DNA from: Obrimoposthia wandeli
Lineage: Eukaryota
DNA length: 64,000 bases
Assembly (NCBI GenBank): GCA_977020255.1
Contig: CDROCS010004649.1
Span: 1-64,000 of the forward strand
Direction: 5' to 3'
Shown: piece after piece, positions 1 through 64,000 of the stretch
How positions within the stretch are numbered: the stretch's first letter is position 1
Layout: every line of letters begins with the position of its first letter
Program-made: the position numbers and the translations under genes
The notes under the pieces: generated by a model
The model's input: only the letters and a program-made list of their open reading frames with translations
What the model was told of the DNA's origin: nothing
The model's database searches: none

Positions 1-2
1 AA

Positions 3-1424
3 TTAGGTTTGAATCGTCATGTTGATATAGCCATAAACCACGACCCTGCCGCGATTGATATGCATAAAATGAACCACCCAGAAACAGCGCATTACTGCGA
101 GTCTGTTTGGGATATTGACCCAGTAGAAGCATGTAACGGTAGTCCTGTTGGTTTGGCGTGGTTCTCTCCTGATTGTAAACACTTTTCTAAAGCAAAAGGC
201 GCTACACCTGTTAATAAGAACATTCGTGGCTTGGCTTGGGTTGCTGTTCGTTGGGCGGCTCTAGTGCCAGTTAGAATGATTATGTTAGAAAATGTTGAAG
301 AGTTCCTAACGTGGGGCCCTGTTATTGATGGTAAGCCATGTAAAGAACGTAAAGGCGAAACATTCAAAGCTTTTGTTGCTGCTTTATCTACTGGTCTACC
401 ACTTGATCACCCTTCCATTGATGATGTTAAAGCGGCACTAGGTGATGGCTTCGATTTAGCAGCAATTCAGAAAGGGCTAGGGTATCAAGTTGAATGGAAA
501 ATCATTAAAGCCTGTGATTTTGGTGCGCCAACAATTAGAAAGCGCTTATTCCTTATTGCTCGAAATGATAACCAGCCAATTGAATGGCCCGCTTCTACGC
601 ACGGCACTGGTTTAATACCATACAAAACAGCCGCCGATATCATAGATTGGAATGTTCCAGTTCGCTCTATATTCAATCGCAAGCGCCCGCTAGCAGCGAA
701 AACAATGGCAAGAATTGCAAAAGGATTACAACGATTTGTTATTGACTCGAGCAATCCATTTATAGTACCTGGCGAATGCGTAACTCCTTTTATCACTGAA
801 CACGCTAATGGTTCAAATCAACGGAATATGTCTGCGACTGAACCATTGCGCACCATTTGCGCTCAAGTAAAAGGCGGTCATTTTGCTGTTGTCGCGGCGC
901 ATATTGCAAAACACTGCACAGGGGTTGATGGTTCAGACATTCAAGAACCATTACACACTGTTACGGCTAAAGATCACAACGCTCTGGTTACTAGTCACAT
1001 GGTTAAAATGCGAGGCACTAATATTGGCCACAGTACTGACGAACCTGTTCATACAATATCAGCCGGCGGTTTTCATATTGGTGAAATTCGCGCTTTTCTA
1101 GTTGAATATTACGGCACCGGAAATGCTCATAGAGTGGATAAACCATTACATACTGTTACCACTAAAGACCGATTTGGCTTGATTACAATCAAAGGCGAAG
1201 ACTATCAAATAGCCGATATTGGTATGCGTATGCTTGAGCCGCATGGACTGTTTGCCGCCCAAGGATTCCCTGCTGATTATGTGACCGATGTTGATACCAA
1301 AGGCAAGAAACTGAGCAAGGCAAGTCAAGTTGCTAGATGTGGGAACGCTGTTTGCCCTCCTATAGCTCAAGCTTTAGTACAAGCTAATTACAATATGAGT
1401 TCTACTGACAAGAAAGCGGCATAA
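3..1424 (+). CDS. Phage/ICE-type DNA cytosine-C5 methyltransferase, 5' end cut by the window edge
   Basis: Motif IV variant FSPDCKHFS, motif VI ENV, motif VIII RKRLF, C-terminal GNAV. The frame is open to the left edge and motif I (FxGxGG) is missing, so the gene starts upstream of the window. Confidence 0.9.
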   Translation, partial: LGLNRHVDIAINHDPAAIDMHKMNHPETAHYCESVWDIDPVEACNGSPVGLAWFSPDCKHFSKAKGATPVNKNIRGLAWVAVRWAALVPVRMIMLENVEEFLTWGPVIDGKPCKERKGETFKAFVAALSTGLPLDHPSIDDVKAALGDGFDLAAIQKGLGYQVEWKIIKACDFGAPTIRKRLFLIARNDNQPIEWPASTHGTGLIPYKTAADIIDWNVPVRSIFNRKRPLAAKTMARIAKGLQRFVIDSSNPFIVPGECVTPFITEHANGSNQRNMSATEPLRTICAQVKGGHFAVVAAHIAKHCTGVDGSDIQEPLHTVTAKDHNALVTSHMVKMRGTNIGHSTDEPVHTISAGGFHIGEIRAFLVEYYGTGNAHRVDKPLHTVTTKDRFGLITIKGEDYQIADIGMRMLEPHGLFAAQGFPADYVTDVDTKGKKLSKASQVARCGNAVCPPIAQALVQANYNMSSTDKKAA

Positions 1425-1550
1425 CTCAAAACTGAACTAATTGAGATATGAATATATTCAGCAGCCCAGAACACGATATCTAGTTAATGCTAGCGTAGTG
1501 ACCATTGACACACTTAATAACGAAACTACTAACACTTTAGGTAAGCGTAT

Positions 1551-1805
1551 ATGAAAACGACATTTTTATTGCTAGCTGAATTTGAAAAAACAGTCATCCC
1601 TTTAGATGATATATGCGAAGAGTACTTTGGATGCAGATCACATACAGCTAAACAACATGCATCTGCAGGAACTTTGCCAGTCCCAGCATTTAGATGCGGA
1701 AAAAACAAAACTACTTGGCTAATCCATTTAACCGATCTAGCTGACATGATAGACAAAAGAAGAACAGAAGCTAAAAAAGAGTGGATTGGTCCTGCAAAGT
1801 TATGA
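1551..1805 (+). CDS. Pyocin activator PrtN-family small DNA-binding protein (putative excisionase/RDF)
   Basis: MKTTFLLLAEF...IPLDDICEEYFG...AGTLPVPAFR...WLIHLTDLADMID pattern; typical position facing the integrase. Confidence 0.8.
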   Translation: MKTTFLLLAEFEKTVIPLDDICEEYFGCRSHTAKQHASAGTLPVPAFRCGKNKTTWLIHLTDLADMIDKRRTEAKKEWIGPAKL

Positions 1806-2000
1806 GGTATATTAGCTAAGCTATGAATTAACAAAATCCTTGACTGAATGACTCAGAGCCGAAGCAGACATTTTACAACTCAATAGAACATTTTTTTTAT
1901 TCGTAATATTTATACCCGTTTTTGTTAGTCTGGTAATGAAAGCAGGTGTTTTCTATAGTCAATAAAAGAATAGTTATTAAAATAAGCAAGTTACCTAAAT

Positions 2001-2036
2001 AAAAACCGCCCGATTTTAATCAAAAGCGGGTGCTTT
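2001..2036. repeat. Imperfect palindrome, copy 1, sharing AAAAGCGGGTGCTTT with 4544-4577; probable terminator of the RloC-like gene
   Basis: aaaaaccgcccgattttaatcaaaagcgggtgcttt, ~15 nt past the stop codon. Confidence 0.7.
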
Positions 2037-2050
2037 ATAAGGGATCTAAG

Positions 2051-4363
2051 TTATAAACCAGTAATAAAACATAATGTCTCTTTAGCATAATTCTTAACTG
2101 TTTGGATTTCTAAGCCTTGAATTTGTGTATCGAACCCTTCCGCATGATGATAATTTTTAGAAAACTCATTAATTTTTTGAATTAAGTCAATTCTATTGTT
2201 TCTATCATAGAGGGGGTTTTGTTCATCTTGTTCACTTCGGATAAGCTCAATCATACTTCCTAACCATTTATCATTTGTGAATTGTTTAGGAAAACAAAAC
2301 CTTAAATATCCCTCGAGAATTGGGCGGATAGAACGAGCAATTTTAACTTTATCATCTTCATTTCCAGAAGCAACAAACTCATATAAGCTATTGTATTCTT
2401 TATGATATGAATGCATAACATAGGATTCATAACCATCTGTCATATCTATTAGTTTGCTTGATATATATTGAGAACTATCAGGATTTGAGGGGGTTGTATC
2501 GATATAATCTGAATGGATTTCAAAACACTTAGTTTCTGCAGACAAAATTGAGTGTTTTAATACATCTGACAAAAAGTATACATCGTGACTAAATATAAAC
2601 GTTTGATAGTTGTTATTAACTAATTTTTCTATTTCAACAATTGTTGCATTTCTTCTATGCACATCTAGTGATGACATAGGATCATCAAGGGCAATAATTA
2701 CGTTATCTGTATTTTTATCTTTAAATTTAGATAAGAAAAAGGCTAGAGCTAATGCAGACCTATCACCCATACTCAGAACGTTATCAAATATTTTTTGGTT
2801 ATCGTTTAATATCGATAATTCGTTACCTATAAATGTCATTACATAAATGATTCGACTAGCTCCTCTATGACCTTGGTTATCCTTTTTTAGCTCCTTAATG
2901 CGGATCATAGAGTTAAAATTTTTCAATAGTTCGTTAATTGAATCCCTAGACTTACCTATACTATCTTCTTGCTCTGTAGCTATCAGATCTCTCAAATCAG
3001 TAATTTCTTTTGTATTGGCAGACTTTTTCGATTCGAGTAGCTTTAATTCTTCTAAATTTTGTAGGCTCTCAGGTGAAAATCTTGCTTTGGATTCTTTTAG
3101 TTTATTTATTTTATTAATTATTTCTTCGATTGTATCTGACCCTAAACCAGAAACAAAAGTATCTATATACTTATTGAATTGTTCAATTTTTGCGTTGTAA
3201 ACAACAAAATTGATTGATGAAAATATTTTTTGAAAAACGTTATCAAATTTAGAAAAATTAGAATCTGATAGTAAATCTTTTTCTTTGGCTTTTATTAATG
3301 ATCTAATTTCAAAATTAAGGTCTTTGGACAATTTATCTATAATTTTAAAATCATAATTTGGTTCAACTGTTTTTATTCTATCAGACCATTCTCTAATTAT
3401 TTCTATATTTCTTTTTGTAGTATCTTCTTGCTCTTCAATTTTTACACCAATATCCATAACATCAAGTTCAAACTGACTACTAGCAAGTTCAAATTCATTA
3501 CTTGCTGTCAAATAAGCTTCATTCATAAATTCTTGATATAAATGATAGATTGGTGAAGTGGAAAGAGACTGGCCACAAAATGGGCAGTTATTAGACTCTG
3601 TTACAAGCTCCCTCCCTTCTTCGATCCAGACATTATCCTGATCTTTTTGGTTCGCTTCTATATGTTTGGAAACTTCTTCTTGTGCTTCTTTTGATAAAGA
3701 AGCAATAGTAGTAATAAAACAGCTTTTATCTAATGTAGGTTGTTCAATACTCAGTTTTTTGAGCTTATCCCTTTTTCTGAAGTGTTCAATATCTTTTATA
3801 TCTTGAAATTTTTTCTCAAATTCTGATATTTTATTTTCAACGTCATTGATTTTTTTTATTTTTCTTATTTTGGCTATTGTTTGATTTTTGAGTTGAGCTC
3901 TAATTTTTGTTGATAAGGTAGTAATATCAGACGCTAAATTTCCATTATCTAATTTTATTGAGTCAATTTTTGTTTGATGTGTTACAGAAAGCGCACCCAA
4001 TGAAAATTCATAATAGTTAGCAAGTTGTGAACTTTCAGTACCTTTAGAAGTGTATAAATTCTTTTCAATGAAAGATTGATTGAACACTTGAAATGTATAT
4101 GGGACAGATAACGATTTAAGATCAACTCTACAGTTGTCGTCGAACAAGAAATTTAAGTTAGGTTCTCCCTCTGTCTCTCTAGAGGATAATGATTTTATAG
4201 TATCTATATCATTTTCATTAATGTATTCAAAAATTTTACCTAATGTTGATTTTCCAGAACCATTTCGACCATATATAAGATTGAGTTTTTCAAAAAAACT
4301 ACCTTGGCTTCCATTGTGTTGCCATTGCTTAACATTTTCTAATTTTATTAATTTCTTAAGCAT
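2051..4363 (-). CDS. RloC-like (AAA_13) ABC-ATPase / zinc-hook / HEPN protein, putative anticodon nuclease defence gene
   Basis: Walker A GRNGSGKS, central CPFC hook within coiled coil, signature LSMGD, Walker B/D-loop LDDPMSSLD, H-loop FSHD, C-terminal RPILEGY and NEFSKNYHH (HEPN-like). Much more AT-rich than its flanks. Confidence 0.75.
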   Translation of the reverse strand: MLKKLIKLENVKQWQHNGSQGSFFEKLNLIYGRNGSGKSTLGKIFEYINENDIDTIKSLSSRETEGEPNLNFLFDDNCRVDLKSLSVPYTFQVFNQSFIEKNLYTSKGTESSQLANYYEFSLGALSVTHQTKIDSIKLDNGNLASDITTLSTKIRAQLKNQTIAKIRKIKKINDVENKISEFEKKFQDIKDIEHFRKRDKLKKLSIEQPTLDKSCFITTIASLSKEAQEEVSKHIEANQKDQDNVWIEEGRELVTESNNCPFCGQSLSTSPIYHLYQEFMNEAYLTASNEFELASSQFELDVMDIGVKIEEQEDTTKRNIEIIREWSDRIKTVEPNYDFKIIDKLSKDLNFEIRSLIKAKEKDLLSDSNFSKFDNVFQKIFSSINFVVYNAKIEQFNKYIDTFVSGLGSDTIEEIINKINKLKESKARFSPESLQNLEELKLLESKKSANTKEITDLRDLIATEQEDSIGKSRDSINELLKNFNSMIRIKELKKDNQGHRGASRIIYVMTFIGNELSILNDNQKIFDNVLSMGDRSALALAFFLSKFKDKNTDNVIIALDDPMSSLDVHRRNATIVEIEKLVNNNYQTFIFSHDVYFLSDVLKHSILSAETKCFEIHSDYIDTTPSNPDSSQYISSKLIDMTDGYESYVMHSYHKEYNSLYEFVASGNEDDKVKIARSIRPILEGYLRFCFPKQFTNDKWLGSMIELIRSEQDEQNPLYDRNNRIDLIQKINEFSKNYHHAEGFDTQIQGLEIQTVKNYAKETLCFITGL

Positions 4364-4543
4364 CAATTTATCCCTTAATTGTAAAAACTGCTAAATATTG
4401 AATCCTCGCAGGATAAAGTTTTATATATTTCCCCACAACCACAACCACAAGCCCGTGTTCTCTATTTTGTAATACACACCATTATATAGATTTCCTATAA
4501 AAAACAACTTATAGCAAAAGGTTATATGATTTATGTGACTAAT

Positions 4544-4577
4544 AAAGCACCCGCTTTTATCTAAAAGCGGGTGCTTT
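4544..4577. repeat. Perfect palindrome, copy 2 (AAAGCACCCGCTTTTA-TC-TAAAAGCGGGTGCTTT)
   Basis: 16-bp arms. The 15 bp at 4563-4577 are identical to 2022-2036. Confidence 0.75.
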
Positions 4578-4797
4578 TTTGAGTAGGGGTGAAAAGCATT
4601 AACTATCTTAAATCTAGTAACCCTATTTGGGCAATAAACCGATAAAGCCGATCTAGCTAATATGCCCGCTCCAGCCTCTTTGGAATATTTTAACCAATGA
4701 CTGGAATCGGCCAATCTCGAAAATTTCACACCACTGTTGCGTAAAACCTCGACCACTGTTCCTATTGCACAGTGGAGCTCAACTAAAAAGCATGGAA

Positions 4798-5859
4798 TTA
4801 ATTCTCATCATATTTGTCATGTAGACGACTAGGATACAATTCCGTATAGACTTGCCATAGCGTATTTATATTTCTATGCCCTGTCACTTGCGCAACTTCA
4901 TCTATCGTGTAGCCTTTCTCAAACAATCGGCTAGCGCCCTCTCGACGCAAATCATGATACTTTAAATCTAGAATGTTTAACTGATTTCTTACTTGCTGGA
5001 AGCCTGAAGACACGGATCGAGAATTATAAGGAAAGATGCATTCACTATTTCTCGGCTGGCGTTGCAATATATTCCAAGCATCGCCTAAAAGCGGCGCTAA
5101 CAAATGATTGCCCGTTTTTTTCCTAGGATCTTTTCTATCTTTTACCAGAACCGCTTTTTGCGAGACATCTACATCAACCCATTTAATTGAACAAACCTCT
5201 CCTATACGCATACATGATAATATTGAAAAATCTAATATATCAACAAAGGGGATATTCGAACTAGGGCTGGACTCCCTTTTCAACAAACCTTCCCTCAGCT
5301 TTTCAAGCTCTATAGCAGAAGGCCTTCTCGATCTTCTTTCACTTTTACCGATTAAATTGAGATCATGCAATATAGGGTAGGCATCTATCACACTTTGTTC
5401 AGTAATATCATAGCCCCAATAGGGTTTGGCAACCTTGAGAACGCTACGTATATAGCTAACATCATGGTTAATTGTTGATTTACCCGCCCCGCTTTCATTA
5501 CGTAGCTTACAATGGTTTATTACATCTCCCGGTGTTAAATCGCCAAGATAAACATTCGCTATATCACAGTCCGAGATTAAATTTAACACACCCAATTTTG
5601 TGCGTTTTAGTTGCGAACCAAAATCTTCAATATACTTTTTTATTGCATCGCCGAGTGTAATGTTTTCAGTACTACCACCAATCCCATTTTTTTCTAAATC
5701 ATATACACGGTTTTTTCCCCAAGCTACAGCAGTAGAATGCTTAGAGAATGTTCTTGATTCCCTATATACTACAGTACTTGCTTTTTTAACTCGCACATTC
5801 GTTGTATACCTAGGTGTGCCACTGACTGTTTTGCGCTTGTTTATAGTATAACTTGCCAT
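4798..5859 (-). CDS. Tyrosine recombinase/integrase resembling dusA-associated integrases
   Basis: Catalytic R (SCMRIGE), HDLRR, GHRN and Y (LWQVY); N-terminal MASYTINKRK arm-binding region. Likely start is the ATG at 5859. Confidence 0.9.
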   Translation of the reverse strand: MASYTINKRKTVSGTPRYTTNVRVKKASTVVYRESRTFSKHSTAVAWGKNRVYDLEKNGIGGSTENITLGDAIKKYIEDFGSQLKRTKLGVLNLISDCDIANVYLGDLTPGDVINHCKLRNESGAGKSTINHDVSYIRSVLKVAKPYWGYDITEQSVIDAYPILHDLNLIGKSERRSRRPSAIELEKLREGLLKRESSPSSNIPFVDILDFSILSCMRIGEVCSIKWVDVDVSQKAVLVKDRKDPRKKTGNHLLAPLLGDAWNILQRQPRNSECIFPYNSRSVSSGFQQVRNQLNILDLKYHDLRREGASRLFEKGYTIDEVAQVTGHRNINTLWQVYTELYPSRLHDKYDEN

Positions 5860-5952
5860 GATAAAATCCAAAGGGGCTACAAAATTTACGTAGCCCATTT
5901 GTAGCACCCTCAACTAAAAAAAGCCAATAATTAGCGATAAATAAGGAAGAAT

Positions 5953-6861
5953 ATGACTATATGCAAATCTCCTCTAACACCTATGAGTACTGACATTATT
6001 GATAGTTCAAGGGTTGTCGGATTGGAGACATACCCTATCACGGATTGGGATGATGCCTACGCAAATGCTAGTCATATTCCAAACGGTTTAAGTTATATTG
6101 ATAGCTGGCTTGAATCAGCCAAAACTTTTCGTGAATACATGCTTGCTAAAGGGAGGGCTCGATTGGATATTCGCTACGGTGAAAATCAGCGAAATGCTTT
6201 CGATTTGTTCATGCCGGATACTTCAAAATCATCTCCAGTAAAAGGCTTAGTTGTCTTTGTACATGGTGGGTTTTGGATGATGCTAGATAAAAGCTCTTGG
6301 TCACACTTAGCTCAAGGTAGTTTAGATGCAGGCTTCGCAGTAGCGATGCCCTCTTATACGTTATGCCCTGATATACCTATTGGCGGTATCGTTAAAGAGA
6401 TTGCAATGGCGATAGAATCTGCAGCCAAACTAGTAGCGGGCGAAATTAGATTGACAGGTCATTCAGCTGGCGGGCACTTAGTCACCAGCATGCTCTGTGA
6501 AGATAGCCCTTTAGATGTAACAGTAAAGCAGCGCATCGCCAAAACGGTTTCTATATCAGGCGTACACGATTTAAGAGCACTATTAAATACTAAAATGAAT
6601 GAGAGCCTACAGCTAGATACACAACAAGCAAATGAGCTGAGTACTGTACTTAAAACACCTTCTCATTTAGCCCCATTAACGTGTTGGGTAGGTAGTGACG
6701 AAAGACCTGAGTTTAAGCGTTTAAACCAATTGCAGGCGCAAATGTGGCAAAGCTTTGCACTGCAAACTAATTGGGTAGAAGAGAAAAACAAACATCATTT
6801 TAATGTTGTAGATGGACTAATGGATAAACAGCACCCTTTAATGCAGTCTCTGCTCGCCTAA
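5953..6861 (+). CDS. Alpha/beta hydrolase, kynurenine formamidase (KFA)-like
   Basis: DWDDAYAN start, HGGFW oxyanion motif, GHSAGG nucleophile, HHFNV. An alternative TTG start exists at 6022. Confidence 0.8.
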   Translation: MTICKSPLTPMSTDIIDSSRVVGLETYPITDWDDAYANASHIPNGLSYIDSWLESAKTFREYMLAKGRARLDIRYGENQRNAFDLFMPDTSKSSPVKGLVVFVHGGFWMMLDKSSWSHLAQGSLDAGFAVAMPSYTLCPDIPIGGIVKEIAMAIESAAKLVAGEIRLTGHSAGGHLVTSMLCEDSPLDVTVKQRIAKTVSISGVHDLRALLNTKMNESLQLDTQQANELSTVLKTPSHLAPLTCWVGSDERPEFKRLNQLQAQMWQSFALQTNWVEEKNKHHFNVVDGLMDKQHPLMQSLLA

Positions 6862-7074
6862 TAGTGTAATTCACTGATAAAATGGAGGTTAGAATGTAAA
6901 GTTAATCTCAATTTTGATACAGTGTTTTCAACTTAGGGCTTTAGGATAGTGAACATTTAAAGCGATCTAATACAGTGAGTAGCTTTTTTAAAGATTGTCA
7001 GACGCACACTTATTGACGATACACCACTGTATACAGAGCTAGCTCTCATAAAAATTAATTAAGGAATATAGGAA

Positions 7075-7353
7075 ATGGTTTCTACAATAGTATTGATGAA
7101 TGTTGAGCGTGGACAATCTAGTAATGTTGGCGAAAAACTAGCCGCCATGAATGGCGTTACTGAAGTTTATTCAGTGGCAGGTGCTTATGATTTAGTTGCC
7201 CTAGTACGTACAGAGAACAACGAACAGCTTGCAGATTTAGTCTCTACTGAAATAGGCAAAATTGATGAAATCGTTAGCACGCAAACAATGATCGCTTTTA
7301 AAACATTTTCTAAGTTCGATCTTGATGCTATGTTCTCAATTGGTATGGATTAG
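7075..7353 (+). CDS. Stand-alone Lrp/AsnC ligand-binding (RAM) domain protein
   Basis: 92 aa, V..VYSVAGAYDLVALV motif, no N-terminal HTH. Confidence 0.8.
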   Translation: MVSTIVLMNVERGQSSNVGEKLAAMNGVTEVYSVAGAYDLVALVRTENNEQLADLVSTEIGKIDEIVSTQTMIAFKTFSKFDLDAMFSIGMD

Positions 7354-7370
7354 TCTTAAAACGCAACACT

Positions 7371-7397
7371 AAAGCCCGCCTAGCGGGCTTTTTTTTA
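7371..7397 (+). terminator. Rho-independent terminator
   Basis: AAAGCCCGC-CTA-GCGGGCTTT followed by a T run. Confidence 0.85.
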
Positions 7398-7398
7398 T

Positions 7399-7592
7399 GT
7401 ACAGGATGTACGGTATTAGCGGTGCCATGGATGGCAAAGAGCGTATGTACAGGATTCGCAGTTAGTTACGCTCCCGACAAAAACTAACTACTTACATCCA
7501 TGTAAGCAATTAGCGATGCCATATATGGCAAAGAGCGTATGTACAGGATTCGCAGTTAAATACGCTCCCGACAAAGACTAAATACTTACTTC
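7399..7592. repeat. Tandem 94-bp REP/MITE-like repeat (about 2 copies)
   Basis: attagcg..gccat..atggcaaagagcgtatgtacaggattcgcagtta..tacgctcccgacaaa starts at 7415 and at 7509; contains the palindrome cttacatccatgtaag. Confidence 0.85.
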
Positions 7593-7682
7593 CGACAAAT
7601 AACTTGCTCTTGTTAACTACGTAAGAACTAAACACTGCCAGCAATAACACAGTCAATTTTGCACGCTTTAAATAGGTAACAT

Positions 7683-9152
7683 ATGGGCCAGATTAATTTT
7701 AAAACTAAAATAAGTGCTTTAAGACCCAATGATACACACCTAAAAAAAGAGGCATGCAGCCCTCTAGATTTACAACATCACTTTGAAAGCGATCGTGGCC
7801 GCATTATCAATAGTGCAGCGATACGACGCTTGCAGCAAAAGACCCAAGTCTTCCCTCTTGAAAAAAATGCAGCGGTGCGCAGCCGCCTTACCCATTCAAT
7901 GGAAGTACAACAAGTTGGGCGCTTTATAGTACAACGAATTTTTTTCAAGCTCAGTGAAAAAAAACAGCAAGAGTACGGCTTAGATGGATTAGAGCGCTGT
8001 ATTGAGTCTTTAGTTGAGATGTCTTGCTTGATGCATGATATAGGTAACCCACCTTTTGGCCATTTTGGCGAACAGGCGATAAACCAATGGTTTGCAAATA
8101 ATCTACTGTTGTTATCAGAGCAACCCAATGCGAGCGCTTCAACCAACATCTTTCATGATAGGCCTGAATTAATCAGAGATTTACTGCAATTTGAAGGCAA
8201 CGCTCAGGCCATTCGCCTGGTCTCATCTCTGCTTAATCTCAATGTAACCTTTACCCAAGCCGCAGGTATCTTAAAGTACACCCGCCCAGGTACCGCATTA
8301 AAAAATGCAACGCCTGATAATAAAAGCTACTTAATGAAAAAAGTAGGCTTTTATTTTAGCGAAACTAAATACATCACACGTTTGATGAATTCTTTAGATA
8401 TTGATACACATTGTCGCCATCCTATTTCTTACATAATGGAGGCCGCTGATGATATTTCATATTGTCTGGCAGATATCGAGGATGGTGTAGAAAAAGGCAT
8501 TTTAACTACGGATGATTTAAGCCTGTTACTTGAGCACACTTATCTAGACATTTTGAGCACGTTTGACATTAGTGCCCCCCAAGCTAAAACATTTATGCAT
8601 GACACTTTGCAAAAAGCCAACGCGAGTTCGAACTTCTTTGTCAGCTTAAGAGTGTCTCTATCGCACCCACTGGTTTTACACGCTACTGATCAATTTATCA
8701 ATAACATCGAGCACGTTTATCAAGGTACTTATAACAATGCATTACTTGAGGACAATAGCCGCTACCATGCCATTACAGAAACCTTAAAACAAATAGCGAT
8801 CAAACACGTTTTTAACCATAAAGAAGTAGAAAAACTAGAATTGCAAGGCTATCGAATCATCAGTGGTTTGCTTGATTGTTATAAACCCTTATTGGCAGTT
8901 AGCGCAGCGGTGTTTGATGAAATTTTATTAGCGACAAAAAATGCACCTTTGCTAGAAAAGCATTTAGCAAAAAAACTCCCTGCCAGACACCTTACTACCT
9001 ATACCCAAGCGATCAACAATATAGGTTCTGACAATAGTGAGTTTGCAGCACTAGAATACTACTATCGCTGTAGATTAATACAGGATTACATCAGTGGTAT
9101 GACTGATCAGTTCGCTTATGATGAGTATAGAATGCTGATGGTGATTGATTAA
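7683..9152 (+). CDS. dgt: dGTP triphosphohydrolase (E. coli-like)
   Basis: FESDRGRII..AIRRLQQKTQVFPLE, RLTHSMEV, HD motif HDIGNPPFGHFGE, EAADDISY, DYISGMTD. Confidence 0.95.
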   Translation: MGQINFKTKISALRPNDTHLKKEACSPLDLQHHFESDRGRIINSAAIRRLQQKTQVFPLEKNAAVRSRLTHSMEVQQVGRFIVQRIFFKLSEKKQQEYGLDGLERCIESLVEMSCLMHDIGNPPFGHFGEQAINQWFANNLLLLSEQPNASASTNIFHDRPELIRDLLQFEGNAQAIRLVSSLLNLNVTFTQAAGILKYTRPGTALKNATPDNKSYLMKKVGFYFSETKYITRLMNSLDIDTHCRHPISYIMEAADDISYCLADIEDGVEKGILTTDDLSLLLEHTYLDILSTFDISAPQAKTFMHDTLQKANASSNFFVSLRVSLSHPLVLHATDQFINNIEHVYQGTYNNALLEDNSRYHAITETLKQIAIKHVFNHKEVEKLELQGYRIISGLLDCYKPLLAVSAAVFDEILLATKNAPLLEKHLAKKLPARHLTTYTQAINNIGSDNSEFAALEYYYRCRLIQDYISGMTDQFAYDEYRMLMVID

Positions 9153-9198
9153 TACTTGCTTAAACCTTATCGGCAATTTTTGCACTTAAATAACACAA

Positions 9199-9630
9199 CT
9201 ACCTACCATAAACGCTGAACTTTTCTCGCAGTTGATCAGGCCAAGCGATAGAGCGAGGTTTATCACCCGATAAACTAACAAAAACCAAAGTAATATGGGC
9301 AGTTAATCGCCGCTCGCCCCCACAATCGACTTCAATACACAGACCTAAACTTTTCTCACCGATATGCTTAACCTGCAAAGTAAAACATAACCTATCTTCT
9401 AAAAAGCTGGGGGATGTAAAACTCGTCTCTATTGAAACAGTTGGCACGCCTACCTTTTCTTTTACATGCATATTCGCAAAAGAGTAGTGTAGCTCATCAC
9501 TAAACCACTGCTCAACTGTAGCATTTATCATTTCAAAATAGCGTGGATAAAACACGATCCCCGCCGGGTCACAGTGTTGAAATAATACCTTTTGCTCTAA
9601 TTTATATACCATTATCTCACACCTTAGCAT
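9199..9630 (-). CDS. Acyl-CoA thioesterase (4-hydroxybenzoyl-CoA thioesterase/hotdog family)
   Basis: FQHCDPAGIVFYPRYFEM motif; start may be the ATG at 9612. Confidence 0.9.
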   Translation of the reverse strand: MLRCEIMVYKLEQKVLFQHCDPAGIVFYPRYFEMINATVEQWFSDELHYSFANMHVKEKVGVPTVSIETSFTSPSFLEDRLCFTLQVKHIGEKSLGLCIEVDCGGERRLTAHITLVFVSLSGDKPRSIAWPDQLREKFSVYGR

Positions 9631-9757
9631 TTATCCGGGAATCGGTAGTTGGACATCATTCTAGGCATAGAAAAACCGCATTGTAACAGGCTTGATTTGC
9701 AGTAAATGGTTACTCCCTTTACCAAAATCATAACGAAGTGACAGTGCAATTTAATCA

Positions 9758-10465
9758 CTACACACCTAAATATTGCTTTTGTATTTCTTCATTCATTAAA
9801 TCCGGTGCGCCATTAAAAACGGTTTTGCCTTTCTCTAAAATAAAACATTGATCAGCGATAGGTAATAATTCTTTGAGGGTCTTATCAACAATCAAAATAG
9901 ATTGCCCTTGTGCTTTTAAGCGCTTTACAGCGCCCCAAATTTCTTGGCGAATCACTGGTGCTAGCCCTTCTGTTGCCTCATCTAATATGAGTAATTTTGG
10001 ATTTGTCATCAACGCACGCCCTATTGCCAGCATTTGTTGCTCCCCACCTGATAAGGTTTGAGCACTTTGCTCTATCCGTTCACCCAATCGTGGAAAAAGC
10101 GTAACAACGGCCGCTAAATCCCATTGTTTTTGCTCATGCTTATGCATTCTTGCTGCTACTAATAAGTTCTCGCTGACGTTCAAATTATTAAAACATCGCC
10201 TTCCCTCGGGGACTAAACCTACCCCTAAAAGTGCAATTTTATGAGAGGCAAGTGAGCTAATATCAACTTGATTAAACAACATACTCCCTGCACGTATTTT
10301 TGACATGCCACATATTGATCGAATAGTCGTGGTTTTACCCATACCATTGCGCCCCATCAGTGCAACCACTTGCCCTTGCTCAATACTCAAATCAACGCCA
10401 AACAACGCTTGGGATTGCCCATAAAAAGTGTTGATTGATTGGATATCCAATAACTGATTACTCAT
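9758..10465 (-). CDS. HAAT-family ABC transporter ATP-binding subunit (LivF-like)
   Basis: GRNGMGKT, LSGGEQQML, LDEATEGL. Confidence 0.92.
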   Translation of the reverse strand: MSNQLLDIQSINTFYGQSQALFGVDLSIEQGQVVALMGRNGMGKTTTIRSICGMSKIRAGSMLFNQVDISSLASHKIALLGVGLVPEGRRCFNNLNVSENLLVAARMHKHEQKQWDLAAVVTLFPRLGERIEQSAQTLSGGEQQMLAIGRALMTNPKLLILDEATEGLAPVIRQEIWGAVKRLKAQGQSILIVDKTLKELLPIADQCFILEKGKTVFNGAPDLMNEEIQKQYLGV

Positions 10466-11212
10466 TTACGCCTCCCCTAAATACGCTTCACGCACCAGTG
10501 CATTGTCTCGTATTTCATCGACACTGCCAGTCATAATCACTTTGCCATAAACCAACACTGAGATCCTATCTGCCAAACTAAACACTGCATCCATGTCGTG
10601 CTCTACCATCAAAATTGGTGCCTGATTACGCAGCTCATCTAAAAATGTAGTTAATTTTTTAGAGCCTTCAGATCCCATCCCAGCCATCGGTTCATCTAAT
10701 AAAAACGCTTTGGGTTGCAATGCCAGCACTACTGCTATTTCAAGCTGTCGCCGCTCACCATGTGATAACTGCGCCGCACATATATTTGCTCTTTTTTGTA
10801 GCCCCACTTGTGTTAGCGCATGCAGTGCACTGTCTCTAAGTTGGGTATCTTTTGCTATAGATTTAAAAAATTGATAGCTTGATCCCTGTACCGATTGCAC
10901 CGCCAACATGACATTTCTAAGCGCAGAATATTCCATAATTAAGGATGACACTTGAAATGTACGACCCAAGCCTAGATTTGCTCTTGCGGCAACATCTAGA
11001 TGCGTAATATCTTCACCTAAAAAAGTAATACTGCCTTGGTCAGGTTGAAGTTCGCCACAAATTTGTTTTATTAGGGTTGATTTGCCCGCGCCATTTGGTC
11101 CAATCAATGCATGTATTTCACCTTTCTTTAAATCTAGACTCAAATCGTCCGTTGCTTTTAATTCGCCAAATTTTTTAATCAGATTTTTTACATCCAACAC
11201 ACAATCAGTCAT
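10466..11212 (-). CDS. HAAT-family ABC transporter ATP-binding subunit (LivG-like)
   Basis: GPNGAGKS, LSHGERR, LDEPMAG, EHDM. Confidence 0.92.
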   Translation of the reverse strand: MTDCVLDVKNLIKKFGELKATDDLSLDLKKGEIHALIGPNGAGKSTLIKQICGELQPDQGSITFLGEDITHLDVAARANLGLGRTFQVSSLIMEYSALRNVMLAVQSVQGSSYQFFKSIAKDTQLRDSALHALTQVGLQKRANICAAQLSHGERRQLEIAVVLALQPKAFLLDEPMAGMGSEGSKKLTTFLDELRNQAPILMVEHDMDAVFSLADRISVLVYGKVIMTGSVDEIRDNALVREAYLGEA

Positions 11213-12218
11213 GTTTGATTTCTCCGCACATTAGACCGACAATTCCACCACGGGCAAACAGTACAATACTCAACAAAGCTACCCCTAGAAAAAGTTGCCA
11301 ATGCTCAGTAACACCGCCTAGATAATATTCAAAGGCAATAAACAACATCGCTCCGATTACCGGTCCAAATAAACGCCCAACACCGCCTAATATGACAAAT
11401 ATCATAATTTCTCCAGAGGTATGCCAAGACAACATATCAGGGCTGACGAATCGATTTAAATCGGCAAATAATGCACCCGCAAGCGCGGTAATCATTGCTG
11501 AGATAACGAAAGCGGTAAGCTGTATACCAAAGGGCTTTATTCCAACAGCAGCTAAGCGTTGCTCATTTTGCCGCGCCGCTTGTAAAGCTGCACCGAAATG
11601 CGAGTTTCTTAACGTGGATACTAAAAAAAGTGCAGCTATTAACAAAGCAGAACAAATAACATAAAACACGATAGGCTCTTGGGTGTTTAATCCAGCGAAC
11701 TCATTTCTAACATATATTGAAAGCCCATCTTCACCGCCATAAGCAGGCCAGGCAATCGCGAAATAATAAATCATTTGTGCAAAGGCCAGTGTAATCATAA
11801 TGAAATACACCCCTTTTGTTCGCAAACTAAAATAACCAATCGCTATTGCTGCAACCGCACTAAATATTAGCGAAAACAGCCATATAACCGGCATACTGGT
11901 ACTACCAATAATATCAACACCCAACAGGCTAAACATTAATTCATCATTGAGCGAGTGAGAGGCGAGTATGCCAGCAGTGTAACCGCCAATACCAAAGAAC
12001 GCGGCATGGCCAAACGAAACCAATCCACCTAAACCTAGTGCTAAATTTAACCCTACGCCAGCTAGTGAAAGAATCACTACTTTGGTAATTAAAGTAATAT
12101 AAAACGGCTCATCTATTATCAGAGCAATAACAGGGAGCGCGATAAAAAGAGCCGCTAAAAAGCTATTAAAACACTGCTCTTTACTCCAATTATTAGAACC
12201 TATATTCAGTGTTTTCAT
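11205..12218 (-). CDS. HAAT-family ABC permease (LivM-like)
   Basis: GLVSFGHAAFFGIGGY, YFIMITLAF, VILGGVG. Confidence 0.9.
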   Translation of the reverse strand: MKTLNIGSNNWSKEQCFNSFLAALFIALPVIALIIDEPFYITLITKVVILSLAGVGLNLALGLGGLVSFGHAAFFGIGGYTAGILASHSLNDELMFSLLGVDIIGSTSMPVIWLFSLIFSAVAAIAIGYFSLRTKGVYFIMITLAFAQMIYYFAIAWPAYGGEDGLSIYVRNEFAGLNTQEPIVFYVICSALLIAALFLVSTLRNSHFGAALQAARQNEQRLAAVGIKPFGIQLTAFVISAMITALAGALFADLNRFVSPDMLSWHTSGEIMIFVILGGVGRLFGPVIGAMLFIAFEYYLGGVTEHWQLFLGVALLSIVLFARGGIVGLMCGEIKHD

Positions 12219-13142
12219 TTAGACACCCGCCCCTTTTACCAATCCTTTAGGTTTAACCACCAGCACCACAGCCATTAATATATAAATAGCGACAGATGAC
12301 AGCGCACCGCCTAGGCTTGCTGCAACATCTGGCGAAAATACAGCAGCCAAAGCTAAGGGAAGTAAGAAGCGTCCCATAGTATCTACTAAGCCCACCAATA
12401 TCGCACCTATAAAAGCCCCTTTAATAGAGCCGATACCGCCAATCACAATCACTACAAAAGCCAATATTAATACAGAGTCACCCATACCTACTTCAACAGA
12501 TTGCACCGCGCCTAATAAGGCACCTGATAAACCTGCCAATGCAGCACCAAGGGCAAACACTAATGTATATAAGGTGCGTATATCTACGCCCAGTGCTGCT
12601 ATCATTTCTCTATCGGATTCTCCCGCTCTAATTTGCATACCCAATCGCGTTTTTGAAATCAGTAGATATAGCCCTATCGCCACCAGCACACCGACAAAGA
12701 TAATAAACAAACGATAACTTGAATAATCCAACATCCCAAAAAGATTAACCGGGCGAGACAGCATTTCAGGCACATCAAGATACAAAGGGAATGAGCCGAA
12801 TAACCAACGAGTCCCCTCTGAAAAAATAAGGATTAATGCATAGGTCGCCAATACTTGGTCTAAGTGATCGCGCTGGTAGAGTTTTCTAATCACACCCACT
12901 TCGATGAGCGCGCCCGCCATAGCAGCTGCGATTAAACTTGCCAGTAAACCTAACCAAAAAGACCCTGTTAGCCCCGCAACTAAGGCACATGCAAACGCGC
13001 CTGCCATATAGAGCACACCATGGGCTAAGTTAATTAAGCCCATCACTCCAAACACTAACGTTAAACCAGCTGACATTAAAAATAACATCATACCGAATTG
13101 CAGCCCATTGAGAAGCTGCTCAATTATTAAAGTAATTGACAT
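12219..13142 (-). CDS. HAAT-family ABC permease (LivH-like)
   Basis: GLTLVFGVMGLINLAHG, VVIVIGGIGS. Confidence 0.9.
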   Translation of the reverse strand: MSITLIIEQLLNGLQFGMMLFLMSAGLTLVFGVMGLINLAHGVLYMAGAFACALVAGLTGSFWLGLLASLIAAAMAGALIEVGVIRKLYQRDHLDQVLATYALILIFSEGTRWLFGSFPLYLDVPEMLSRPVNLFGMLDYSSYRLFIIFVGVLVAIGLYLLISKTRLGMQIRAGESDREMIAALGVDIRTLYTLVFALGAALAGLSGALLGAVQSVEVGMGDSVLILAFVVIVIGGIGSIKGAFIGAILVGLVDTMGRFLLPLALAAVFSPDVAASLGGALSSVAIYILMAVVLVVKPKGLVKGAGV

Positions 13143-13439
13143 ACTTATCCTACAAAATTGAGTTTTCTTGATTCAGTTTATTTGCGTGTATACGATCAGA
13201 TATAATCGCATTTGATGTAGAGAATTATTGAGGTAGATAAAAAACAAACAGCCGATATAGATTCTAGACCAAGCCCTATGGCATGACGAAACTTCACTTA
13301 GTGAAGCGAGAAATTTATCCTTGATTGTATCTAGAGACCTTTGAATGCTGCTGAGCGAGTAACACCTAACAAAGGTCTCTTTAAGGATGGTTATTTCCCT
13401 ATATCAATCTAATTTGCGCTGAATGCATCTCAATTGAAA

Positions 13440-14570
13440 TTATAGAGAACAGTTAGCACCATATACATCACTGTGATTTTCTAGCGCCTTAGCAATGATT
13501 TTATTGGTTAGTACACCATTTTCTTCTATGACTTCACGTACATAAATATCTTGTATCGGGTGTTGGTTAGAGGCGAATTTAAACTGACCGCGCACGGATG
13601 AAAAATTAGCACTGAGTAGCGCCGACCTAAATGCATCTGTATCTTTTACATCTGCTTTTTGCATCGCTGATAAAATCAAATTAGCTGTATCAAACCCTTG
13701 GCTGGCATACAGTGAGGGTAAACGTTTGTATTCAGACTCAAAACTGGTGACGAATGCTTTATTGGTAGGATTATCTATATCTTTGTTCCACTGCGAGGAG
13801 TTCTTTACCCCCAGTGCAGATTTACCCACCGCTTTTAAGATACCTTGATCAAAAGAAAAGGCCGGTCCCATAATAGGTAAATCAACCCCAGATTGGGCGT
13901 ACTGTTTCATGAATGAAATACCCATGCCACCGGGTAAGAAGAAATAAATACTATCGGCACCTGATGCCCGTATTTGCGCTATTTCAGCAGCATAATCTTT
14001 TTGCCCTAGCTTGGTATAAGTTTCTCCGGCTAAATCTCCTTTAAATAGTCGTTTAAAGCCAACTAATGCATCTTTACCTGCAGGATAATTTGGCGCGAGA
14101 ATATAAGGCTTTTTATACTCACTTTTAGCGGCATAAGAACCCATCGCTTCGTGTAGGTTATCATTTTGCCATGCAACGTTAAAATAATTTTTGTGACAGC
14201 GCTTACCTGCTAAAGCAGATGGGCCGGCATTAGGTGACAGGTAAAATTTACCTTGGTTGACAGCACTCGGTACGACAGCCATTGCCAAGTTAGACCAAAC
14301 GATACCGGTTAAAATATCCACCTTTTCGCGCTGGATCATTTTATCCGCTAACTGTACTGCCAAAGGCGGTTTGCGGGCATCATCTTCAATAACCACTGAC
14401 AAATCTGCATTGTTAGCCTGCTTAACTGCCAACATAAACCCATCACGTATATCAATACCTAAACTAGCACCGCCACCTGTTAATGTAGTGATCATTCCGA
14501 CTTTTAAAGGTGCTGCGCTTAACGAGGTAATACTTAATCCTAACGCTAATGCTGTAACTATTTTTTTCAT
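13440..14570 (-). CDS. HAAT-family ABC substrate-binding protein (probably aromatic acids)
   Basis: Signal peptide, KVGMITTL, EDDARKP, NYPAGKD, FYFFLPGGMG-type motifs. Confidence 0.88.
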   Translation of the reverse strand: MKKIVTALALGLSITSLSAAPLKVGMITTLTGGGASLGIDIRDGFMLAVKQANNADLSVVIEDDARKPPLAVQLADKMIQREKVDILTGIVWSNLAMAVVPSAVNQGKFYLSPNAGPSALAGKRCHKNYFNVAWQNDNLHEAMGSYAAKSEYKKPYILAPNYPAGKDALVGFKRLFKGDLAGETYTKLGQKDYAAEIAQIRASGADSIYFFLPGGMGISFMKQYAQSGVDLPIMGPAFSFDQGILKAVGKSALGVKNSSQWNKDIDNPTNKAFVTSFESEYKRLPSLYASQGFDTANLILSAMQKADVKDTDAFRSALLSANFSSVRGQFKFASNQHPIQDIYVREVIEENGVLTNKIIAKALENHSDVYGANCSL

Positions 14571-14755
14571 TGCTGTTTTCCATTAAGTTATTTTTATTTT
14601 TCCAAAAGCAAGTCCGACAGATTATTCTTTTAAAACTACCATCAATATGTGAGATCACACCCAATACTGATGTTAGCTAGCACTCCAGATCCAGGTATTG
14701 AACGTAATTAAAAATCACTCTTCACATACCTCTCACTGGCTTCACACTTGCCACT

Positions 14756-15592
14756 CTACATTTTTGTTCGTACTGTCCAAAGCTCAGGAAACAACACGGT
14801 ATCTAGCATACGCCTTAAATAGGATACGCCACCGGTTCCTCCCGTTCCTCTCTTTAGGCCGATAATTCGCTCAACAGTTGTAACATGATTAAAGCGCCAA
14901 CGTCTGAAATAGTCTTCAAAATCGACCAGTTTTTCAGCAAGTTCGTACAATAGCCAATGCTCCTCAGGATTCTCGTAAACACTTTGCCAAGCACTTTCAA
15001 CCACTTCACTTGCCTGATGGTTATCCCTCCAGTTTCTATTATCTAACTCACCTTTTAAATCAAACCCTTGGCGCTGCATAAAAAGTAGAGTTTCATCATA
15101 TAAACTCGGTGCTGCCAAAATATCTTCCAACTGTTTGGTTACATCTGGGTCGTGATCATGCGGCTTAAGCATGCTTAAATTTCTGTTACCTACCACATAC
15201 TCTACAATTCTGTATTGATAAGACTGGAATCCAGAAGATTGACCTAAGCTATCTCTAAACGTTGTATATTCACTTGGGGTCATGGTTCTCAATACATCCC
15301 ATGCACTATTCAATTGTTCAAAAATTCTAGACACACGTGAGAGGTGCTTAAAGGCAGGTCGTAAATTATCAGCTTTAATTTGCTCTAAGGTCGCTTTCAT
15401 TTCGAGGATTGCTAATTTGAGCCACAGCTCAGACGTTTGATGCTGAACGATGAAAAGCATTTCATCATGTGCTGTAGATAACGGCGTTTGGCTATTTAAA
15501 ATACTATCTAGTTGCAGGTAGTCTGCATATGACATTTTGTCATTGAAATCCATTTGCGCGCCGTCAGACGCGGGATTATAAGGGCAACTCAT
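14756..15592 (-). CDS. kynA: Tryptophan 2,3-dioxygenase
   Basis: [33 protein letters not shown] loop, LFPELW. Confidence 0.95.
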
Positions 15593-15784
15593 TGGAAAAT
15601 TCCTTGATCAAATTAACTGACAGAGGCTTTTACCTTAATACGATGTTCTCTAATCTAGGTAAAGCCTTCTGGCTATTCACTCAATACTGCCAACAATCAA
15701 AAACAATTTCAACCTTAAAAGTTTAAACTTAAAATATATTTTCAAATTAATCTTTCTGATTGAAAGAAATTTTTTACTCAAGGC

Positions 15785-16546
15785 TTATTTTTTAACCCAA
15801 TAACCGTAGTCATAACAATGTCGATAACCTAATTTTTCGTAAGTACTTATCGCAATGACATTACTACCTAACACTTGCAGATAACTATAGGTTGCTCCAA
15901 GTGATATAGCCCATGCCACTAGCTTGTTTAGTAGTAGGCCTGCATAACCTTTTCCTCGCGCCTTACTTTTCGTATAGACATCGAACACACCCAACTTACC
16001 ATCATGTACAACACCGAGCGCACAAGCGACTACCTCACCATTTACACACAGTACTAACGGGCGGGTTTCATCTTTAATTCGCATGAGTATTTCTAGATGA
16101 GCAGTTTGTTGGGTTGCTTGCTGATTATTCAATACGCAAAAATCTTCGAACCAATGCCCTATCGCTTTCGTCTTTAGTTCTACCTCGTCAGCTAACGTTA
16201 TTTGTACACCTTGGGGAGACAAAGCTTTACCCAACACTAACGATTTACTGTTAAAAGAGTATTGCTTATTGATCAGACAATTTTCTAATGCAGGCACAGG
16301 ACAAAATGATAACGTTCTAATAACAGTCGCTAGATTTTTAGTATGAAATATTTTCTCAACTTTGCGTATAGCAGCTGGGTAGTCATCAAAGGCGTTTTCT
16401 AAAACATTGGCACAGTTGGCTCTTTTGGTATAGCCATTTGAAAGCCGATACACAATACCTTGTTCTTCAAACTGCTCATACGATGGCCAAGCTTTAAAGG
16501 CTGCGTGCTCTAGTGATTTGTATAACATTCTCTTTGAGGGGGCCAT
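15785..16546 (-). CDS. GNAT family N-acetyltransferase
   Basis: GYTKRANC N-terminal motif, ARGKGYA acetyl-CoA loop, YLQV..N..A...Y.KLGY. Confidence 0.85.
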   Translation of the reverse strand: MAPSKRMLYKSLEHAAFKAWPSYEQFEEQGIVYRLSNGYTKRANCANVLENAFDDYPAAIRKVEKIFHTKNLATVIRTLSFCPVPALENCLINKQYSFNSKSLVLGKALSPQGVQITLADEVELKTKAIGHWFEDFCVLNNQQATQQTAHLEILMRIKDETRPLVLCVNGEVVACALGVVHDGKLGVFDVYTKSKARGKGYAGLLLNKLVAWAISLGATYSYLQVLGSNVIAISTYEKLGYRHCYDYGYWVKK

Positions 16547-16611
16547 AAACGTCCTAATAATCGTTGTACTAGCTTATTTATCCATACTGAAGTAGATGAA
16601 CAGCTAAGGTG

Positions 16612-16803
16612 CTATTTTTTTTCATCCTCATAACGCTGCTCTACTTCTCGAAGAACAGCTCGTTTCTCTGTTGGGGTATATACGCCCCATTGGGCAATTT
16701 CCATACCTGATCTTTTACAGGCGATACATAGATCTTGCTCATCAAGACAGCACACACCCATGCATGGGCTTTTTACAAAATCTGTAACGTTCTTATTTTC
16801 CAT
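16612..16803 (-). CDS. DUF1289 family small Cys-rich protein
   Basis: SPCMGVC...C.AC.R...EI.QW pattern. Confidence 0.8.
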   Translation of the reverse strand: MENKNVTDFVKSPCMGVCCLDEQDLCIACKRSGMEIAQWGVYTPTEKRAVLREVEQRYEDEKK

Positions 16804-17179
16804 ACTGACCTTTTTGAAAGTGATGTAGCATATTCACTCTATAGATGAATACAACAAGTGCTATAAAAGTTAAGATAAAACAATAACTTGATTAGCATTT
16901 TTAGCACTCAACTGCTGATTTTAAGTTAAAGCACACTCAGCAAAGCGCTAATACACTAAAACAGATAGCCCTTGAAACCAAGAAAATTTTATCAACACGC
17001 ACGCTTAATTTAGTTTGTGCCTAAAGCGGGATATAATTACACCGCCTATTATTGTAAACTCGCACTTTATTATTAATCTCTATGACTTAAAAACAGATTA
17101 ATTCAGTTTTCTCAAACTATCATGAGACGACTATTATTGGACTACAATTTGTTTTTGACACTGTGTTACAGGAAAATCT

Positions 17180-18073
17180 ATGCCTTGGTTACAAGTAAAA
17201 ATTGACACCACTCCCGCCTTAGCCGAAAGCTTTGAAGATGTCTTATTAGAAGCAGGTGCTTTATCAGTTACTTATCAAGACACCCAAGACCAACCTATTT
17301 ATGAGCCAGAACTAGGCACTACCCCACTTTGGCATAATACAACTATCAGCGGGTTGTTCGATGCACAAGATGACATGCTAGTACTAAAAGAGCATCTACA
17401 ACACGCTTGCAGTGACAACGATATGCAGACCAGCTTAGCTTCTTTAAATATCGAAATTTTAGAAGATAAAGACTGGGAACGAGAGTGGATGAAATCTTAC
17501 AAGCCAATGCAATTTGGTAACAGGCTGTGGGTCTGCCCTAGTTGGTGTGCTGTTCCTGACCCTAGTGCTGTCAATCTTATGCTCGATCCTGGCCTCGCCT
17601 TTGGCACTGGCACCCACCCAACAACAGAGCTATGTTTACGCTGGTTAGATAGTATTGATTTAGAAAATAAAGATATTACTGATTATGGCTGTGGCTCTGG
17701 AATATTAGGCGTTGCGGCTTTATTACTTGGTGCCAAATCTGTGTTAGCCGTTGACATTGATAACCAAGCGCTACAGGCAACACAGACCAATTTACACAGA
17801 AACAAGCTAACCGATGATCGCTTAACTGCCTACCTGCCAGAAAACGCTCCTCTGGTTAAATCAGATATTTTGGTTGCCAATATTTTATCCGGCCCATTGG
17901 TCGAACTCGCACCTGTCATTGCTGAACGTGTGTCTAGCCAAGGCCTGCTTGCGCTATCTGGTTTGTTAGCAGAACAAGAACAAGACATTATTGATGCTTA
18001 CTCTACTTGGTTTACGCTAGATAAAGCACAAGCGCTGGATGGCTGGATACGCGTAACAGGTACAAGAAAGTAA
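17180..18073 (+). CDS. prmA: Ribosomal protein L11 methyltransferase
   Basis: [30 protein letters not shown]; upstream of dusB-fis. Confidence 0.96.
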
Positions 18074-18398
18074 ACCTCACTGTTAATAAGCTATGCCTGC
18101 GCACTTTGCTAGCTGATAAATGATTTTTTGCGAAGCTGGGAGCATTTATCAGCTTTATAACATCTTCGCTAGCCGTTTCATTTCGATATATACCCTTGTT
18201 TACGCAACAGAGCCTATTCAAGGGCCTTTCAATGATAAATTTTCTAATAGTCAAGAAAAACAGATCAAAAAACACTCAAAATAATCGTGGTTATGTGCTC
18301 TTAATGTGTGTAAAATCTGCCCCCTTCTCTTTTTAGATAAAAACACCTCGAGCAATATAATGCTCCCAGGTTAGATAACTTTTTTAGATAGGCGTTTC

Positions 18399-19385
18399 AT
18401 GTTTCAAATTGGACCTTACACTATAGCGAGCAAGACCATACTTGCACCTATGGCAGGTATAACAGATCAGCCCTTTAGGCGTCTGTGCAAACAGTTAGGT
18501 GCAGGACTTGTCGTTTCTGAAATGGTGACGAGTGATACCAAGCTCTGGAACTCTAGAAAGTCTAGTTTTCGTCTAACTCACGATACTGAAATTGAGCCAA
18601 GGTCTGTGCAAATTGCCGGCGGTGATGCTCAGATGATGGCGCTAGCTGCTAAAATGAATGTTGAACGCGGTGCACAAATTATTGATATCAATATGGGCTG
18701 CCCTGCAAAGAAAGTTTGTAATAAAGCAGCGGGCTCTGCTCTTTTAAAAGATGAATCGCTGGTTCGATCTATCTTAGAAAGTGTTGTCAATTCAGTAGAT
18801 GTACCTGTGACACTTAAAATTAGAACGGGTTGGGATAAATCAAACATTAACGCAGTTAGCATTGCTAAAATGGCAGAGGATATCGGTATTTCAGCATTGG
18901 CTGTGCATGGGCGTACTAGAGCTTGTGCGTTTAAAGGGGATGTTGAATACCAAACGATAGCTGACATTGCAAAAGTTATCGATATACCACTTTTTGCCAA
19001 CGGCGATATTAATAGCCCAGAAAAAGCAAAAGAAGTATTAGATTTCACCAATGCAACCGCAGTAATGCTTGGTAGAGGGGCGCAAGGACGCCCTTGGATA
19101 TTTAGAGAAATAGATTATTTTCTTGCTAAAGGTGAGCATTTACCGGCCATCAAGCTTGAGGAGATCAAACAGTTTCTAGTAAACCACTTACATGCTCTTC
19201 ATCAGTTTTACGGAGACTATTTAGGGATAAGGATCGCCCGAAAGCATGTGGCTTGGTACTTACAAGCTGTGCAAGACAACAAATTATTTCGCTCTAACTT
19301 CAACAAATTAGACACTAGAGATAAACAATTGGCAGCAATAGAGCAATATTTCTCCACCGCTCATTTAATAACTGCTGTCGCTTAA
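18399..19385 (+). CDS. dusB: tRNA-dihydrouridine synthase B
   Basis: [41 protein letters not shown]. Confidence 0.96.
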
Positions 19386-19413
19386 CATTTTTATATTTGG
19401 ATACCTTAGTAAC

Positions 19414-19704
19414 GTGAACACTATAGAAAATCAACAAAGCAATTTCGTCCCTGTATCAAACCCTGTCATTACCCAAGGGCAAACACTAAGAGATAGTGTT
19501 GAAACATCAATGAGTAACTATTTCAGACAGCTAGACGGCCAACCTGTTACAGATGTTTATAAAATGGTGCTTGCAGAAATCGAAGCGCCACTTTTAGAAA
19601 GCGTTATGACTTACACTAAGGATAATCAAACTAAAGCATCTGAGTTGCTTGGGCTGAATCGCGGTACGCTTCGCAAAAAGCTAAAAGAATACGGTTTACT
19701 TTAG
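19414..19704 (+). CDS. fis: Nucleoid-associated protein Fis
   Basis: [25 protein letters not shown]; directly follows dusB. Confidence 0.96.
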
Positions 19705-19716
19705 TAAATCATTAAG

Positions 19717-19754
19717 TCTTGCTTTAACCGCGCACAATGGCGGTTAAAGCAAGA
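19717..19754 (+). terminator. 15-bp perfect hairpin after fis
   Basis: tcttgctttaaccgc-gcacaatg-gcggttaaagcaaga. Confidence 0.7.
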
Positions 19755-20041
19755 TTTATACAACGAGACACCAAGGTAAATTAGATAAAAGCGTCATATT
19801 TAACAATACCAACTGTGACTATTTATATACAGCCACTACCTTATATAAAGTCACTGTCATTGTTCGAGAGCTAAATAATGTTGATCATAGATATATTATT
19901 ACTTTTTTATAACCCTCTACAAAGAGAATACGGTTATCTATTTCAGCACTCCCTCTTCTTACCTGTAAAAAAAATAAACACCCAGTTTCAAACCAATCCA
20001 AACCTTCCACTATCCCCTTATCTAGAGATTATGGCATAAAA

Positions 20042-21649
20042 ATGGCAGAGCTAACGTATACCCCTATTCGCAGAGCGCTAATTAGTGTTTCAGATAAAAC
20101 CGGCATTGTAGAATTTGCACAGGCGCTTCAAAAAAGCGGCGTTGAAATATTGTCAACTGGCGGCACATACAAGCTACTAACAGACAATGCAGTTGCTGCA
20201 ACTGAGGTTTCCGATTACACCGGTTTTCCAGAAATGATGGACGGTAGAGTTAAAACACTGCACCCAAAAATCCATGGCGGTATTCTTGCCAGACGCGGTA
20301 TCGATGATGCGGTAATGAGCAAGCATGGAATAAACCCTATTGATATGGTTGTTGTTAATTTATATCCCTTTAAACAAACCATTGAAAGAGACGATTGCAA
20401 CCTACCACTTGCCATAGAGAACATAGACATTGGCGGACCAACAATGGTGCGCTCAGCAGCTAAAAACCATAAAGATGTGGCTATCGTTGTTAACGCAACG
20501 AGCTATGCGCATATCTTAAAGCAAATCTGTGACCATAAAGGCCTAACGATTGAGGATAGATTTGACTTAGCGGTCCAAGCATTTGAACATACAGCAGCTT
20601 ACGATGGCATGATTGCTAATTACTTAGGCTCTGTCAGTGAGGGGACAACTAAAGCAAGTGATGTATCAGCGCCTGTTGATAGCTCTGCATTTCCTCGCAC
20701 ATTCAATACTCAGTTCATTAAAGCACAAGATATGCGTTACGGCGAAAACAGCCACCAGCGCTCTGCTTTTTATGTTGAGAGCAACCCGAAGGATGCATCT
20801 GTCAGTACCGCAAAACAATTACAAGGCAAAGCATTGTCTTATAATAATGTTGCTGATACTGATGCCGCTTTAGAGTGCGTAAAATCCTTTGCAGAACCTG
20901 CATGTGTCATTGTAAAACACGCAAATCCGTGTGGCGTTGCTGTTGGTACAGATTTACTCACAGCCTACAATTTAGCCTATCAAACAGACCCTACTTCCGC
21001 GTTTGGTGGCATTATTGCCTTCAACCGGTCTTTAGATGCAGCCACTGCTAGTGCCATTATTGAAAGACAGTTTGTAGAAGTGATTATCGCACCAAGCATC
21101 GATGACCAAGCGACAGCAGTACTCGCTGCTAAAGCCAATGTAAGAGTGCTGATATGCGGCCAGTTAAATGATACCCCTGCTGCGGATTTAGATTACAAGC
21201 GTGTTAACGGTGGGTTGTTAGTTCAAGATCGCGATCTGGGTATCATTACCCAAAACGATCTTAAAATTGTCACTAAAGTACAGCCAAGCGCTGAGCAAAT
21301 CAGTGATTTACTGTTTTGCTGGAAAATAGCTAAGTTTGTTAAATCAAACGCCATTGTCTATGCAAAAAATGGCCAGAGCATTGGCATAGGCGCAGGCCAA
21401 ATGAGCCGTGTTTACAGTGCAAAAGTTGCCGGCATAAAAGCGGCAGATGAAGGCTTAGAAGTGGCAGGTTCTGTGATGGCATCTGATGCGTTCTTCCCAT
21501 TTAGTGACGGCATAGAAGCCGCAGCCCTTGCGGGTATAAGTGCTGTTATTCAACCGGGGGGTTCTATGCGTGATGACGAAGTAATTGCAGCTGCCGATAA
21601 AGCGGGCATGGCAATGGTCTTCACTGGTATGCGTCACTTTAGACACTAA
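20042..21649 (+). CDS. purH: Bifunctional AICAR formyltransferase/IMP cyclohydrolase
   Basis: [48 protein letters not shown]. Confidence 0.98.
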
Positions 21650-21732
21650 TTAACACCTATTTGTATTTATCAATAGCCTCCTCAATGGCCTCTTTAGCAT
21701 ATAAAGAGGCCTCGCTTATATGCAGGGAGCGC

Positions 21733-21834
21733 AGGTGATTTAAGCTACGCTGATTCATCTCTACTTAGGTGATTTAAGCTACGCTGATTCATCTCTACTT
21801 AGATGATTTAAGCTGCGCTAATTCATCTCTATTT
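21733..21834. repeat. Three tandem 34-bp hairpin-forming units between purH and purD
   Basis: aggtgatttaagctacgctgattcatctctactt at 21733 and 21767, with a variant at 21801. Confidence 0.92.
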
Positions 21835-21858
21835 AAGATTGTTTTTTGGAGTAATTTT

Positions 21859-23145
21859 ATGAATGTATTAATTATTGGTTCCGGCGGAAGAGAACACGCA
21901 CTCGCTTGGTCTGCGGCTAAAGATGAAGCGGTTCACACCGTTTTTGTAGCCCCTGGTAATGGTGGCACTGCTACAGAACCAAAAATGTGTAATGTGGATC
22001 TTGATATAGCAGATAAACAAGCACTAATTGAATTTGCTAAAAACAATAACGTAGCACTTACTATCGTCGGCCCAGAAGCGCCGTTGGTCGCAGGTATAGT
22101 GGATGACTTTAGAGCCGCTGACTTAAATATCTTTGGCCCTACAGCAGCTGCTGCGCAACTTGAAGGATCTAAAGTTTTTAGTAAAGATTTTTTAGAACGT
22201 CAAAATATTCCCACCGCTGCTTATCAAAACTTTACTGAAATAGCACCGGCATTGGAGTACTTAAAAACAGTAGGTGCACCTATTGTAATTAAGGCCGATG
22301 GCCTTGCCGCTGGTAAAGGTGTCATTGTTGCAATGACATTAGATGAAGCGCAAGAAGCAGTAGAAGATATGCTGGCGGGTAATAAATTTGGTGATGCTGG
22401 CTCTAGAGTGGTCATTGAAGAGTTTTTAGAAGGTGAAGAAGCGTCTTTCATTGTGATGGTAGATGGTGACAATGTTTTACCTATGGCGACCAGTCAAGAT
22501 CATAAACGGGTAGGCAACGCAGACACAGGGCCAAACACTGGCGGTATGGGTGCATACTCTCCAGCACCTGTTGTCAGCGATGAAATTCATCAACGTATTA
22601 TGGATCAAGTTATTTTACCTACTGTTAGAGGCATGAAAGCAGAAGGCAATGAATACACTGGATTCTTGTACGCAGGATTGATGATCAATGAATTGGGCGA
22701 ACCTAAAGTCATTGAGTTTAATTGCCGCTTTGGCGATCCTGAAACTCAGCCAATTATGATGCGCCTGCAAACTAGCATAGTACAAATGTGTAATGCTGCA
22801 TTAAACAAATCATTCGATAAGCTTAATGTCCAATGGGATCCACGTCCTGCTGTCGGAGTTGTAATGGCCGCAGGTGGCTACCCAAATAGCTATCCTAAAG
22901 ATGATGTCATTACTATTGCCTGCCAGCAAAGTGATGTAACCAAAGTATTTCATGCGGGCACCCGTTTACTTGATGATAAATTAGTGACATCAGGTGGCCG
23001 TGTTTTGTGTGTAGCCTCGCTTGGGGAAAATGTGACACAAGCGCAGCACGCTGCGTATCAGGGTGTTGCAGGTATTAAATGGGATAAAGCTTTTTTCAGA
23101 ACCGATATCGGCTATCGCGCGATTGATAGAGAAGCTAAAAGCTAG
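21859..23145 (+). CDS. purD: Phosphoribosylamine-glycine ligase
   Basis: GSGGREHAL, KADGLAAGKGV, GPNTGGMGAYSP, RFGDPETQ. Confidence 0.98.
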   Translation: MNVLIIGSGGREHALAWSAAKDEAVHTVFVAPGNGGTATEPKMCNVDLDIADKQALIEFAKNNNVALTIVGPEAPLVAGIVDDFRAADLNIFGPTAAAAQLEGSKVFSKDFLERQNIPTAAYQNFTEIAPALEYLKTVGAPIVIKADGLAAGKGVIVAMTLDEAQEAVEDMLAGNKFGDAGSRVVIEEFLEGEEASFIVMVDGDNVLPMATSQDHKRVGNADTGPNTGGMGAYSPAPVVSDEIHQRIMDQVILPTVRGMKAEGNEYTGFLYAGLMINELGEPKVIEFNCRFGDPETQPIMMRLQTSIVQMCNAALNKSFDKLNVQWDPRPAVGVVMAAGGYPNSYPKDDVITIACQQSDVTKVFHAGTRLLDDKLVTSGGRVLCVASLGENVTQAQHAAYQGVAGIKWDKAFFRTDIGYRAIDREAKS

Positions 23146-23169
23146 TAGCTGCTTAAAATATACTGTTAT

Positions 23170-23208
23170 GCAAAGCCTCGGTATGTACTCTATATACCGA
23201 GGCCTTGC
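23170..23208 (+). terminator. Hairpin after purD
   Basis: gcaaagcctcggtat...ataccgaggccttgc. Confidence 0.6.
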
Positions 23209-23380
23209 TTAACATAAAGTTAACTTATCATTTGCTTTACTCTAAGGCGCTTCAAAGATATTATTAAGCCACTTTTAAAAAATAAAACGACTGTGCTTCA
23301 GATAACGTTACCATATTGAGTATTGTTGGTTTAAGTGCAGGCTTTTCAAGCCTTTTTTCTCCTTCTGTTATGGAATTAAT

Positions 23381-24904
23381 GTGTTTTTCATGGATTTTAA
23401 ACGAACCAAGCTAGCCGTGCTTATTACGACAATTATTGCAACGGGCTGTAGTGCAAACAAACTAGATTCTAACTCTGATACCGATAGACAAGGTTATTGC
23501 AGTAACGGTGGTGAATCGAGCGACTATAGCTGTAATAAAGAACAGCAAAGCGGTGCCAATATAAAACAGGCTACCGTTGATAATCCAAACACTGAAGCTT
23601 GGATGAATTCTAAATTAACTGATATAAAGTCTTGGTTAAAAACCATCAAAGAAAACCCAAATTCCAATTTGGCTAATTCTACCAATTCAAACTCCGCATT
23701 AATGGTTCGTAACCCTGCGGCGAATGATCCAGAACTTATTCGCATTGAAGCACTTACTCAAAACGGCGCACACCGTGAGGCAATGGCAGCGATTAATACC
23801 TTTTTATCGCAAAATCCTGACAACCTAGAAGCAGAATTAACCAAAGGTTTAGTGTTAGTTAATATGGGAGAAGAGCAAGAAGCCGAAGCCCTATTAAGAA
23901 ACTCGATCACTCGCCACCCAACCTCTCCTGAGTTATATAACAATTTAGCCGTCATTTATTCTAATAAAGGTAATTACGGCAAGGCGATTGAAACCTTATT
24001 GCTAGCCTTCTCTACCCATCCAAGTTACGCACAAGTAAATGAAAATTTACGCGAAGTTTATGCATCTGTTGCATCTTCTGCTTACAACCGTGCACTGGAT
24101 TTAGACTCTGATAAAAAGCTAACCCCTGAACTTGTCGTGTTGAGACGAACCTCAATGCCTAGCTTGCCTGCTGTTGCGACCTCAAGCCTTAGTACCAGTA
24201 TTGCATTAAACGATATTCAGCCGAAGAAGAGCCAAATCCAAACTCAACTTTCAGCGACAAAGCTTTCTGCTACTCAGGTTTCTGCAACCAAGCTCTCCAC
24301 TAAAGCTAAACAGTTGAGTATCGCTAATTCTTCATCGACACCTATTGAAGATTTAAAGCCAGCGGCAACTGACACCACTAAAACCATTGTTAATACTGGC
24401 AGAAAACAAGTACGTTTACCGTTACCTAAACTTAGCGACCCAGAACCTAGTGTAGACATTTCAAAGCTCAAAATTAAACCTAAGCCAAATAAAGCAGAAG
24501 TTAAGAAGAGCATCGTACGTGTTGACAACAACTCAACTAAAAAGGTAGCTAAAGCACCCGGTAGCAGCACAGCGGCAGCTGTTAAAGCGGTTAATCGCTG
24601 GAGCTGGACTTGGACATCTCAAAATGTAAATGCGTATATTGGCTCTTACGTTCAAGGATACACACCAAAGAAAAGCATAAACCATACACAGTGGCGAACA
24701 CTGCGTACTAAACGTTTAACTAAGCCTTCTTTTATAAAAGTTCAATTGTCTAACATGCAAAGTAAGCGCATTAGTAACGATATTATCGAAGTTACTTTCT
24801 TACAAAAATATCAAGCGAATGCTTATAAAGATCAAACCAATAAACGTTTGACCTTAACTCGCGTTGGGCCTAAATGGCTTATCAGTAAAGAGAATAATAT
24901 TTAA
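23381..24904 (+). CDS. Putative lipoprotein with TPR repeats, low-complexity linker and C-terminal NTF2-like (Cds6-type) domain
   Basis: Lipobox IATGC; TPR helices (ELYNNLAVIY, AQVNENL); C-terminal W..QNVNAYIGSY...W...R..RL. Confidence 0.7.
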   Translation: MFFMDFKRTKLAVLITTIIATGCSANKLDSNSDTDRQGYCSNGGESSDYSCNKEQQSGANIKQATVDNPNTEAWMNSKLTDIKSWLKTIKENPNSNLANSTNSNSALMVRNPAANDPELIRIEALTQNGAHREAMAAINTFLSQNPDNLEAELTKGLVLVNMGEEQEAEALLRNSITRHPTSPELYNNLAVIYSNKGNYGKAIETLLLAFSTHPSYAQVNENLREVYASVASSAYNRALDLDSDKKLTPELVVLRRTSMPSLPAVATSSLSTSIALNDIQPKKSQIQTQLSATKLSATQVSATKLSTKAKQLSIANSSSTPIEDLKPAATDTTKTIVNTGRKQVRLPLPKLSDPEPSVDISKLKIKPKPNKAEVKKSIVRVDNNSTKKVAKAPGSSTAAAVKAVNRWSWTWTSQNVNAYIGSYVQGYTPKKSINHTQWRTLRTKRLTKPSFIKVQLSNMQSKRISNDIIEVTFLQKYQANAYKDQTNKRLTLTRVGPKWLISKENNI

Positions 24905-24985
24905 GGGTTATTTCTTCTCTAACCAAGCCAGCTATCAAGGGTAAATCATTCTCTTGATAGCCGGTAAGTTCTAACGATTAAACGC

Positions 24986-26419
24986 TTAGTTCCAATCTGT
25001 TACATGTTTAATTTCTAAAAAATCCTCCAAACCCCATACTCCCCCTTCTCGCCCATTACCTGATTGTTTATATCCGCCAAAAGGTGAAGCTTGTTTAGCA
25101 TCAATGCCATTTACCCTTACCATACCACTGCGCAATTTACGGGCAACTCGTTTAGCTCTATCTGAGTTTTGAGTTTGTATATAATTAGTCAACCCATATG
25201 GGGTGTCATTAGCAATTGCAATCGCCTCCTCTTCTGTATCAAAAGGAATCATCACAAGCACGGGGCCAAATACTTCTTCGCGGGCAATTTTCATATTATT
25301 ATGCACCTGAGCAAACACAGTAGGACGGATATAATAACCTTGCTCGAAACCCTTTGGACGACCCAAACCACCCGCAATGACTTGAGCACCTTCATTGATT
25401 CCGATTGCTATTAGCTGCTGAATTTTATCATATTGTAACTGGCTAATAACAGGCCCCATATGTCGCCCAGATTCAGCAGGGCTCCCTACTTTTACTGAAT
25501 TGGCAGTTTCAATAGCCACTGCAATTGACTGATCATAAATAGAGCGTTCCACCAGCATTCTAGTGGGCGCATTACAAGATTGACCGGTGTTACCAAAGCA
25601 GTGCAGCACACCGCGCTTGACCGCTTTATTATCTGCATCTGCGAAGATGATATTTGCGCCTTTACCACCAAGCTCTAAGGTTACACGCTTAACAGTATCA
25701 GCCGCTGCCTTGGTAATTAAAGAGCCTGCACGGGTTGATCCGGTAAATGACAACATATCTACATCAGGATGGGTGGTTAATTGACTGCCCACTCCCACAC
25801 CATCTCCATTAACCATATTAAACACGCCTTTTGGAAAACCGACAGCGTCTATTATTTCAGCAAAAACGATAGAGGATAACGGCGCTATCTCTGAAGGCTT
25901 AAGTATGACGGTACACCCTACTGCCAATGCGGGTATCACTTTTAATGTGACCTGATTCATCGGCCAATTCCAGGGTGTAATTAGCCCGCAAACGCCTATT
26001 GGCTCTTTAATGATCTGCTCATGCATATTGGTGGCGGTGATTGATGATTCAAACTCCATTTGCTCAAGTGCATCAACAAATCCTTTAATGTGCCCCAAGC
26101 CCGAACCTGTTTGTGCGACAATGGCCAAATCTATTGGGGCGCCCATTTCCATCGATATCGCATGCGCCATATCTTCTGATCTTTTTTCATACTCGACAAG
26201 CAACTTTTTAAGTAGTGTAAGGCGCTGCTCTTTAGATGTTTGAGACCAGCTTTCAAATGCACTTTTTGCAGCAGCGACCGCCAGATCAGTATCTTGTTGA
26301 TCGCCCAATGAAATCATCGCGCATGCTTGCTCTGTCGCAGGATTAATTACCGCAAAATCATTCGCAGTGTTTGGCTCAACCCAAGCCCCGTTGATATAAA
26401 ATTTACGTTTGTCTAACAT
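24986..26419 (-). CDS. NAD-dependent aldehyde dehydrogenase (probably polyamine-derived aminoaldehydes)
   Basis: ITPWNWP, FTGST, ELGGKG, QSCNA, EEVFGPV, FGGYKQSG. Confidence 0.92.
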   Translation of the reverse strand: MLDKRKFYINGAWVEPNTANDFAVINPATEQACAMISLGDQQDTDLAVAAAKSAFESWSQTSKEQRLTLLKKLLVEYEKRSEDMAHAISMEMGAPIDLAIVAQTGSGLGHIKGFVDALEQMEFESSITATNMHEQIIKEPIGVCGLITPWNWPMNQVTLKVIPALAVGCTVILKPSEIAPLSSIVFAEIIDAVGFPKGVFNMVNGDGVGVGSQLTTHPDVDMLSFTGSTRAGSLITKAAADTVKRVTLELGGKGANIIFADADNKAVKRGVLHCFGNTGQSCNAPTRMLVERSIYDQSIAVAIETANSVKVGSPAESGRHMGPVISQLQYDKIQQLIAIGINEGAQVIAGGLGRPKGFEQGYYIRPTVFAQVHNNMKIAREEVFGPVLVMIPFDTEEEAIAIANDTPYGLTNYIQTQNSDRAKRVARKLRSGMVRVNGIDAKQASPFGGYKQSGNGREGGVWGLEDFLEIKHVTDWN

Positions 26420-26479
26420 CTAGTACTCCTGCACAACCTATCTATTAAGAAGGCGTGCTATCAAAAAGGAAAATTACTT

Positions 26480-26640
26480 AGCGCTCGTCCAGAAACGGGG
26501 CCGTAGCGAGGCAGATCCAATGAGTCGAGATGGTCGTTACTAGATGTGGGCGTTTGGTTATTCCAAACAACTACATCTAGTAACGACCAGATCAATCCAG
26601 TGGGACTGCCTCAGTAGGCAACTGTTTCAGGATGAGCACT
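26480..26640. mobile_element. 161-bp MITE-like element, copy 1
   Basis: Terminal inverted repeats agcgctcgtccagaaac / gtttcaggatgagcact, internal 17-bp perfect hairpin; near-identical copy at 41803-41963. Confidence 0.85.
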
Positions 26641-27367
26641 ACTTAGCTAATTTATAGCGTAAGAAATCACAAATCCAACCAGCCACGCGCTCTCGCTGTA
26701 TTGGTCTTTCAATGCCATCTATCGCCTGGGTACTTATCTCAAAAGGCAATAGCTTTAAGTCACGACGATTGGTCAGTAATTTTTTAGTATAAGGCGCTGC
26801 AAATTCAGGATGACCTTGAAAGGAGATCGCGCGATCATCGAAATTCAATGCAGCATAAGGGCAAAAATCAGAACCCGCTATCACTTGGGTATTAGCCGGA
26901 AGCTCAACCACTTGGTCTTGATGGTATGCTTGAATAGAAAAAGTATCAGCGCGATCCGTCATCCACTGCATCGCCTGCTTTATCGTGTATTGCGTAACGC
27001 CTAAGCTCCAACCCTTTTCAGATTTAATTACTTTGCCGCCGAGCGCTTGCGCAATTAATTGATGCCCAAAACAAATACCCACCATAGGTATATCTTGATC
27101 AAATGCTTTTACAATTAAACTTGAAAGCGGCGCAATCCAGGCATGCGTTTCATAAGCGCCAAACTTAGAACCAGTGATCAACCAGGCATCACACGCTTTA
27201 GGGTCTTGGGGAATATCATTATCCAGCACATGATAATACGTAAAGCTGATGTGCTGATCGCTTTCATTAAGCAATTGCTTAAACATGTCTGGATAACTGC
27301 CAAACTCATCCCGATACTCTGGTGGCGGTAAACCTGTTTCCAGTATTCCTACCCGTATATTTCTCAT
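26639..27367 (-). CDS. Class I glutamine amidotransferase (gamma-glutamyl-amide hydrolase of polyamine catabolism)
   Basis: LITGS, GICFGHQ nucleophile, FQGHPEF triad. Confidence 0.88.
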   Translation of the reverse strand: MRNIRVGILETGLPPPEYRDEFGSYPDMFKQLLNESDQHISFTYYHVLDNDIPQDPKACDAWLITGSKFGAYETHAWIAPLSSLIVKAFDQDIPMVGICFGHQLIAQALGGKVIKSEKGWSLGVTQYTIKQAMQWMTDRADTFSIQAYHQDQVVELPANTQVIAGSDFCPYAALNFDDRAISFQGHPEFAAPYTKKLLTNRRDLKLLPFEISTQAIDGIERPIQRERVAGWICDFLRYKLAK

Positions 27368-27489
27368 TGTGACACCCAATATAAAAATTTTGCAGTCAGC
27401 TGCAAGTCATTAGTCTTTGATGAGCGAGGTTAGGCCCGCTCATCTCAAGCAAAAACTCTATGAGTCTTTTATAAACGCTACGAACGCCG

Positions 27490-28878
27490 CTACACTTTTA
27501 ATAGATATGTATTACACTCAAAAGGCGTAATAGTGTTAGCAAAAGCCAGCTCTTCCGAGTTTTTAATACCACAAAATACCCGTTTAAACTCCGCCCCAAA
27601 ATACCTATCTATAAAGTCTGAATCTTGCATTTGCTCAATCGCTATAGCCCAGTGACGGGTCATAGGTTTTAGCTCAGCTAAATTGGTATCGTTATTTAAT
27701 GGGGATGGCAAAGAAGGTTCTTCGTTTAAACCGTAGCGCATACCTGCTAACACAGCCGCTATTACCAGATAAGGGTTAGCATCCGCGCCTGATACTCTGT
27801 GCTCTAAGCGTGCAGCATGGCCTAATATTGCAGGTACTCTAACAGCCGCTGCACGATGGTCATAACCCCAGCACGGGCTAACAGGTGCAAAAAAACCGGG
27901 GATATAACGTCGATACGAATTGGCATGCGGCGCATAAATTAGCTGCGTATCTTGCATGCTATCAAGCAAACCAGATACTGCCTTGGCAAGTTGAGGATGA
28001 ATAGCTTGATCCTCACTGGCAAAAATATTTTTGCCTTGTCGATCATTCAAACTTGCATGCACATGCATACCATTACCCATTTCTACGGCATACGGCTTAG
28101 GCATAAAACTCGCTCGCAACTGGTGTTTACGCGCAACTTGTTTAATTAAACGCTTTAACAGTATCGCCTGATCTGCTGCTAATAACGCATCATTTTGGTG
28201 CAGCAAATTTATTTCAAATTGCCCGGGACCACACTCTGCAATTGTTGTATCTACAGGTAAAGCCTGTACGCTGGCCGCGTGTAAAATATCTTGAAGCACC
28301 CCATCATATTGCTCTAACAGCTCCATACTGTATTGCTGATCTTCATCTAATCTGCGCCCATCGCCATTAATAGGCCTTTGTGGTTGCCCATTAACGAGTT
28401 GAGGATCAATAAAGTAGAACTCTAATTCGGTCGCCACTACAGGGGTCATTCCTTGCAGCTCCAGTGCGACAAGTTGCTTTTCTAATATTACCCTTGGTGC
28501 ATATTGGCAAGGCTGCATATCATCTTGATCTAACATTGTGAGCAGCATTTGCGCACTTGGGACACTTGCCCAAGGTACTGGTGAGAGTGTTTGTATTAGA
28601 GGCAAACAAATCCCATCGGGATCACCTACCGCTAATCCCAGATCAAGCTCTGATACGTCATCGCTCCAGATATCGGCAAAACATACCGACCTTGGTAATC
28701 GAAAAGCACCTTCCGCTAATTTCATTAAAGAGGATACAGGTAGCCATTTACCCCTTAAAACACCATTTAAATCAACGAACAATAGCTCCAGACGCTCGGT
28801 CTCTGGATATTTCTCTAAGAACTTTTGCGCGCCACTTATAAAGGACGCTTCATCAAAATGATCGCTTGAAATTTGCAT
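27490..28878 (-). CDS. Glutamine synthetase-like gamma-glutamylpolyamine ligase (PuuA/PauA family)
   Basis: DLNGVLRGK, ATELEFY, ECGPGQFEINL, GNGMHVH, RLEHRVSGADANPYL. Confidence 0.88.
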   Translation of the reverse strand: MQISSDHFDEASFISGAQKFLEKYPETERLELLFVDLNGVLRGKWLPVSSLMKLAEGAFRLPRSVCFADIWSDDVSELDLGLAVGDPDGICLPLIQTLSPVPWASVPSAQMLLTMLDQDDMQPCQYAPRVILEKQLVALELQGMTPVVATELEFYFIDPQLVNGQPQRPINGDGRRLDEDQQYSMELLEQYDGVLQDILHAASVQALPVDTTIAECGPGQFEINLLHQNDALLAADQAILLKRLIKQVARKHQLRASFMPKPYAVEMGNGMHVHASLNDRQGKNIFASEDQAIHPQLAKAVSGLLDSMQDTQLIYAPHANSYRRYIPGFFAPVSPCWGYDHRAAAVRVPAILGHAARLEHRVSGADANPYLVIAAVLAGMRYGLNEEPSLPSPLNNDTNLAELKPMTRHWAIAIEQMQDSDFIDRYFGAEFKRVFCGIKNSEELAFANTITPFECNTYLLKV

Positions 28879-28974
28879 AATACTTCTCTATTTATACCCT
28901 TATATCACTCTTTATATTTTTCAGAGTTCTAGGTTTTGGGTAAGTTATTTAGATGTTTGAAAATAAAACCAATG

Positions 28975-29985
28975 CTATTTAGTTCTTTCATTATCAATTT
29001 CTTTACTAATCGAGTGTGGAGCCTGCGCATATAGACATAATAAATTATGCGCAATGGTAGCCCCCGCTAAGGAAGTAATTTGCCCCACATCATAGCTAGG
29101 TGATACTTCGACTAAATCCATGCCCACTAAATTAATGCCAGACAATCCACGCAGTATCTCTAACGCTTCAGCTGTTTGCAGCCCACCGACTACAGGTGTA
29201 CCCGTACCTGGTGCACAAGATGGATCAAGGCAATCTATATCAAAGGTCAAATAGCATGGATTATCTCCAACTACCGCCCTTACTCTTTTAATGATTTCAG
29301 GCACACCACATTTTCGCACCCTATCTGCATCAAAAATATTAAAGCCGTGTGTTTCGCTATTATGCGTTCTGATACCTATTTGCGCAGAGTGCTCTGGATC
29401 AATAATGCCCTGTTGAGCGGCATGAAAAAACATCGTTCCGTGGTCTATACGCCCCGCTTCATCGCGCCAAGTATCACAGTGCGCATCAAAATGTATTAAA
29501 GATAGCTTACCGTGTTTTTTAGCATGTGCTCTTAATATCGGATAAGTGACGAAATGATCCCCTCCTATCGCCAGTGTCGCTACGTTATTTTCCAAAATTT
29601 TGCTGAACTGGTTTTCTAATGTCTGTGGTATCTTTTCAGGCTTACCTGGATCAAACAGACAATCTCCCCAATCAACCACACTCAAGCTATCAAACGGATC
29701 CAAGCCCCAACCCCAAGCCTTACCCCAGGCGAGTTGTGCTGATGCTTCACGCACTGCTCTTGGTCCAAAACGTGCTCCCGGTCTATTAGTGACTGATAAA
29801 TCAAAGGGCACACCTACTACCGCGACATCAACCCCCGCTAATTGCTTAGTGTATTTGCGGCGCATAAAACTTAGCACGCCACTGTATACCGGCTCGCCTA
29901 TGGTGCCATAATAGTTATCTCTGGTTACTGCAAGATCAATATTTGAAAACTCATCCAGCTCAACAGACTCGGTTATATTTTGCAT
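28975..29985 (-). CDS. speB: Agmatinase (ureohydrolase)
   Basis: RPGARFGP, GGDH, HFDAHCD, DIDCLD, PGTGTP; start set at the ATG at 29985 after an AAGGAG RBS. Confidence 0.9.
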   Translation of the reverse strand: MQNITESVELDEFSNIDLAVTRDNYYGTIGEPVYSGVLSFMRRKYTKQLAGVDVAVVGVPFDLSVTNRPGARFGPRAVREASAQLAWGKAWGWGLDPFDSLSVVDWGDCLFDPGKPEKIPQTLENQFSKILENNVATLAIGGDHFVTYPILRAHAKKHGKLSLIHFDAHCDTWRDEAGRIDHGTMFFHAAQQGIIDPEHSAQIGIRTHNSETHGFNIFDADRVRKCGVPEIIKRVRAVVGDNPCYLTFDIDCLDPSCAPGTGTPVVGGLQTAEALEILRGLSGINLVGMDLVEVSPSYDVGQITSLAGATIAHNLLCLYAQAPHSISKEIDNERTK

Positions 29986-29995
29986 GTTAACTCCT

Positions 29996-30820
29996 TTAAG
30001 CTGACGCATTGGCTTGTTGTTCATATTGGCTTTTCTTAAGTGCTGCACGCTTAGTAATCAAAGAAGCTAAAATCACACCGCAGGAGACTATTACAATCAA
30101 AATTGTTGATAATGCGTTAATTTCAGGTTTAAGACCCAACCTTACCTGAGAATAGATTTTCATCGGTAAAGTCGTGGCTCCAGGACCTGAGGCAAACGAT
30201 GCAATCACTAAATCGTCTAAAGATAATGTAAATGCAAGTAGCCATGCTGCAACGATAGATGGCGCTATAATAGGTAAGGTTATCTGCATGAAAGCACTAA
30301 ACTTATTACAGCCTAAATCCAGCGCCGCCTCTTCCAAGGATTGATCAAAGGTTACTAGTCTTGAAGAGACAACCACTGCGACATAACACATTGAAAAGGT
30401 AATGTGAGCAACGGTAATCGTCCAAAAACCTCTATCCCAACCAATGGCGACAAACAATAACAGCAACGACAACCCCGTAATGACTTCAGGCATCACTAAC
30501 GGTGCGTAAATCATGCCGGAAAACAACGTTCTACCTTTAAACATGCCTCCTCGAATCATTACCAATGCAGCGAGTGTACCTAGCAATGTAGCAAAGCTTG
30601 CACTGACCACTGCTACTTTTACCGTCATCCAAGCGGCATCCATAAACGCATCATTTTGAAATAAGCTGCTATACCATTTAGTCGAAAATCCGCCCCAAAC
30701 CGTCACGAGTTTTGATTTATTAAAACTGAAAACAATTAACAGCAAAATTGGAATATACAGAAACGCGAAACCTAGGGTTAGCGAGGTAATATTGAACCAA
30801 CTAAAACGATTAATATTCAT
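29996..30820 (-). CDS. potI: Putrescine ABC permease
   Basis: FLYIPILLLIVFSFN, EEAALDLG, FTLSLDD; start overlaps the potH stop (TAATG). Confidence 0.9.
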   Translation of the reverse strand: MNINRFSWFNITSLTLGFAFLYIPILLLIVFSFNKSKLVTVWGGFSTKWYSSLFQNDAFMDAAWMTVKVAVVSASFATLLGTLAALVMIRGGMFKGRTLFSGMIYAPLVMPEVITGLSLLLLFVAIGWDRGFWTITVAHITFSMCYVAVVVSSRLVTFDQSLEEAALDLGCNKFSAFMQITLPIIAPSIVAAWLLAFTLSLDDLVIASFASGPGATTLPMKIYSQVRLGLKPEINALSTILIVIVSCGVILASLITKRAALKKSQYEQQANASA

Positions 30821-31728
30821 TATGATTGCCCCTTTAATTCTTTTTCTTGCATTTTTTGGAACAACATAATCGGCACGATAAGCAATAATAGAAGGATAAC
30901 TGCGACAGCTGAAGAAACCGGCCAATCTCGGTTATTAAAGAATTCGCCCCACAATGTTTTACCTATCATTAACGTGGAAGATCCACCGAGCAGATCAGGA
31001 ATAACGAACTCTCCCATTGCTGGAATAAACACCAAGAAACAACCCGCATAAATACCCGGCATTACCAAAGGTACTATAATCACCCAGAAGGTTTTTAATT
31101 TGCTGCAACCTAAATCAAGTGCCGCCTCTAAAAGGGAGTAATCGAGTTTTTCCAGCGCTGCGTACAAAGGTAGTACCATAAAAGGTAAATACGAGTAAAC
31201 AATACCGATGTATACCGCCACATCGGTGTTTAATATAATCAATGGCTGGTCTATTACACCTAGGTACATCAAGAAGTTATTTAACAAACCCTCTTGTTTT
31301 AAAATACCTATCCATGCATAAACACGAATCAAAAAGCTGGTCCAAAATGGCAATATAATAAGCATTACTAATGTTGCTCGCCATTGGCTAGGAGTTTTTG
31401 CCATCCCATAGGCGATGGGAAAACCAATTAACAACGTCAGCAGTGTCGATATTAAAGCAATTTTCAAGCTTGAAAGGTACGAGCGCCAATACAAATCATC
31501 CTCGACTAGCCAAAGGTAATTTTCAAGGTCAAACTCACTGATCAGATGCCAAATACCACTAAGGCCTGCAGCGCTATCATAGACAGGTACGTAAGGCGGC
31601 CTAGCTGTCGCCATGTCTGACAAAGACATTTTAAACACTGAGACGAAAGGCAATAAAAACAGCACGAGCAGCCAAATAAAGGGAATCGCTATCAGTAGCA
31701 GCCTTCCCCAATTAATTTGAGTTTTCAT
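30820..31728 (-). CDS. potH: Putrescine ABC permease
   Basis: LPFWTSFLIRVYAW, YLPFMVLPLY, EAALDLG, DWPVSSA. Confidence 0.92.
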   Translation of the reverse strand: MKTQINWGRLLLIAIPFIWLLVLFLLPFVSVFKMSLSDMATARPPYVPVYDSAAGLSGIWHLISEFDLENYLWLVEDDLYWRSYLSSLKIALISTLLTLLIGFPIAYGMAKTPSQWRATLVMLIILPFWTSFLIRVYAWIGILKQEGLLNNFLMYLGVIDQPLIILNTDVAVYIGIVYSYLPFMVLPLYAALEKLDYSLLEAALDLGCSKLKTFWVIIVPLVMPGIYAGCFLVFIPAMGEFVIPDLLGGSSTLMIGKTLWGEFFNNRDWPVSSAVAVILLLLLIVPIMLFQKMQEKELKGQS

Positions 31729-31737
31729 ATATGCTCC

Positions 31738-32886
31738 CTACTTTGTCAATACGACAGATGCGTCTAGATTCCAATACAACCAAACATCATCTTCCCAGGT
31801 AATTGAGCGCTTGTTTAATCGATTACGATTGACCCGTTGCGCTTTAATGGTACTGCCATCGGCTAATTTCACATGGTAAGTTGACGTATTACCGATATAC
31901 GCTATATCCCACACTTTACCTTGGATTAAATTTGACTGTTGCTCTGGCTTCTCTTTACTTATTTCAATTTTTTCAGGACGCAGCGCCAGCCATACTTTTT
32001 CCTCTTCATTAAGGACACTTTCAGTATGTGCAGCTAGCTCACCGTGTGACTGCGTACTAAAAGTCGCCTGCGAGTCTTGAGTGCTTAAATGCGTGCCTGA
32101 AATAAAGTTAACATCGCCGATAAAGTCAGCGACATATCTTGAGTTAGGCATTTCATAAATAATATCAGGCGTCTCTACTTGCATGACTTTGCCGTGGTCC
32201 ATCACCGCAATACGACTAGACACCGTCATTGCCTCTTCTTGATCATGGGTTACGATAACAAAAGTCATCCCTAAATCTTCTTGCAAATTCATTAATTCAA
32301 ACTGGGTTTGTTCACGCAGTTTTTTATCCAATGCCCCTAGTGGCTCATCTAATAAAAGCAACTTAGGTTTTTTTGCCAGCGACCTGGCCAATGCCACTCG
32401 TTGTCTTTGCCCTCCTGATAATTGCTGCGGTTTACGGGTCGCTAGTGCTTCTAATTGCACCAGCTTTAACATTTCATCAACCCGGCGTGCAATTTCTCTT
32501 TTAGGACGCTTTTCTTGTTTAAGGCCAAAAGCAATGTTTTCTGCAACACTCATGTGCGGAAACAGCGCATAAGACTGAAACATCATATTCACTGGCCGCT
32601 TATTAGGTGGAATATTAGACATATCCACCCCGCCGATTAGAATACGGCCGCTAGTAGGCACTTCAAAACCACCAAGTAAGCGCATCAATGTGGTTTTTCC
32701 GCATCCGGATGGGCCCAACAATGAAAAAAATTCTTTCTCATAAATATCAAGCGTCAGATTATCAATCGCTGTAAAGTCACCGTACTTTTTAGTGACATTT
32801 TCAAACCGAATTAAAGGCTCTGTCACGTCATCTAACCAAGGGGAAAACTCTTCACTGGTATTTGCTTTATCAGGGGCATTCATCAA
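31738..32886 (-). CDS. potG: Putrescine ABC ATP-binding subunit
   Basis: GPSGCGKTT, MMFQSYALFPH, LSGGQRQR, VTHDQEEA. Confidence 0.92.
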   Translation of the reverse strand: MMNAPDKANTSEEFSPWLDDVTEPLIRFENVTKKYGDFTAIDNLTLDIYEKEFFSLLGPSGCGKTTLMRLLGGFEVPTSGRILIGGVDMSNIPPNKRPVNMMFQSYALFPHMSVAENIAFGLKQEKRPKREIARRVDEMLKLVQLEALATRKPQQLSGGQRQRVALARSLAKKPKLLLLDEPLGALDKKLREQTQFELMNLQEDLGMTFVIVTHDQEEAMTVSSRIAVMDHGKVMQVETPDIIYEMPNSRYVADFIGDVNFISGTHLSTQDSQATFSTQSHGELAAHTESVLNEEEKVWLALRPEKIEISKEKPEQQSNLIQGKVWDIAYIGNTSTYHVKLADGSTIKAQRVNRNRLNKRSITWEDDVWLYWNLDASVVLTK

Positions 32887-33090
32887 TGTTACCTATCCTA
32901 CACATTATTCCCTACAGACACGCTCATCCAATAGATACAAGTAAATTGAATCTAGCAATGACACGACACTGTATTTGTTTATTGATACGCTGGGTACTTA
33001 CTCGATATCACAGCACTGCTAAAATCAGCCTTCAAGTGATCAATTGATAAGAACACTTGAGGCTTAGAGGCTACTGAGCGTACCTTTCTT

Positions 33091-33135
33091 TAACTAGTAA
33101 TATTTTAACTAGTAATATATTAACTAGCTGTATTT
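33091..33135. repeat. Three 15-bp-period direct repeats (TAACTAG core) between potF and potG
   Basis: taactag at 33091, 33106 and 33121. Confidence 0.75.
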
Positions 33136-33186
33136 GGAAGCAGTGTGATTGTTATATCCATATTTCACACTCGCCAAATAAGAGCG

Positions 33187-34293
33187 TTACTGTCCTGTTT
33201 TAATTCGAGTCCAAGTACGGTTTAAATTTCGTACATACTTTGGCCCATCTGCTGTATGCGTGAACAAGCTTTGCATTGTAGCAGTGTCAGGGTAGATGGC
33301 TGGATCTTCAAGAATTGATTTATCGATAAAGGCTTGAGATGCCTTGTTGCCATTTGCATAGTTGATGTAATTACTGGCTTTTGCGATAACCTCTGGACGC
33401 AGCATATAGTTTAAGAAGATATGCGCCTCTTCAACATTTTTTGCATCATCTGGTATCGCCATTTGGTCAAACCAAACTTGCGCACCTTCTTTAGGGATTC
33501 TATAACCCACTTCTATGCCATTATTAGCCTCTTCTGCTCTATCTCTTGCCTGTAAAATATCGCCAGACCAAGCAAGCGCCACACAAGCATCACCATTTGC
33601 TAATGCACTAATGAATTCAGAAGAATGGAATTTACGTATATATTGACGGACATTATTAAAAACTGCTTCTGCTTTTTTAATATCCGCTTTATCTTTAGAG
33701 TTTGGATCTAGACCAAGGTATTTAAGTGCAGCAGGTATTGTTTCTTGTGGTGCATCCAGTATATATATCCCGCAATCAGCAAGTTGAGCGGCATTAACCG
33801 GATCAAAAATCAGGCTATAAGAATCAACCGGGGCGTTTTTAATACGCTCTTCTACTTTAGATTTAACAAACCCTACACCGGTCGTTCCCCACATATAATT
33901 GATAGAGTGCTCATTATCCGGATCGTAAGCAGACGTTACTTTTTGGATATGATCCCAAGCGTTACTCAAGTTTGTAAGCTTAGATTTATCTAATTTTTGA
34001 AAAATCCCTGCTTTAATCTGGCGTTTCAAAAAAGAGCCTGAAGGGGTAACGACATCATAACCTGATGAACCTGTGAGCATTTTTGTTTCAAGAATTTCAT
34101 TTGAATCAAACACATCATAATTTACTTTAATGCCTGTCTCTTTTTCAAAATCTGTAATTATTGACTCGTCTATATAATCAGACCAGTTATATACATTGAC
34201 CACTCTATCCGCACTATTGGCCGCACCTGCAATAAAAATGCAACTTACTGCTGTACTCAATAATGTCTTTTTTAATGTCCATCTGCTTATCAT
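33187..34293 (-). CDS. potF: Putrescine-binding periplasmic protein
   Basis: YNWSDYI, YMWGTTG, GDACVALAWSGD, WFDQMAIP; start set at MISRW (34293). Confidence 0.92.
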   Translation of the reverse strand: MISRWTLKKTLLSTAVSCIFIAGAANSADRVVNVYNWSDYIDESIITDFEKETGIKVNYDVFDSNEILETKMLTGSSGYDVVTPSGSFLKRQIKAGIFQKLDKSKLTNLSNAWDHIQKVTSAYDPDNEHSINYMWGTTGVGFVKSKVEERIKNAPVDSYSLIFDPVNAAQLADCGIYILDAPQETIPAALKYLGLDPNSKDKADIKKAEAVFNNVRQYIRKFHSSEFISALANGDACVALAWSGDILQARDRAEEANNGIEVGYRIPKEGAQVWFDQMAIPDDAKNVEEAHIFLNYMLRPEVIAKASNYINYANGNKASQAFIDKSILEDPAIYPDTATMQSLFTHTADGPKYVRNLNRTWTRIKTGQ

Positions 34294-34376
34294 GCTGCCT
34301 TCCTCGTATATTGTTTTTTTGAATTCAAGGTTTTTCGCTATATTAAAAATCTCACATTTACAGCAACTAATCAACA

Positions 34377-34390
34377 TTTGTGATCACAAA
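34377..34390. promoter_or_regulatory. Palindromic operator TTTGTGATCACAAA in the potF/gntR divergent promoter
   Basis: 14-bp perfect palindrome; the core recurs at 35272-35281. Confidence 0.65.
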
Positions 34391-34491
34391 AATTGGTTTT
34401 TATTTAAACGATTTGCTAAATTAGCTAATACAAAAGCGTATAACGCTGATATGACTTGCTATAATGCATCGCCTTTCACTGAGAATAAAAT

Positions 34492-35145
34492 ATGCAATCT
34501 AACGACCTCAACCTAACAGTCAATGAATCGACTTATCGTAAATTACGAGAAAAGATATTATTCGGAGACATGCTGCCAGGGCGCCCTGTTACCTTGCGCG
34601 GTTTAGCTGAATCGCTAGATGTTAGCCCGACTCCAGTACGTGAAACAGTACGTCGCTTAACCGCAGAGCGCGCCTTAAATTTGCAAGATAATCGCAGGGT
34701 TTCTATTCCTGAAATGACATCAAAAAGATTTCAGGAAATACGCCATGCACGCTTGATTCTCGAGCCAGAGCTGGCTAATTTAGCCATGATAAATATAGAT
34801 AAAAAAACAATTAACTTATTAATAAATATAGATAAAAAAACAGACGACGCGTTAGTAAGTGGAGATTTAGCGGGCTATATGAGAGGCAACTATGAGTTTC
34901 ATTTCACTATTTATCGCCTGGCAAACAATGATGTATTATTAAGCCTTGTCGATAGTTTATGGCTGCAGTTTGGCCCGTATATGCGCCAAGTGTATAACCA
35001 CTTGGGTACCTCTGCTCTTGACGACCAGCACAGGGTTGCCACAAAGGCGCTTGAGAACAGAGACAGCATTGCTTTCAAAAACGCCATTATGGAAGATTTA
35101 CAGCAAGGAATGACTTTTATAGGTGCCAGCAACACCTTACTTTAG
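34492..35145 (+). CDS. GntR-family (FCD) transcriptional regulator
   Basis: LAESLDVSPTPVRE wHTH, NYEFHFTIY FCD motif. Confidence 0.92.
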   Translation: MQSNDLNLTVNESTYRKLREKILFGDMLPGRPVTLRGLAESLDVSPTPVRETVRRLTAERALNLQDNRRVSIPEMTSKRFQEIRHARLILEPELANLAMINIDKKTINLLINIDKKTDDALVSGDLAGYMRGNYEFHFTIYRLANNDVLLSLVDSLWLQFGPYMRQVYNHLGTSALDDQHRVATKALENRDSIAFKNAIMEDLQQGMTFIGASNTLL

Positions 35146-35269
35146 ATCATTTACGGTACTCATTTAATATCGAAAAACCCTCTCACTGCGCTCATTTTTA
35201 ACAAATCGGCCACGCTACTGTTCCATTATTTTATAAATATATATTGACTTTATTTTTTTTCAGCCACAA

Positions 35270-35283
35270 AATGTGATCACAAA
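35270..35283. promoter_or_regulatory. Second operator copy (TGTGATCACA) upstream of the GS-like gene
   Basis: aatgtgatcacaaa. Confidence 0.6.
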
Positions 35284-35407
35284 ATAACATTATATATCTT
35301 GAGTGCGCTCAATTAATGACTTAAAGGAACAGCAACAAAGCTGCTTATATAATGTTACTAGCTGAATAATTATCTAAATACTTATATAAATACTTAAAGA
35401 AAACCCT

Positions 35408-36820
35408 TTGAGTAAAAATTATGGATATTTTATGAATGAGAGTAATACCAATCTAAATATTGACCTTAACCAGCTTCCGACGCAAGGGGATGAATTACGC
35501 TCTTTTATGTCGCGCTATAAAATAGATGAGGTTGAATGCACAATACCTGATTTTCATGGTGTTTCACGCGGCAAGGCAATGCCTGCTGTTAAATTTGCAC
35601 AATCAACACCTACCTTTTTGCCTTTCAGTATTTTTTTCCAGAGCATCACGGGGCAATACATAGATTATGACTCTGCAGATTATGATACTGAAACCGATAT
35701 GCTGTTGGTGCCAGACTTAAGCACTATTAGGCAAATACCTTGGGCGCGCTACCCAAGCTTACATGTGATTCATGACATACATTATATTTCAGGAGAGCCG
35801 GTCGCTTGTGCCCCTAGAAATCAATTGAAGCATATTTTAGATCTCTATAAAAAAGAGGGCTGGCAGCCCGTTGTGGCACCAGAGCTTGAGTTTTATTTAA
35901 CCAAGAAAAATATCAACCCTGATATGCCATTAGAGCCACCCGTTGGCAGATCTGGCCGCCAAAGTGTCGGGCGCCAATCGTACTCGATGGCTGCAATTGA
36001 TGAGTACGAACCAATCATTGAAGATATTTATCAGTATGCTGAGATTCAAGGCTTAACGATAGATACCATTATTCAAGAAGGGGGTGCTGCACAACTTGAA
36101 ATTAATATGGATCACGGTGACCCATTAGTACTAGCTGATAGTGTATTTCTGTTTAAACGACTGATTCGTGAAGCGGCGCTTAAACATGGCTGTTATGCCA
36201 CTTTTATGGCAAAACCAATGACTAATCAGCCCGGCAGTGCCATGCATATTCACCAGTCCGTAGTGGACTGTAAAACCGGTAAAAACATCTTTAACGATGC
36301 TGATGGCCAGGCAACTGACCACTTCTATCATTTTATTGGTGGACATCAAAAGTACTTAGAAGCCGCAACCTGTATTTTAGCGCCCTACGTCAATTCATAC
36401 CGACGCCTAGTGCCCAGTGGATCCGCTCCGATCAACCTAGAATGGTCTTTTGATAACCGCTCTGCGGGCATTAGAGTACCAAACAGCTCTGCAGAAGCGA
36501 GAAGAGTAGAGAACCGTATCGCCGGAGTAGACACCAACCCTTACAATGCAATTGCTGCCAGTTTAGCTACCGGCTACCTCGGCATGATGAATGCAATTAA
36601 GCCACGAGATCAATTTATTGGTGAAGCATATAACGCTGATTATGGCCTACCTCGCGGCTTACAAGAAGCGCTAGTAAAATTTGACCAGTGCAGCGAGCTA
36701 AAGGATATTCTAGGCGAGCAATTCTCAAGTATTTATCTCAAGCTGAAGGAGCATGAGTTTAACGAATTCATGCAAGTTGTCAGCCCTTGGGAGCGGGAGT
36801 ATTTACTATTGACAGTATAA
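35408..36820 (+). CDS. Glutamine synthetase-like gamma-glutamylpolyamine ligase (SpuI/PauA family)
   Basis: PELEFYL, EGGAAQLEIN, PGSAMHIHQS, DNRS.GIRVP, RVENRIAG. Confidence 0.9.
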   Translation: MSKNYGYFMNESNTNLNIDLNQLPTQGDELRSFMSRYKIDEVECTIPDFHGVSRGKAMPAVKFAQSTPTFLPFSIFFQSITGQYIDYDSADYDTETDMLLVPDLSTIRQIPWARYPSLHVIHDIHYISGEPVACAPRNQLKHILDLYKKEGWQPVVAPELEFYLTKKNINPDMPLEPPVGRSGRQSVGRQSYSMAAIDEYEPIIEDIYQYAEIQGLTIDTIIQEGGAAQLEINMDHGDPLVLADSVFLFKRLIREAALKHGCYATFMAKPMTNQPGSAMHIHQSVVDCKTGKNIFNDADGQATDHFYHFIGGHQKYLEAATCILAPYVNSYRRLVPSGSAPINLEWSFDNRSAGIRVPNSSAEARRVENRIAGVDTNPYNAIAASLATGYLGMMNAIKPRDQFIGEAYNADYGLPRGLQEALVKFDQCSELKDILGEQFSSIYLKLKEHEFNEFMQVVSPWEREYLLLTV

Positions 36821-37119
36821 AAATCACTACGCTAAATCCTGAATAAGTTTAGGCGATCACGATGTAATCGTGATCGTAAATAAGCGACTCACGTTTCCCC
36901 TCTTTCACCCTGATGTCGCAATTTATAGCGACAGGGATTCGTGTTGCTTATTTTTAACATCTCAGCGTTAAATACAGTTTTTAATGCGAGTCAATTTTTT
37001 GAATTTATGTAATGAGACGACCTTCTTTGAACCAATGTAAGAATGGCCTAACCCAAGGTTTACGTTAATTTACTTAGACTAATCACTCAGACTAAAAGTG
37101 GTAGTAAAGGAGAACAACA

Positions 37120-38496
37120 ATGACATTTGATACCCAACAACTACAACAGACTAATACAGACCATCACATTCAGCCTTTTTCTGATAATAAAGAATTAGCT
37201 GAAAAAGGCGCTCGCATCATCACCAAAGCTGATGGGTGTTATATTTGGGACTCCCATGGCAACAAGATATTAGATGGGATGGCAGGTCTTTGGTGTGTCA
37301 ATGTTGGTTATGGTCGCGATGAAATAGCCGATGCCGCTGCCAAACAAATGAAAGAACTTCCTTATTACAACACTTTTTTTCAAACCAGCCACCCACCAGC
37401 AATTGCCTTATCCAAGAAACTCGCGCAATTAGCACCTGATCATATCAACCACGTCTTTTATACCTGTACTGGTTCTGATGCTAACGATACTATTTTGCGC
37501 ATGGTTCGCCACTATTGGGCGAGCTTAGATCAAGCGTCAAAGAAAGTGGTTATCTCGCGCAAAAATGCCTATCACGGATCAACCGTTGCAGGCGCTAGCC
37601 TAGGTGGCATGAAAGGTATGCACGAACAAGGTGATTTACCTATTGCCAATATCACCCACATTGGCCAGCCTTACTGGTACGCAGAAGGCGGTGATAGAGA
37701 CCCTGAAGAGTTTGGTTTAGCACGCGCTCAAGAATTAGAAACTGAAATATTACGACTGGGAGCAGACAGAGTTGCCGCTTTTATTGGCGAGCCTATACAA
37801 GGTGCGGGCGGTGTTATTATTCCACCTGCAAGCTATTGGCCTGAAATCCAAAGAATTTGCGATAAATATAATATCTTACTGATTGCCGATGAAGTCATTT
37901 GCGGCTTTGGCAGAACAGGCAGCTGGTTTGGCTGTGACACGCTGGGGATAAAAGCTGACTTTATGCCTATCGCTAAAGGTTTAAGCTCTGGCTATTTACC
38001 CATCGGCGGCGTAATGATTGGCGATAGAGTGGCTGATGTTTTAATCAACCAAGGGGGAGAGTTTAATCACGGCTTTACCTATTCAGGCCATCCCGCCTCT
38101 TGTGCCGCTGCGCTTGCCAATTTGGAAATTATCGAGCGAGAAAAGTTAGTCGAAAGAGTAAGAGATGATATAGGCCCTTATATGCAAAAACGCTGGGCAG
38201 AACTAGGCGAGCACCCGCTTGTCGGCGAAGCCAGAATGATCGGCCTAATGGGCGCGATTGAACTAACATCAAACAAAGCCAAACGCGCTCGATTTAGCTC
38301 TAAAGAAGGCACTGTTGGCTTGATGTGTCGTGAAAACTGCTTTGATAATAACTTAGTCATGCGCCACGTCGGTGATAGTATGATTATTTCACCCGCTTTG
38401 ACAATCTCGCACGCGCAAGTTGATGAACTGATTGAAAAAGCAAAACTTTGTTTGGATCTTACACTGGCTCAAGCAAAAAAAGCAGGCTACTGCTAA
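37120..38496 (+). CDS. spuC: Putrescine:pyruvate aminotransferase (class III PLP, SpuC-like)
   Basis: DGMAGLWCVNVGYG, YHGST, EPIQGAGG, DEVICGFGRTG, AKGLSSGYLP. Confidence 0.85.
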   Translation: MTFDTQQLQQTNTDHHIQPFSDNKELAEKGARIITKADGCYIWDSHGNKILDGMAGLWCVNVGYGRDEIADAAAKQMKELPYYNTFFQTSHPPAIALSKKLAQLAPDHINHVFYTCTGSDANDTILRMVRHYWASLDQASKKVVISRKNAYHGSTVAGASLGGMKGMHEQGDLPIANITHIGQPYWYAEGGDRDPEEFGLARAQELETEILRLGADRVAAFIGEPIQGAGGVIIPPASYWPEIQRICDKYNILLIADEVICGFGRTGSWFGCDTLGIKADFMPIAKGLSSGYLPIGGVMIGDRVADVLINQGGEFNHGFTYSGHPASCAAALANLEIIEREKLVERVRDDIGPYMQKRWAELGEHPLVGEARMIGLMGAIELTSNKAKRARFSSKEGTVGLMCRENCFDNNLVMRHVGDSMIISPALTISHAQVDELIEKAKLCLDLTLAQAKKAGYC

Positions 38497-38616
38497 GCTT
38501 TTAGTCATCTGTCTTTAAATCAGTGTTTATCGGTGTATAGCCTATAAGCACTGCTTCAAATTTTTGATCGCCACTGCTATTTTTAAACTCACATACATTA
38601 CTCGCTGGGATGATAT

Positions 38617-39930
38617 ATGAAACTTTCGGGACGCTTTTTACATGACAATGATAAACCAGGGCAATACCCTGATTCTTATTACGCTGCCTCTGCGAACCTT
38701 CATTTAGAATTCCCAAGCCAAGCGGGTGATGAAAACGTCGATGTCTGTATTATTGGTGCCGGCTTTTGCGGGCTATCAGCCGCCTTACATTTAGCGAACT
38801 CAGGCTTAAGCGTTTGTGTAGTAGATGCACATCGAGTGGGCTGGGGAGCCTCTGGCAGAAACGGCGGTCAGTTAGGTGTAGGACAAAGAGCTGAGCAAGA
38901 TGACTTAGAGAATATGGTAGGCAAAGAAGATGCCCGTAAACTCTGGGACTTGAGCTTAGAGTCAGTTGCACTATGTAAGCAATTGATCAAAGATCACAAT
39001 ATTGAATGTGATCTAACCCCTGGCATCTTACATGTAGATCACAAACCTAAATTTGTTCCCCAAAGTAAAGAGTATGTTGAAAAACTGCAACGCGACTATG
39101 ACTATCAAGATATTCGTTTTATTGATACCCAAGAAGTCAGAGAAATGGTTGGCTCAAACGCTTATTATGGCGGTAGTCTAGATACCCAATCGGCTCACTT
39201 ACACCCACTTAATTATGCGCTAGGGCTAGCAAAAGCGGCTAGTGAAGCGGGCGTAAAAATATACGAGCGCAGTGAAGTACTAAACTATACTAAAACAGCG
39301 CCAAGCGTTGTGACCTTAAAAGAAGGGACGATTAAGGCAAATTTTGTACTACTAGCCTGTAACGGTTATTTGGATGATTTAGATAGTAACGTTGCTAATA
39401 AAATCATGCCAATCAACAATTACATAGCCGCTACCGAGCCATTGAGTGAAGAGCAGGCAGCCTCTTTGATCAGAGATAATGTCGCTATTGCTGATTCGAA
39501 ATTCGTGATTAATTATTTCAGATTAAGTGCCGACAATCGTATGCTTTTTGGTGGCGGAGAAAGTTATCGTTTTAAGTTTCCAAATGACATAAAGCAGTTT
39601 GTTACCAAGCCCATGCTAGAAATCTACCCGCAACTAAAAGGTGTAAAACTCGATTACGGATGGGGTGGGACACTCGGCATTACCGTTAATCGCATGCCTT
39701 ACTTTGATAAGCTTGCACCCAATGTACTTTGCGCAGTGGGTTATTCAGGACACGGCGTAGGTATGGCGACCTTAGGCGGTAAGTTAATGGCTGAAGTGGT
39801 TGAAGGTACTATGGGCCGTTTTGATATAATGGCAAACGTCAAATCACCTTCATTTCCTGGCGGTACCTTATTGAGGTGGCCAGGTTTAGTCATGGCCATG
39901 ACCTATTATTCGATTAGAGATAAACTCTAG
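38617..39930 (+). CDS. puuB: FAD-dependent gamma-glutamylputrescine oxidoreductase (PuuB/PauB-like)
   Basis: SYYAASA, GAGFCG, GASGRNGGQ, GYSGHGV. Confidence 0.82.
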   Translation: MKLSGRFLHDNDKPGQYPDSYYAASANLHLEFPSQAGDENVDVCIIGAGFCGLSAALHLANSGLSVCVVDAHRVGWGASGRNGGQLGVGQRAEQDDLENMVGKEDARKLWDLSLESVALCKQLIKDHNIECDLTPGILHVDHKPKFVPQSKEYVEKLQRDYDYQDIRFIDTQEVREMVGSNAYYGGSLDTQSAHLHPLNYALGLAKAASEAGVKIYERSEVLNYTKTAPSVVTLKEGTIKANFVLLACNGYLDDLDSNVANKIMPINNYIAATEPLSEEQAASLIRDNVAIADSKFVINYFRLSADNRMLFGGGESYRFKFPNDIKQFVTKPMLEIYPQLKGVKLDYGWGGTLGITVNRMPYFDKLAPNVLCAVGYSGHGVGMATLGGKLMAEVVEGTMGRFDIMANVKSPSFPGGTLLRWPGLVMAMTYYSIRDKL

Positions 39931-39965
39931 TTCAGTCAGCTAGCTACTCAACAAACCGTTAAAAC

Positions 39966-39993
39966 AAAAAAGCCTTGTATAACAAGGCTTTTT
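39966..39993. terminator. Bidirectional terminator between convergent genes
   Basis: aaaaagccttgt-ata-acaaggcttttt. Confidence 0.8.
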
Positions 39994-40046
39994 ATTGCTT
40001 ATTTAATCAAGTACAACCAAATATCAATGTAGAGGTAATCTTCAAA

Positions 40047-41552
40047 TTATACTTGCTCAGCTATAATTTTTTTCCACATTTCAGGACCAGTGGTATGCAC
40101 TGATTCGCCATTTACATCAACAGCAACTGTAACCGGCATATCTTTTACTTCAAATTCGTAAATTGCTTCCATGCCCATCTCTTCAAACGCGAGCACTTTA
40201 GCGCCAATAATTGCTTTAGATACGAGATAAGCCGCACCACCTACCGCCATTAAGTACACCGCTTTATTGTCTTTAATTGCCTCTATTGCTGTAGGGCCAC
40301 GCTCTGATTTTCCAATCATGCCCAATAGACCCGTGCTCTCCAATATTTGACGGGTAAACTTATCCATACGAGTGGCAGTCGTTGGACCAGCAGGACCTAC
40401 TACCTCCCCTTCTATCGGATCAACAGGCCCTACGTAATAAATAAAGCGGCCTTTTAAATCAACCGGAAGCTCTTCACCACGATCTAACATTTCTATCATG
40501 CGTTTGTGAGCTGCATCACGGCCAGTAAGCATCTTACCGTTTAATAATACTGTTTCGCCTACTTTCCAATCCTTCACGTCTTCTGGGGTAATTTCATCTA
40601 AATTCACCCGGCGCGTGGTTTCTCCCACTTCAAAACTCACCTCAGGCCAATCTTCTAAACGAGGGGGTGTTAATACCGCAGGACCGGATCCATCTAATAC
40701 AAAATGAGTATGACGCGTTGCAGCACAGTTAGGAATCATACACACAGGCAATGATGCTGCATGTGTTGGATAGTCCATAATTTTGACATCCAAAATCGTG
40801 GTTAACCCGCCAAGGCCTTGTGCACCTATACCTAACTCGTTAACTCTATCCATTATCTCTAAACGCAGTTCTTCAATGCGGTTTTGCGGACCACGTTTGC
40901 GAAGCTCATGTATATCGATTGAGCCCATTAACGACTCTTTAGCCATCACCGCTGCTTTTTCAGCAGTGCCGCCAATACCTATGCCCAGCATTCCAGGAGG
41001 ACACCAACCCGCGCCCATAGTAGGAATGGTTTTAACAACCCAATCAACAATACTATCTGATGGATTTAACATCACCATTTTCGATTTATTTTCAGAGCCG
41101 CCGCCTTTCGCTGCCACTTGAATATCGACCTTATCCCCTTGTACTACTTCATAGTGAATAACCGCAGGCGTATTGTCTTTAGTATTGGTACGCTTACCTG
41201 CTGGGTCTGCTAAAATTGATGCACGTAGCACGTTATCTGGATTTAAGTACGCTTGGCGAACCCCTTCATTAATCATATCAGTAACAGACATCTTGGCATC
41301 CCAAGTAACATCCATCCCGATTTTAACAAAGATAGTTACAATACCGGTATCTTGGCATAACGGACGCCTACCTTGTGCGCACATCCTAGAATTTATCAGC
41401 ATTTGAGCCATCGCATCACGCGCAGCGGGGTTTTGCTCTTTTTCATACGCTTCATGTAGCGATTGGATAAAATCTAACGGGTGATAATAAGAAATAAATT
41501 GCAAGGCATCAGCAACACTGCTGATTAGGTCATCTTGACGAATAACAGACAT
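40047..41552 (-). CDS. fumA: Class I (Fe-S) fumarate hydratase
   Basis: PLCQDTG, KGGGSENKS, GWCPPG, PNCAATRH, GRDAAHKR, GPTTATRMD. Confidence 0.93.
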   Translation of the reverse strand: MSVIRQDDLISSVADALQFISYYHPLDFIQSLHEAYEKEQNPAARDAMAQMLINSRMCAQGRRPLCQDTGIVTIFVKIGMDVTWDAKMSVTDMINEGVRQAYLNPDNVLRASILADPAGKRTNTKDNTPAVIHYEVVQGDKVDIQVAAKGGGSENKSKMVMLNPSDSIVDWVVKTIPTMGAGWCPPGMLGIGIGGTAEKAAVMAKESLMGSIDIHELRKRGPQNRIEELRLEIMDRVNELGIGAQGLGGLTTILDVKIMDYPTHAASLPVCMIPNCAATRHTHFVLDGSGPAVLTPPRLEDWPEVSFEVGETTRRVNLDEITPEDVKDWKVGETVLLNGKMLTGRDAAHKRMIEMLDRGEELPVDLKGRFIYYVGPVDPIEGEVVGPAGPTTATRMDKFTRQILESTGLLGMIGKSERGPTAIEAIKDNKAVYLMAVGGAAYLVSKAIIGAKVLAFEEMGMEAIYEFEVKDMPVTVAVDVNGESVHTTGPEMWKKIIAEQV

Positions 41553-41802
41553 AAATGGCTCCAGTACGAGTTCTTGTAAAAACCATACACAAACATAAGT
41601 GATGGTTTATATATTCAACCGCTATATTGCGGCTTTTTAAGCAAGTTTACGCTAAATTTCAACTGCATAGAGTATACAGTATCATTGCTGCCCGGTTTAG
41701 TTTTTGTTGCGCTCTCACTGATTGATTTTGCGTTGTAGACAAAGGCAATTTAGTAACAACGTCATCTTTTAGCTATAACAGATAACTAGAAATCAATTAG
41801 TG

Positions 41803-41963
41803 AGTGCCCATCCAGAACCGGGGCCGTTGCGAGGCTGATCCAATGGATCGAGATGGGTGTTACTAGATGTGGGCGTTTGGTTATTCCAAACAACTACATC
41901 TAGTAGCGATCAGATCAATCCAGTGGGACAGCCGCAGTAGGCAACTGTTTCTGGATGAGCACT
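41803..41963. mobile_element. 161-bp MITE-like element, copy 2
   Basis: agtgcccatccagaa...ttctggatgagcact; same length and orientation as 26480-26640. Confidence 0.85.
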
Positions 41964-42073
41964 AATTAGAGGGCTTACATTTCTTAACCGAACAGTAATG
42001 CTACTGTATTATACAGAAATTATTCTTCGCTGATTAACGAGTGGTGATTATTAATAAAGATTGTGACTGCTTT

Positions 42074-42106
42074 AATAGAGATGAATTAGGCGTAGCTTAA
42101 ATCATC
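42074..42106 (-). repeat. Solo inverted copy of the 34-bp purH-purD hairpin unit
   Basis: aatagagatgaattaggcgtagcttaaatcatc is the reverse complement of unit 3 with 1 insertion and 1 mismatch. Confidence 0.75.
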
Positions 42107-42466
42107 AAGGGCAAACTCCCCGATTAACGAGGAGAAGTCTCGCTACACGAGATGGTTTGGCTCGGGAATTTTAAATGCGTTTTTGACTAAAAAAACCACA
42201 ATAACAGTTAGAAACATAGCTTTTGATCCCATATATCAAAGGATAATCCAACAATGACTCATTTTTCTTGTGCTTGTTTAACAAAGATGTTTTTTTATAA
42301 ATTTTCTAGGTGAAAATTTATATTCTTGACCCATGTACTTTAAAGCCAATATGTATGAGGTGGATAGTCCCAAGTCTTCCCTCTTTGCTATGCTTGAGCT
42401 AATGGCAGTTATTGCAGGGTTGTTAGTTTGAATTACTCACCCATAGCCTCTTCTTCAAATAATAAT

Positions 42467-43791
42467 GGCTCTTCTCCGCTTTGTTGAGTGAGATTAGCCT
42501 TATGTAAAAAACATTGATTGATCATCTGGTAACGATGATTGGCGTATCTTCAGTTTGAAATGTTCCGTGTCCCTAATTCCCCTTGCTCGCTTGCAGATTA
42601 TACCAATGCTGACATTTCCTGCTTCTATTCTAGCGCTGGTTAGCTTGTGTTTCGCATAATTGCAGATACCCACTTGATGACGTCTCAGCGACTTGGAAAA
42701 CTTTTTAAGATAGAGCATATTTGATTCATCCGCTATCTGACACCACTCTTCTAGCCTTGTTTGCATTTCCTCATATGTTTCAGATTCCCATAAATCTTGA
42801 AGCTGTTCTTTCATGATATAGAGCGTGTTCAAGTTAGCGTTTTCACTGAGAAGAGCCTTTAGCTTTACTTCTTGTGAATCGGTCAGTTTATCTGCATTCT
42901 TTAGCACTAAATAATGCGTACCCTTTATCAATTATTTTTCTGCTTTATTGGCTTTCTAAACTCAATTCTGTGTTAATTACCTAGCGCTTTTTTGTAGTTT
43001 TGCATCACATGAAAACGATCAAAAACCATGTCAGCATTGGGTAAACTATCGCGCACTGATTTTTGATAAGACGGTCCCATGTCCATTGCTTCTATACCGG
43101 CGGCCGTCTCTCTTGTCAGCCCTCTAGAAATCCAGAGAAAACATCCGCAGTGCGTCCAGTCCCCACCCAAATCAAATGCCCTGCGACCATGTCGTAAACG
43201 ACCGTCATGTAATCATGTCCTTTTACTCTAGCAACCTCATCTACACCTATGTACTTCAAGTTTTTAAGCTCGCTAGGAACGAGGGCAGGAAGCGTTGATT
43301 GTAAGTGGTATTTATCAATATTTTTGACCGTTTCCCAGCGTACACTTAGATGACGAGAAACGGCCTGTATGCTCATATGACGATATAACCCACTGACCAG
43401 TTGGCAGAACCGCTTGGCACAGCGACTGCCTTTATAAACGAAATCACAAGACTCTATGCGCCGCTCGTTTTTGCTGATCCATACCTGTGCTAGCTCGATT
43501 TCTAAGGTGCAAGGTAACCCAAATAATGGAAGGTCTTAAACCGAACGTCGAACATATCGATTAATAGTACCCATGAGACCTGTTCGAAGGTCTATAGCCT
43601 TAAAACGTTTATCGCGATGGCAGTGAATAAGGCCTTTATTCAAGGCTTTATGATGTTCTATTTTATTGACGCGCTGGCCTTTAAGGGAAAAAATATCGTT
43701 CGGGTTACTGGTAGTCATGTATTTGTTATATGTAAAGTTGTGAGGAGGATGACTTGAATGAGCTATATGCTCAACTTCCAAGCATATAGCC
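42467..43791 (-). mobile_element. Degenerate ISL3-family insertion sequence (transposase in several fragments)
   Basis: Fragments 43536-43781, 43116-43376, 42973-43170 and 42500-42931 carry GVDE, MDMGPSY, FDRFHV and EAGN ISL3 motifs. Ends are GGCT..N12..GTTGAG imperfect IRs; no TSD found. Confidence 0.85.
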
Positions 43792-43845
43792 TAAGGGTTA
43801 GTTTTGGATTGTAAATAAACTTTGCGATAAGACCTCAAGCGTACA

Positions 43846-46179
43846 TTATTCAACCACTGCTTCTAAGGTATCTGCAAGAAACTTTTGTGTCTCACTAAGA
43901 GAAACAGGAGGAGAAATGAAGTAGCCTTGTATAATGTCGCATCGTAACTCTTCTAATAGATTCAGTGATTTTAAAGATTCTACACCTTCAGCCACGACAA
44001 CCATGTTTAGAGTGTGCGCCATGCCAATAATAGCTTGTACAATGGCTAGTGCGTCCGGCTCATCAACGATTTCTTTAATAAACATACGATCAATTTTTAA
44101 TGTATTGAATGGAAAGCGCCGTAAATATGACATTGCGGAATACCCAGTCCCAAAATCATCCAATGCTATATTAATATCTAACGCTTGTAGTTGATGCAAT
44201 ATACCCAGCATTGTTTTAGCGTCGTTAAGTAATACAGATTCTGTGATTTCCAGTTCTAATCTATGCGGTTGTATGTTGTGTTTTGCTAATATTTTTTTGA
44301 CGGCTGGAAGCAATTGATCTGTTAGTTGCAATGCAGAAACATTTACCGCAATACTAACTGCATCTGGCCAAAAACTGGCTTGATAACAGGCTTCGTTCAA
44401 TACCCATAGGCCAATTTCTTCAATAAAACAGCATTTTTCTGCCACTGGAATAAAAATTTCTGGAGATATATTACCTAACTCAGGGTGTTCCCAGCGAACT
44501 AATGCTTCAAAGCTAACAACAGCTTTTGAATTGAGTTGATACTTGGGTTGATAGACAATATAGAGTTGCTCTTTTATTAACGCGTCTTGTAATGCATGCT
44601 CAAGCTTAAGGCGTTCGTTCAACTCTGTTCTCATAGATTGTGTAAAACAGCGTAACTGACCTTGGCCATCTGCTTTTCCAGCATACAAAGCCAAATCGGC
44701 ATTCTTGAGGACAGTATCGGGAGTTTCACCATCCGTTGGTGCATAGGACACTCCTATGCAGGCATTGATAGGGATAATCGCCCCCTCTATTTTAGTAGGA
44801 ATCTGTAAAGCTTGGAGAGTTTCTCGGGCAAAGCAAATAGCTTCTTCAGGTTGGTTTAAATAACGTAAAATAATGCCAAACTCATCACCCCCTATACGTG
44901 CTACTAAATCCTGCTGGCGTGCTTGGTTTTGTAAACGCTGTCCAATAACACTCAAAAGCGTATCACCTGCATTGTGCCCCATTGTATCATTTACTGATTT
45001 AAATCCATCTAAATCAATACATAAGACAGCACCTAGCCACTTACCTTTATTCACCTCGTTAATCATGTCTTCAAGCTCTTCCTGAAAACGATGACGGTTA
45101 GCTAAGCCTGTAACTGCATCGTAATGCGCTAGTTGCCAAACATTTTGTTGCGCCATATGGGTTACTGTAATATCAGAAATAACGCCACGCCAGCCATCAT
45201 CAGGTAATTTTTTAGCAGTAAAAGACCACCACAATATATGCCCATTTATAGACAGTGGTAGTTTAATATCACGAAATCCTTCAACACCTTTTAGTGACAT
45301 ACTCAAACTTTGAAAAGAAGAAAAAGCTTCATCTTGTAATGAATTGGGTAGAGCTGTTTGATATTTAGCAATAGATGATAATAAATTTATGTTTTTCAAA
45401 CTGCCTTTTGTAATACAAAATAACTCGGACAGTTTATTTGATACGTTGCGTAATTTTATGTCGTTGTCGGTTTCCCAAAGTACATCAGCCGAATGCTTTT
45501 CGAAATCATTTAATAATAAACTAATTACTTGGCGTTGTTGTACTTCCTGCAACTCTGAAATAACGCGAGCTTTAAATGTATCTGCTGCATTAATCACACT
45601 GAAAACGACAGTTAAAACATAGGTAATGAGTAAAAGTACCATGGGTAATGCTGATAACATGTCAGACATTAAAAGGCCTATAACAGAGCCTAACCCAAGT
45701 GTGACAGGGAAAACTATACCTGCACCACGAATAGCAGAAAGAGCGAAGCCCCCTGCGCAAATCATTCCTACAACAATGGTGCTTAACAACACTTGTTGCT
45801 CAGGTAATGCCGATGGTAATAAACAGATAGGCAAAGCAGCCCAAACCGCTGCTAATATAAAGGCTTGTCGCACAGCCACACGAGCACCACGCTTAGAGAC
45901 ATGAGTTGGTGGAGTATTATTATAAAACTTATACCAACTACGCATGGCTGTTAACATTAGTAGAATGATTATAGTTGCCCAAACCAATAGCGTCGTGTGA
46001 GATTCAAATTGCCAAAATACAGAGCAAATAACAATAACATTCAAAGTATTTACGAATGCAGTTAACGGGGTTAAACGGACAATTGATTGAATTTGCATTG
46101 CTCGAACTTGAGATTCAATATCTTCTGTCAACTCAGGTGTATTTTGCACGATATGCTCCGTAGATATATGTTTTGTCAC
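43846..46179 (-). CDS. Membrane-anchored GGDEF-EAL c-di-GMP enzyme with PAS-like linker
   Basis: About 5-6 TM helices, intact GGDEF, EAL and DDFGTGYS motifs. Confidence 0.92.
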   Translation of the reverse strand: MTKHISTEHIVQNTPELTEDIESQVRAMQIQSIVRLTPLTAFVNTLNVIVICSVFWQFESHTTLLVWATIIILLMLTAMRSWYKFYNNTPPTHVSKRGARVAVRQAFILAAVWAALPICLLPSALPEQQVLLSTIVVGMICAGGFALSAIRGAGIVFPVTLGLGSVIGLLMSDMLSALPMVLLLITYVLTVVFSVINAADTFKARVISELQEVQQRQVISLLLNDFEKHSADVLWETDNDIKLRNVSNKLSELFCITKGSLKNINLLSSIAKYQTALPNSLQDEAFSSFQSLSMSLKGVEGFRDIKLPLSINGHILWWSFTAKKLPDDGWRGVISDITVTHMAQQNVWQLAHYDAVTGLANRHRFQEELEDMINEVNKGKWLGAVLCIDLDGFKSVNDTMGHNAGDTLLSVIGQRLQNQARQQDLVARIGGDEFGIILRYLNQPEEAICFARETLQALQIPTKIEGAIIPINACIGVSYAPTDGETPDTVLKNADLALYAGKADGQGQLRCFTQSMRTELNERLKLEHALQDALIKEQLYIVYQPKYQLNSKAVVSFEALVRWEHPELGNISPEIFIPVAEKCCFIEEIGLWVLNEACYQASFWPDAVSIAVNVSALQLTDQLLPAVKKILAKHNIQPHRLELEITESVLLNDAKTMLGILHQLQALDINIALDDFGTGYSAMSYLRRFPFNTLKIDRMFIKEIVDEPDALAIVQAIIGMAHTLNMVVVAEGVESLKSLNLLEELRCDIIQGYFISPPVSLSETQKFLADTLEAVVE

Positions 46180-46639
46180 AACATTAGAGATTATCCAAAA
46201 TTCATACTTCTAAGGATTATAACGAAGAGGTGACCCTGAATAATCTAGCATAAAGTGATTAATCTATTATGAATTTGTTTAATTGAGATTGTTTACATTA
46301 TAAAACAGAAAAAATAACAATTAACTGAAAAACTAATAATGAGGAACCGGCCGCTAGTTCTTCACGGTAAAAAAGGCAGGAAATGACATAAAGCTGTCGT
46401 TTTAATTGATCTTTTAACAGTCGATTGGAGAGCTAAATATGTGCCTAGAATACTGGGGTTTACTATTGTGTTTCTAACGGCAAAAATAGCTAGCTCCTTT
46501 ATGAAGAGCAAGTGAAGCCAACTTTTATGCTTTTGTTCTCTATTACATAGTATGTTTTTATAAAGCCTTAACCGGCAGATACATCTCTACATTATGCAGC
46601 TACCGTGAGTGTTATTCAGGATCGTTTAGATGATTATTA

Positions 46640-46760
46640 CAGTAGTATCCACCATCGCCTGGTTGGCACCCGCTTTCTGGCAAGTAATGATTAAAAACCT
46701 TCTCCCAAGCCTGACTAGCGGTGTTTTTCAAGGTAGTTGCTACCTTTCAGGCTTATCCTT
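46640..46760 (-). pseudogene. Possible GyrI-like effector-domain remnant
   Basis: Minus-strand translation SQAWEKVFNHYLPESGCQPGDG resembles GyrI-like W..I...WLP.SGY.P.DG; surrounded by stops. Confidence 0.3.
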
Positions 46761-46894
46761 TATTCTTGCTCGTTAAAAAATTGAACATTCTGTATTAATC
46801 CACGAAACTTTGTTGCCCAACCGAAATATAAATAAAATTAAAAATCACTGCTATAGTTATCTATGAGGTCTTCGCATTAAGTTCTTAAGAAACG

Positions 46895-47280
46895 AATGCA
46901 ACGGTGAAGCTTTTTCAAACCTGTTATTAGACAAATATTCGAAACGATTAACAAATGGCTTGAGAGTCTGAGGTATTACTCAAAGAAGGTCGTTCAATAG
47001 ATTCGACAATTATCGAAGCCCCATCATCAACTAAAAATAAACGTGACTCAAAGATGCACCAAACAAGCAAAGAAAGGCCATCAGTGACACTTTGGGATGA
47101 AAACGCATATTGGTGCCGATGTTAAATCGGGATTTACTCATACATTTACAGCGACAGCCAACGAGCATGATTTAAACCACGCTCATCATATGCTACATGG
47201 CGAAGAGGATTATGTTTTGCTGACTCTGGATGTAATGGAGAACACAAGCGAGAAAAATTAAACGATACAAATTTATGGCT
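46895..47280 (+). pseudogene. IS5-family transposase remnant
   Basis: Frameshifted peptides [35 protein letters not shown] and [20 protein letters not shown]. Confidence 0.8.
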
Positions 47281-47384
47281 AAAGAAGCTATACACTGTAA
47301 ATTTTATGACTTAATCACTACTTTCCTAGGATTTTGTCGATGGTGATCATCAAAAAATCACGATGTTAGTTCAATAGTTTTTTA

Positions 47385-48629
47385 TTGGGTATTGTTTTAG
47401 GGAGGGGTATGAAGTATTCAATTCTATTTGTAGATGATGATAAAAATGTCGTGAATGCTTATAAACGAAATTTACGTAAGTATTTTGATGTCCACACAGC
47501 TATTAGTGGAGCACAAGCATTAGACCTGATTAAACAAAATCATAACTATGCCGTGATAATTTCAGATATGCAAATGCCTAATATGAACGGCATTGAGTTT
47601 CTTATACTTGCAAAAAAAATGAGTAAGAATAGTGTCCGTATAATGTTAACAGGTAACGCGGATCAAAAAACAGCAATTGACGCTATTAATCAAGGAAACA
47701 TATTCAGGTTTGTTAATAAACCTTGTAGTCCGGAGCAAATGTTAGAGATTTTAAAAACAGCGATAAATCATTACACGTCAACCACAGCAGAACCAGAGTT
47801 ACTTAAAACCACCACATCAAGGAAAGATTGTAATAAGCTAAATTCTAGTAAAATTAGCGAACCGGCTCTTGAACAGCTTGAAATAGAAAATGAAATGAGA
47901 GCTGCATTAGCAAATAATGAATTTTCACTTAACTATCAACCCAAAATAGACCCCAAAGATGGCCTGTGTAAAGGAGCTGAAGCATTAATTCGCTGGAACC
48001 ATCCTAGTAAAGGATTTATATCACCCAGTGTTTTTATTCCTATTGCAGAAAACAGTGATTTAATTATTCAAATAGGGTATTGGGTGCGAGAAGCTGTTTT
48101 TAAACAGATAGCTATATGGAGTATGAAAGGCCTACCTTTATGTAAAATTTCGATCAACGTATCCGGCATAGAGTTTAAAAATAATATAGTCCAAGATCAT
48201 TTAAAGTTATTATTGCATAAATACAAAATACCTCCGGAATATGTTGAACTTGAAATAACGGAAGGAACCCTAATGGAATATAACTCCAAGGATTTTGACA
48301 GCTGGGAGTTTATCCGCAGCTTGGGTATTAATTTGTCTATTGATGATTTTGGTACTGGATACTGCTCTTTCAGCTATTTAATAAAATTTCCTGTCAATAC
48401 TATAAAAATTGATCGGATGTTCATAGCTAATATTATAGATAATGAGCGCAATAGCTCTATTGTTAAAGCGATAATAACAATGGCTCATAGTCTCGGAATG
48501 ACAGTTGTTGCTGAAGGGGTAGAAACTCAACAGCAAAAAAATATGCTACTGGTTAATCAGTGTAACCTGATACAAGGTTATTATTACAGCCGTCCGCTAC
48601 CTGTTCAAGAGTTTGAAAAATATTTTTAA
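47385..48629 (+). CDS. Response regulator with REC domain fused directly to an EAL phosphodiesterase
   Basis: LFVDDD, ISDMQMP, MLTG, KP in REC; EAL and DDFGTGY; no GGDEF. Confidence 0.9.
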   Translation: MGIVLGRGMKYSILFVDDDKNVVNAYKRNLRKYFDVHTAISGAQALDLIKQNHNYAVIISDMQMPNMNGIEFLILAKKMSKNSVRIMLTGNADQKTAIDAINQGNIFRFVNKPCSPEQMLEILKTAINHYTSTTAEPELLKTTTSRKDCNKLNSSKISEPALEQLEIENEMRAALANNEFSLNYQPKIDPKDGLCKGAEALIRWNHPSKGFISPSVFIPIAENSDLIIQIGYWVREAVFKQIAIWSMKGLPLCKISINVSGIEFKNNIVQDHLKLLLHKYKIPPEYVELEITEGTLMEYNSKDFDSWEFIRSLGINLSIDDFGTGYCSFSYLIKFPVNTIKIDRMFIANIIDNERNSSIVKAIITMAHSLGMTVVAEGVETQQQKNMLLVNQCNLIQGYYYSRPLPVQEFEKYF

Positions 48630-48646
48630 TTATCACAACTTCGAAC

Positions 48647-48790
48647 TTTACTACTAAAGAAGTGGGAAAAGGAACAGGTCAAGGCTTGCCCCTAGTTTAT
48701 CCTGTTATTGTAGAAAAGCATGAAGGCAAATTTTCAGTGGATTCTACCCCTAGTATAGAGATCACTATGACAATTGAATTACCGTTCTAA
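48647..48790 (+). pseudogene. C-terminal remnant of a sensor histidine kinase HATPase domain
   Basis: Unannotated frame FTTKEVGKGTGQGLPLVYPVIVEKHEGKFSVDSTP...IELPF* (F and G2 boxes). Confidence 0.75.
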
Positions 48791-49377
48791 ATAATTGATG
48801 TAAGTCGTTTATGGGGGTTTGTTCCCATCTCCTCGAAATCAGAGATTAATTTAATATTCGAGTCAAAAACTTTAAATTTACGCTAAACACATAAATCATT
48901 GAAAAACTAACGAACTTAAAAATCAGTAGGTAAATTTATTTATTATACGCGATGGTAAACGGTGTTTTTTTGGTCGTAAGCATTCTATTGATAGAGTTAA
49001 GTACTATCTAAAAAAGGTAATATTTCATCTAATGCGGATTTTTAGAAAATGCCCCCTATTGTTTCATGAGCGAGGCCTTAAATAAGAGTTAAGGTATCTG
49101 CACTAGTTAAAAACACCTACAACTGTAATGTACAAAGTGGAAGGGACTTTCCAATGGATTTTGTTAATACATTGGCCGAAAGAAATTTTCGAATGGCACT
49201 ATCTAACCATGAGGTGGTTTACTACTAAATTCGTTATCACAGATAAGGGAGTTTGCTAAATAGGGATCAACAACTAAGCTATATATAGGCATCTAATTGA
49301 AATAAATAAGCCGCACTGTCGTTTAACCTTCTATCTAATGAACGATTAACATGAATAAGTCAATGGAGTAACTTTAA

Positions 49378-50304
49378 ATGCAAATTCTAGTTGTGGATGA
49401 CTCTAGACTAATACGAGAGATGGTCGGTGCAATCATTGCGGCAGAAGGGTATATTCCTTACAAGGGAGAAAATGCGAAGCAAGCATTGAATATACTCAAA
49501 GAAGTTGATATAGACCTGATTCTAATGGATGTAGAAATGCCAGATGTTAATGGTTTTGAATTAACAAAAATTATTAGAGAGGCTCAAGAAGAATGGATTC
49601 CTATTATATTTCTTTCTGGTCAAACGACTGATGCGCACTTAAGTCAGGGAATTGACGCTGGAGGGGATGACTATATACTAAAGCCAGTAAGTAGCATTGT
49701 ACTGTCAGCAAAAATTCGCGCTATGGCCCGTATATCCAAAATGAAGGCAGATTTGGATGAAGCCAACCATAATTTATTAAAACTCACACATTTAGATCCT
49801 CTGACAGAGACAGTTAACCGCCGTGGTTTAGATGAGTCACTTAAGCGTTATTTACGAATGAGCTTACGAGATAAAACCGTACTTAGTTTAATTTTTATCG
49901 ATATCGATCATTTCAAACTTTACAATGACAATTATGGTCACCAACAAGGGGATGATTGTCTGCGTAAGTTTTGTAAAGTGATTGAACAGGTATTACACCG
50001 CCCATTAGATATGCTGGCGCGGTTTGGTGGTGAAGAGTTTGTGGTTTTATTACCCCAAACTGCATCAGATGGGGCTGAATTGATTTGCAAAGATATTATT
50101 ACAGCGCTGGCCACCACTAATATTGAGCATAAGTACTCCAACACTAAACCATATTTGACTGCAAGTTTAGGAGTATCTACAACGGATGATGGCGCCAGAG
50201 AGAGCAAGCTATTATTAGAACAAGCTGACAAAGCACTATATCAAGCGAAACATAGCGGGCGAAACAAGTGGGTTTGTTATACCGATACTTATTCGATTAG
50301 TTGA
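49378..50304 (+). CDS. REC-GGDEF diguanylate cyclase response regulator
   Basis: VVDD, LMDVEMP, DDYILKP; DIDHFK.YND.YGH, RFGGEEF. Confidence 0.93.
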   Translation: MQILVVDDSRLIREMVGAIIAAEGYIPYKGENAKQALNILKEVDIDLILMDVEMPDVNGFELTKIIREAQEEWIPIIFLSGQTTDAHLSQGIDAGGDDYILKPVSSIVLSAKIRAMARISKMKADLDEANHNLLKLTHLDPLTETVNRRGLDESLKRYLRMSLRDKTVLSLIFIDIDHFKLYNDNYGHQQGDDCLRKFCKVIEQVLHRPLDMLARFGGEEFVVLLPQTASDGAELICKDIITALATTNIEHKYSNTKPYLTASLGVSTTDDGARESKLLLEQADKALYQAKHSGRNKWVCYTDTYSIS

Positions 50305-50420
50305 AATTTAATCTAGTACTATTCACTAGAAGAGTCTTAATTTTCTCGATTTTCGGTCTCTTCAAATTATTTTGTAATACGATATTTTTGCTTAATTCAC
50401 AATAATCAGTCGGGTGTAAT

Positions 50421-50914
50421 TCACTCACAAACCACTTCAACACCTGTACCATCTTTTGTATAATTGATTGATTCACACAATTCAGAAACAAGTTGCCCTC
50501 GCCCTGAAAACATACTTTTATGGCTAACATTATTAAAAGTTAGCCTGGATTTATGATCAAATCTATCACCACTATCGTCAATTCATACTTGTAACCACCC
50601 ATTTCACCCGCTTGTTTTTGCGTTTCCAATACGCCGTCGTTGACCAATAAAACATGTTCATCTGGTGATAGAGTATACAACTCAAATACCACCTCATTCA
50701 TATGTGGCAATATATCGATAAGCGAGTGGATTGAAGCAATGCCTTTTAACCATTTCCCATTAGAGACAATGATGACATCTCGAGTTCTGTCATTCCAAAC
50801 TCTGGCTCTGCCACCAATGCCACAATTGCAGTAGCAAGAAATAGCCTGTAGGTAATAAACGCTGTAATTTACGGTTAACTTGGACAACAATCTCTTCAGC
50901 ATCGAAGCCTTCAA
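50421..50914 (-). pseudogene. Decayed PP2C(SpoIIE)-GHKL partner-switch gene (CrsR-like)
   Basis: LSPDEHVLLVNDGVLE..QAGEMGG and LTIVVIDL (PP2C-like), then in another frame FSGRGQLVSELCESINY..DGTGVEVVCE* (anti-sigma GHKL C-terminus). Confidence 0.6.
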
Positions 50915-51181
50915 CTGTCATCGCTCAAAACGTTTCTCAAAGCGGTAGCCTAAAAATGATGCAGCCCTTCTAGTAACATATTCAAATCACCGTTGCAGCG
51001 ATAAGCTGTCAATTGCACATCCCCACTAAAAGCTTCTGCTGGTTGTTTATGAATATTACTTAAGATGTAAGTTCACTAGAGCAAAAAGTAACTAGAATGC
51101 CTCACTTCGAAAAGTGCAGCCAGGTGTAGCAAAGAGGGTTGGGCCGGGATTTTTATTAAACCCTTGTAAATAACCAGAAAA

Positions 51182-52357
51182 TTAAAACAGCTCCACCTCA
51201 CCTTCATCCATGCTACTTTGTTCAACTCGGCGTGTTACATTGCGTTGTGTTGTCTCATTACGTAGATTTTCACACCGTTGAACACAAGCCAAAACAGCTT
51301 CATTGTTAACCTTTCCATCAGGTGTTGCTATATTGTTTATGTGTAAAGCAATCTCATTCAAAGATGTGACATTATGCTCCACTGAACTCAACGCTTGTGA
51401 CACCATATCTTCAAACTGAAGGGAGCGAACTGCGCTATCAACACAAACATCAATCTGATCACCTATTTGAGAAGCTTCTTTCACTTTACCATCCATGATG
51501 TCACTGACTTTAATCATATGATCCATCATTTTATTCATCTTCTCTTTGGCGACAATAGTGTCATTCATATCATTTGAAGCGATGTCATCTACTGTGCTAC
51601 GTAACACACTGATCACCTCTTTTGCTGTACTTACATTTCCTCTAGTCTGACTATTCAAATTTGCTGAATTAAGAGACAAGGACCGTACCTCAGCCGCAAC
51701 CTCGGCGAAGCCACAACCCGCTCCACCAGCTCTAGCTGATTCTATACTTGCATTTAACGCTAGCAGGTTAGTTTGGCTTGTCAAACCTTGTTCGTTTTGT
51801 ATTAAATCAAAAATAACATCTAACTTTTCTACCATGTCGTCAATATAATTTACTGTTTGAAGGCTGTGTTTACTGACATGGGCCATAACATTTACCAACT
51901 GCTCGAGAATTACCCCTGTTTCATCTATAAACTTTTGAAGATTAAACGCCTCTTCATCAGATTCGTTATCTTGTTTGGCTCCATTGCTTTGAGAAACCAT
52001 TTCAGCGGTCAATGCACCTTGCCGACTAGTTAAATCATGCATAGCGTTAAAACTGTCCCACATCAAGGCGACAGCATCTTTAACTATCCCATCGACACGT
52101 ACGATTTCCTGATTGATCACCATCGATTCATGTACCAGTGTAGAAGAGATTTCACTTACTGCCACATAAACAGCTTTTTCAGAAAGTGTGTCAACCTCTT
52201 GCTCTATATCTTTTTTTGTTATGTACATTGCCAGTATCACTACAAACAACACAGCGATACAGACCCAGTTAACAATGCCAACAAGATCAATTGCTTGCGA
52301 TATAGCCATTACAACGGTCACCAACAGCGCTACATTCAACAGCCTATTGTTCATCAT
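51182..52357 (-). CDS. Small McpA-like methyl-accepting chemotaxis protein with a degenerate signalling tip
   Basis: Two N-terminal TM helices, [18 protein letters not shown]-terminal GEVELF. Confidence 0.85.
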   Translation of the reverse strand: MMNNRLLNVALLVTVVMAISQAIDLVGIVNWVCIAVLFVVILAMYITKKDIEQEVDTLSEKAVYVAVSEISSTLVHESMVINQEIVRVDGIVKDAVALMWDSFNAMHDLTSRQGALTAEMVSQSNGAKQDNESDEEAFNLQKFIDETGVILEQLVNVMAHVSKHSLQTVNYIDDMVEKLDVIFDLIQNEQGLTSQTNLLALNASIESARAGGAGCGFAEVAAEVRSLSLNSANLNSQTRGNVSTAKEVISVLRSTVDDIASNDMNDTIVAKEKMNKMMDHMIKVSDIMDGKVKEASQIGDQIDVCVDSAVRSLQFEDMVSQALSSVEHNVTSLNEIALHINNIATPDGKVNNEAVLACVQRCENLRNETTQRNVTRRVEQSSMDEGEVELF

Positions 52358-53436
52358 ATTGTTTCCTTTAGCTTAACCTCAGCAGATAAGTGTTGTACTA
52401 GCCGGCTAGCTATCTTATTAAGTGCTACAATTTCATATACCACACCATACTTTACCGCAGCGCCAGGCATACCCCAAATTAAGCTACTTGCTTCATCTTG
52501 CACTATGGTATGTGCGCCGGCATCTGCAAGCTCTTTCATTGCCTTCGCACCGTCTTCACCCATCCCTGTCAGCATAATAGCAGTTACGTTTGAAAGACTG
52601 AGATCTCGGATTGAATTAAACATTACCTCAACTGATGGTCTATGACGGTTAACCAGAGCAGAATCATCTAAGTGACAAATCAGTTGGTGTCCATTCTTTT
52701 TTACAACCATATGGTGTGAACCCGGCGTAATATAAACGGTGCCTTGCCTTAAGACATCTCCCTCTTTCGCTTCCTTTACCGCTAGAGTAACCTGCTTATT
52801 CAATCGGGTTGCAAATCGCCCGCTAAAGCTCGCAGGAATATGCTGAGTGACGACAATAGGCGGTAAGTTTTCTGGTAGCTCTAATAATAAATCACGCAGC
52901 GCTTCAGTCCCTCCTGTGGAAGCCCCTATCGCAATAATGCTTTGATAACTGTGCACCCTGTTGAAAATGAGTTGATGAGGTATTGGTTTTGGAACACCTG
53001 TCATAGACCGTTTAAGCTTTAATTTCTTCTGAGTTTGTGCTGCTGCTTTGATTTTGTTAACTAAATCTTGCTGGAATATCCTTAGCTCTGTATCAATTGC
53101 TGTTGACTTCGGTTTAGCAATAAAATCAATGGCACCTATTTCTAAGGCTTGTAATGTGACATTAGCACCTGCATGTGTCAGTGTCGAAACCATAATGACG
53201 GGCATCGGATTCAGCTTCATGATGTTGCGTAAAAATGTAATGCCATCCATTTTGGGCATTTCAATATCGAGTGTCAGCACATCCGGTTTTAACTTCTTGA
53301 TTTTATCTCTCGCATCGAAAGGATCTACTGCCTCTCCAATGACATCAATACTCTCCTCAAAAGACAGTATTTCAGTTAAGACGCTGCGTACCACTGCTGA
53401 ATCATCAACAATTAATACTCGAATTTTCTTCATCAT
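52354..53436 (-). CDS. cheB: Chemotaxis methylesterase response regulator
   Basis: REC with LDIEMP; GASTGG, QHIP, HRPSV, LTGMGEDG. Confidence 0.96.
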   Translation of the reverse strand: MMKKIRVLIVDDSAVVRSVLTEILSFEESIDVIGEAVDPFDARDKIKKLKPDVLTLDIEMPKMDGITFLRNIMKLNPMPVIMVSTLTHAGANVTLQALEIGAIDFIAKPKSTAIDTELRIFQQDLVNKIKAAAQTQKKLKLKRSMTGVPKPIPHQLIFNRVHSYQSIIAIGASTGGTEALRDLLLELPENLPPIVVTQHIPASFSGRFATRLNKQVTLAVKEAKEGDVLRQGTVYITPGSHHMVVKKNGHQLICHLDDSALVNRHRPSVEVMFNSIRDLSLSNVTAIMLTGMGEDGAKAMKELADAGAHTIVQDEASSLIWGMPGAAVKYGVVYEIVALNKIASRLVQHLSAEVKLKETI

Positions 53437-53446
53437 AAATCCTTTT

Positions 53447-54064
53447 TTAAAACAGCTCTACAGAAGTATCATCCAGTGATTGATCAACTTCATTTCTATA
53501 TGAGCGTTCCTCTTCAATAAGACGCTGATCTTCACGGTGGTGCAATTTATTCACTAACATACGTCCAGTTGATGGAAAATATGCCACCCGACGTGCCTGA
53601 TCACCACCTACATCAAAGGCAGCTATAGTCAAACCTTCTTCCTTAATATATCGTTTAATAAAATCAATATTTTGAAGGCCTATACGACTCAGACCTATCA
53701 TCATTTCCCCGCCCCCTGTTACTTTAATCTGCATTGTTTCTCGTTTACAACCATGCTTCATCAATTCATTTATCAGCTGCTCCATTGCAAACAAGCCGTA
53801 TCTAAATGGTCGCTCAACATCTTCCTGCGTACTACAGTTGGGCAACATAAAGTGGTTCATTCCACCAAAGCCTGCAACCGAATCATAAATACAAACCGAA
53901 ATACATGAACCCAATACGGTACTCAGTACAATATCTTCTCTGGATATATAAAACTCTCCCGGAAGAATTTTTACTGCTAGGCGGTTCCATTTGGGTTCCC
54001 AAAAGCTCCTAACTCCCTCAAATCCTGGGAGTTCTTCAATGGATGAAGTTCTACCTAATGACAT
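53447..54064 (-). CDS. cheD: Chemoreceptor glutamine deamidase
   Basis: TVLGSCISVC, GGMNHFMLP, DVGG. Confidence 0.95.
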   Translation of the reverse strand: MSLGRTSSIEELPGFEGVRSFWEPKWNRLAVKILPGEFYISREDIVLSTVLGSCISVCIYDSVAGFGGMNHFMLPNCSTQEDVERPFRYGLFAMEQLINELMKHGCKRETMQIKVTGGGEMMIGLSRIGLQNIDFIKRYIKEEGLTIAAFDVGGDQARRVAYFPSTGRMLVNKLHHREDQRLIEEERSYRNEVDQSLDDTSVELF

Positions 54065-54918
54065 TAATCTACCTTCTGATAAATAGTTTTGCCAATTAAT
54101 TTGAAGCGGCTAGCGTGGCGCACTAATGACTCAGAATGACCGACAAACAAATACCCATCTGGTTTTAGTAAGTCAGCTATTCTATCTAACAAGTTTGATT
54201 GAGTGTCCTTATCAAAATAAATCATGACGTTTCTACAAAATATAAAATCAAAAGGACCGTTCATTGGCCAGCCTTCCATAAGATTGAGGTATTTGAACGC
54301 AATCATCTCCTGTAGAGCGGCACTTACTTTCACTTGACCCGTTTGACTCCCTATGCCTTTTAAAAACCATTTTTGTAGTATGTTTTTTGGTAGCTTGTTG
54401 ACTCTATCAAGCGAATACACTCCAGATGCAGCACTGCCCAATACTTTTGAGTCGATATCCGTCGCTAGTATTCGCACATCCCAGCTGGATAGGTCGATAG
54501 TAGAATCAAGCAAAGTCATCGCCATACTGTAAGGCTCTTCCCCGAGAGAACAACCTGCAGACCAAATACGTAGTCGTCGTGCACCATCCGCTGATAATTC
54601 TGGCAATATGGTCTGATTAATAAAATCGAAATGATGGCGCTCTCTGAAAAATGACGTCAAATTAGTGGTCATTGCGTTGATAAACTGCGTAAACTCAACT
54701 AAATCACTATCAAGATAGCGTAGATATTCATCGAAACTATCAATTTTCAACTCTCTAAGGCGCCTCACTAAACGGTTGTAAACCATCTCTTTCTTATGAT
54801 CGGCGAGCACAATTCCTGCATAATCATAAAGCACGTCCCTCACCCATATAAAATGCTTGGTTGAGAAAGTAAATTCGCGCTGTCTTAAAGATTCATTTTC
54901 CGCTGAGGGAGATGCCAT
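54064..54918 (-). CDS. cheR: Chemotaxis methyltransferase
   Basis: TTNLTSFFRE, WSAGCS.GEEPYS, IFCRNVMIYF, GHSE. Confidence 0.96.
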   Translation of the reverse strand: MASPSAENESLRQREFTFSTKHFIWVRDVLYDYAGIVLADHKKEMVYNRLVRRLRELKIDSFDEYLRYLDSDLVEFTQFINAMTTNLTSFFRERHHFDFINQTILPELSADGARRLRIWSAGCSLGEEPYSMAMTLLDSTIDLSSWDVRILATDIDSKVLGSAASGVYSLDRVNKLPKNILQKWFLKGIGSQTGQVKVSAALQEMIAFKYLNLMEGWPMNGPFDFIFCRNVMIYFDKDTQSNLLDRIADLLKPDGYLFVGHSESLVRHASRFKLIGKTIYQKVD

Positions 54919-55114
54919 TTAAAAATCCTATTGCATGCAGGTATCCAATCGATTCATTCATTTTAGCTATACAGACTAAATTTCAAAGCAATCAAACTGT
55001 ACGTATTTAACCCTTCGACACCTCGCGATCATACCGACGTCAGCGTGACACCAAACCATACTTATATTAGTTTGCATCTAATACTTAATACAGATGTCTC
55101 AGAGAAGATTCGCC

Positions 55115-57472
55115 TTAAAACTCTTCCCACTCTTCATTACTTTTATTTGCTCCAATTATCTGAGAAGAAACGGCCGGTCTTTGCGTTCTATTTTGGTGCC
55201 CCTGTTTTGACGCAGCCTTTGTAGCTTGAGTCGTCATTCTACGAACTCTTTGCACATCAGTAAGCATTTTTTGTTCAGTATCTAACCCAGATGTAGTGAA
55301 CACACTAACTAAACGCTGTAATTGTCCAGCCTGCTCTTCCATAGAAGAGGAAGCCGCTGCGACCTCTTCTACTAATGCAGCATTTTGTTGAGTACCTTCA
55401 TCCATTTGAGTAACCGCAACATTTACCTGCTCAATTCCTGTTGCCTGCTCTCTACTAGCAGCAGCTATCTCACTCACAATACTGGTTACGTTTTCGATAG
55501 AGCCCATAATTTCAACCAGTGCCTTACCTGATTCATCAACAAAAGAACCACCCTCTTCTACTTTTTTAACGCTGTCGTTGATTAGCTCTTTAATCTCTTT
55601 TGCCGCCCCTGCACTGCGTTGCGCAAGGTTACGTACTTCCGATGCGACAACTGCAAAACCACGCCCCTGCTCACCAGCACGTGCAGCTTCTACAGCAGCA
55701 TTTAGCGCTAATAAGTTAGTTTGAAAGGCAATTTGATCAATCACGCTGATGATTTCTGCAATTTTTCTGGAACTGGCACTAATATCGCCCATAGATACTT
55801 CTACTTTCTTGGATATTTCTCCGCCTTTTCCTGCTAGAGCTTGCGCTTCTGATGCAAGTTTGCGCGCTTCTTGAGCATTATCAGCGTTTTGTCTAACGGT
55901 ACTGGTCATCTCTTCCATACTCGCCGCTGTTTGCTCTAAACTTGCCGCCTGCGATTCGGTACGTTGGCTCAAGGTAGCATTACCCTTTGATATTTCTGAA
56001 GAACCCGTTGCTATATTGGCACCTGCTCCACGAATCTCATTAACCATATTTGCCAAATTGTTAATTGACGTGTTCAAAGCGTTGTTGAGTTCAGCAAACT
56101 CACCGTGGAAATCACCGTTCATTTGCTGAGTCAAATCTCCTTCTGCCAGTGACTCAAGTACTCGTCTAACTTCTTGTATAGGCTCAATTACCGCATCTAA
56201 CATCTGATTAACACCCGCTGATATATTTTTCATAAACCCTGAGTACTGATCGATATCCAAGCGTTGTCCTAACTCACCCTTAGAGGCTTTTTCAATCAAG
56301 TTTTCTATGGATACTTCTGCCAATAACTGCGCGGTAATATCTGTCCATTCAACTACGGTCCCCAGACGCTCTGAGTGCTCATCAATGACTGGATTTGCAA
56401 TAAGTCTAAAGCTACGCTTGCCTACTTTAATGTTACCATCAAATGTCGATTTCAAACTATCTAACAAGCTTCTTTGGTGCTCTGGTTTTTTGTGGAACAC
56501 ATCAAAATTAGAGCCTAAAATTTTACTCGCTTCAAAATCCGGTAGCTGTTCTTGAATATCACTTTCTGCTTTACCCATCATTTCTATAACCGAATCGTTA
56601 GCGTAAATTATTTCACCACTGTTATCGGCTAACATCACATTAGAAGACACATTATCAAGTGCTACTTTAATGCGTTGCGCACTTTTCGCCGCTTCCTTTG
56701 CATCATTTACTTCGAAGCCCAATTTCACTGCCAGCATCCTCACACCACGTTTTAACTCACCTGCTTCCCCTGCCTCTTCCACCGGAATATTCGATAGGTG
56801 TTCACCTTGAGAAACCAAAAGCATACTTTGTTTTGTTTGATTGAGCGGTGCTATAACGTTTTTAGCCATAAAACGACGTGCCCCAAATAGCATGATTAGG
56901 AAAGCCACAATAGGTCCCGTCATCATAGCCTCGCCCGGCAAACCGGAAAAATACACAGCTACATTAATCAATAAGGCACACACGACACCAATCAATCCAT
57001 ACTGACTTATTCCGCTCATCAGATTAGCTTTGCTTATGTTGCTAGGTGCTGGAATTGATGCTTCGTTATTTTTCAATTGTAGATACAACTGAGCAGAAGC
57101 CGCTATTTCTTCCTCTGATGGACACGTGCGAACCGACATATACTCAGCAATTTCACCATTTCTGAACACCGGTGTCACATGGGCTTTAACCCAATAATAA
57201 TCGCCGTTTTTGCAGCGATTCTTGACTAATTTGGTCCAAGGGCGCCCCAGTTTCAATGTATCCCACAAATCTTTAAAGGCTGCAGGTGGCATATCTGGGT
57301 GTCTCACTACGTTATGGTTTTTACCGACAAGTTCGTCACGACTAAACCCACTAATCTCAATGAATGCCGAATTAGTCTCGGTAATAATCCCTTTAAGGTT
57401 AGTTTTTGTGACAAGTTCCTGACCATCTTGGAGCTTTACTTCGTGATCCGTAACTGGCTCATTTATTTTCAT
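55115..57472 (-). CDS. Hybrid Aer/Aer2-type chemoreceptor (FAD-PAS, TM hairpin, HAMP, heme-PAS, HAMP, MCP domain, EWEEF pentapeptide)
   Basis: RHPDMP/W/KNR of Aer PAS; [12 protein letters not shown] and VVEW of Aer2 PAS; canonical [21 protein letters not shown]; C-terminal WEEF. Confidence 0.88.
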
Positions 57473-57499
57473 TCTTGCTTCTCCACATACCTGTATTGC

Positions 57500-58021
57500 T
57501 TATTCATCATATGAAGCTAGCTCTTCAATAGCCAACTCATTGGAATTCATTAGTGCATCAATATCCATCAAAATAATCATTCTGTCACCTTGGGCAATCA
57601 GACCGGTTATAAACTCAGTTTTTATTGCTCCGCCAATCTGGGGTGCAGGCTGTATTTTGTCTTCCATCAACGTGTACGTTTCTGCAACTGCATCTACAAT
57701 GATACCCATCACACGCTCACTCTTACCGCTTTCAACCTTAATCACAATGACAACAGTAGTGGGTCCATATTCCACTTCAGGCAAACCAAAGCGTTGTCGC
57801 AAATCAACCACGGGGATAATCGCACCGCGTAGATTAAGTACCCCTTTTAAGTAATCAGGCATATCAGGTACTCTGGTCACAGGTGTCCAGCCACGTAATT
57901 CCTGCACCCGTAAAATATCTATAGCGTACTCTTCATTATCCAAAAGAAAGCTCAAATATTGTCGACCCTCCTCGTTACACTGCAGATCATTTTCCTGCAT
58001 CTGCGACTCTTGTGTTGTCAT
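57500..58021 (-). CDS. cheW: Chemotaxis coupling protein
   Basis: YLSF.L..EEYA, GVLNLRGAIIPVVDLR, GIIVDAV. Confidence 0.96.
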   Translation of the reverse strand: MTTQESQMQENDLQCNEEGRQYLSFLLDNEEYAIDILRVQELRGWTPVTRVPDMPDYLKGVLNLRGAIIPVVDLRQRFGLPEVEYGPTTVVIVIKVESGKSERVMGIIVDAVAETYTLMEDKIQPAPQIGGAIKTEFITGLIAQGDRMIILMDIDALMNSNELAIEELASYDE

Positions 58022-60471
58022 GCAGTTCCCCTCTGACCCAAATTGTTTTTTAAGCTGCTTTTATCTTTTTCTGCACAGGCTTCTATTTCAAAAATGCGAC
58101 CACGTTGCATTAAACCTGCGACATCCAATATCAATGCCACACTGCCATTTCCAAGAATAGTAGCGCCAGCTAGCCCTTCTACACGTTTGAAATTAGCCTC
58201 CAAACTCTTAATAACTACTTGTTGCTGTCCATAAAGCTCATCAACAATTAACCCTACTTTTTTACCTCCACTTTCTACAATGGCAATCAGCTTTCTTTCA
58301 ATCTCATTATGTGATTCTTTAACAGGAAATTTAAACAGCGCTTTAAGGTCAATAAGTGGTATATACTCTTCGCGAAAATGCAACAGCTTGCTTTCACCTG
58401 CAATAGAATTTAATGCACTATTGTCAGCTAAGATAGTTTCCACTATTGATACTAAAGGAATGATATAGGTATCTTCATAGACTCGTACCAGCTGCCCCTC
58501 CAATATAGCCAGTGTAAGCGGTAAGCGAACACTAAAAGCAGACCCGCGCCCGGGCTCTGACTTAACGCTGACCTGACCACCTAATGATTCAACATTACGG
58601 CGCACCACATCCATCCCGACACCACGGCCTGACAAATCAGTAACGGCATCAGTTGTAGAAAAACCAGCTTTAAAAACTAACTCGTTAATCTCGTCATCAC
58701 TCAATAGTTGATCCGCATTAATCAAACCTTTTTCGAGCGCTTTTTCAAAGATTCTCTGGGTATTCAAACCGCGCCCATCATCGATGATATCAATAACAAT
58801 GTAGCCGCCTTGATGATAAGCATTGAGCTGCACTTTACCCGTCTCTGGTTTACCAGCTGCGATGCGCTCGTGCGGTTCTTCTAAACCGTGATCTAGAGAG
58901 TTACGAATGAGATGAGTCATCGGATCACCGATTTTTTCCATCACTGTTTTATCAATTTTGGTCTGTTCGCCAGAAATAATAAGTTCTACTTTTTTCCCTA
59001 AACTACCACTGACGTCATGTACCAATCGTGGGAATCGATTAAAAACAAAGCTAATAGGCAACATCCGCACTCGCATAACATCTTCTTGCAGGTCTCGCGT
59101 ATTACGCTCCAGTAGTTCTAGCCCCGTTTGTAATCGTTCGATCTCCGGACCCGATGTTATATCAGCTAGGTCAGCGCCTACCTGCCCGAGCATCGCCTGT
59201 GTAATAACTAACTCGCCGACACGGTTAATCAAAGCGTCAACTTTGTCAGTATCAACCCTTATAGAACTTGCCTCAGAGGTGTTTTTTGCTTTGCCTGGTG
59301 CGGATGAACTCTTTGGATTAACAGTCGGTTTTGTAACAGCCGCATTCACTCTCAACGTATTATCAGCAAGCTCTTGAAACTCACTATTACTCGATAGTGT
59401 TTGTGAGGTGATCAATTCAGCAGATGTATCATCACCGGTCATATTTTCCGCAACAGCTGATAGTAGAGTAATATCTAAATCACACGCGTCTTCCACCCAC
59501 TCGAATATCTCAAGTATTTGCTCTTTGTTACAATGAGACTCTAACCTTATCTCCCAAGATAAATATAGTTCATCAGGACAAAGCTCCATCAGGGAAGGCA
59601 ATTTTTGCGTGACAGCTGTAACGCTTAAGCCACCCAATTCACAAAGAGCATTGAACATTAAAGAAGGCTCATTGCCTGTTTTTAGGATATCACCTTCTGG
59701 AACAAAGCAAATTCTCCAACCTTCTTCAACCATCGTAGTTATTTGTTGTAATGGGGTGATTATCAGATCACACTCATCTTCAATCCATTCAAAAATTTCT
59801 CGAACTTCTTCCTCAACACATCGAGAGTGTAGCGATATCTCCCAGCTTAGATTAAGACCCTCTGGATCGAAGTCATAAAGCGCAGGCAATGTATTAGTCA
59901 CAGCCTTCACGTGCAAAGCCCCCATCTCAGCTAATGCTTCAAACATGAACAAAGGCTCATGCCCACCGCGTAACACCTCTGCATTAGGTATAAAGTGGAT
60001 GTTCCAACCTTGTTGCTCTAATTCAGCGTTAACAGATGACATTTCAGGCTCTTCAGTCGCTACTGGCGCTATATTTGACTCAGCGGCTTCTGTATCCAGC
60101 GCTTGCTGTAAACGATCCTTTACACTTGTAATCATCAAAGCATCTGCTTCAGGGCCATCCTGAGTTGCTTTAAGCAAGGCTTTAATGCAATCAACTGATT
60201 CCAGCAAGAGGTTTACTAAAGAGACTGATGCCTCTAGCTTCTTACCTCTCATTTCATCGAGTAATGTTTCTACTGTGTGGGTGAAATTTGTAATGTCGTT
60301 AAAACCAAAGGTACCAGCACCGCCCTTTATTGAATGGGCTGCTCGAAAAATAGAATTAATTACTTCCTGATCACTGGCATCAAAGTTGAGAAGACCAGTC
60401 TCCATTACCTCTAAGCCTTCATAGCTCTCTTCGAGGAAAGTGCCTATAAATTGAGATAAATCTATACTCAT
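58018..60471 (-). CDS. cheA: Chemotaxis histidine kinase with two tandem P2-like domains
   Basis: Hpt FRAAHSIKGG, HLIRNSLDHG, DDGRG, SGRGVGMDVV, LPLTLAI. Confidence 0.96.
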   Translation of the reverse strand: MSIDLSQFIGTFLEESYEGLEVMETGLLNFDASDQEVINSIFRAAHSIKGGAGTFGFNDITNFTHTVETLLDEMRGKKLEASVSLVNLLLESVDCIKALLKATQDGPEADALMITSVKDRLQQALDTEAAESNIAPVATEEPEMSSVNAELEQQGWNIHFIPNAEVLRGGHEPLFMFEALAEMGALHVKAVTNTLPALYDFDPEGLNLSWEISLHSRCVEEEVREIFEWIEDECDLIITPLQQITTMVEEGWRICFVPEGDILKTGNEPSLMFNALCELGGLSVTAVTQKLPSLMELCPDELYLSWEIRLESHCNKEQILEIFEWVEDACDLDITLLSAVAENMTGDDTSAELITSQTLSSNSEFQELADNTLRVNAAVTKPTVNPKSSSAPGKAKNTSEASSIRVDTDKVDALINRVGELVITQAMLGQVGADLADITSGPEIERLQTGLELLERNTRDLQEDVMRVRMLPISFVFNRFPRLVHDVSGSLGKKVELIISGEQTKIDKTVMEKIGDPMTHLIRNSLDHGLEEPHERIAAGKPETGKVQLNAYHQGGYIVIDIIDDGRGLNTQRIFEKALEKGLINADQLLSDDEINELVFKAGFSTTDAVTDLSGRGVGMDVVRRNVESLGGQVSVKSEPGRGSAFSVRLPLTLAILEGQLVRVYEDTYIIPLVSIVETILADNSALNSIAGESKLLHFREEYIPLIDLKALFKFPVKESHNEIERKLIAIVESGGKKVGLIVDELYGQQQVVIKSLEANFKRVEGLAGATILGNGSVALILDVAGLMQRGRIFEIEACAEKDKSSLKNNLGQRGTA

Positions 60472-60479
60472 AACTATAA

Positions 60480-60842
60480 TTACCGCACAACACGTTGAAT
60501 TGTATTTAATAGTTTTTCGGGATTAAAAGGCTTAACTAACCAACCTGTCGCTCCTGCACTTTTCCCTTTTTGCTTCATATCGGCCGAGCTTTCGGTAGTG
60601 AGTATTAGGATGGGTGTAAACTTAAAAGGAGGCAGTTTACGAAGTTCACTGCACAAGGTTACTCCATCCATTATAGGCATGTTAACGTCGGTTAATACTA
60701 AATCAAAACGCTCAGTTTTAGCCTTATTTAGACCCTCTTGTCCGTCACTAGCATCCACTACTTGATGCCCTGCCTCTTCGAGGACGAAACTGACCATATT
60801 GCGAATTGATGCAGAATCATCTACAACTAAGATTCTTGCCAT
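60480..60842 (-). CDS. cheY: Chemotaxis response regulator
   Basis: VDDS, TDVNMP, LTTES, GWLVKPF. Confidence 0.95.
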   Translation of the reverse strand: MARILVVDDSASIRNMVSFVLEEAGHQVVDASDGQEGLNKAKTERFDLVLTDVNMPIMDGVTLCSELRKLPPFKFTPILILTTESSADMKQKGKSAGATGWLVKPFNPEKLLNTIQRVVR

Positions 60843-61126
60843 GTAGCACTCTCCAATAATAGTTTTTGATCAAGGCCCAACTGTCGGGCTGTTGTAATAA
60901 GAGCTGGTGAAGGAGAGTCCCATTTTAGTTGCTTATCGGCCGAGACCATTTCAATAACAAATACCGTCAATAATTGTATTCCCGCTGTATCAATTCGAAG
61001 AAGTTCTGCACCATTAATACAAACTGATGAATAGTTATGAAGCACATCGAGTAAGGTCAACCTCAACTCATTTACATTCTCAATTGAAATTTCTTCTGGT
61101 AAACGAAGAGTAGTATTATTGCTCAT
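60827..61126 (-). CDS. STAS domain protein (anti-anti-sigma-like, F7 cluster associated)
   Basis: IDTAGIQLL motif; first gene of the che operon. Confidence 0.85.
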   Translation of the reverse strand: MSNNTTLRLPEEISIENVNELRLTLLDVLHNYSSVCINGAELLRIDTAGIQLLTVFVIEMVSADKQLKWDSPSPALITTARQLGLDQKLLLESATWQES

Positions 61127-61369
61127 TACTGCTCCTTTATGTTTTCGATATATCCTATGAGTTACTTCCTAGATATACGTAATAATATTAAGCTCCAAAC
61201 TATGTTTGGGTGTAATTAAAGAATAGTATAAAGTTATAATAAACGTAGTTTTTTATAATGTTTTTTCAGTCGTCCGATATTATTGCAAAACAACCTTCTC
61301 TAGCTCCTCTTAACTCATTTGTAACATTGTTAGTTTATGGTTTACTAATATGACGTGCTCAACTAGCCA

Positions 61370-61979
61370 AAAACACCGCTAAGAAACAACGTTCTCCCCT
61401 TTCCTTAGAGGGCTTAATAACATGAGACTTAATGCTTCACCTTGGATGCAAGTTGCTATGGATCTAGCTTTAGTATCATTACAAAGGCGTGGAGATCTAT
61501 GTAATCTAAAGTATGACGATATACACGATGGTAGAATGTTTGTTATCCAGGAGAAAACTGAGAAGCATGGTGTACGTGCAAGGCTCTCTATCGAGTATGG
61601 ACAGCAATTAGAAGCTATCATCAACCAAAGCCGTGCAGATAATATAGTAACGCCCTATGTGCTACATGAGCGCCCTAGTCGCATTATAAAAACAAACACT
61701 AAGTCACACTGGTGTCAGATATTGCCTGATCGCCTAAGTAAACGGTTTGCTGCTGCTCGAGATAGCATAAAGAAGTTTAGTGATATGAAGCCATCTGAGA
61801 AACCGACCTTTCATGAAATAAGGGCTTTAGGTGGTTGGCTATATTTACAACAAGGTCATAGCAAAGAGTACGTTAACTTACTAATGGGACATACTACTAT
61901 GGCTATGACAGATCATTATACTGATAGGCATGTGGAATATACTGAGTGTAAGGCTGAGCTTAGCTATCGAAATCTTTAA
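61370..61979 (+). pseudogene. 5'-truncated lambda-like phage integrase (catalytic half)
   Basis: QRRGDL, FHEIRALG, LMGHT..AMTDHY; N-terminal domains absent, frameshift near 61420. Confidence 0.85.
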
Positions 61980-62200
61980 TTTCGGCTGACACAAAGCGAC
62001 CATTTAAGTCAGTAGTTATCGGAATTGAAACGACATTTAACAGCCAGCAACCTAAACTTTATCATCTAAGCGCGAATCGTATCAGCCGCTCATCGTTAGT
62101 GGATGCCAATGGCAATCGGCCCGCTGCTATTTTCAGTGAAACGTTCTATTTCCTGCTCAGTAAGGTGCGCTAAAAGCTACCTAAAAATGATGCGAACCAA

Positions 62201-63023
62201 ATGATAAGGTTAATTGATTCGACAACGATTGATTTGAACCTTAATCAATTTAAGTGGGCAAAGTTTCGTTCAAAGAAGGCAGGGATAAAGCTTCATACCG
62301 TGTACGACCCTAATGCCGCAGTCCCTGTTTATTTTTCATTAACAGAGGCTAAAACAAATGATGCTAAAGAACTAAGCAACCTGCCGATGATGCCAAACAC
62401 GACCCATATTGTTGATCGTGCTTATAATAATTACAGTTGGTTTTATTCATTGAATCAGGATAACTCTATATTTGTTGGTCGAATGAAGACAAACACTTGC
62501 TATCAAGTAGTGAAAAAAAAGATTCCTATAGGAATAGGAGTCGTTGCGGATGAAATTATTCGACTAAGCAGCCCTAAAGGAAAGAAGCTCTGCCCAATTG
62601 ATTTACGCCGCGTCACCTTCGTTCGAGAAGAAGATCAAAAAGAACTGGTATTTATCACCAATGATTTATCACGTTCAGCGGTGGAGATCGCTGCATTATA
62701 TAAACAGCGCTGAGAAATAGAATTGTTTTTTAAGCGGATAAAACAGAACCTAAAAATAAAACGTTTTATCAGCCAAAATAAAAACGGTGTGATGATTCAA
62801 GTATTGATAGCACTCATATCCTACCTGCTACTAAAGTTGACACAATTAACATACTTGAGTAAGCAAACACTCTATCAGATATGCCTATTAATCGGTGCAA
62901 ACCTGATGGAGCGTAGAGGTATGATGGAGTTGCTAAATCCATGCTTAAAACGGCTAAAACCAGACAAAAACAGCGTGGAACAAATGAATTTGGGGCTTTT
63001 AAATGTTTAACCGGACACTAGTG
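62201..63023 (+). mobile_element. Truncated IS4-family element; transposase broken by an in-frame TGA at 62711
   Basis: GIKLHTVYD, DRAYN, Y..R(*)EIE.FFK signature; both ORFs in the same frame; right end ...ccggacactagtg; left end missing. Confidence 0.85.
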
Positions 63024-63055
63024 AAACAGTATTATAAAATATAGATGCTTATGTG

Positions 63056-63871
63056 AAAAATGGCCGCTTCTAGCCGATTCCAGTAAACTAAACAGGTGAG
63101 TAGCCAATTCTGAAGCTACTTCACCTTTTCTGCTATATTTCAGTTTTTTCAGCAAGCTCTAGAGCATCATCTAAATCGATCCCCAAATATCTGACTGTGC
63201 TTTCTAGTTTTGTATATCCTAGTAACAATTGTACTGCTCGTAAATTTTTGGTTCGTTTATAAATCAGCGCAGCTTTTGTTCGGCGCATTGAATGAGTGCC
63301 GTAAGCAGTAGTATCCAATCCAATGCTACTAACCCAGCTTTTAACAATCCTTGAGTATTGTCTTGATGAGATATGCTTCTTCTTATTCGAACAGCTGGGG
63401 AATAAATAGTCATTTGGTTCGCGTCCTGTCAATCGAACCCAATCGATAACAGACTCTTGTGTGCGAGGCATTATTTCAAATCTAACAGGAGTTTGAGTTT
63501 TCTGTTGTAATATCATAGCCCGAGATTGAATTATCGTACCTAGAAATACATCTCTTATTTTTAAGCTAATGAAATCACAGGATCGCAATTTGCTATCAAT
63601 TGCGAGATCAAACATCGCCAATTCACGGTAGCATTGCTTAAGTTGTAACCTTATTCTGATTTCCCATATTTCTCTAAGCTTAAGCGGTTTCTTTTGCCCT
63701 ACCAATTTACCTTTGTTCCATGGTACTTTCGAAGCATTGTTGTATTGGGTCTCCATGATAGTCTCCTTTATCGTGTTATGGAGACTTTAGTATTATATTT
63801 TTCATGAAGAGCTTAAACCCTGCTTTAGCTGACTGTTACAAGAACGGAAATGACACAAAGCGGCCATTTTT
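63056..63871. repeat. Inverted repeat pair enclosing the small tyrosine recombinase gene
   Basis: AAAAATGGCCGCTT at 63056-63069 and its reverse complement at 63858-63871 (14 bp perfect), extending imperfectly to ~30 bp. Confidence 0.85.
63133..63756 (-). CDS. Small (207 aa) tyrosine recombinase, PWNKGKLVGQK family
   Basis: DSKLRSCD (R), GTHSMRRTK (HxxR), LLLGYTKLESTVRY (Y); no arm-binding domain and no IntI insertion. Confidence 0.9.
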   Translation of the reverse strand: METQYNNASKVPWNKGKLVGQKKPLKLREIWEIRIRLQLKQCYRELAMFDLAIDSKLRSCDFISLKIRDVFLGTIIQSRAMILQQKTQTPVRFEIMPRTQESVIDWVRLTGREPNDYLFPSCSNKKKHISSRQYSRIVKSWVSSIGLDTTAYGTHSMRRTKAALIYKRTKNLRAVQLLLGYTKLESTVRYLGIDLDDALELAEKTEI

Positions 63872-64000
63872 AACGCAGCAAACAGGCCAGGTATTATCGC
63901 GCCCCAGCCGAAGTCCCTTGTTGATCTGTTCGTTAGTGGTTGATCAGTGCGCCATAACTTGATGAACAATGAAGGCATGTTAAGCAGGACCCACTTACTC

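Follow-up and report, generated by a model that had tools for sequence, protein, structure and literature searches.

In integrons, arrays of accessory genes are linked to a tyrosine recombinase, and their attC sites have ends of the GTTRRRY/RYYYAAC type. The entry of defence genes into prophage hotspots is, to our knowledge, mostly unexplained. The pdif modules of Acinetobacter plasmids are described in the available part of PMC13141974 as bounded by sites with XerC and XerD arms around a 6-bp spacer, in two alternating polarities. The anticodon nuclease RloC is presented in the accessible text of PMC2610378 as a protein of 658-897 aa in which a coiled coil separates the ABC motifs, with a CX2C hook and an R-X3-E-X36-52-H triad; its HEPN assignment is found in the available text of PMC3710099. 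The locus described here combines an RloC-like gene with sites of modular layout. We consider it probable that a family of small tyrosine recombinases of the PWNKG type moved this gene as a module into the slot between the excisionase and the integrase of a prophage, where it is now predicted to be immobile.

The window, i.e., the whole 64,000 nucleotides analysed, is the 64-kb start of a bacterial contig of 82 kb (C4649), which belongs to a 1.35-Gb assembly (G000). Further bacterial contigs are also present in this assembly. A housekeeping protein with 92-97 % identity placed the host bacterium near the Osedax symbiont Rs1, among uncultured Oceanospirillaceae. The best DNA matches to the host were twelve genomes of one genus (G573-G584), which we infer to be its congeners. 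The initial 5.9 kb of the window are a prophage end with a methyltransferase, a PrtN-like excisionase, the cargo gene and a convergent integrase:

9..1424, + strand: C5 DNA methyltransferase of the prophage (PF00145; phrog_116, E 1.7e-84)
1551..1805, + strand: PrtN-like excisionase, the phage gene left of the slot (PF11112; phrog_1300, excisionase)
2051..4366, - strand: cargo gene, RloC-like ABC-ATPase/HEPN anticodon nuclease, 770-771 aa (PF13166; PADLOC PDC-S06)
4798..5913, - strand: prophage integrase (PF00589)

The junction of excisionase and integrase is regarded as a cargo slot because, among the loci listed, it is empty in the distant phage L088, with overlapping stop codons of the two genes and no gap, and contains different inserts of 1.3-2 kb in two other phages. 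A close empty prophage was not present in the collections searched, in which the nearest integrase was 67-68 % identical. Eighty integrase relatives from IMG/VR had identities of 55-67 %. The contig of the prophage relative in G580 stops ahead of the excisionase, and a search by the excisionase yielded two loci, one of them differently laid out. Relatives of the integrase are located at dusA-type genes, the copies in G580 and in L037 adjoining a Dus gene.

The cargo gene has a GC content of 29 % versus 37-44 % in the neighbouring genes. Its best library match was PADLOC PDC-S06 (E 1.5e-51), and AAA_13 (PF13166) matched as well. Walker A, signature, Walker B/D-loop and H-switch of an ABC-ATPase were located at positions 33, 531, 558 and 592 and are kept in 40 aligned homologues. 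A Rad50-like zinc hook of the CX2C type (C261-X2-C264) lies in a coiled-coil insert, and the predicted model consists of long helices with matches to Rad50/SMC. The C-terminal triad is formed by R681-X3-E685 and H740/H741. Here the spacing from E to H is 54-55 residues, versus 52-53 in most aligned homologues and a published RloC range of 36-52 which the cargo exceeds by 2-3 residues. Compared with RloC as portrayed in the available text of PMC2610378, the protein is alike in size class, split ABC motifs, CX2C hook and C-terminal triad, but differs by this longer spacing and by its best match to PDC-S06. Judged from these motifs, the product appears to be an RloC-like tRNase with a predicted tRNase activity; likely, it protects the lysogen through the predicted tRNA cleavage.

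In the earlier note on this DNA, the gene was seen as doubly bracketed by palindromes related to those around a small recombinase at 63 kb, and as a mobile cassette delivered by that recombinase family. The recombinase region comprises:

63133..63756, - strand: 207-aa catalytic-domain-only tyrosine recombinase of the PWNKG type (PF00589; H181Y)
63059..63088, + strand: site at the recombinase 3' end with strong arm, core TAGCCG and weak arm (13.7 bits)
63839..63868, - strand: site at the recombinase 5' end with strong arm, core GTGTCA and weak arm (17.2 bits)

Of the catalytic set, R58, K86, H155, R158/R159 and Y190 are present in the window recombinase, but the second catalytic histidine (181), an H in 26 of 26 homologues, is replaced by Y. 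The other copies in G000 have a stop at codon 57 (C5465) or are truncated by the contig end (C1004), and an intact PWNKG recombinase was not confirmed among the three copies of this assembly. A copy in which the histidine is retained occurs on C14 of G578, with 86 % identity. The enzyme is widespread: 906 plasmid records cover at least 80 % of its length, and it was found in 24 of 190 genomes of the bacterial family. The score against the IntI model TIGR02249 was 19 bits at a cut-off of 265 bits, and a search of the ESM Atlas returned generic integrase clusters only. A paper describing this recombinase or its sites was not found in a search of the freely accessible literature, and the available part of the tyrosine-recombinase classification in PMC8138268 does not list a catalytic-domain-only subgroup.

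When the flanks of 26 recombinase homologues, all from genomes other than G000, were searched for motifs without a seed, the arm consensus AATGTCCGCTTT emerged. It scored at least 10 bits in 34 of 52 flanks, corresponding to 23 of the 26 recombinase loci. The arm is unlike the arms of the dif consensus. Each site has a strong and a weaker arm on either side of a 6-bp core, giving a 12-6-12 layout. Homology among the three recombinase copies of G000 terminates in the cores: with the C5465 copy it ends inside the core of the site at 63059-63088, with the C1004 copy at the core of the site at 63839-63868, the best-scoring one in the window. Five arrays contained gene modules with strong arms inside at both ends and two different cores; the modules alternate with short gene-less linkers, and like cores are co-oriented within an array. 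The two C3914 look-alikes were initially considered as ends of one 32-kb element; this was dropped, as they belong to separate modules. The pattern of arm plus core matched 27 times in G000 versus 3 times in the reversed control, 23 times versus 0 in G578 and 35 times versus 1 in five relatives. For the window itself the rule yielded 4 matches versus 0.03, a partly circular comparison since the rule included the window's own cores. Enzyme and sites are linked by co-location only, a link by which the outer sites are likely the sites of the small PWNKG recombinase family. Of 80 loci with related phage integrases, only one had a site of this type; therefore, the sites arrived together with the cargo.

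Comparison with relatives defined non-coding stretches on both sides of the gene:

1862..2035, no strand: non-coding frame on the left, recurring with other cargo (homology to G000 C3914 and G582 C12)
4575..4669, no strand: right non-coding frame, common to G582 (77 % over 95 columns, E 1.4e-11)

On contig C12 of G582, both flanks of the cargo, about 80 % identical, surround a different gene of 157 aa. The left flank aligned with 81 % over 1862-1923 and, with a gap, reached ~1955. The homology starts at 1862 and ends at 4669, with complete sites beyond both ends. The breakpoints of the homology with this relative coincide with the sites, and the evidence that the earlier note had named as contrary to a cassette, breakpoints elsewhere, was not encountered. 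The surrounding array in G582 contains MobC, relaxase, KAP-NTPase and HNH genes, and no structural phage family matched among six array proteins scanned. In G000 itself, 165 bp of the left flank (1869-2035, 81 % identical) are located beside a PAS-MCP gene on C3914. The left frame had no meaningful match in plasmids. Because the flanks recur around other genes, in G582 and on C3914, these alignments establish at the sequence level a reusable frame, the ends of which are the 12-6-12 sites.

The module covers 1861-4670 (2.8 kb) and is followed by a 40-bp linker. Its boundaries are as follows:

1847..1872, - strand: left boundary site with strong arm 1861-1872 and core 1855-1860 (matrix score and G582 breakpoint)
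4661..4670, + strand: collapsed right boundary site (aligned with the complete sites of G582 and G000 C5465)
4671..4707, + strand: gene-less linker, about 40 bp core to core (same-length homologues)
4696..4714, + strand: linker-end site with weak arm 4696-4707 and core CGGCCA 4708-4713 (G581 C227 match)

The left core reads GGCTCT on the - strand. The left strong arm obtained 13.9 bits with the matrix trained on other genomes, the 4th best of about 128,000 positions; since about 2 arm matches of at least 13 bits are expected in the window by chance, the G582 breakpoint carries the weight for this site. Its outer arm is ~4 nt shorter than that of a natural site with a related core on C2 of G582. 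At 4661-4670, the linker directly follows a remnant of the strong arm; a stretch of ~11 bp that contained the core has been lost between two short repeats. An intact core ATGCC at 4663 had been a candidate; it was replaced by the 11-bp collapse upon comparison with G582. Linker homologues of the same length were found on C5465 (three), C1004 and C205 of G581. Contig C227 of G581 is identical over 4689-4714 (26 bp), and a strong arm follows there, whereas the window is without the outer strong arm.

The outer strings at 1847-1872 and 4696 were thus correctly recognized in the earlier note, and bases 4700-4711 are indeed the exact reverse complement of 63073-63084. Such a 12-mer match to the 63-kb site arose in 4.4 % of 3000 trials and therefore needed outside support, which then came from the G581 matches. 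The proposed geometry has to be revised. The pair does not point inward: both strings begin with AATGACT on the + strand, the outer arm followed by the core, and form a direct pair. Neither is a full palindrome, as both are damaged. The site at 4696 is the far end of the linker rather than the boundary of the cargo; the true right boundary at 4661-4670 had been missed. Of the recombinase-delivered mobile cassette, the site family and a frame portable outside the phage persist, while the geometry, the right boundary and the present mobility do not.

All three boundary sites, i.e., left, right and linker end, are damaged, and the recombinase of the window has lost an invariant catalytic histidine; the module copy in the window is therefore likely immobile. 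Reads joining across the module were absent among those shown, which stem from a single contig set of low depth that may be the source sample. On the left the core is GGCTCT, unlike both TGGCCG at the right linker and the left core in G582. With unlike cores, a single clean insertion at one shared core does not explain the present state. By analogy with pdif modules, the enzyme would recombine sites with matching cores, and the module would travel with its linker as a pair or be swapped through a cointegrate. The small recombinase would act in trans and the phage integrase would play no part in the entry of the module. Later short deletions, ~4 bp on the left, ~11 bp on the right and the outer arm at 4714, may have fixed the gene.

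Damage at every boundary site and cores that do not match also suit a different origin, in which illegitimate or homologous recombination brought the gene with dead site debris from a chromosomal array and the phage was never a substrate of the recombinase. Among distant relatives without these sites the slot is variable, and the gene family is a promiscuous cargo: homologues elsewhere lie between attC-like, REP-like or terminator repeats, the one at L112 was read by eye as an attC-type cassette, and among 16 homologous cargo loci a clear full outer-type site was near one and a weak one near one. Homologues of the cargo were not found in IMG/VR. However, the foreign DNA stops a few bases from the cores on both sides (1855 and 4714), with only about 40 and 85 bp left to the phage genes, and a random transfer is unlikely to stop so twice. 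We regard this origin as unlikely and retain the transfer by the small recombinase family.

Inside the module ends, a second family of palindromes with a 14-6-14 layout was detected:

2003..2036, no strand: inner palindrome (spacer TAATCA) located 14 bp after the stop codon (34.6 bits)
4544..4577, no strand: inner palindrome (spacer TATCTA) located ~180 bp ahead of the start codon (47.5 bits)
1909..1952, no strand: degenerate palindrome of the inner type; its spacer has 16 bp versus 6 bp in G582 (motif score, G582 alignment)

The 15 bp which the inner pair was reported to share, AAAAGCGGGTGCTTT, were confirmed at 2022 and 4563, and the sequence also occurs in reverse at 4544; a shared 15-mer between the cargo flanks appeared in none of 3000 Markov trials. 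The geometry CCG(C/A)TT-N8-AAGCGG was likewise recovered, within the window only at 2010 and 4551, with 4 strand-matches versus 0 in 100 shuffles. The arms read AAAGCAC(A/C)CGCTTT. The family was present in 8 of 12 genomes of the genus (9 including G582) and in none of 178 other genomes of the bacterial family. G000 had 6 occurrences, and the controls gave 0 matches throughout. Its members are usually located close to the ends of modules. With the spacer length left free at 0-20, it was 6 in all six inner sites. Two scans of IMG/VR gave 0 exact matches to the inner pattern, and Rfam gave no match above the gathering score. A strong arm facing inward (at least 11 bits) within about 150 bp accompanied 8 of 16 inner sites versus a background of 3.4 %, though these eight collapse to about 3-4 independent module-end types. 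A division into two spacer classes was discarded: the shuffle test was significant, but the classes were inseparable from a simple T...A extension of the palindrome.

For the role of the inner pair, the earlier note had pointed to a kinship with recombinase sites and had also mentioned terminators. The kinship is supported, since the variation beside the spacer mirrors that of the strong arm: the six adjoining bases are CGCTTT in 16, CGCTAT in 6 and CGCTTC in 4 of 34 arms. This variation, together with a spacer strictly 6 bp long and variable in sequence, would fit nested layers in which the inner 14-6-14 sites are crossover sites of the same enzyme or a paralogue and genes are swapped inside the frame. 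Homology also halts at the edge of an inner site between the window and C3914, between the window and G582 on the right, between two loci of G573, and between C1089 and C3914, but conserved arms end alignments at the edge under any mechanism. The inner spacers are diverse (14 kinds in 17, 20 % GC), whereas the outer cores fall into few classes, and the two spacers in the window differ. In 12 of 12 wider regions the inner sites were solitary. A dedicated enzyme did not emerge either: a full inner site was found at none of 78 tyrosine-recombinase loci scanned, which comprised 44 of 80 genus-wide PF00589 matches and 34 loci of the small recombinase. Crossover at the inner sites is accordingly a doubtful reading. 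The same doubt applies to a two-tier shuffling, in which frames would be moved by the 12-6-12 sites, cargo exchanged at the 14-6-14 sites, and genes locked in prophages by core deletion.

A tentative place, somewhat ahead of crossover, is given to bidirectional intrinsic terminators that were inherited with the module ends and selected to insulate a toxic tRNase gene. The stretch 4541-4580 between integrase and cargo is a perfect hairpin with A/T tails (-24 kcal/mol, z -8), many inner copies are located 14-260 bp past a stop codon, and homologues of the Photobacterium type bear an unrelated hairpin repeat at both equivalent positions. A slight covariation (16 of 500 shuffles) also fits this reading. 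Against it, 14 % of the paired cells are mismatched, with most changes uncompensated. The copy placed to terminate the cargo, at 2003-2036, is no more stable than its shuffles (z -0.7 for the coding strand), neither inner copy was called by a terminator scan, and unrelated loci keep both the primary sequence and the length of the spacer, which speaks against plain terminators. Most likely, the inner pair represents protein-binding accessory sites that in addition shield the toxic gene against read-through from the integrase; crossover is not favoured. The readings as accessory sites, crossover sites and terminators are mutually compatible.

The locus offers a traceable route for a defence gene: a phage and a relaxase island share one frame around different cargo, and this frame ends at the sites of a very widespread and very small recombinase. 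It adds a cross-context breakpoint test, a defence cargo in a prophage and a family of inner palindromes, and the cassette was apparently fixed through core loss. With enzyme family, site and core rule named, the system becomes testable, and its arrays could be mined for new defence genes, as was done with integrons. If the two-tier reading were true, prophages would draw anti-phage genes from a shared pool and lock them by core deletion.

Prophage defence hotspots of the P2/P4-like type, in the available text of PMC9122126, likewise have a variable slot between conserved phage genes that holds an anti-phage gene; here, in contrast, excisionase and integrase border the slot, and recombinase-type ends can be traced on the insert. 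Integrons share the tyrosine-recombinase-linked arrays of accessory and defence genes, but each module of the present system has two unlike sites of a double-stranded type and the recombinase is not IntI; by eye, attC sites were not seen at the cargo boundaries. The pdif modules, as far as the available part of PMC13141974 describes them, resemble the present system in several respects: a 6-bp spacer separates two dissimilar arms, modules of two polarities alternate, some modules are gene-less, site damage fuses modules, and exchange is expected at matching spacers, as pairs or through cointegrates. Unlike the XerC/XerD sites of pdif, the arms here are of the 12-bp AATGTCCGCTTT type and track the gene of the small recombinase. 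A single catalytic-domain-only recombinase of 207 aa, which forms a module of its own, is the candidate enzyme, the arrays are located in chromosomes, islands and one prophage of marine Oceanospirillaceae-type bacteria, and an extra 14-6-14 palindrome is present inside the module ends. The system works like pdif modules, yet it is neither a member of the pdif group nor an integron.

The small tyrosine recombinase shares a second array of its family's sites with a truncated integrase and an IS4-type transposase that is likewise no longer intact; the array runs past the end of the window:

61422-66200 (continued in locus L022), second array of 12-6-12 sites, with sites at 61993, 63059, 63857, 65143-65204 and 66142.

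The linker of this array at 65.1 kb is also present in the genome of a presumed congener (G582 C12). Elsewhere in the source assembly, a dense array (C5465:3400-10000) consists of single small genes with 12-6-12 sites and linkers between them; its recombinase copy is broken by a stop codon. Two arrays in the congener G578 (C14:122400-128500 and C1:763000-773000) carry 6-8 co-oriented sites, and the 86 %-identical recombinase beside them has kept the histidine. This makes them a better experimental system.

Two species share, at 98 % identity, a unit of 921 bp (G573 C1:1859750-1860670 and G579 C1:2470130-2471050) with a toxin-antitoxin-like pair and an inner palindrome; the unit ends at a CTGACCCC motif. 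A decayed copy of the left frame in the source assembly (C3914) adjoins a serine resolvase gene (L002 843-1310) broken by an early stop.

Relatives of the prophage integrase (window 4798-5953) in G580 and locus L037 adjoin dusA-type genes, and a family of dusA-associated integrases has been described (PMC4482086). The neighbour in the window is instead an alpha/beta hydrolase gene, pointing to either a non-cognate insertion or a rearrangement. Within 1022-1256, the methyltransferase gene differs at 7 positions from a contig of sequencing run X1, reflecting either a strain or a prophage variant. The spacer that separates the AsnC gene from the dGTPase gene contains a short REP-like repeat (7380-7455); copies of 82-92 % identity occur in many genomes of the family, and further copies on many run X1 contigs.

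Homologues of the RloC-like cargo at eight loci (L112, L115, L118, L119, L129, L130, L133 and L134) occupy, as read by eye, other capture contexts: attC-like sites flanking both sides, direct terminator-like repeats, or REP-like repeats, these last in Acinetobacter, close to where a metH-like gene ends.

Follow-up and report, generated by a model that had tools for sequence, protein, structure and literature searches.

A mini tyrosine recombinase family and its own 10-8-10 sites as a probable integron/pdif-like gene-module system

A short tyrosine recombinase gene, lying between inverted copies of a quasi-palindromic motif, raises the question of whether gene and motif are parts of one system for moving genes. 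To our knowledge, bacteria shuffle single genes by site-specific recombination in two ways, through integrons and through Xer-dependent modules, each of them important in spreading accessory traits. The initial annotation of the 64,000-nucleotide stretch of DNA analysed here (the window) proposed that genes flanked by paired sites are mobile or shufflable units on which this recombinase family acts. The features of the window that bear on this proposal are listed below, with profile scores for the sites in bits.

1856-1872, minus strand: lone weak site-like match 3' of the RloC-like gene (AAA_13); 8.5 bits, with reversed controls reaching 7.2
46330-46402, minus strand: degenerate site doublet, a type I arm with the remnant of an inverted partner; 5.8 bits
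61422-61979, plus strand: C-terminal fragment (185 aa) of a larger phage-type integrase, from open reading frame and domain search
61987-62005, minus strand: site A, a type I strong arm and centre; 18/19 identical to site C
62201-63010, plus strand: IS4-family transposase fragment (DDE_Tnp_1) in two open reading frames, with an in-frame stop and no N-terminus
63059-63088, plus strand: site B ('type II'), with strong arm AATGGCCGCTT, centre CTAGCCGA and a degenerate inner arm; 13.1 bits
63133-63756, minus strand: tyrosine recombinase gene, 207 aa, from open reading frame and Phage_integrase domain
63839-63869, minus strand: site C ('type I'), with strong arm AAATGGCCGCTT, centre TGTGTCAT and a degenerate inner arm; 12.7 bits

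The enclosure of the recombinase gene by two inward-facing sites was borne out for the reading frame, the domain and the sites, the first of which had been placed one base away from its true position at 63059-63088. Site B lies about 45 nt beyond the recombinase stop codon, with its strong arm on the side away from the gene, and site C about 85 nt 5' of the start codon. Exact copies of AATGGCCGCTT occur at 63059-63069 (plus strand) and 63858-63868 (minus strand), and the arms of the two sites form a 17-nt inverted repeat (63053-63069 and 63858-63874, 94% complementary). The third site described previously also stood: site A matches 63851-63869 at 18 of 19 positions, begins 8 nt beyond the stop codon of the integrase fragment, and has an upstream flank of 13 nt in common with a site on contig C5945. 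The interval between sites A and B is occupied by the IS4-family transposase fragment, and the 185-aa integrase fragment is unrelated to the family of the 207-aa recombinase. Allowing at most one mismatch, the 11-mer has 7 matches where 1.39 are expected, a number reached in 1 of 100 shuffles; the best profile score on the reversed contig is 7.2 bits, compared with 13.1 and 12.7 for sites B and C.

Other proposed copies fared less well. The weaker ones at about 62107-62130 and 63884-63915 have no profile match, and a site-like match at 43028 falls within an ISL3 transposase pseudogene. Around the RloC-like gene (AAA_13 open reading frame 2051-4366, minus strand), said to be bracketed with the same polarity as the recombinase, we found only the 8.5-bit match listed above and a 4.2-bit partial match at 4696-4714 (minus strand); because both are on the same strand, the polarity is unlike that of the recombinase locus. 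The degenerate doublet at 46330-46402 sits 5' of a GGDEF-EAL gene. A candidate attC between an SPFH gene and site C was rejected, as its folding does not surpass that of shuffles (z 0.04). Read along the minus strand, the recombinase module lies in a short cassette-like island between a che operon and accessory DNA.

The Phage_integrase domain of the 207-aa protein (E 4.9e-16; PF00589 score 59.4 bits, cut-off 27.1) spans residues 42-191, which leaves no space for a core-binding domain, and the protein therefore consists of the catalytic domain only. It keeps R58, K86, H154, R157 and the tyrosine nucleophile Y190, and the full R-K-H-R-H/W pentad plus tyrosine is broken at position 181, where tyrosine replaces the second histidine (H181Y) that is found in 99% of 120 family members and is retained in the copy on contig C5465 and in relatives. 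Ten more positions, each at least 90% conserved in the family, are altered as well. The protein scores far below the cut-offs of the IntI-specific model (TIGR02249; 19.1 bits, cut-off 265) and the model of tyrosine-type DNA invertases (NCBIfam NF007371; 18.6 bits, E 0.001, cut-off 222), and its nearest solved structure by sequence is XerA of P. abyssi (E 6e-4). No promoter 5' of the gene, where the initial annotation had assumed one, passed a consensus scan; by eye, a perfect TATAAT with a poor -35 element can be seen there.

By sequence, the window gene encodes one of the mini tyrosine recombinases that make up a very large family without a name. Its members, of about 208 aa, have no domain other than the catalytic one and share the signature PWNKGK...QQKT...H-x-x-R...LLLGH...VRY. 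There are at least 8000 database matches to the family, with all 8000 scored candidates significant, and 231 relatives with 57-86% identity were found in species genomes of alpha-, beta- and gammaproteobacteria. Members occur in 397 plasmid records, including pMOL30, P. aeruginosa megaplasmids and plasmids of E. coli and Klebsiella, and the annotation of these plasmid-borne members never goes beyond 'integrase'. In agreement with the view that the system had not been formally described, no description of the family or its site was found in the literature searched.

We derived a site consensus from 57 sites of many genomes, which align without gaps as 10-8-10, consistent with the 11-8-11 geometry first proposed. 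A site is about 28-30 bp long and comprises a strong arm AATGnCnGCTT (called 10 nt), a central 8 nt that contain GGYCG in type II and GTGYCA in type I, and a second arm, which in some sites is a good inverted copy of the first and in others can barely be recognised. The palindromic register of the alignment has 57% of positions paired, compared with 33-44% in slid controls. A profile search of 80 homologue loci gave 139 matches against 8 in reversed controls; it superseded both a search with exact seeds, which gave few flanking inverted repeats, and a 16-of-20 repeat scan, which was too noisy. Site positions peak 50-100 nt 5' of the recombinase gene on the sense strand and again 0-50 nt 3' of it on the antisense strand, and sites of the same consensus, varying by lineage, adjoin homologous recombinases in all three proteobacterial classes. 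They lack the AAC/GTT boxes of attC (RYYYAAC ... GTTRRRY) and are unlike a canonical attC in a sister contig (L022:8059-8156); nor do they appear to resemble the consensus of gammaproteobacterial dif. The description 'neither attC nor dif' agrees with this. A hairpin or stem reading of the doublets was rejected, with little covariation between arms and folding only weakly better than that of shuffles.

The suggested check of whether motif and recombinase co-occur succeeded at the level of loci in the three classes, and gave a loose association at the level of genomes: among 71 genomes of one family, 8 have the recombinase and 63 lack it, and good sites (E<=0.01) are present in 6 of the former and 23 of the latter (Fisher p=0.056). 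One genome without any recombinase homologue carries a 7-site island, and the 4.7-Mb genome of Amphritea has its five best sites together in the 3.3-kb island of its single recombinase gene. Defence-gene enrichment, also suggested, was not shown.

The crossover point is indicated by modules shared between replicons. In Phaeobacter, a 1,783-bp module comprising an alpha/beta hydrolase and the recombinase is carried by two plasmids of a single strain in copies that are 99.5% identical, and is present in additional flank contexts; its right-hand junction corresponds to site B of the window. The empty site on a related plasmid contains CGGCCC once and the occupied site contains it at both ends of the insert, which shows precise insertion at the site centre. 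An adjacent module without a recombinase overlaps the recombinase-hydrolase module by exactly these 6 nt. Similarly, 1968-2943 of Amphritea and 1501-2472 of its relative G015 (89% identity, 977 nt) are exactly a site-to-site block, recombinase-less and at different chromosomal loci, and G015 has an empty doublet in place of the Amphritea recombinase segment. Two metagenome contigs with an identical recombinase and unlike upstream cassettes diverge at a site edge; the copies of a module common to contigs C2422 and C2866 share 98-99% of their internal positions, with a visible drop across the strong arm and centre of the type I site; and the similarity between the window and C5465 copies ends within both site centres.

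Taken together, these alignments indicate that shared modules break at the sites, as anticipated for indel breakpoints and observed in the Phaeobacter, Amphritea/G015 and C2422/C2866 modules, and site-bounded modules occur in different replicons, as do pdif modules. Contigs of this assembly, too, have recombinase-less modules of this kind in common. The breaks fall within the centres, which assigns the outer strong arms to the adjoining DNA, and a unit defined as the DNA between two inward-facing sites fails. Cross-class sites, the Phaeobacter pair and the module break-points support the wider proposal of tyrosine-recombinase core sites bounding mobile units, leaving aside that definition; overall, the initial observation is partly confirmed and its interpretation partly supported.

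We therefore favour, with a probability of roughly 0.65, an integron/pdif-like gene-module system in which the mini-recombinase family acts at its own 10-8-10 sites and of which the window carries what is probably a relic. The recombinase would pair two sites with an identical centre and swap strands inside it. A small DNA circle, made up of passenger genes, of the recombinase gene or of both, would be inserted at a site or excised between sites of the same centre. Small islands would accumulate in which sites stand between the genes, some as empty doublets (two inverted sites). From the sequence comparisons we infer that the small recombinase is the catalyst of this exchange, that the exchange proceeds through a circular intermediate, and that the enzyme acts in trans on modules without a recombinase gene.

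The state of the window copy accords with a relic. The centres of the two sites around the gene are unlike (GTGTCA and TAGCCG), so sites B and C cannot simply recombine together, and since they are also inverted, the locus does not fit a simple substrate for excision or inversion. IS elements flank or split the neighbouring sites, and in the copy on contig C1004 an IS1182-family element interrupts TGTGTC of the site C equivalent. Because of H181Y, the ten other changes, the degenerate inner arms, the different centres and the nearby IS elements, the window copy is probably a relic.

A different account of the same inverted arrangement is an IS- or MITE-like element, with a tyrosine 'transposase' acting on the strong arms as terminal inverted repeats, the 80-95-nt doublets as non-autonomous derivatives, and the gene units as passenger cassettes mobilised in trans. 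Flanking inverted repeats (17 nt in the window, 26-29 nt in Amphritea), doublets in unrelated flanks on at least four contigs, and doublet strong arms that point outward all favour such an element. However, the sole before/after pair, in Phaeobacter, is a unit bounded by direct rather than inverted sites with a shared 6-nt centre and no further target duplication, and it entered a pre-existing site; no target-site duplications were seen at the doublets, and each of the 8 genomes carrying the family has one recombinase copy. We consider this account unlikely.

Somewhat less likely again is a reading in which the sites belong to REP-like palindromes or serve another enzyme, such as host XerCD or an integron integrase, with the small recombinase as a frequent passenger. 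Such a reading is suggested by sites and site arrays in genomes without the recombinase, by solitary palindromic sites that lie 3' of genes in the manner of REPs, by canonical attC sites within the same arrays, and by a GCGTTA motif resembling an attC end that precedes 17 of 36 type I sites in the assembly (12.5% in controls). Against it stand fixed site-gene distances in three classes and sites that vary with lineage; canonical attC sites were not found in the Amphritea, G015 and Nitrincolaceae arrays, likeness to dif is apparently absent, and about 5-16 copies per genome are far fewer than those of REPs.

A self-contained Fim/Hin-type switch, in which the recombinase flips a segment holding its own gene and promoter and so alters expression of neighbours, would suit the catalytic-domain-only size (as in FimB/FimE), the weak invertase match, a promoter-like match pointing outward at 63059-63031, and the Amphritea locus, where near-identical inverted flanking sites with the same centre, GGGTCG, predict inversion rather than excision. 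Yet the window centres differ, the invertase score is far below its cut-off, the gene points the same way as the cassettes beside it in the window, in Amphritea and on a Nitrincolaceae contig, and no second orientation was seen among relatives. No inversion or deletion joint at sites B/C was found in public Logan contigs mapped to the locus; one of these contigs has a 2.1-kb skip (2079 to 4187), whose shorter side is 22 nt only and which may be another doublet elsewhere. A switch is very improbable. Chance likeness of short motifs near an ordinary orphan integrase, which did account for several extra copies in the initial annotation, is refuted for sites A, B and C by shuffled and reversed controls, cross-class conservation and precise break-points, and deserves almost no credence as a general explanation.

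What is new here is the proposed movement of gene modules by a mini-recombinase family at its own sites, for which no published description was found. At slightly short of even odds, we tentatively suggest a third bacterial gene-cassette platform beside integrons and Xer/pdif, one whose catalytic-domain-only recombinase family has thousands of members across Proteobacteria and is carried by hundreds of plasmids, with clinical E. coli, Klebsiella and P. aeruginosa among their hosts, and in which self-carrying and recombinase-less modules would be inserted or exchanged at 10-8-10 sites. If true, this would assign a function to many of the short genes that genome and plasmid annotations list as an 'orphan integrase', define a mobile gene-module class that could be annotated automatically by a site model, and offer a very compact recombinase-site pair as a candidate tool for testing.

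Among known systems, IS91-family elements that carry an accessory tyrosine recombinase occur in this assembly and likewise tie such an enzyme to cassette arrays, but their recombinases are about 310 aa long, 25-30% identical to the window enzyme and always beside a Y2 HUH transposase; we rejected them as relatives, as they form a different family. REPIN-RAYT systems (PMC3116915, PMC2817692) similarly have a single-copy gene between inverted copies of a short palindromic repeat that is also dispersed as inverted doublets. RAYTs, however, are HUH single-strand transposases, whereas the enzyme here has the phage-integrase fold (Phage_integrase was the only domain detected in the flanked gene, with no HUH Y1 transposase), and REPINs are gene-free and reach hundreds of copies, unlike the gene-bearing modules here. 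The invertases FimB, FimE and MrpI share the size of about 200 aa, the lack of a core-binding domain and short sites of one strong and one weak half, on which the present enzyme is predicted to act; sequence similarity is remote, and these invertases flip a single short promoter element beside fimbrial operons, whereas here many sites bound modules and insertion is documented.

Integrons resemble the system in having a tyrosine recombinase beside arrays of small, mostly promoter-less, co-oriented genes separated by sites, in the frequency of site clusters without a recombinase (compare CALINs), and in the outline of attC, which the imperfect-palindrome doublets recall. True IntI genes are present elsewhere in the assembly. 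The integron reading was nevertheless rejected, with IntI-model and attC features both lacking: the enzyme has no IntI-specific insertion (19 bits, cut-off 265) and the sites have no AAC/GTT R boxes. Furthermore, the Phaeobacter insertion used a shared centre of double-strand type, and the recombinase gene runs in the direction of the cassettes and can itself lie within the mobile unit. The pdif/Xer modules of Acinetobacter plasmids (PMC6449649, PMC11705084) are alike in their core-type sites of about 28 bp bounding small accessory-gene modules, in the frequent inversion of neighbouring sites, in the presence of identical modules in different replicons and in the absence of an own recombinase from most modules. 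In contrast, pdif sites are 11-6-11 look-alikes of dif used by host XerC/XerD (PMC6449649, PMC11705084), whereas the sites described here are 10-8-10 with another sequence, and a dedicated 208-aa recombinase gene often lies directly at the site and travels with the module.

The 207-aa recombinase gene lies between two inverted sites, B (63059-63088, plus strand) and C (63839-63869, minus strand). The 11-mer AATGGCCGCTT occurs exactly within both, at 63059-63069 (plus) and 63858-63868 (minus), and together with their flanks the two copies make up an inverted repeat of 17 nt with 94% complementarity. When one mismatch is allowed, the 11-mer has seven matches against 1.39 expected. The initial annotation had recognized the first of these sites, although one base out of place, while two 'weaker copies' that it listed gave no signal in a site-profile scan. 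The window covers the initial 64 kb of C4649, a bacterial contig of 82 kb in a 1.35-Gb mixed assembly (G000) containing many bacterial contigs. Read on the minus strand from 66 to 62 kb, the contig looks like a short cassette island, in the order DinB-family gene, full doublet (two inverted sites), SPFH gene, site C, recombinase, site B, IS fragment, site A.

Features of the cassette island and the adjoining contig
61987-62005, minus: third site copy (site A), 18/19 identities with 63851-63869, starting 8 nt past the stop codon of a 185-aa integrase fragment
between sites A and B: IS4-family transposase fragment
63133-63756, minus: 207-aa tyrosine recombinase ORF, Phage_integrase domain at residues 42-191
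G000:C4649:66157-67580 (L009:5157-6580): intact IS4-family element, 427-aa transposase

Relatives of the recombinase are encoded in 231 species genomes, with 57-86% identity across alpha-, beta- and gammaproteobacteria. All 8000 of the 8000 candidates scored in a large protein collection were significant, giving at least 8000 family matches, and the family is present in 397 plasmid records. No curated family names the recombinase, as the best NCBIfam matches fall far under their cut-offs (XerA, 58 vs 220 bits; IntI, 19 vs 265; invertase, 18.6 vs 222), and annotated records call the gene 'integrase' and nothing further. The catalytic domain begins near residue 20, and the protein therefore has no core-binding domain. 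Conservation within the family is tight; the window protein differs at 11 positions conserved at 90% or more, one of them in the catalytic pentad (His181 to Tyr), and on its sequence this copy looks inactive. Two additional copies are present in G000: an in-frame stop interrupts one, whereas the other is truncated where its contig ends and has an inserted IS in its upstream site.

Sites of the same kind border recombinase homologues in other genomes. Gapless alignment of 57 sites from many genomes gave the consensus nAATGTCCGCTT-TGGGCCGA-TnGCnGnCnT (10-8-10), with the palindromic register favoured over slid controls and little covariation between the arms, which is what arms bound by protein, and not stems, should show. 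The profile has 139 matches in 80 homologue loci vs 8 in reversed sequence, clustering directly upstream of the recombinase gene on the sense strand and directly downstream on the antisense strand. Two types of centre recur, GTGYCA (type I) and GGYCG (type II). Because sites B and C are inverted and their centres differ, the window recombinase locus is itself no clean substrate; good preservation is confined to the outer arm in this organism.

In Phaeobacter inhibens strain P92, two plasmids carry a 1,783-bp unit that encodes an alpha/beta hydrolase and a 57%-identical recombinase; the two copies share 99.5% identity, and the unit is also found with further flank contexts. A related Phaeobacter plasmid carries the uninterrupted target with one CGGCCC, whereas the occupied plasmid has CGGCCC at each end of the insert; of the strong arms there, the left one belongs to the module and the right one to the target. 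This centre falls in a profile-detected site 20 nt past the recombinase stop, and a neighbouring 1.28-kb segment without recombinase, found alone elsewhere, overlaps the unit by exactly the six bases CGGCCC. The island between paa genes of Amphritea balenae reads site, ORF283, site, recombinase, inverted site, ORF85, doublet, ankyrin gene, site. A relative (G015) has the island's 977-nt block from first to second site, with 89% identity, at another chromosomal locus, where an empty doublet stands in place of the recombinase segment. Two metagenome contigs share an identical recombinase and differ in their upstream cassettes, with homology beginning at the upstream-site edge; one carries eight or more small genes in an array, and behind six of these genes comes a type II site of the same orientation and identical centre. 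Two G000 contigs have a 545-nt module in common; its interior is 98-99% identical, and similarity drops visibly over the strong arm and centre of the module's type I site. Likeness between the window and C5465 recombinase copies ends inside both site centres.

The best reading of these sequence comparisons is that small modules integrate, excise and exchange site-specifically at like sites, with the mini-recombinase as the probable catalyst and the window copy as a probably decayed member; strand exchange would occur inside the centre common to two like sites. An IS- or MITE-like transposon, with the strong arms serving as terminal repeats, would also account for a gene flanked by inverted repeats and for the dispersal of doublets, but the sole before/after pair has direct sites and a shared centre. 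A Fim/Hin-like switch inverting itself would be permitted by the flanking sites in Amphritea, but no second orientation was seen in the assembled contigs or among relatives. No inversion or excision joint was found in assembled contigs of public runs. One contig of run X5 joins L009:2079, on the inner side of site B, to 4187, in the type I arm of the doublet that follows; the joint is bridged by 26 unrelated letters, its shorter side is just 22 nt, and it represents either a 2.1-kb deletion variant of the window locus or an unrelated doublet.

Co-occurrence of site and recombinase is loose. Within the Amphritea family the recombinase is present in 8/71 genomes, and good sites (E<=0.01) occur in six of these eight but also in 23 of the 63 without it (Fisher p=0.056); G015, with no recombinase homologue, has a 7-site island. 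Since sites occur in genomes without the enzyme, they may outnumber and outlast it, a pattern comparable to that of attC clusters and IntI; the alternative is that a different enzyme can act on them. Sites without enzyme would also suit REP-like palindromes, or XerCD or IntI sites with the recombinase as passenger, but in three classes the sites keep to a fixed place beside the gene, which argues against this. A solitary, perfectly palindromic intergenic site lies far from the recombinase in Amphritea (L129:1501-1527, G001:C17) and is a candidate empty landing site.

Elsewhere in the window, the RloC-like gene (AAA_13, 2051-4366), previously described as bracketed by sites, has one weak site and one partial site, both on the same strand. 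The site-like match on the other side of the GGDEF-EAL gene from its doublet falls in the ISL3 pseudogene.

Other loci in the window
9-6861: C5 cytosine methylase, 771-aa AAA_13 (RloC-like) ATPase and full-length 371-aa integrase; looks like a defence island
42500-43781: ISL3-family transposase pseudogene pieces, adjoining the GGDEF-EAL gene
43846-46179: gene for a 777-aa GGDEF-EAL protein, degenerate doublet upstream

On other bacterial contigs of G000 the 19-nt site motif has about 35 copies with up to two mismatches, many of them serving as left arms in the doublets, which are imperfect palindromes of 80-95 nt.

Elements on other G000 contigs
L024:437-2223 (G000:C1004): IS1182-family IS, about 1.75 kb, ends CAGACTGTGTGAAAACT; copies also on C2866 and C3914
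L022:8554-8714, for example: short MITE-like derivatives of this IS, about 170 nt
L022:8059-8156 and 8425-8525, for example: canonical attC sites on sister contigs, in arrays that also hold sites of the recombinase type

The IS1182-family IS and its derivative are inserted repeatedly at TGTGTC within type I sites, which the IS seems to target. The intact IS4-family element splits a further site, with an 8-nt duplication (TGGCCGTT), and may prefer the sites too. A seawater-metagenome contig joins the end of this IS4-family element to the equivalent of site A. An attC-end-like motif, GCGTTA, lies up to 27 nt before 17/36 type I sites vs 12.5% of controls (p=4e-7); given also the attC sites in the same arrays, this organism seems to have two interleaved cassette systems. 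G000 also encodes four integron integrases and several IS91-like elements with a Y2 transposase and a tyrosine recombinase of about 310 aa.

A literature search found no paper describing this recombinase family or its site, while site-bounded gene modules of the kind proposed here are known. The IS91-linked tyrosine recombinases of G000 belong to a different family from the 207-aa recombinase, whose likeness to FimB/FimE is limited to the bare catalytic domain. REPIN-RAYT has the same layout with an unrelated enzyme. Nearest in working are pdif modules and integrons, although the site-recombinase system appears to have the defining features of neither.
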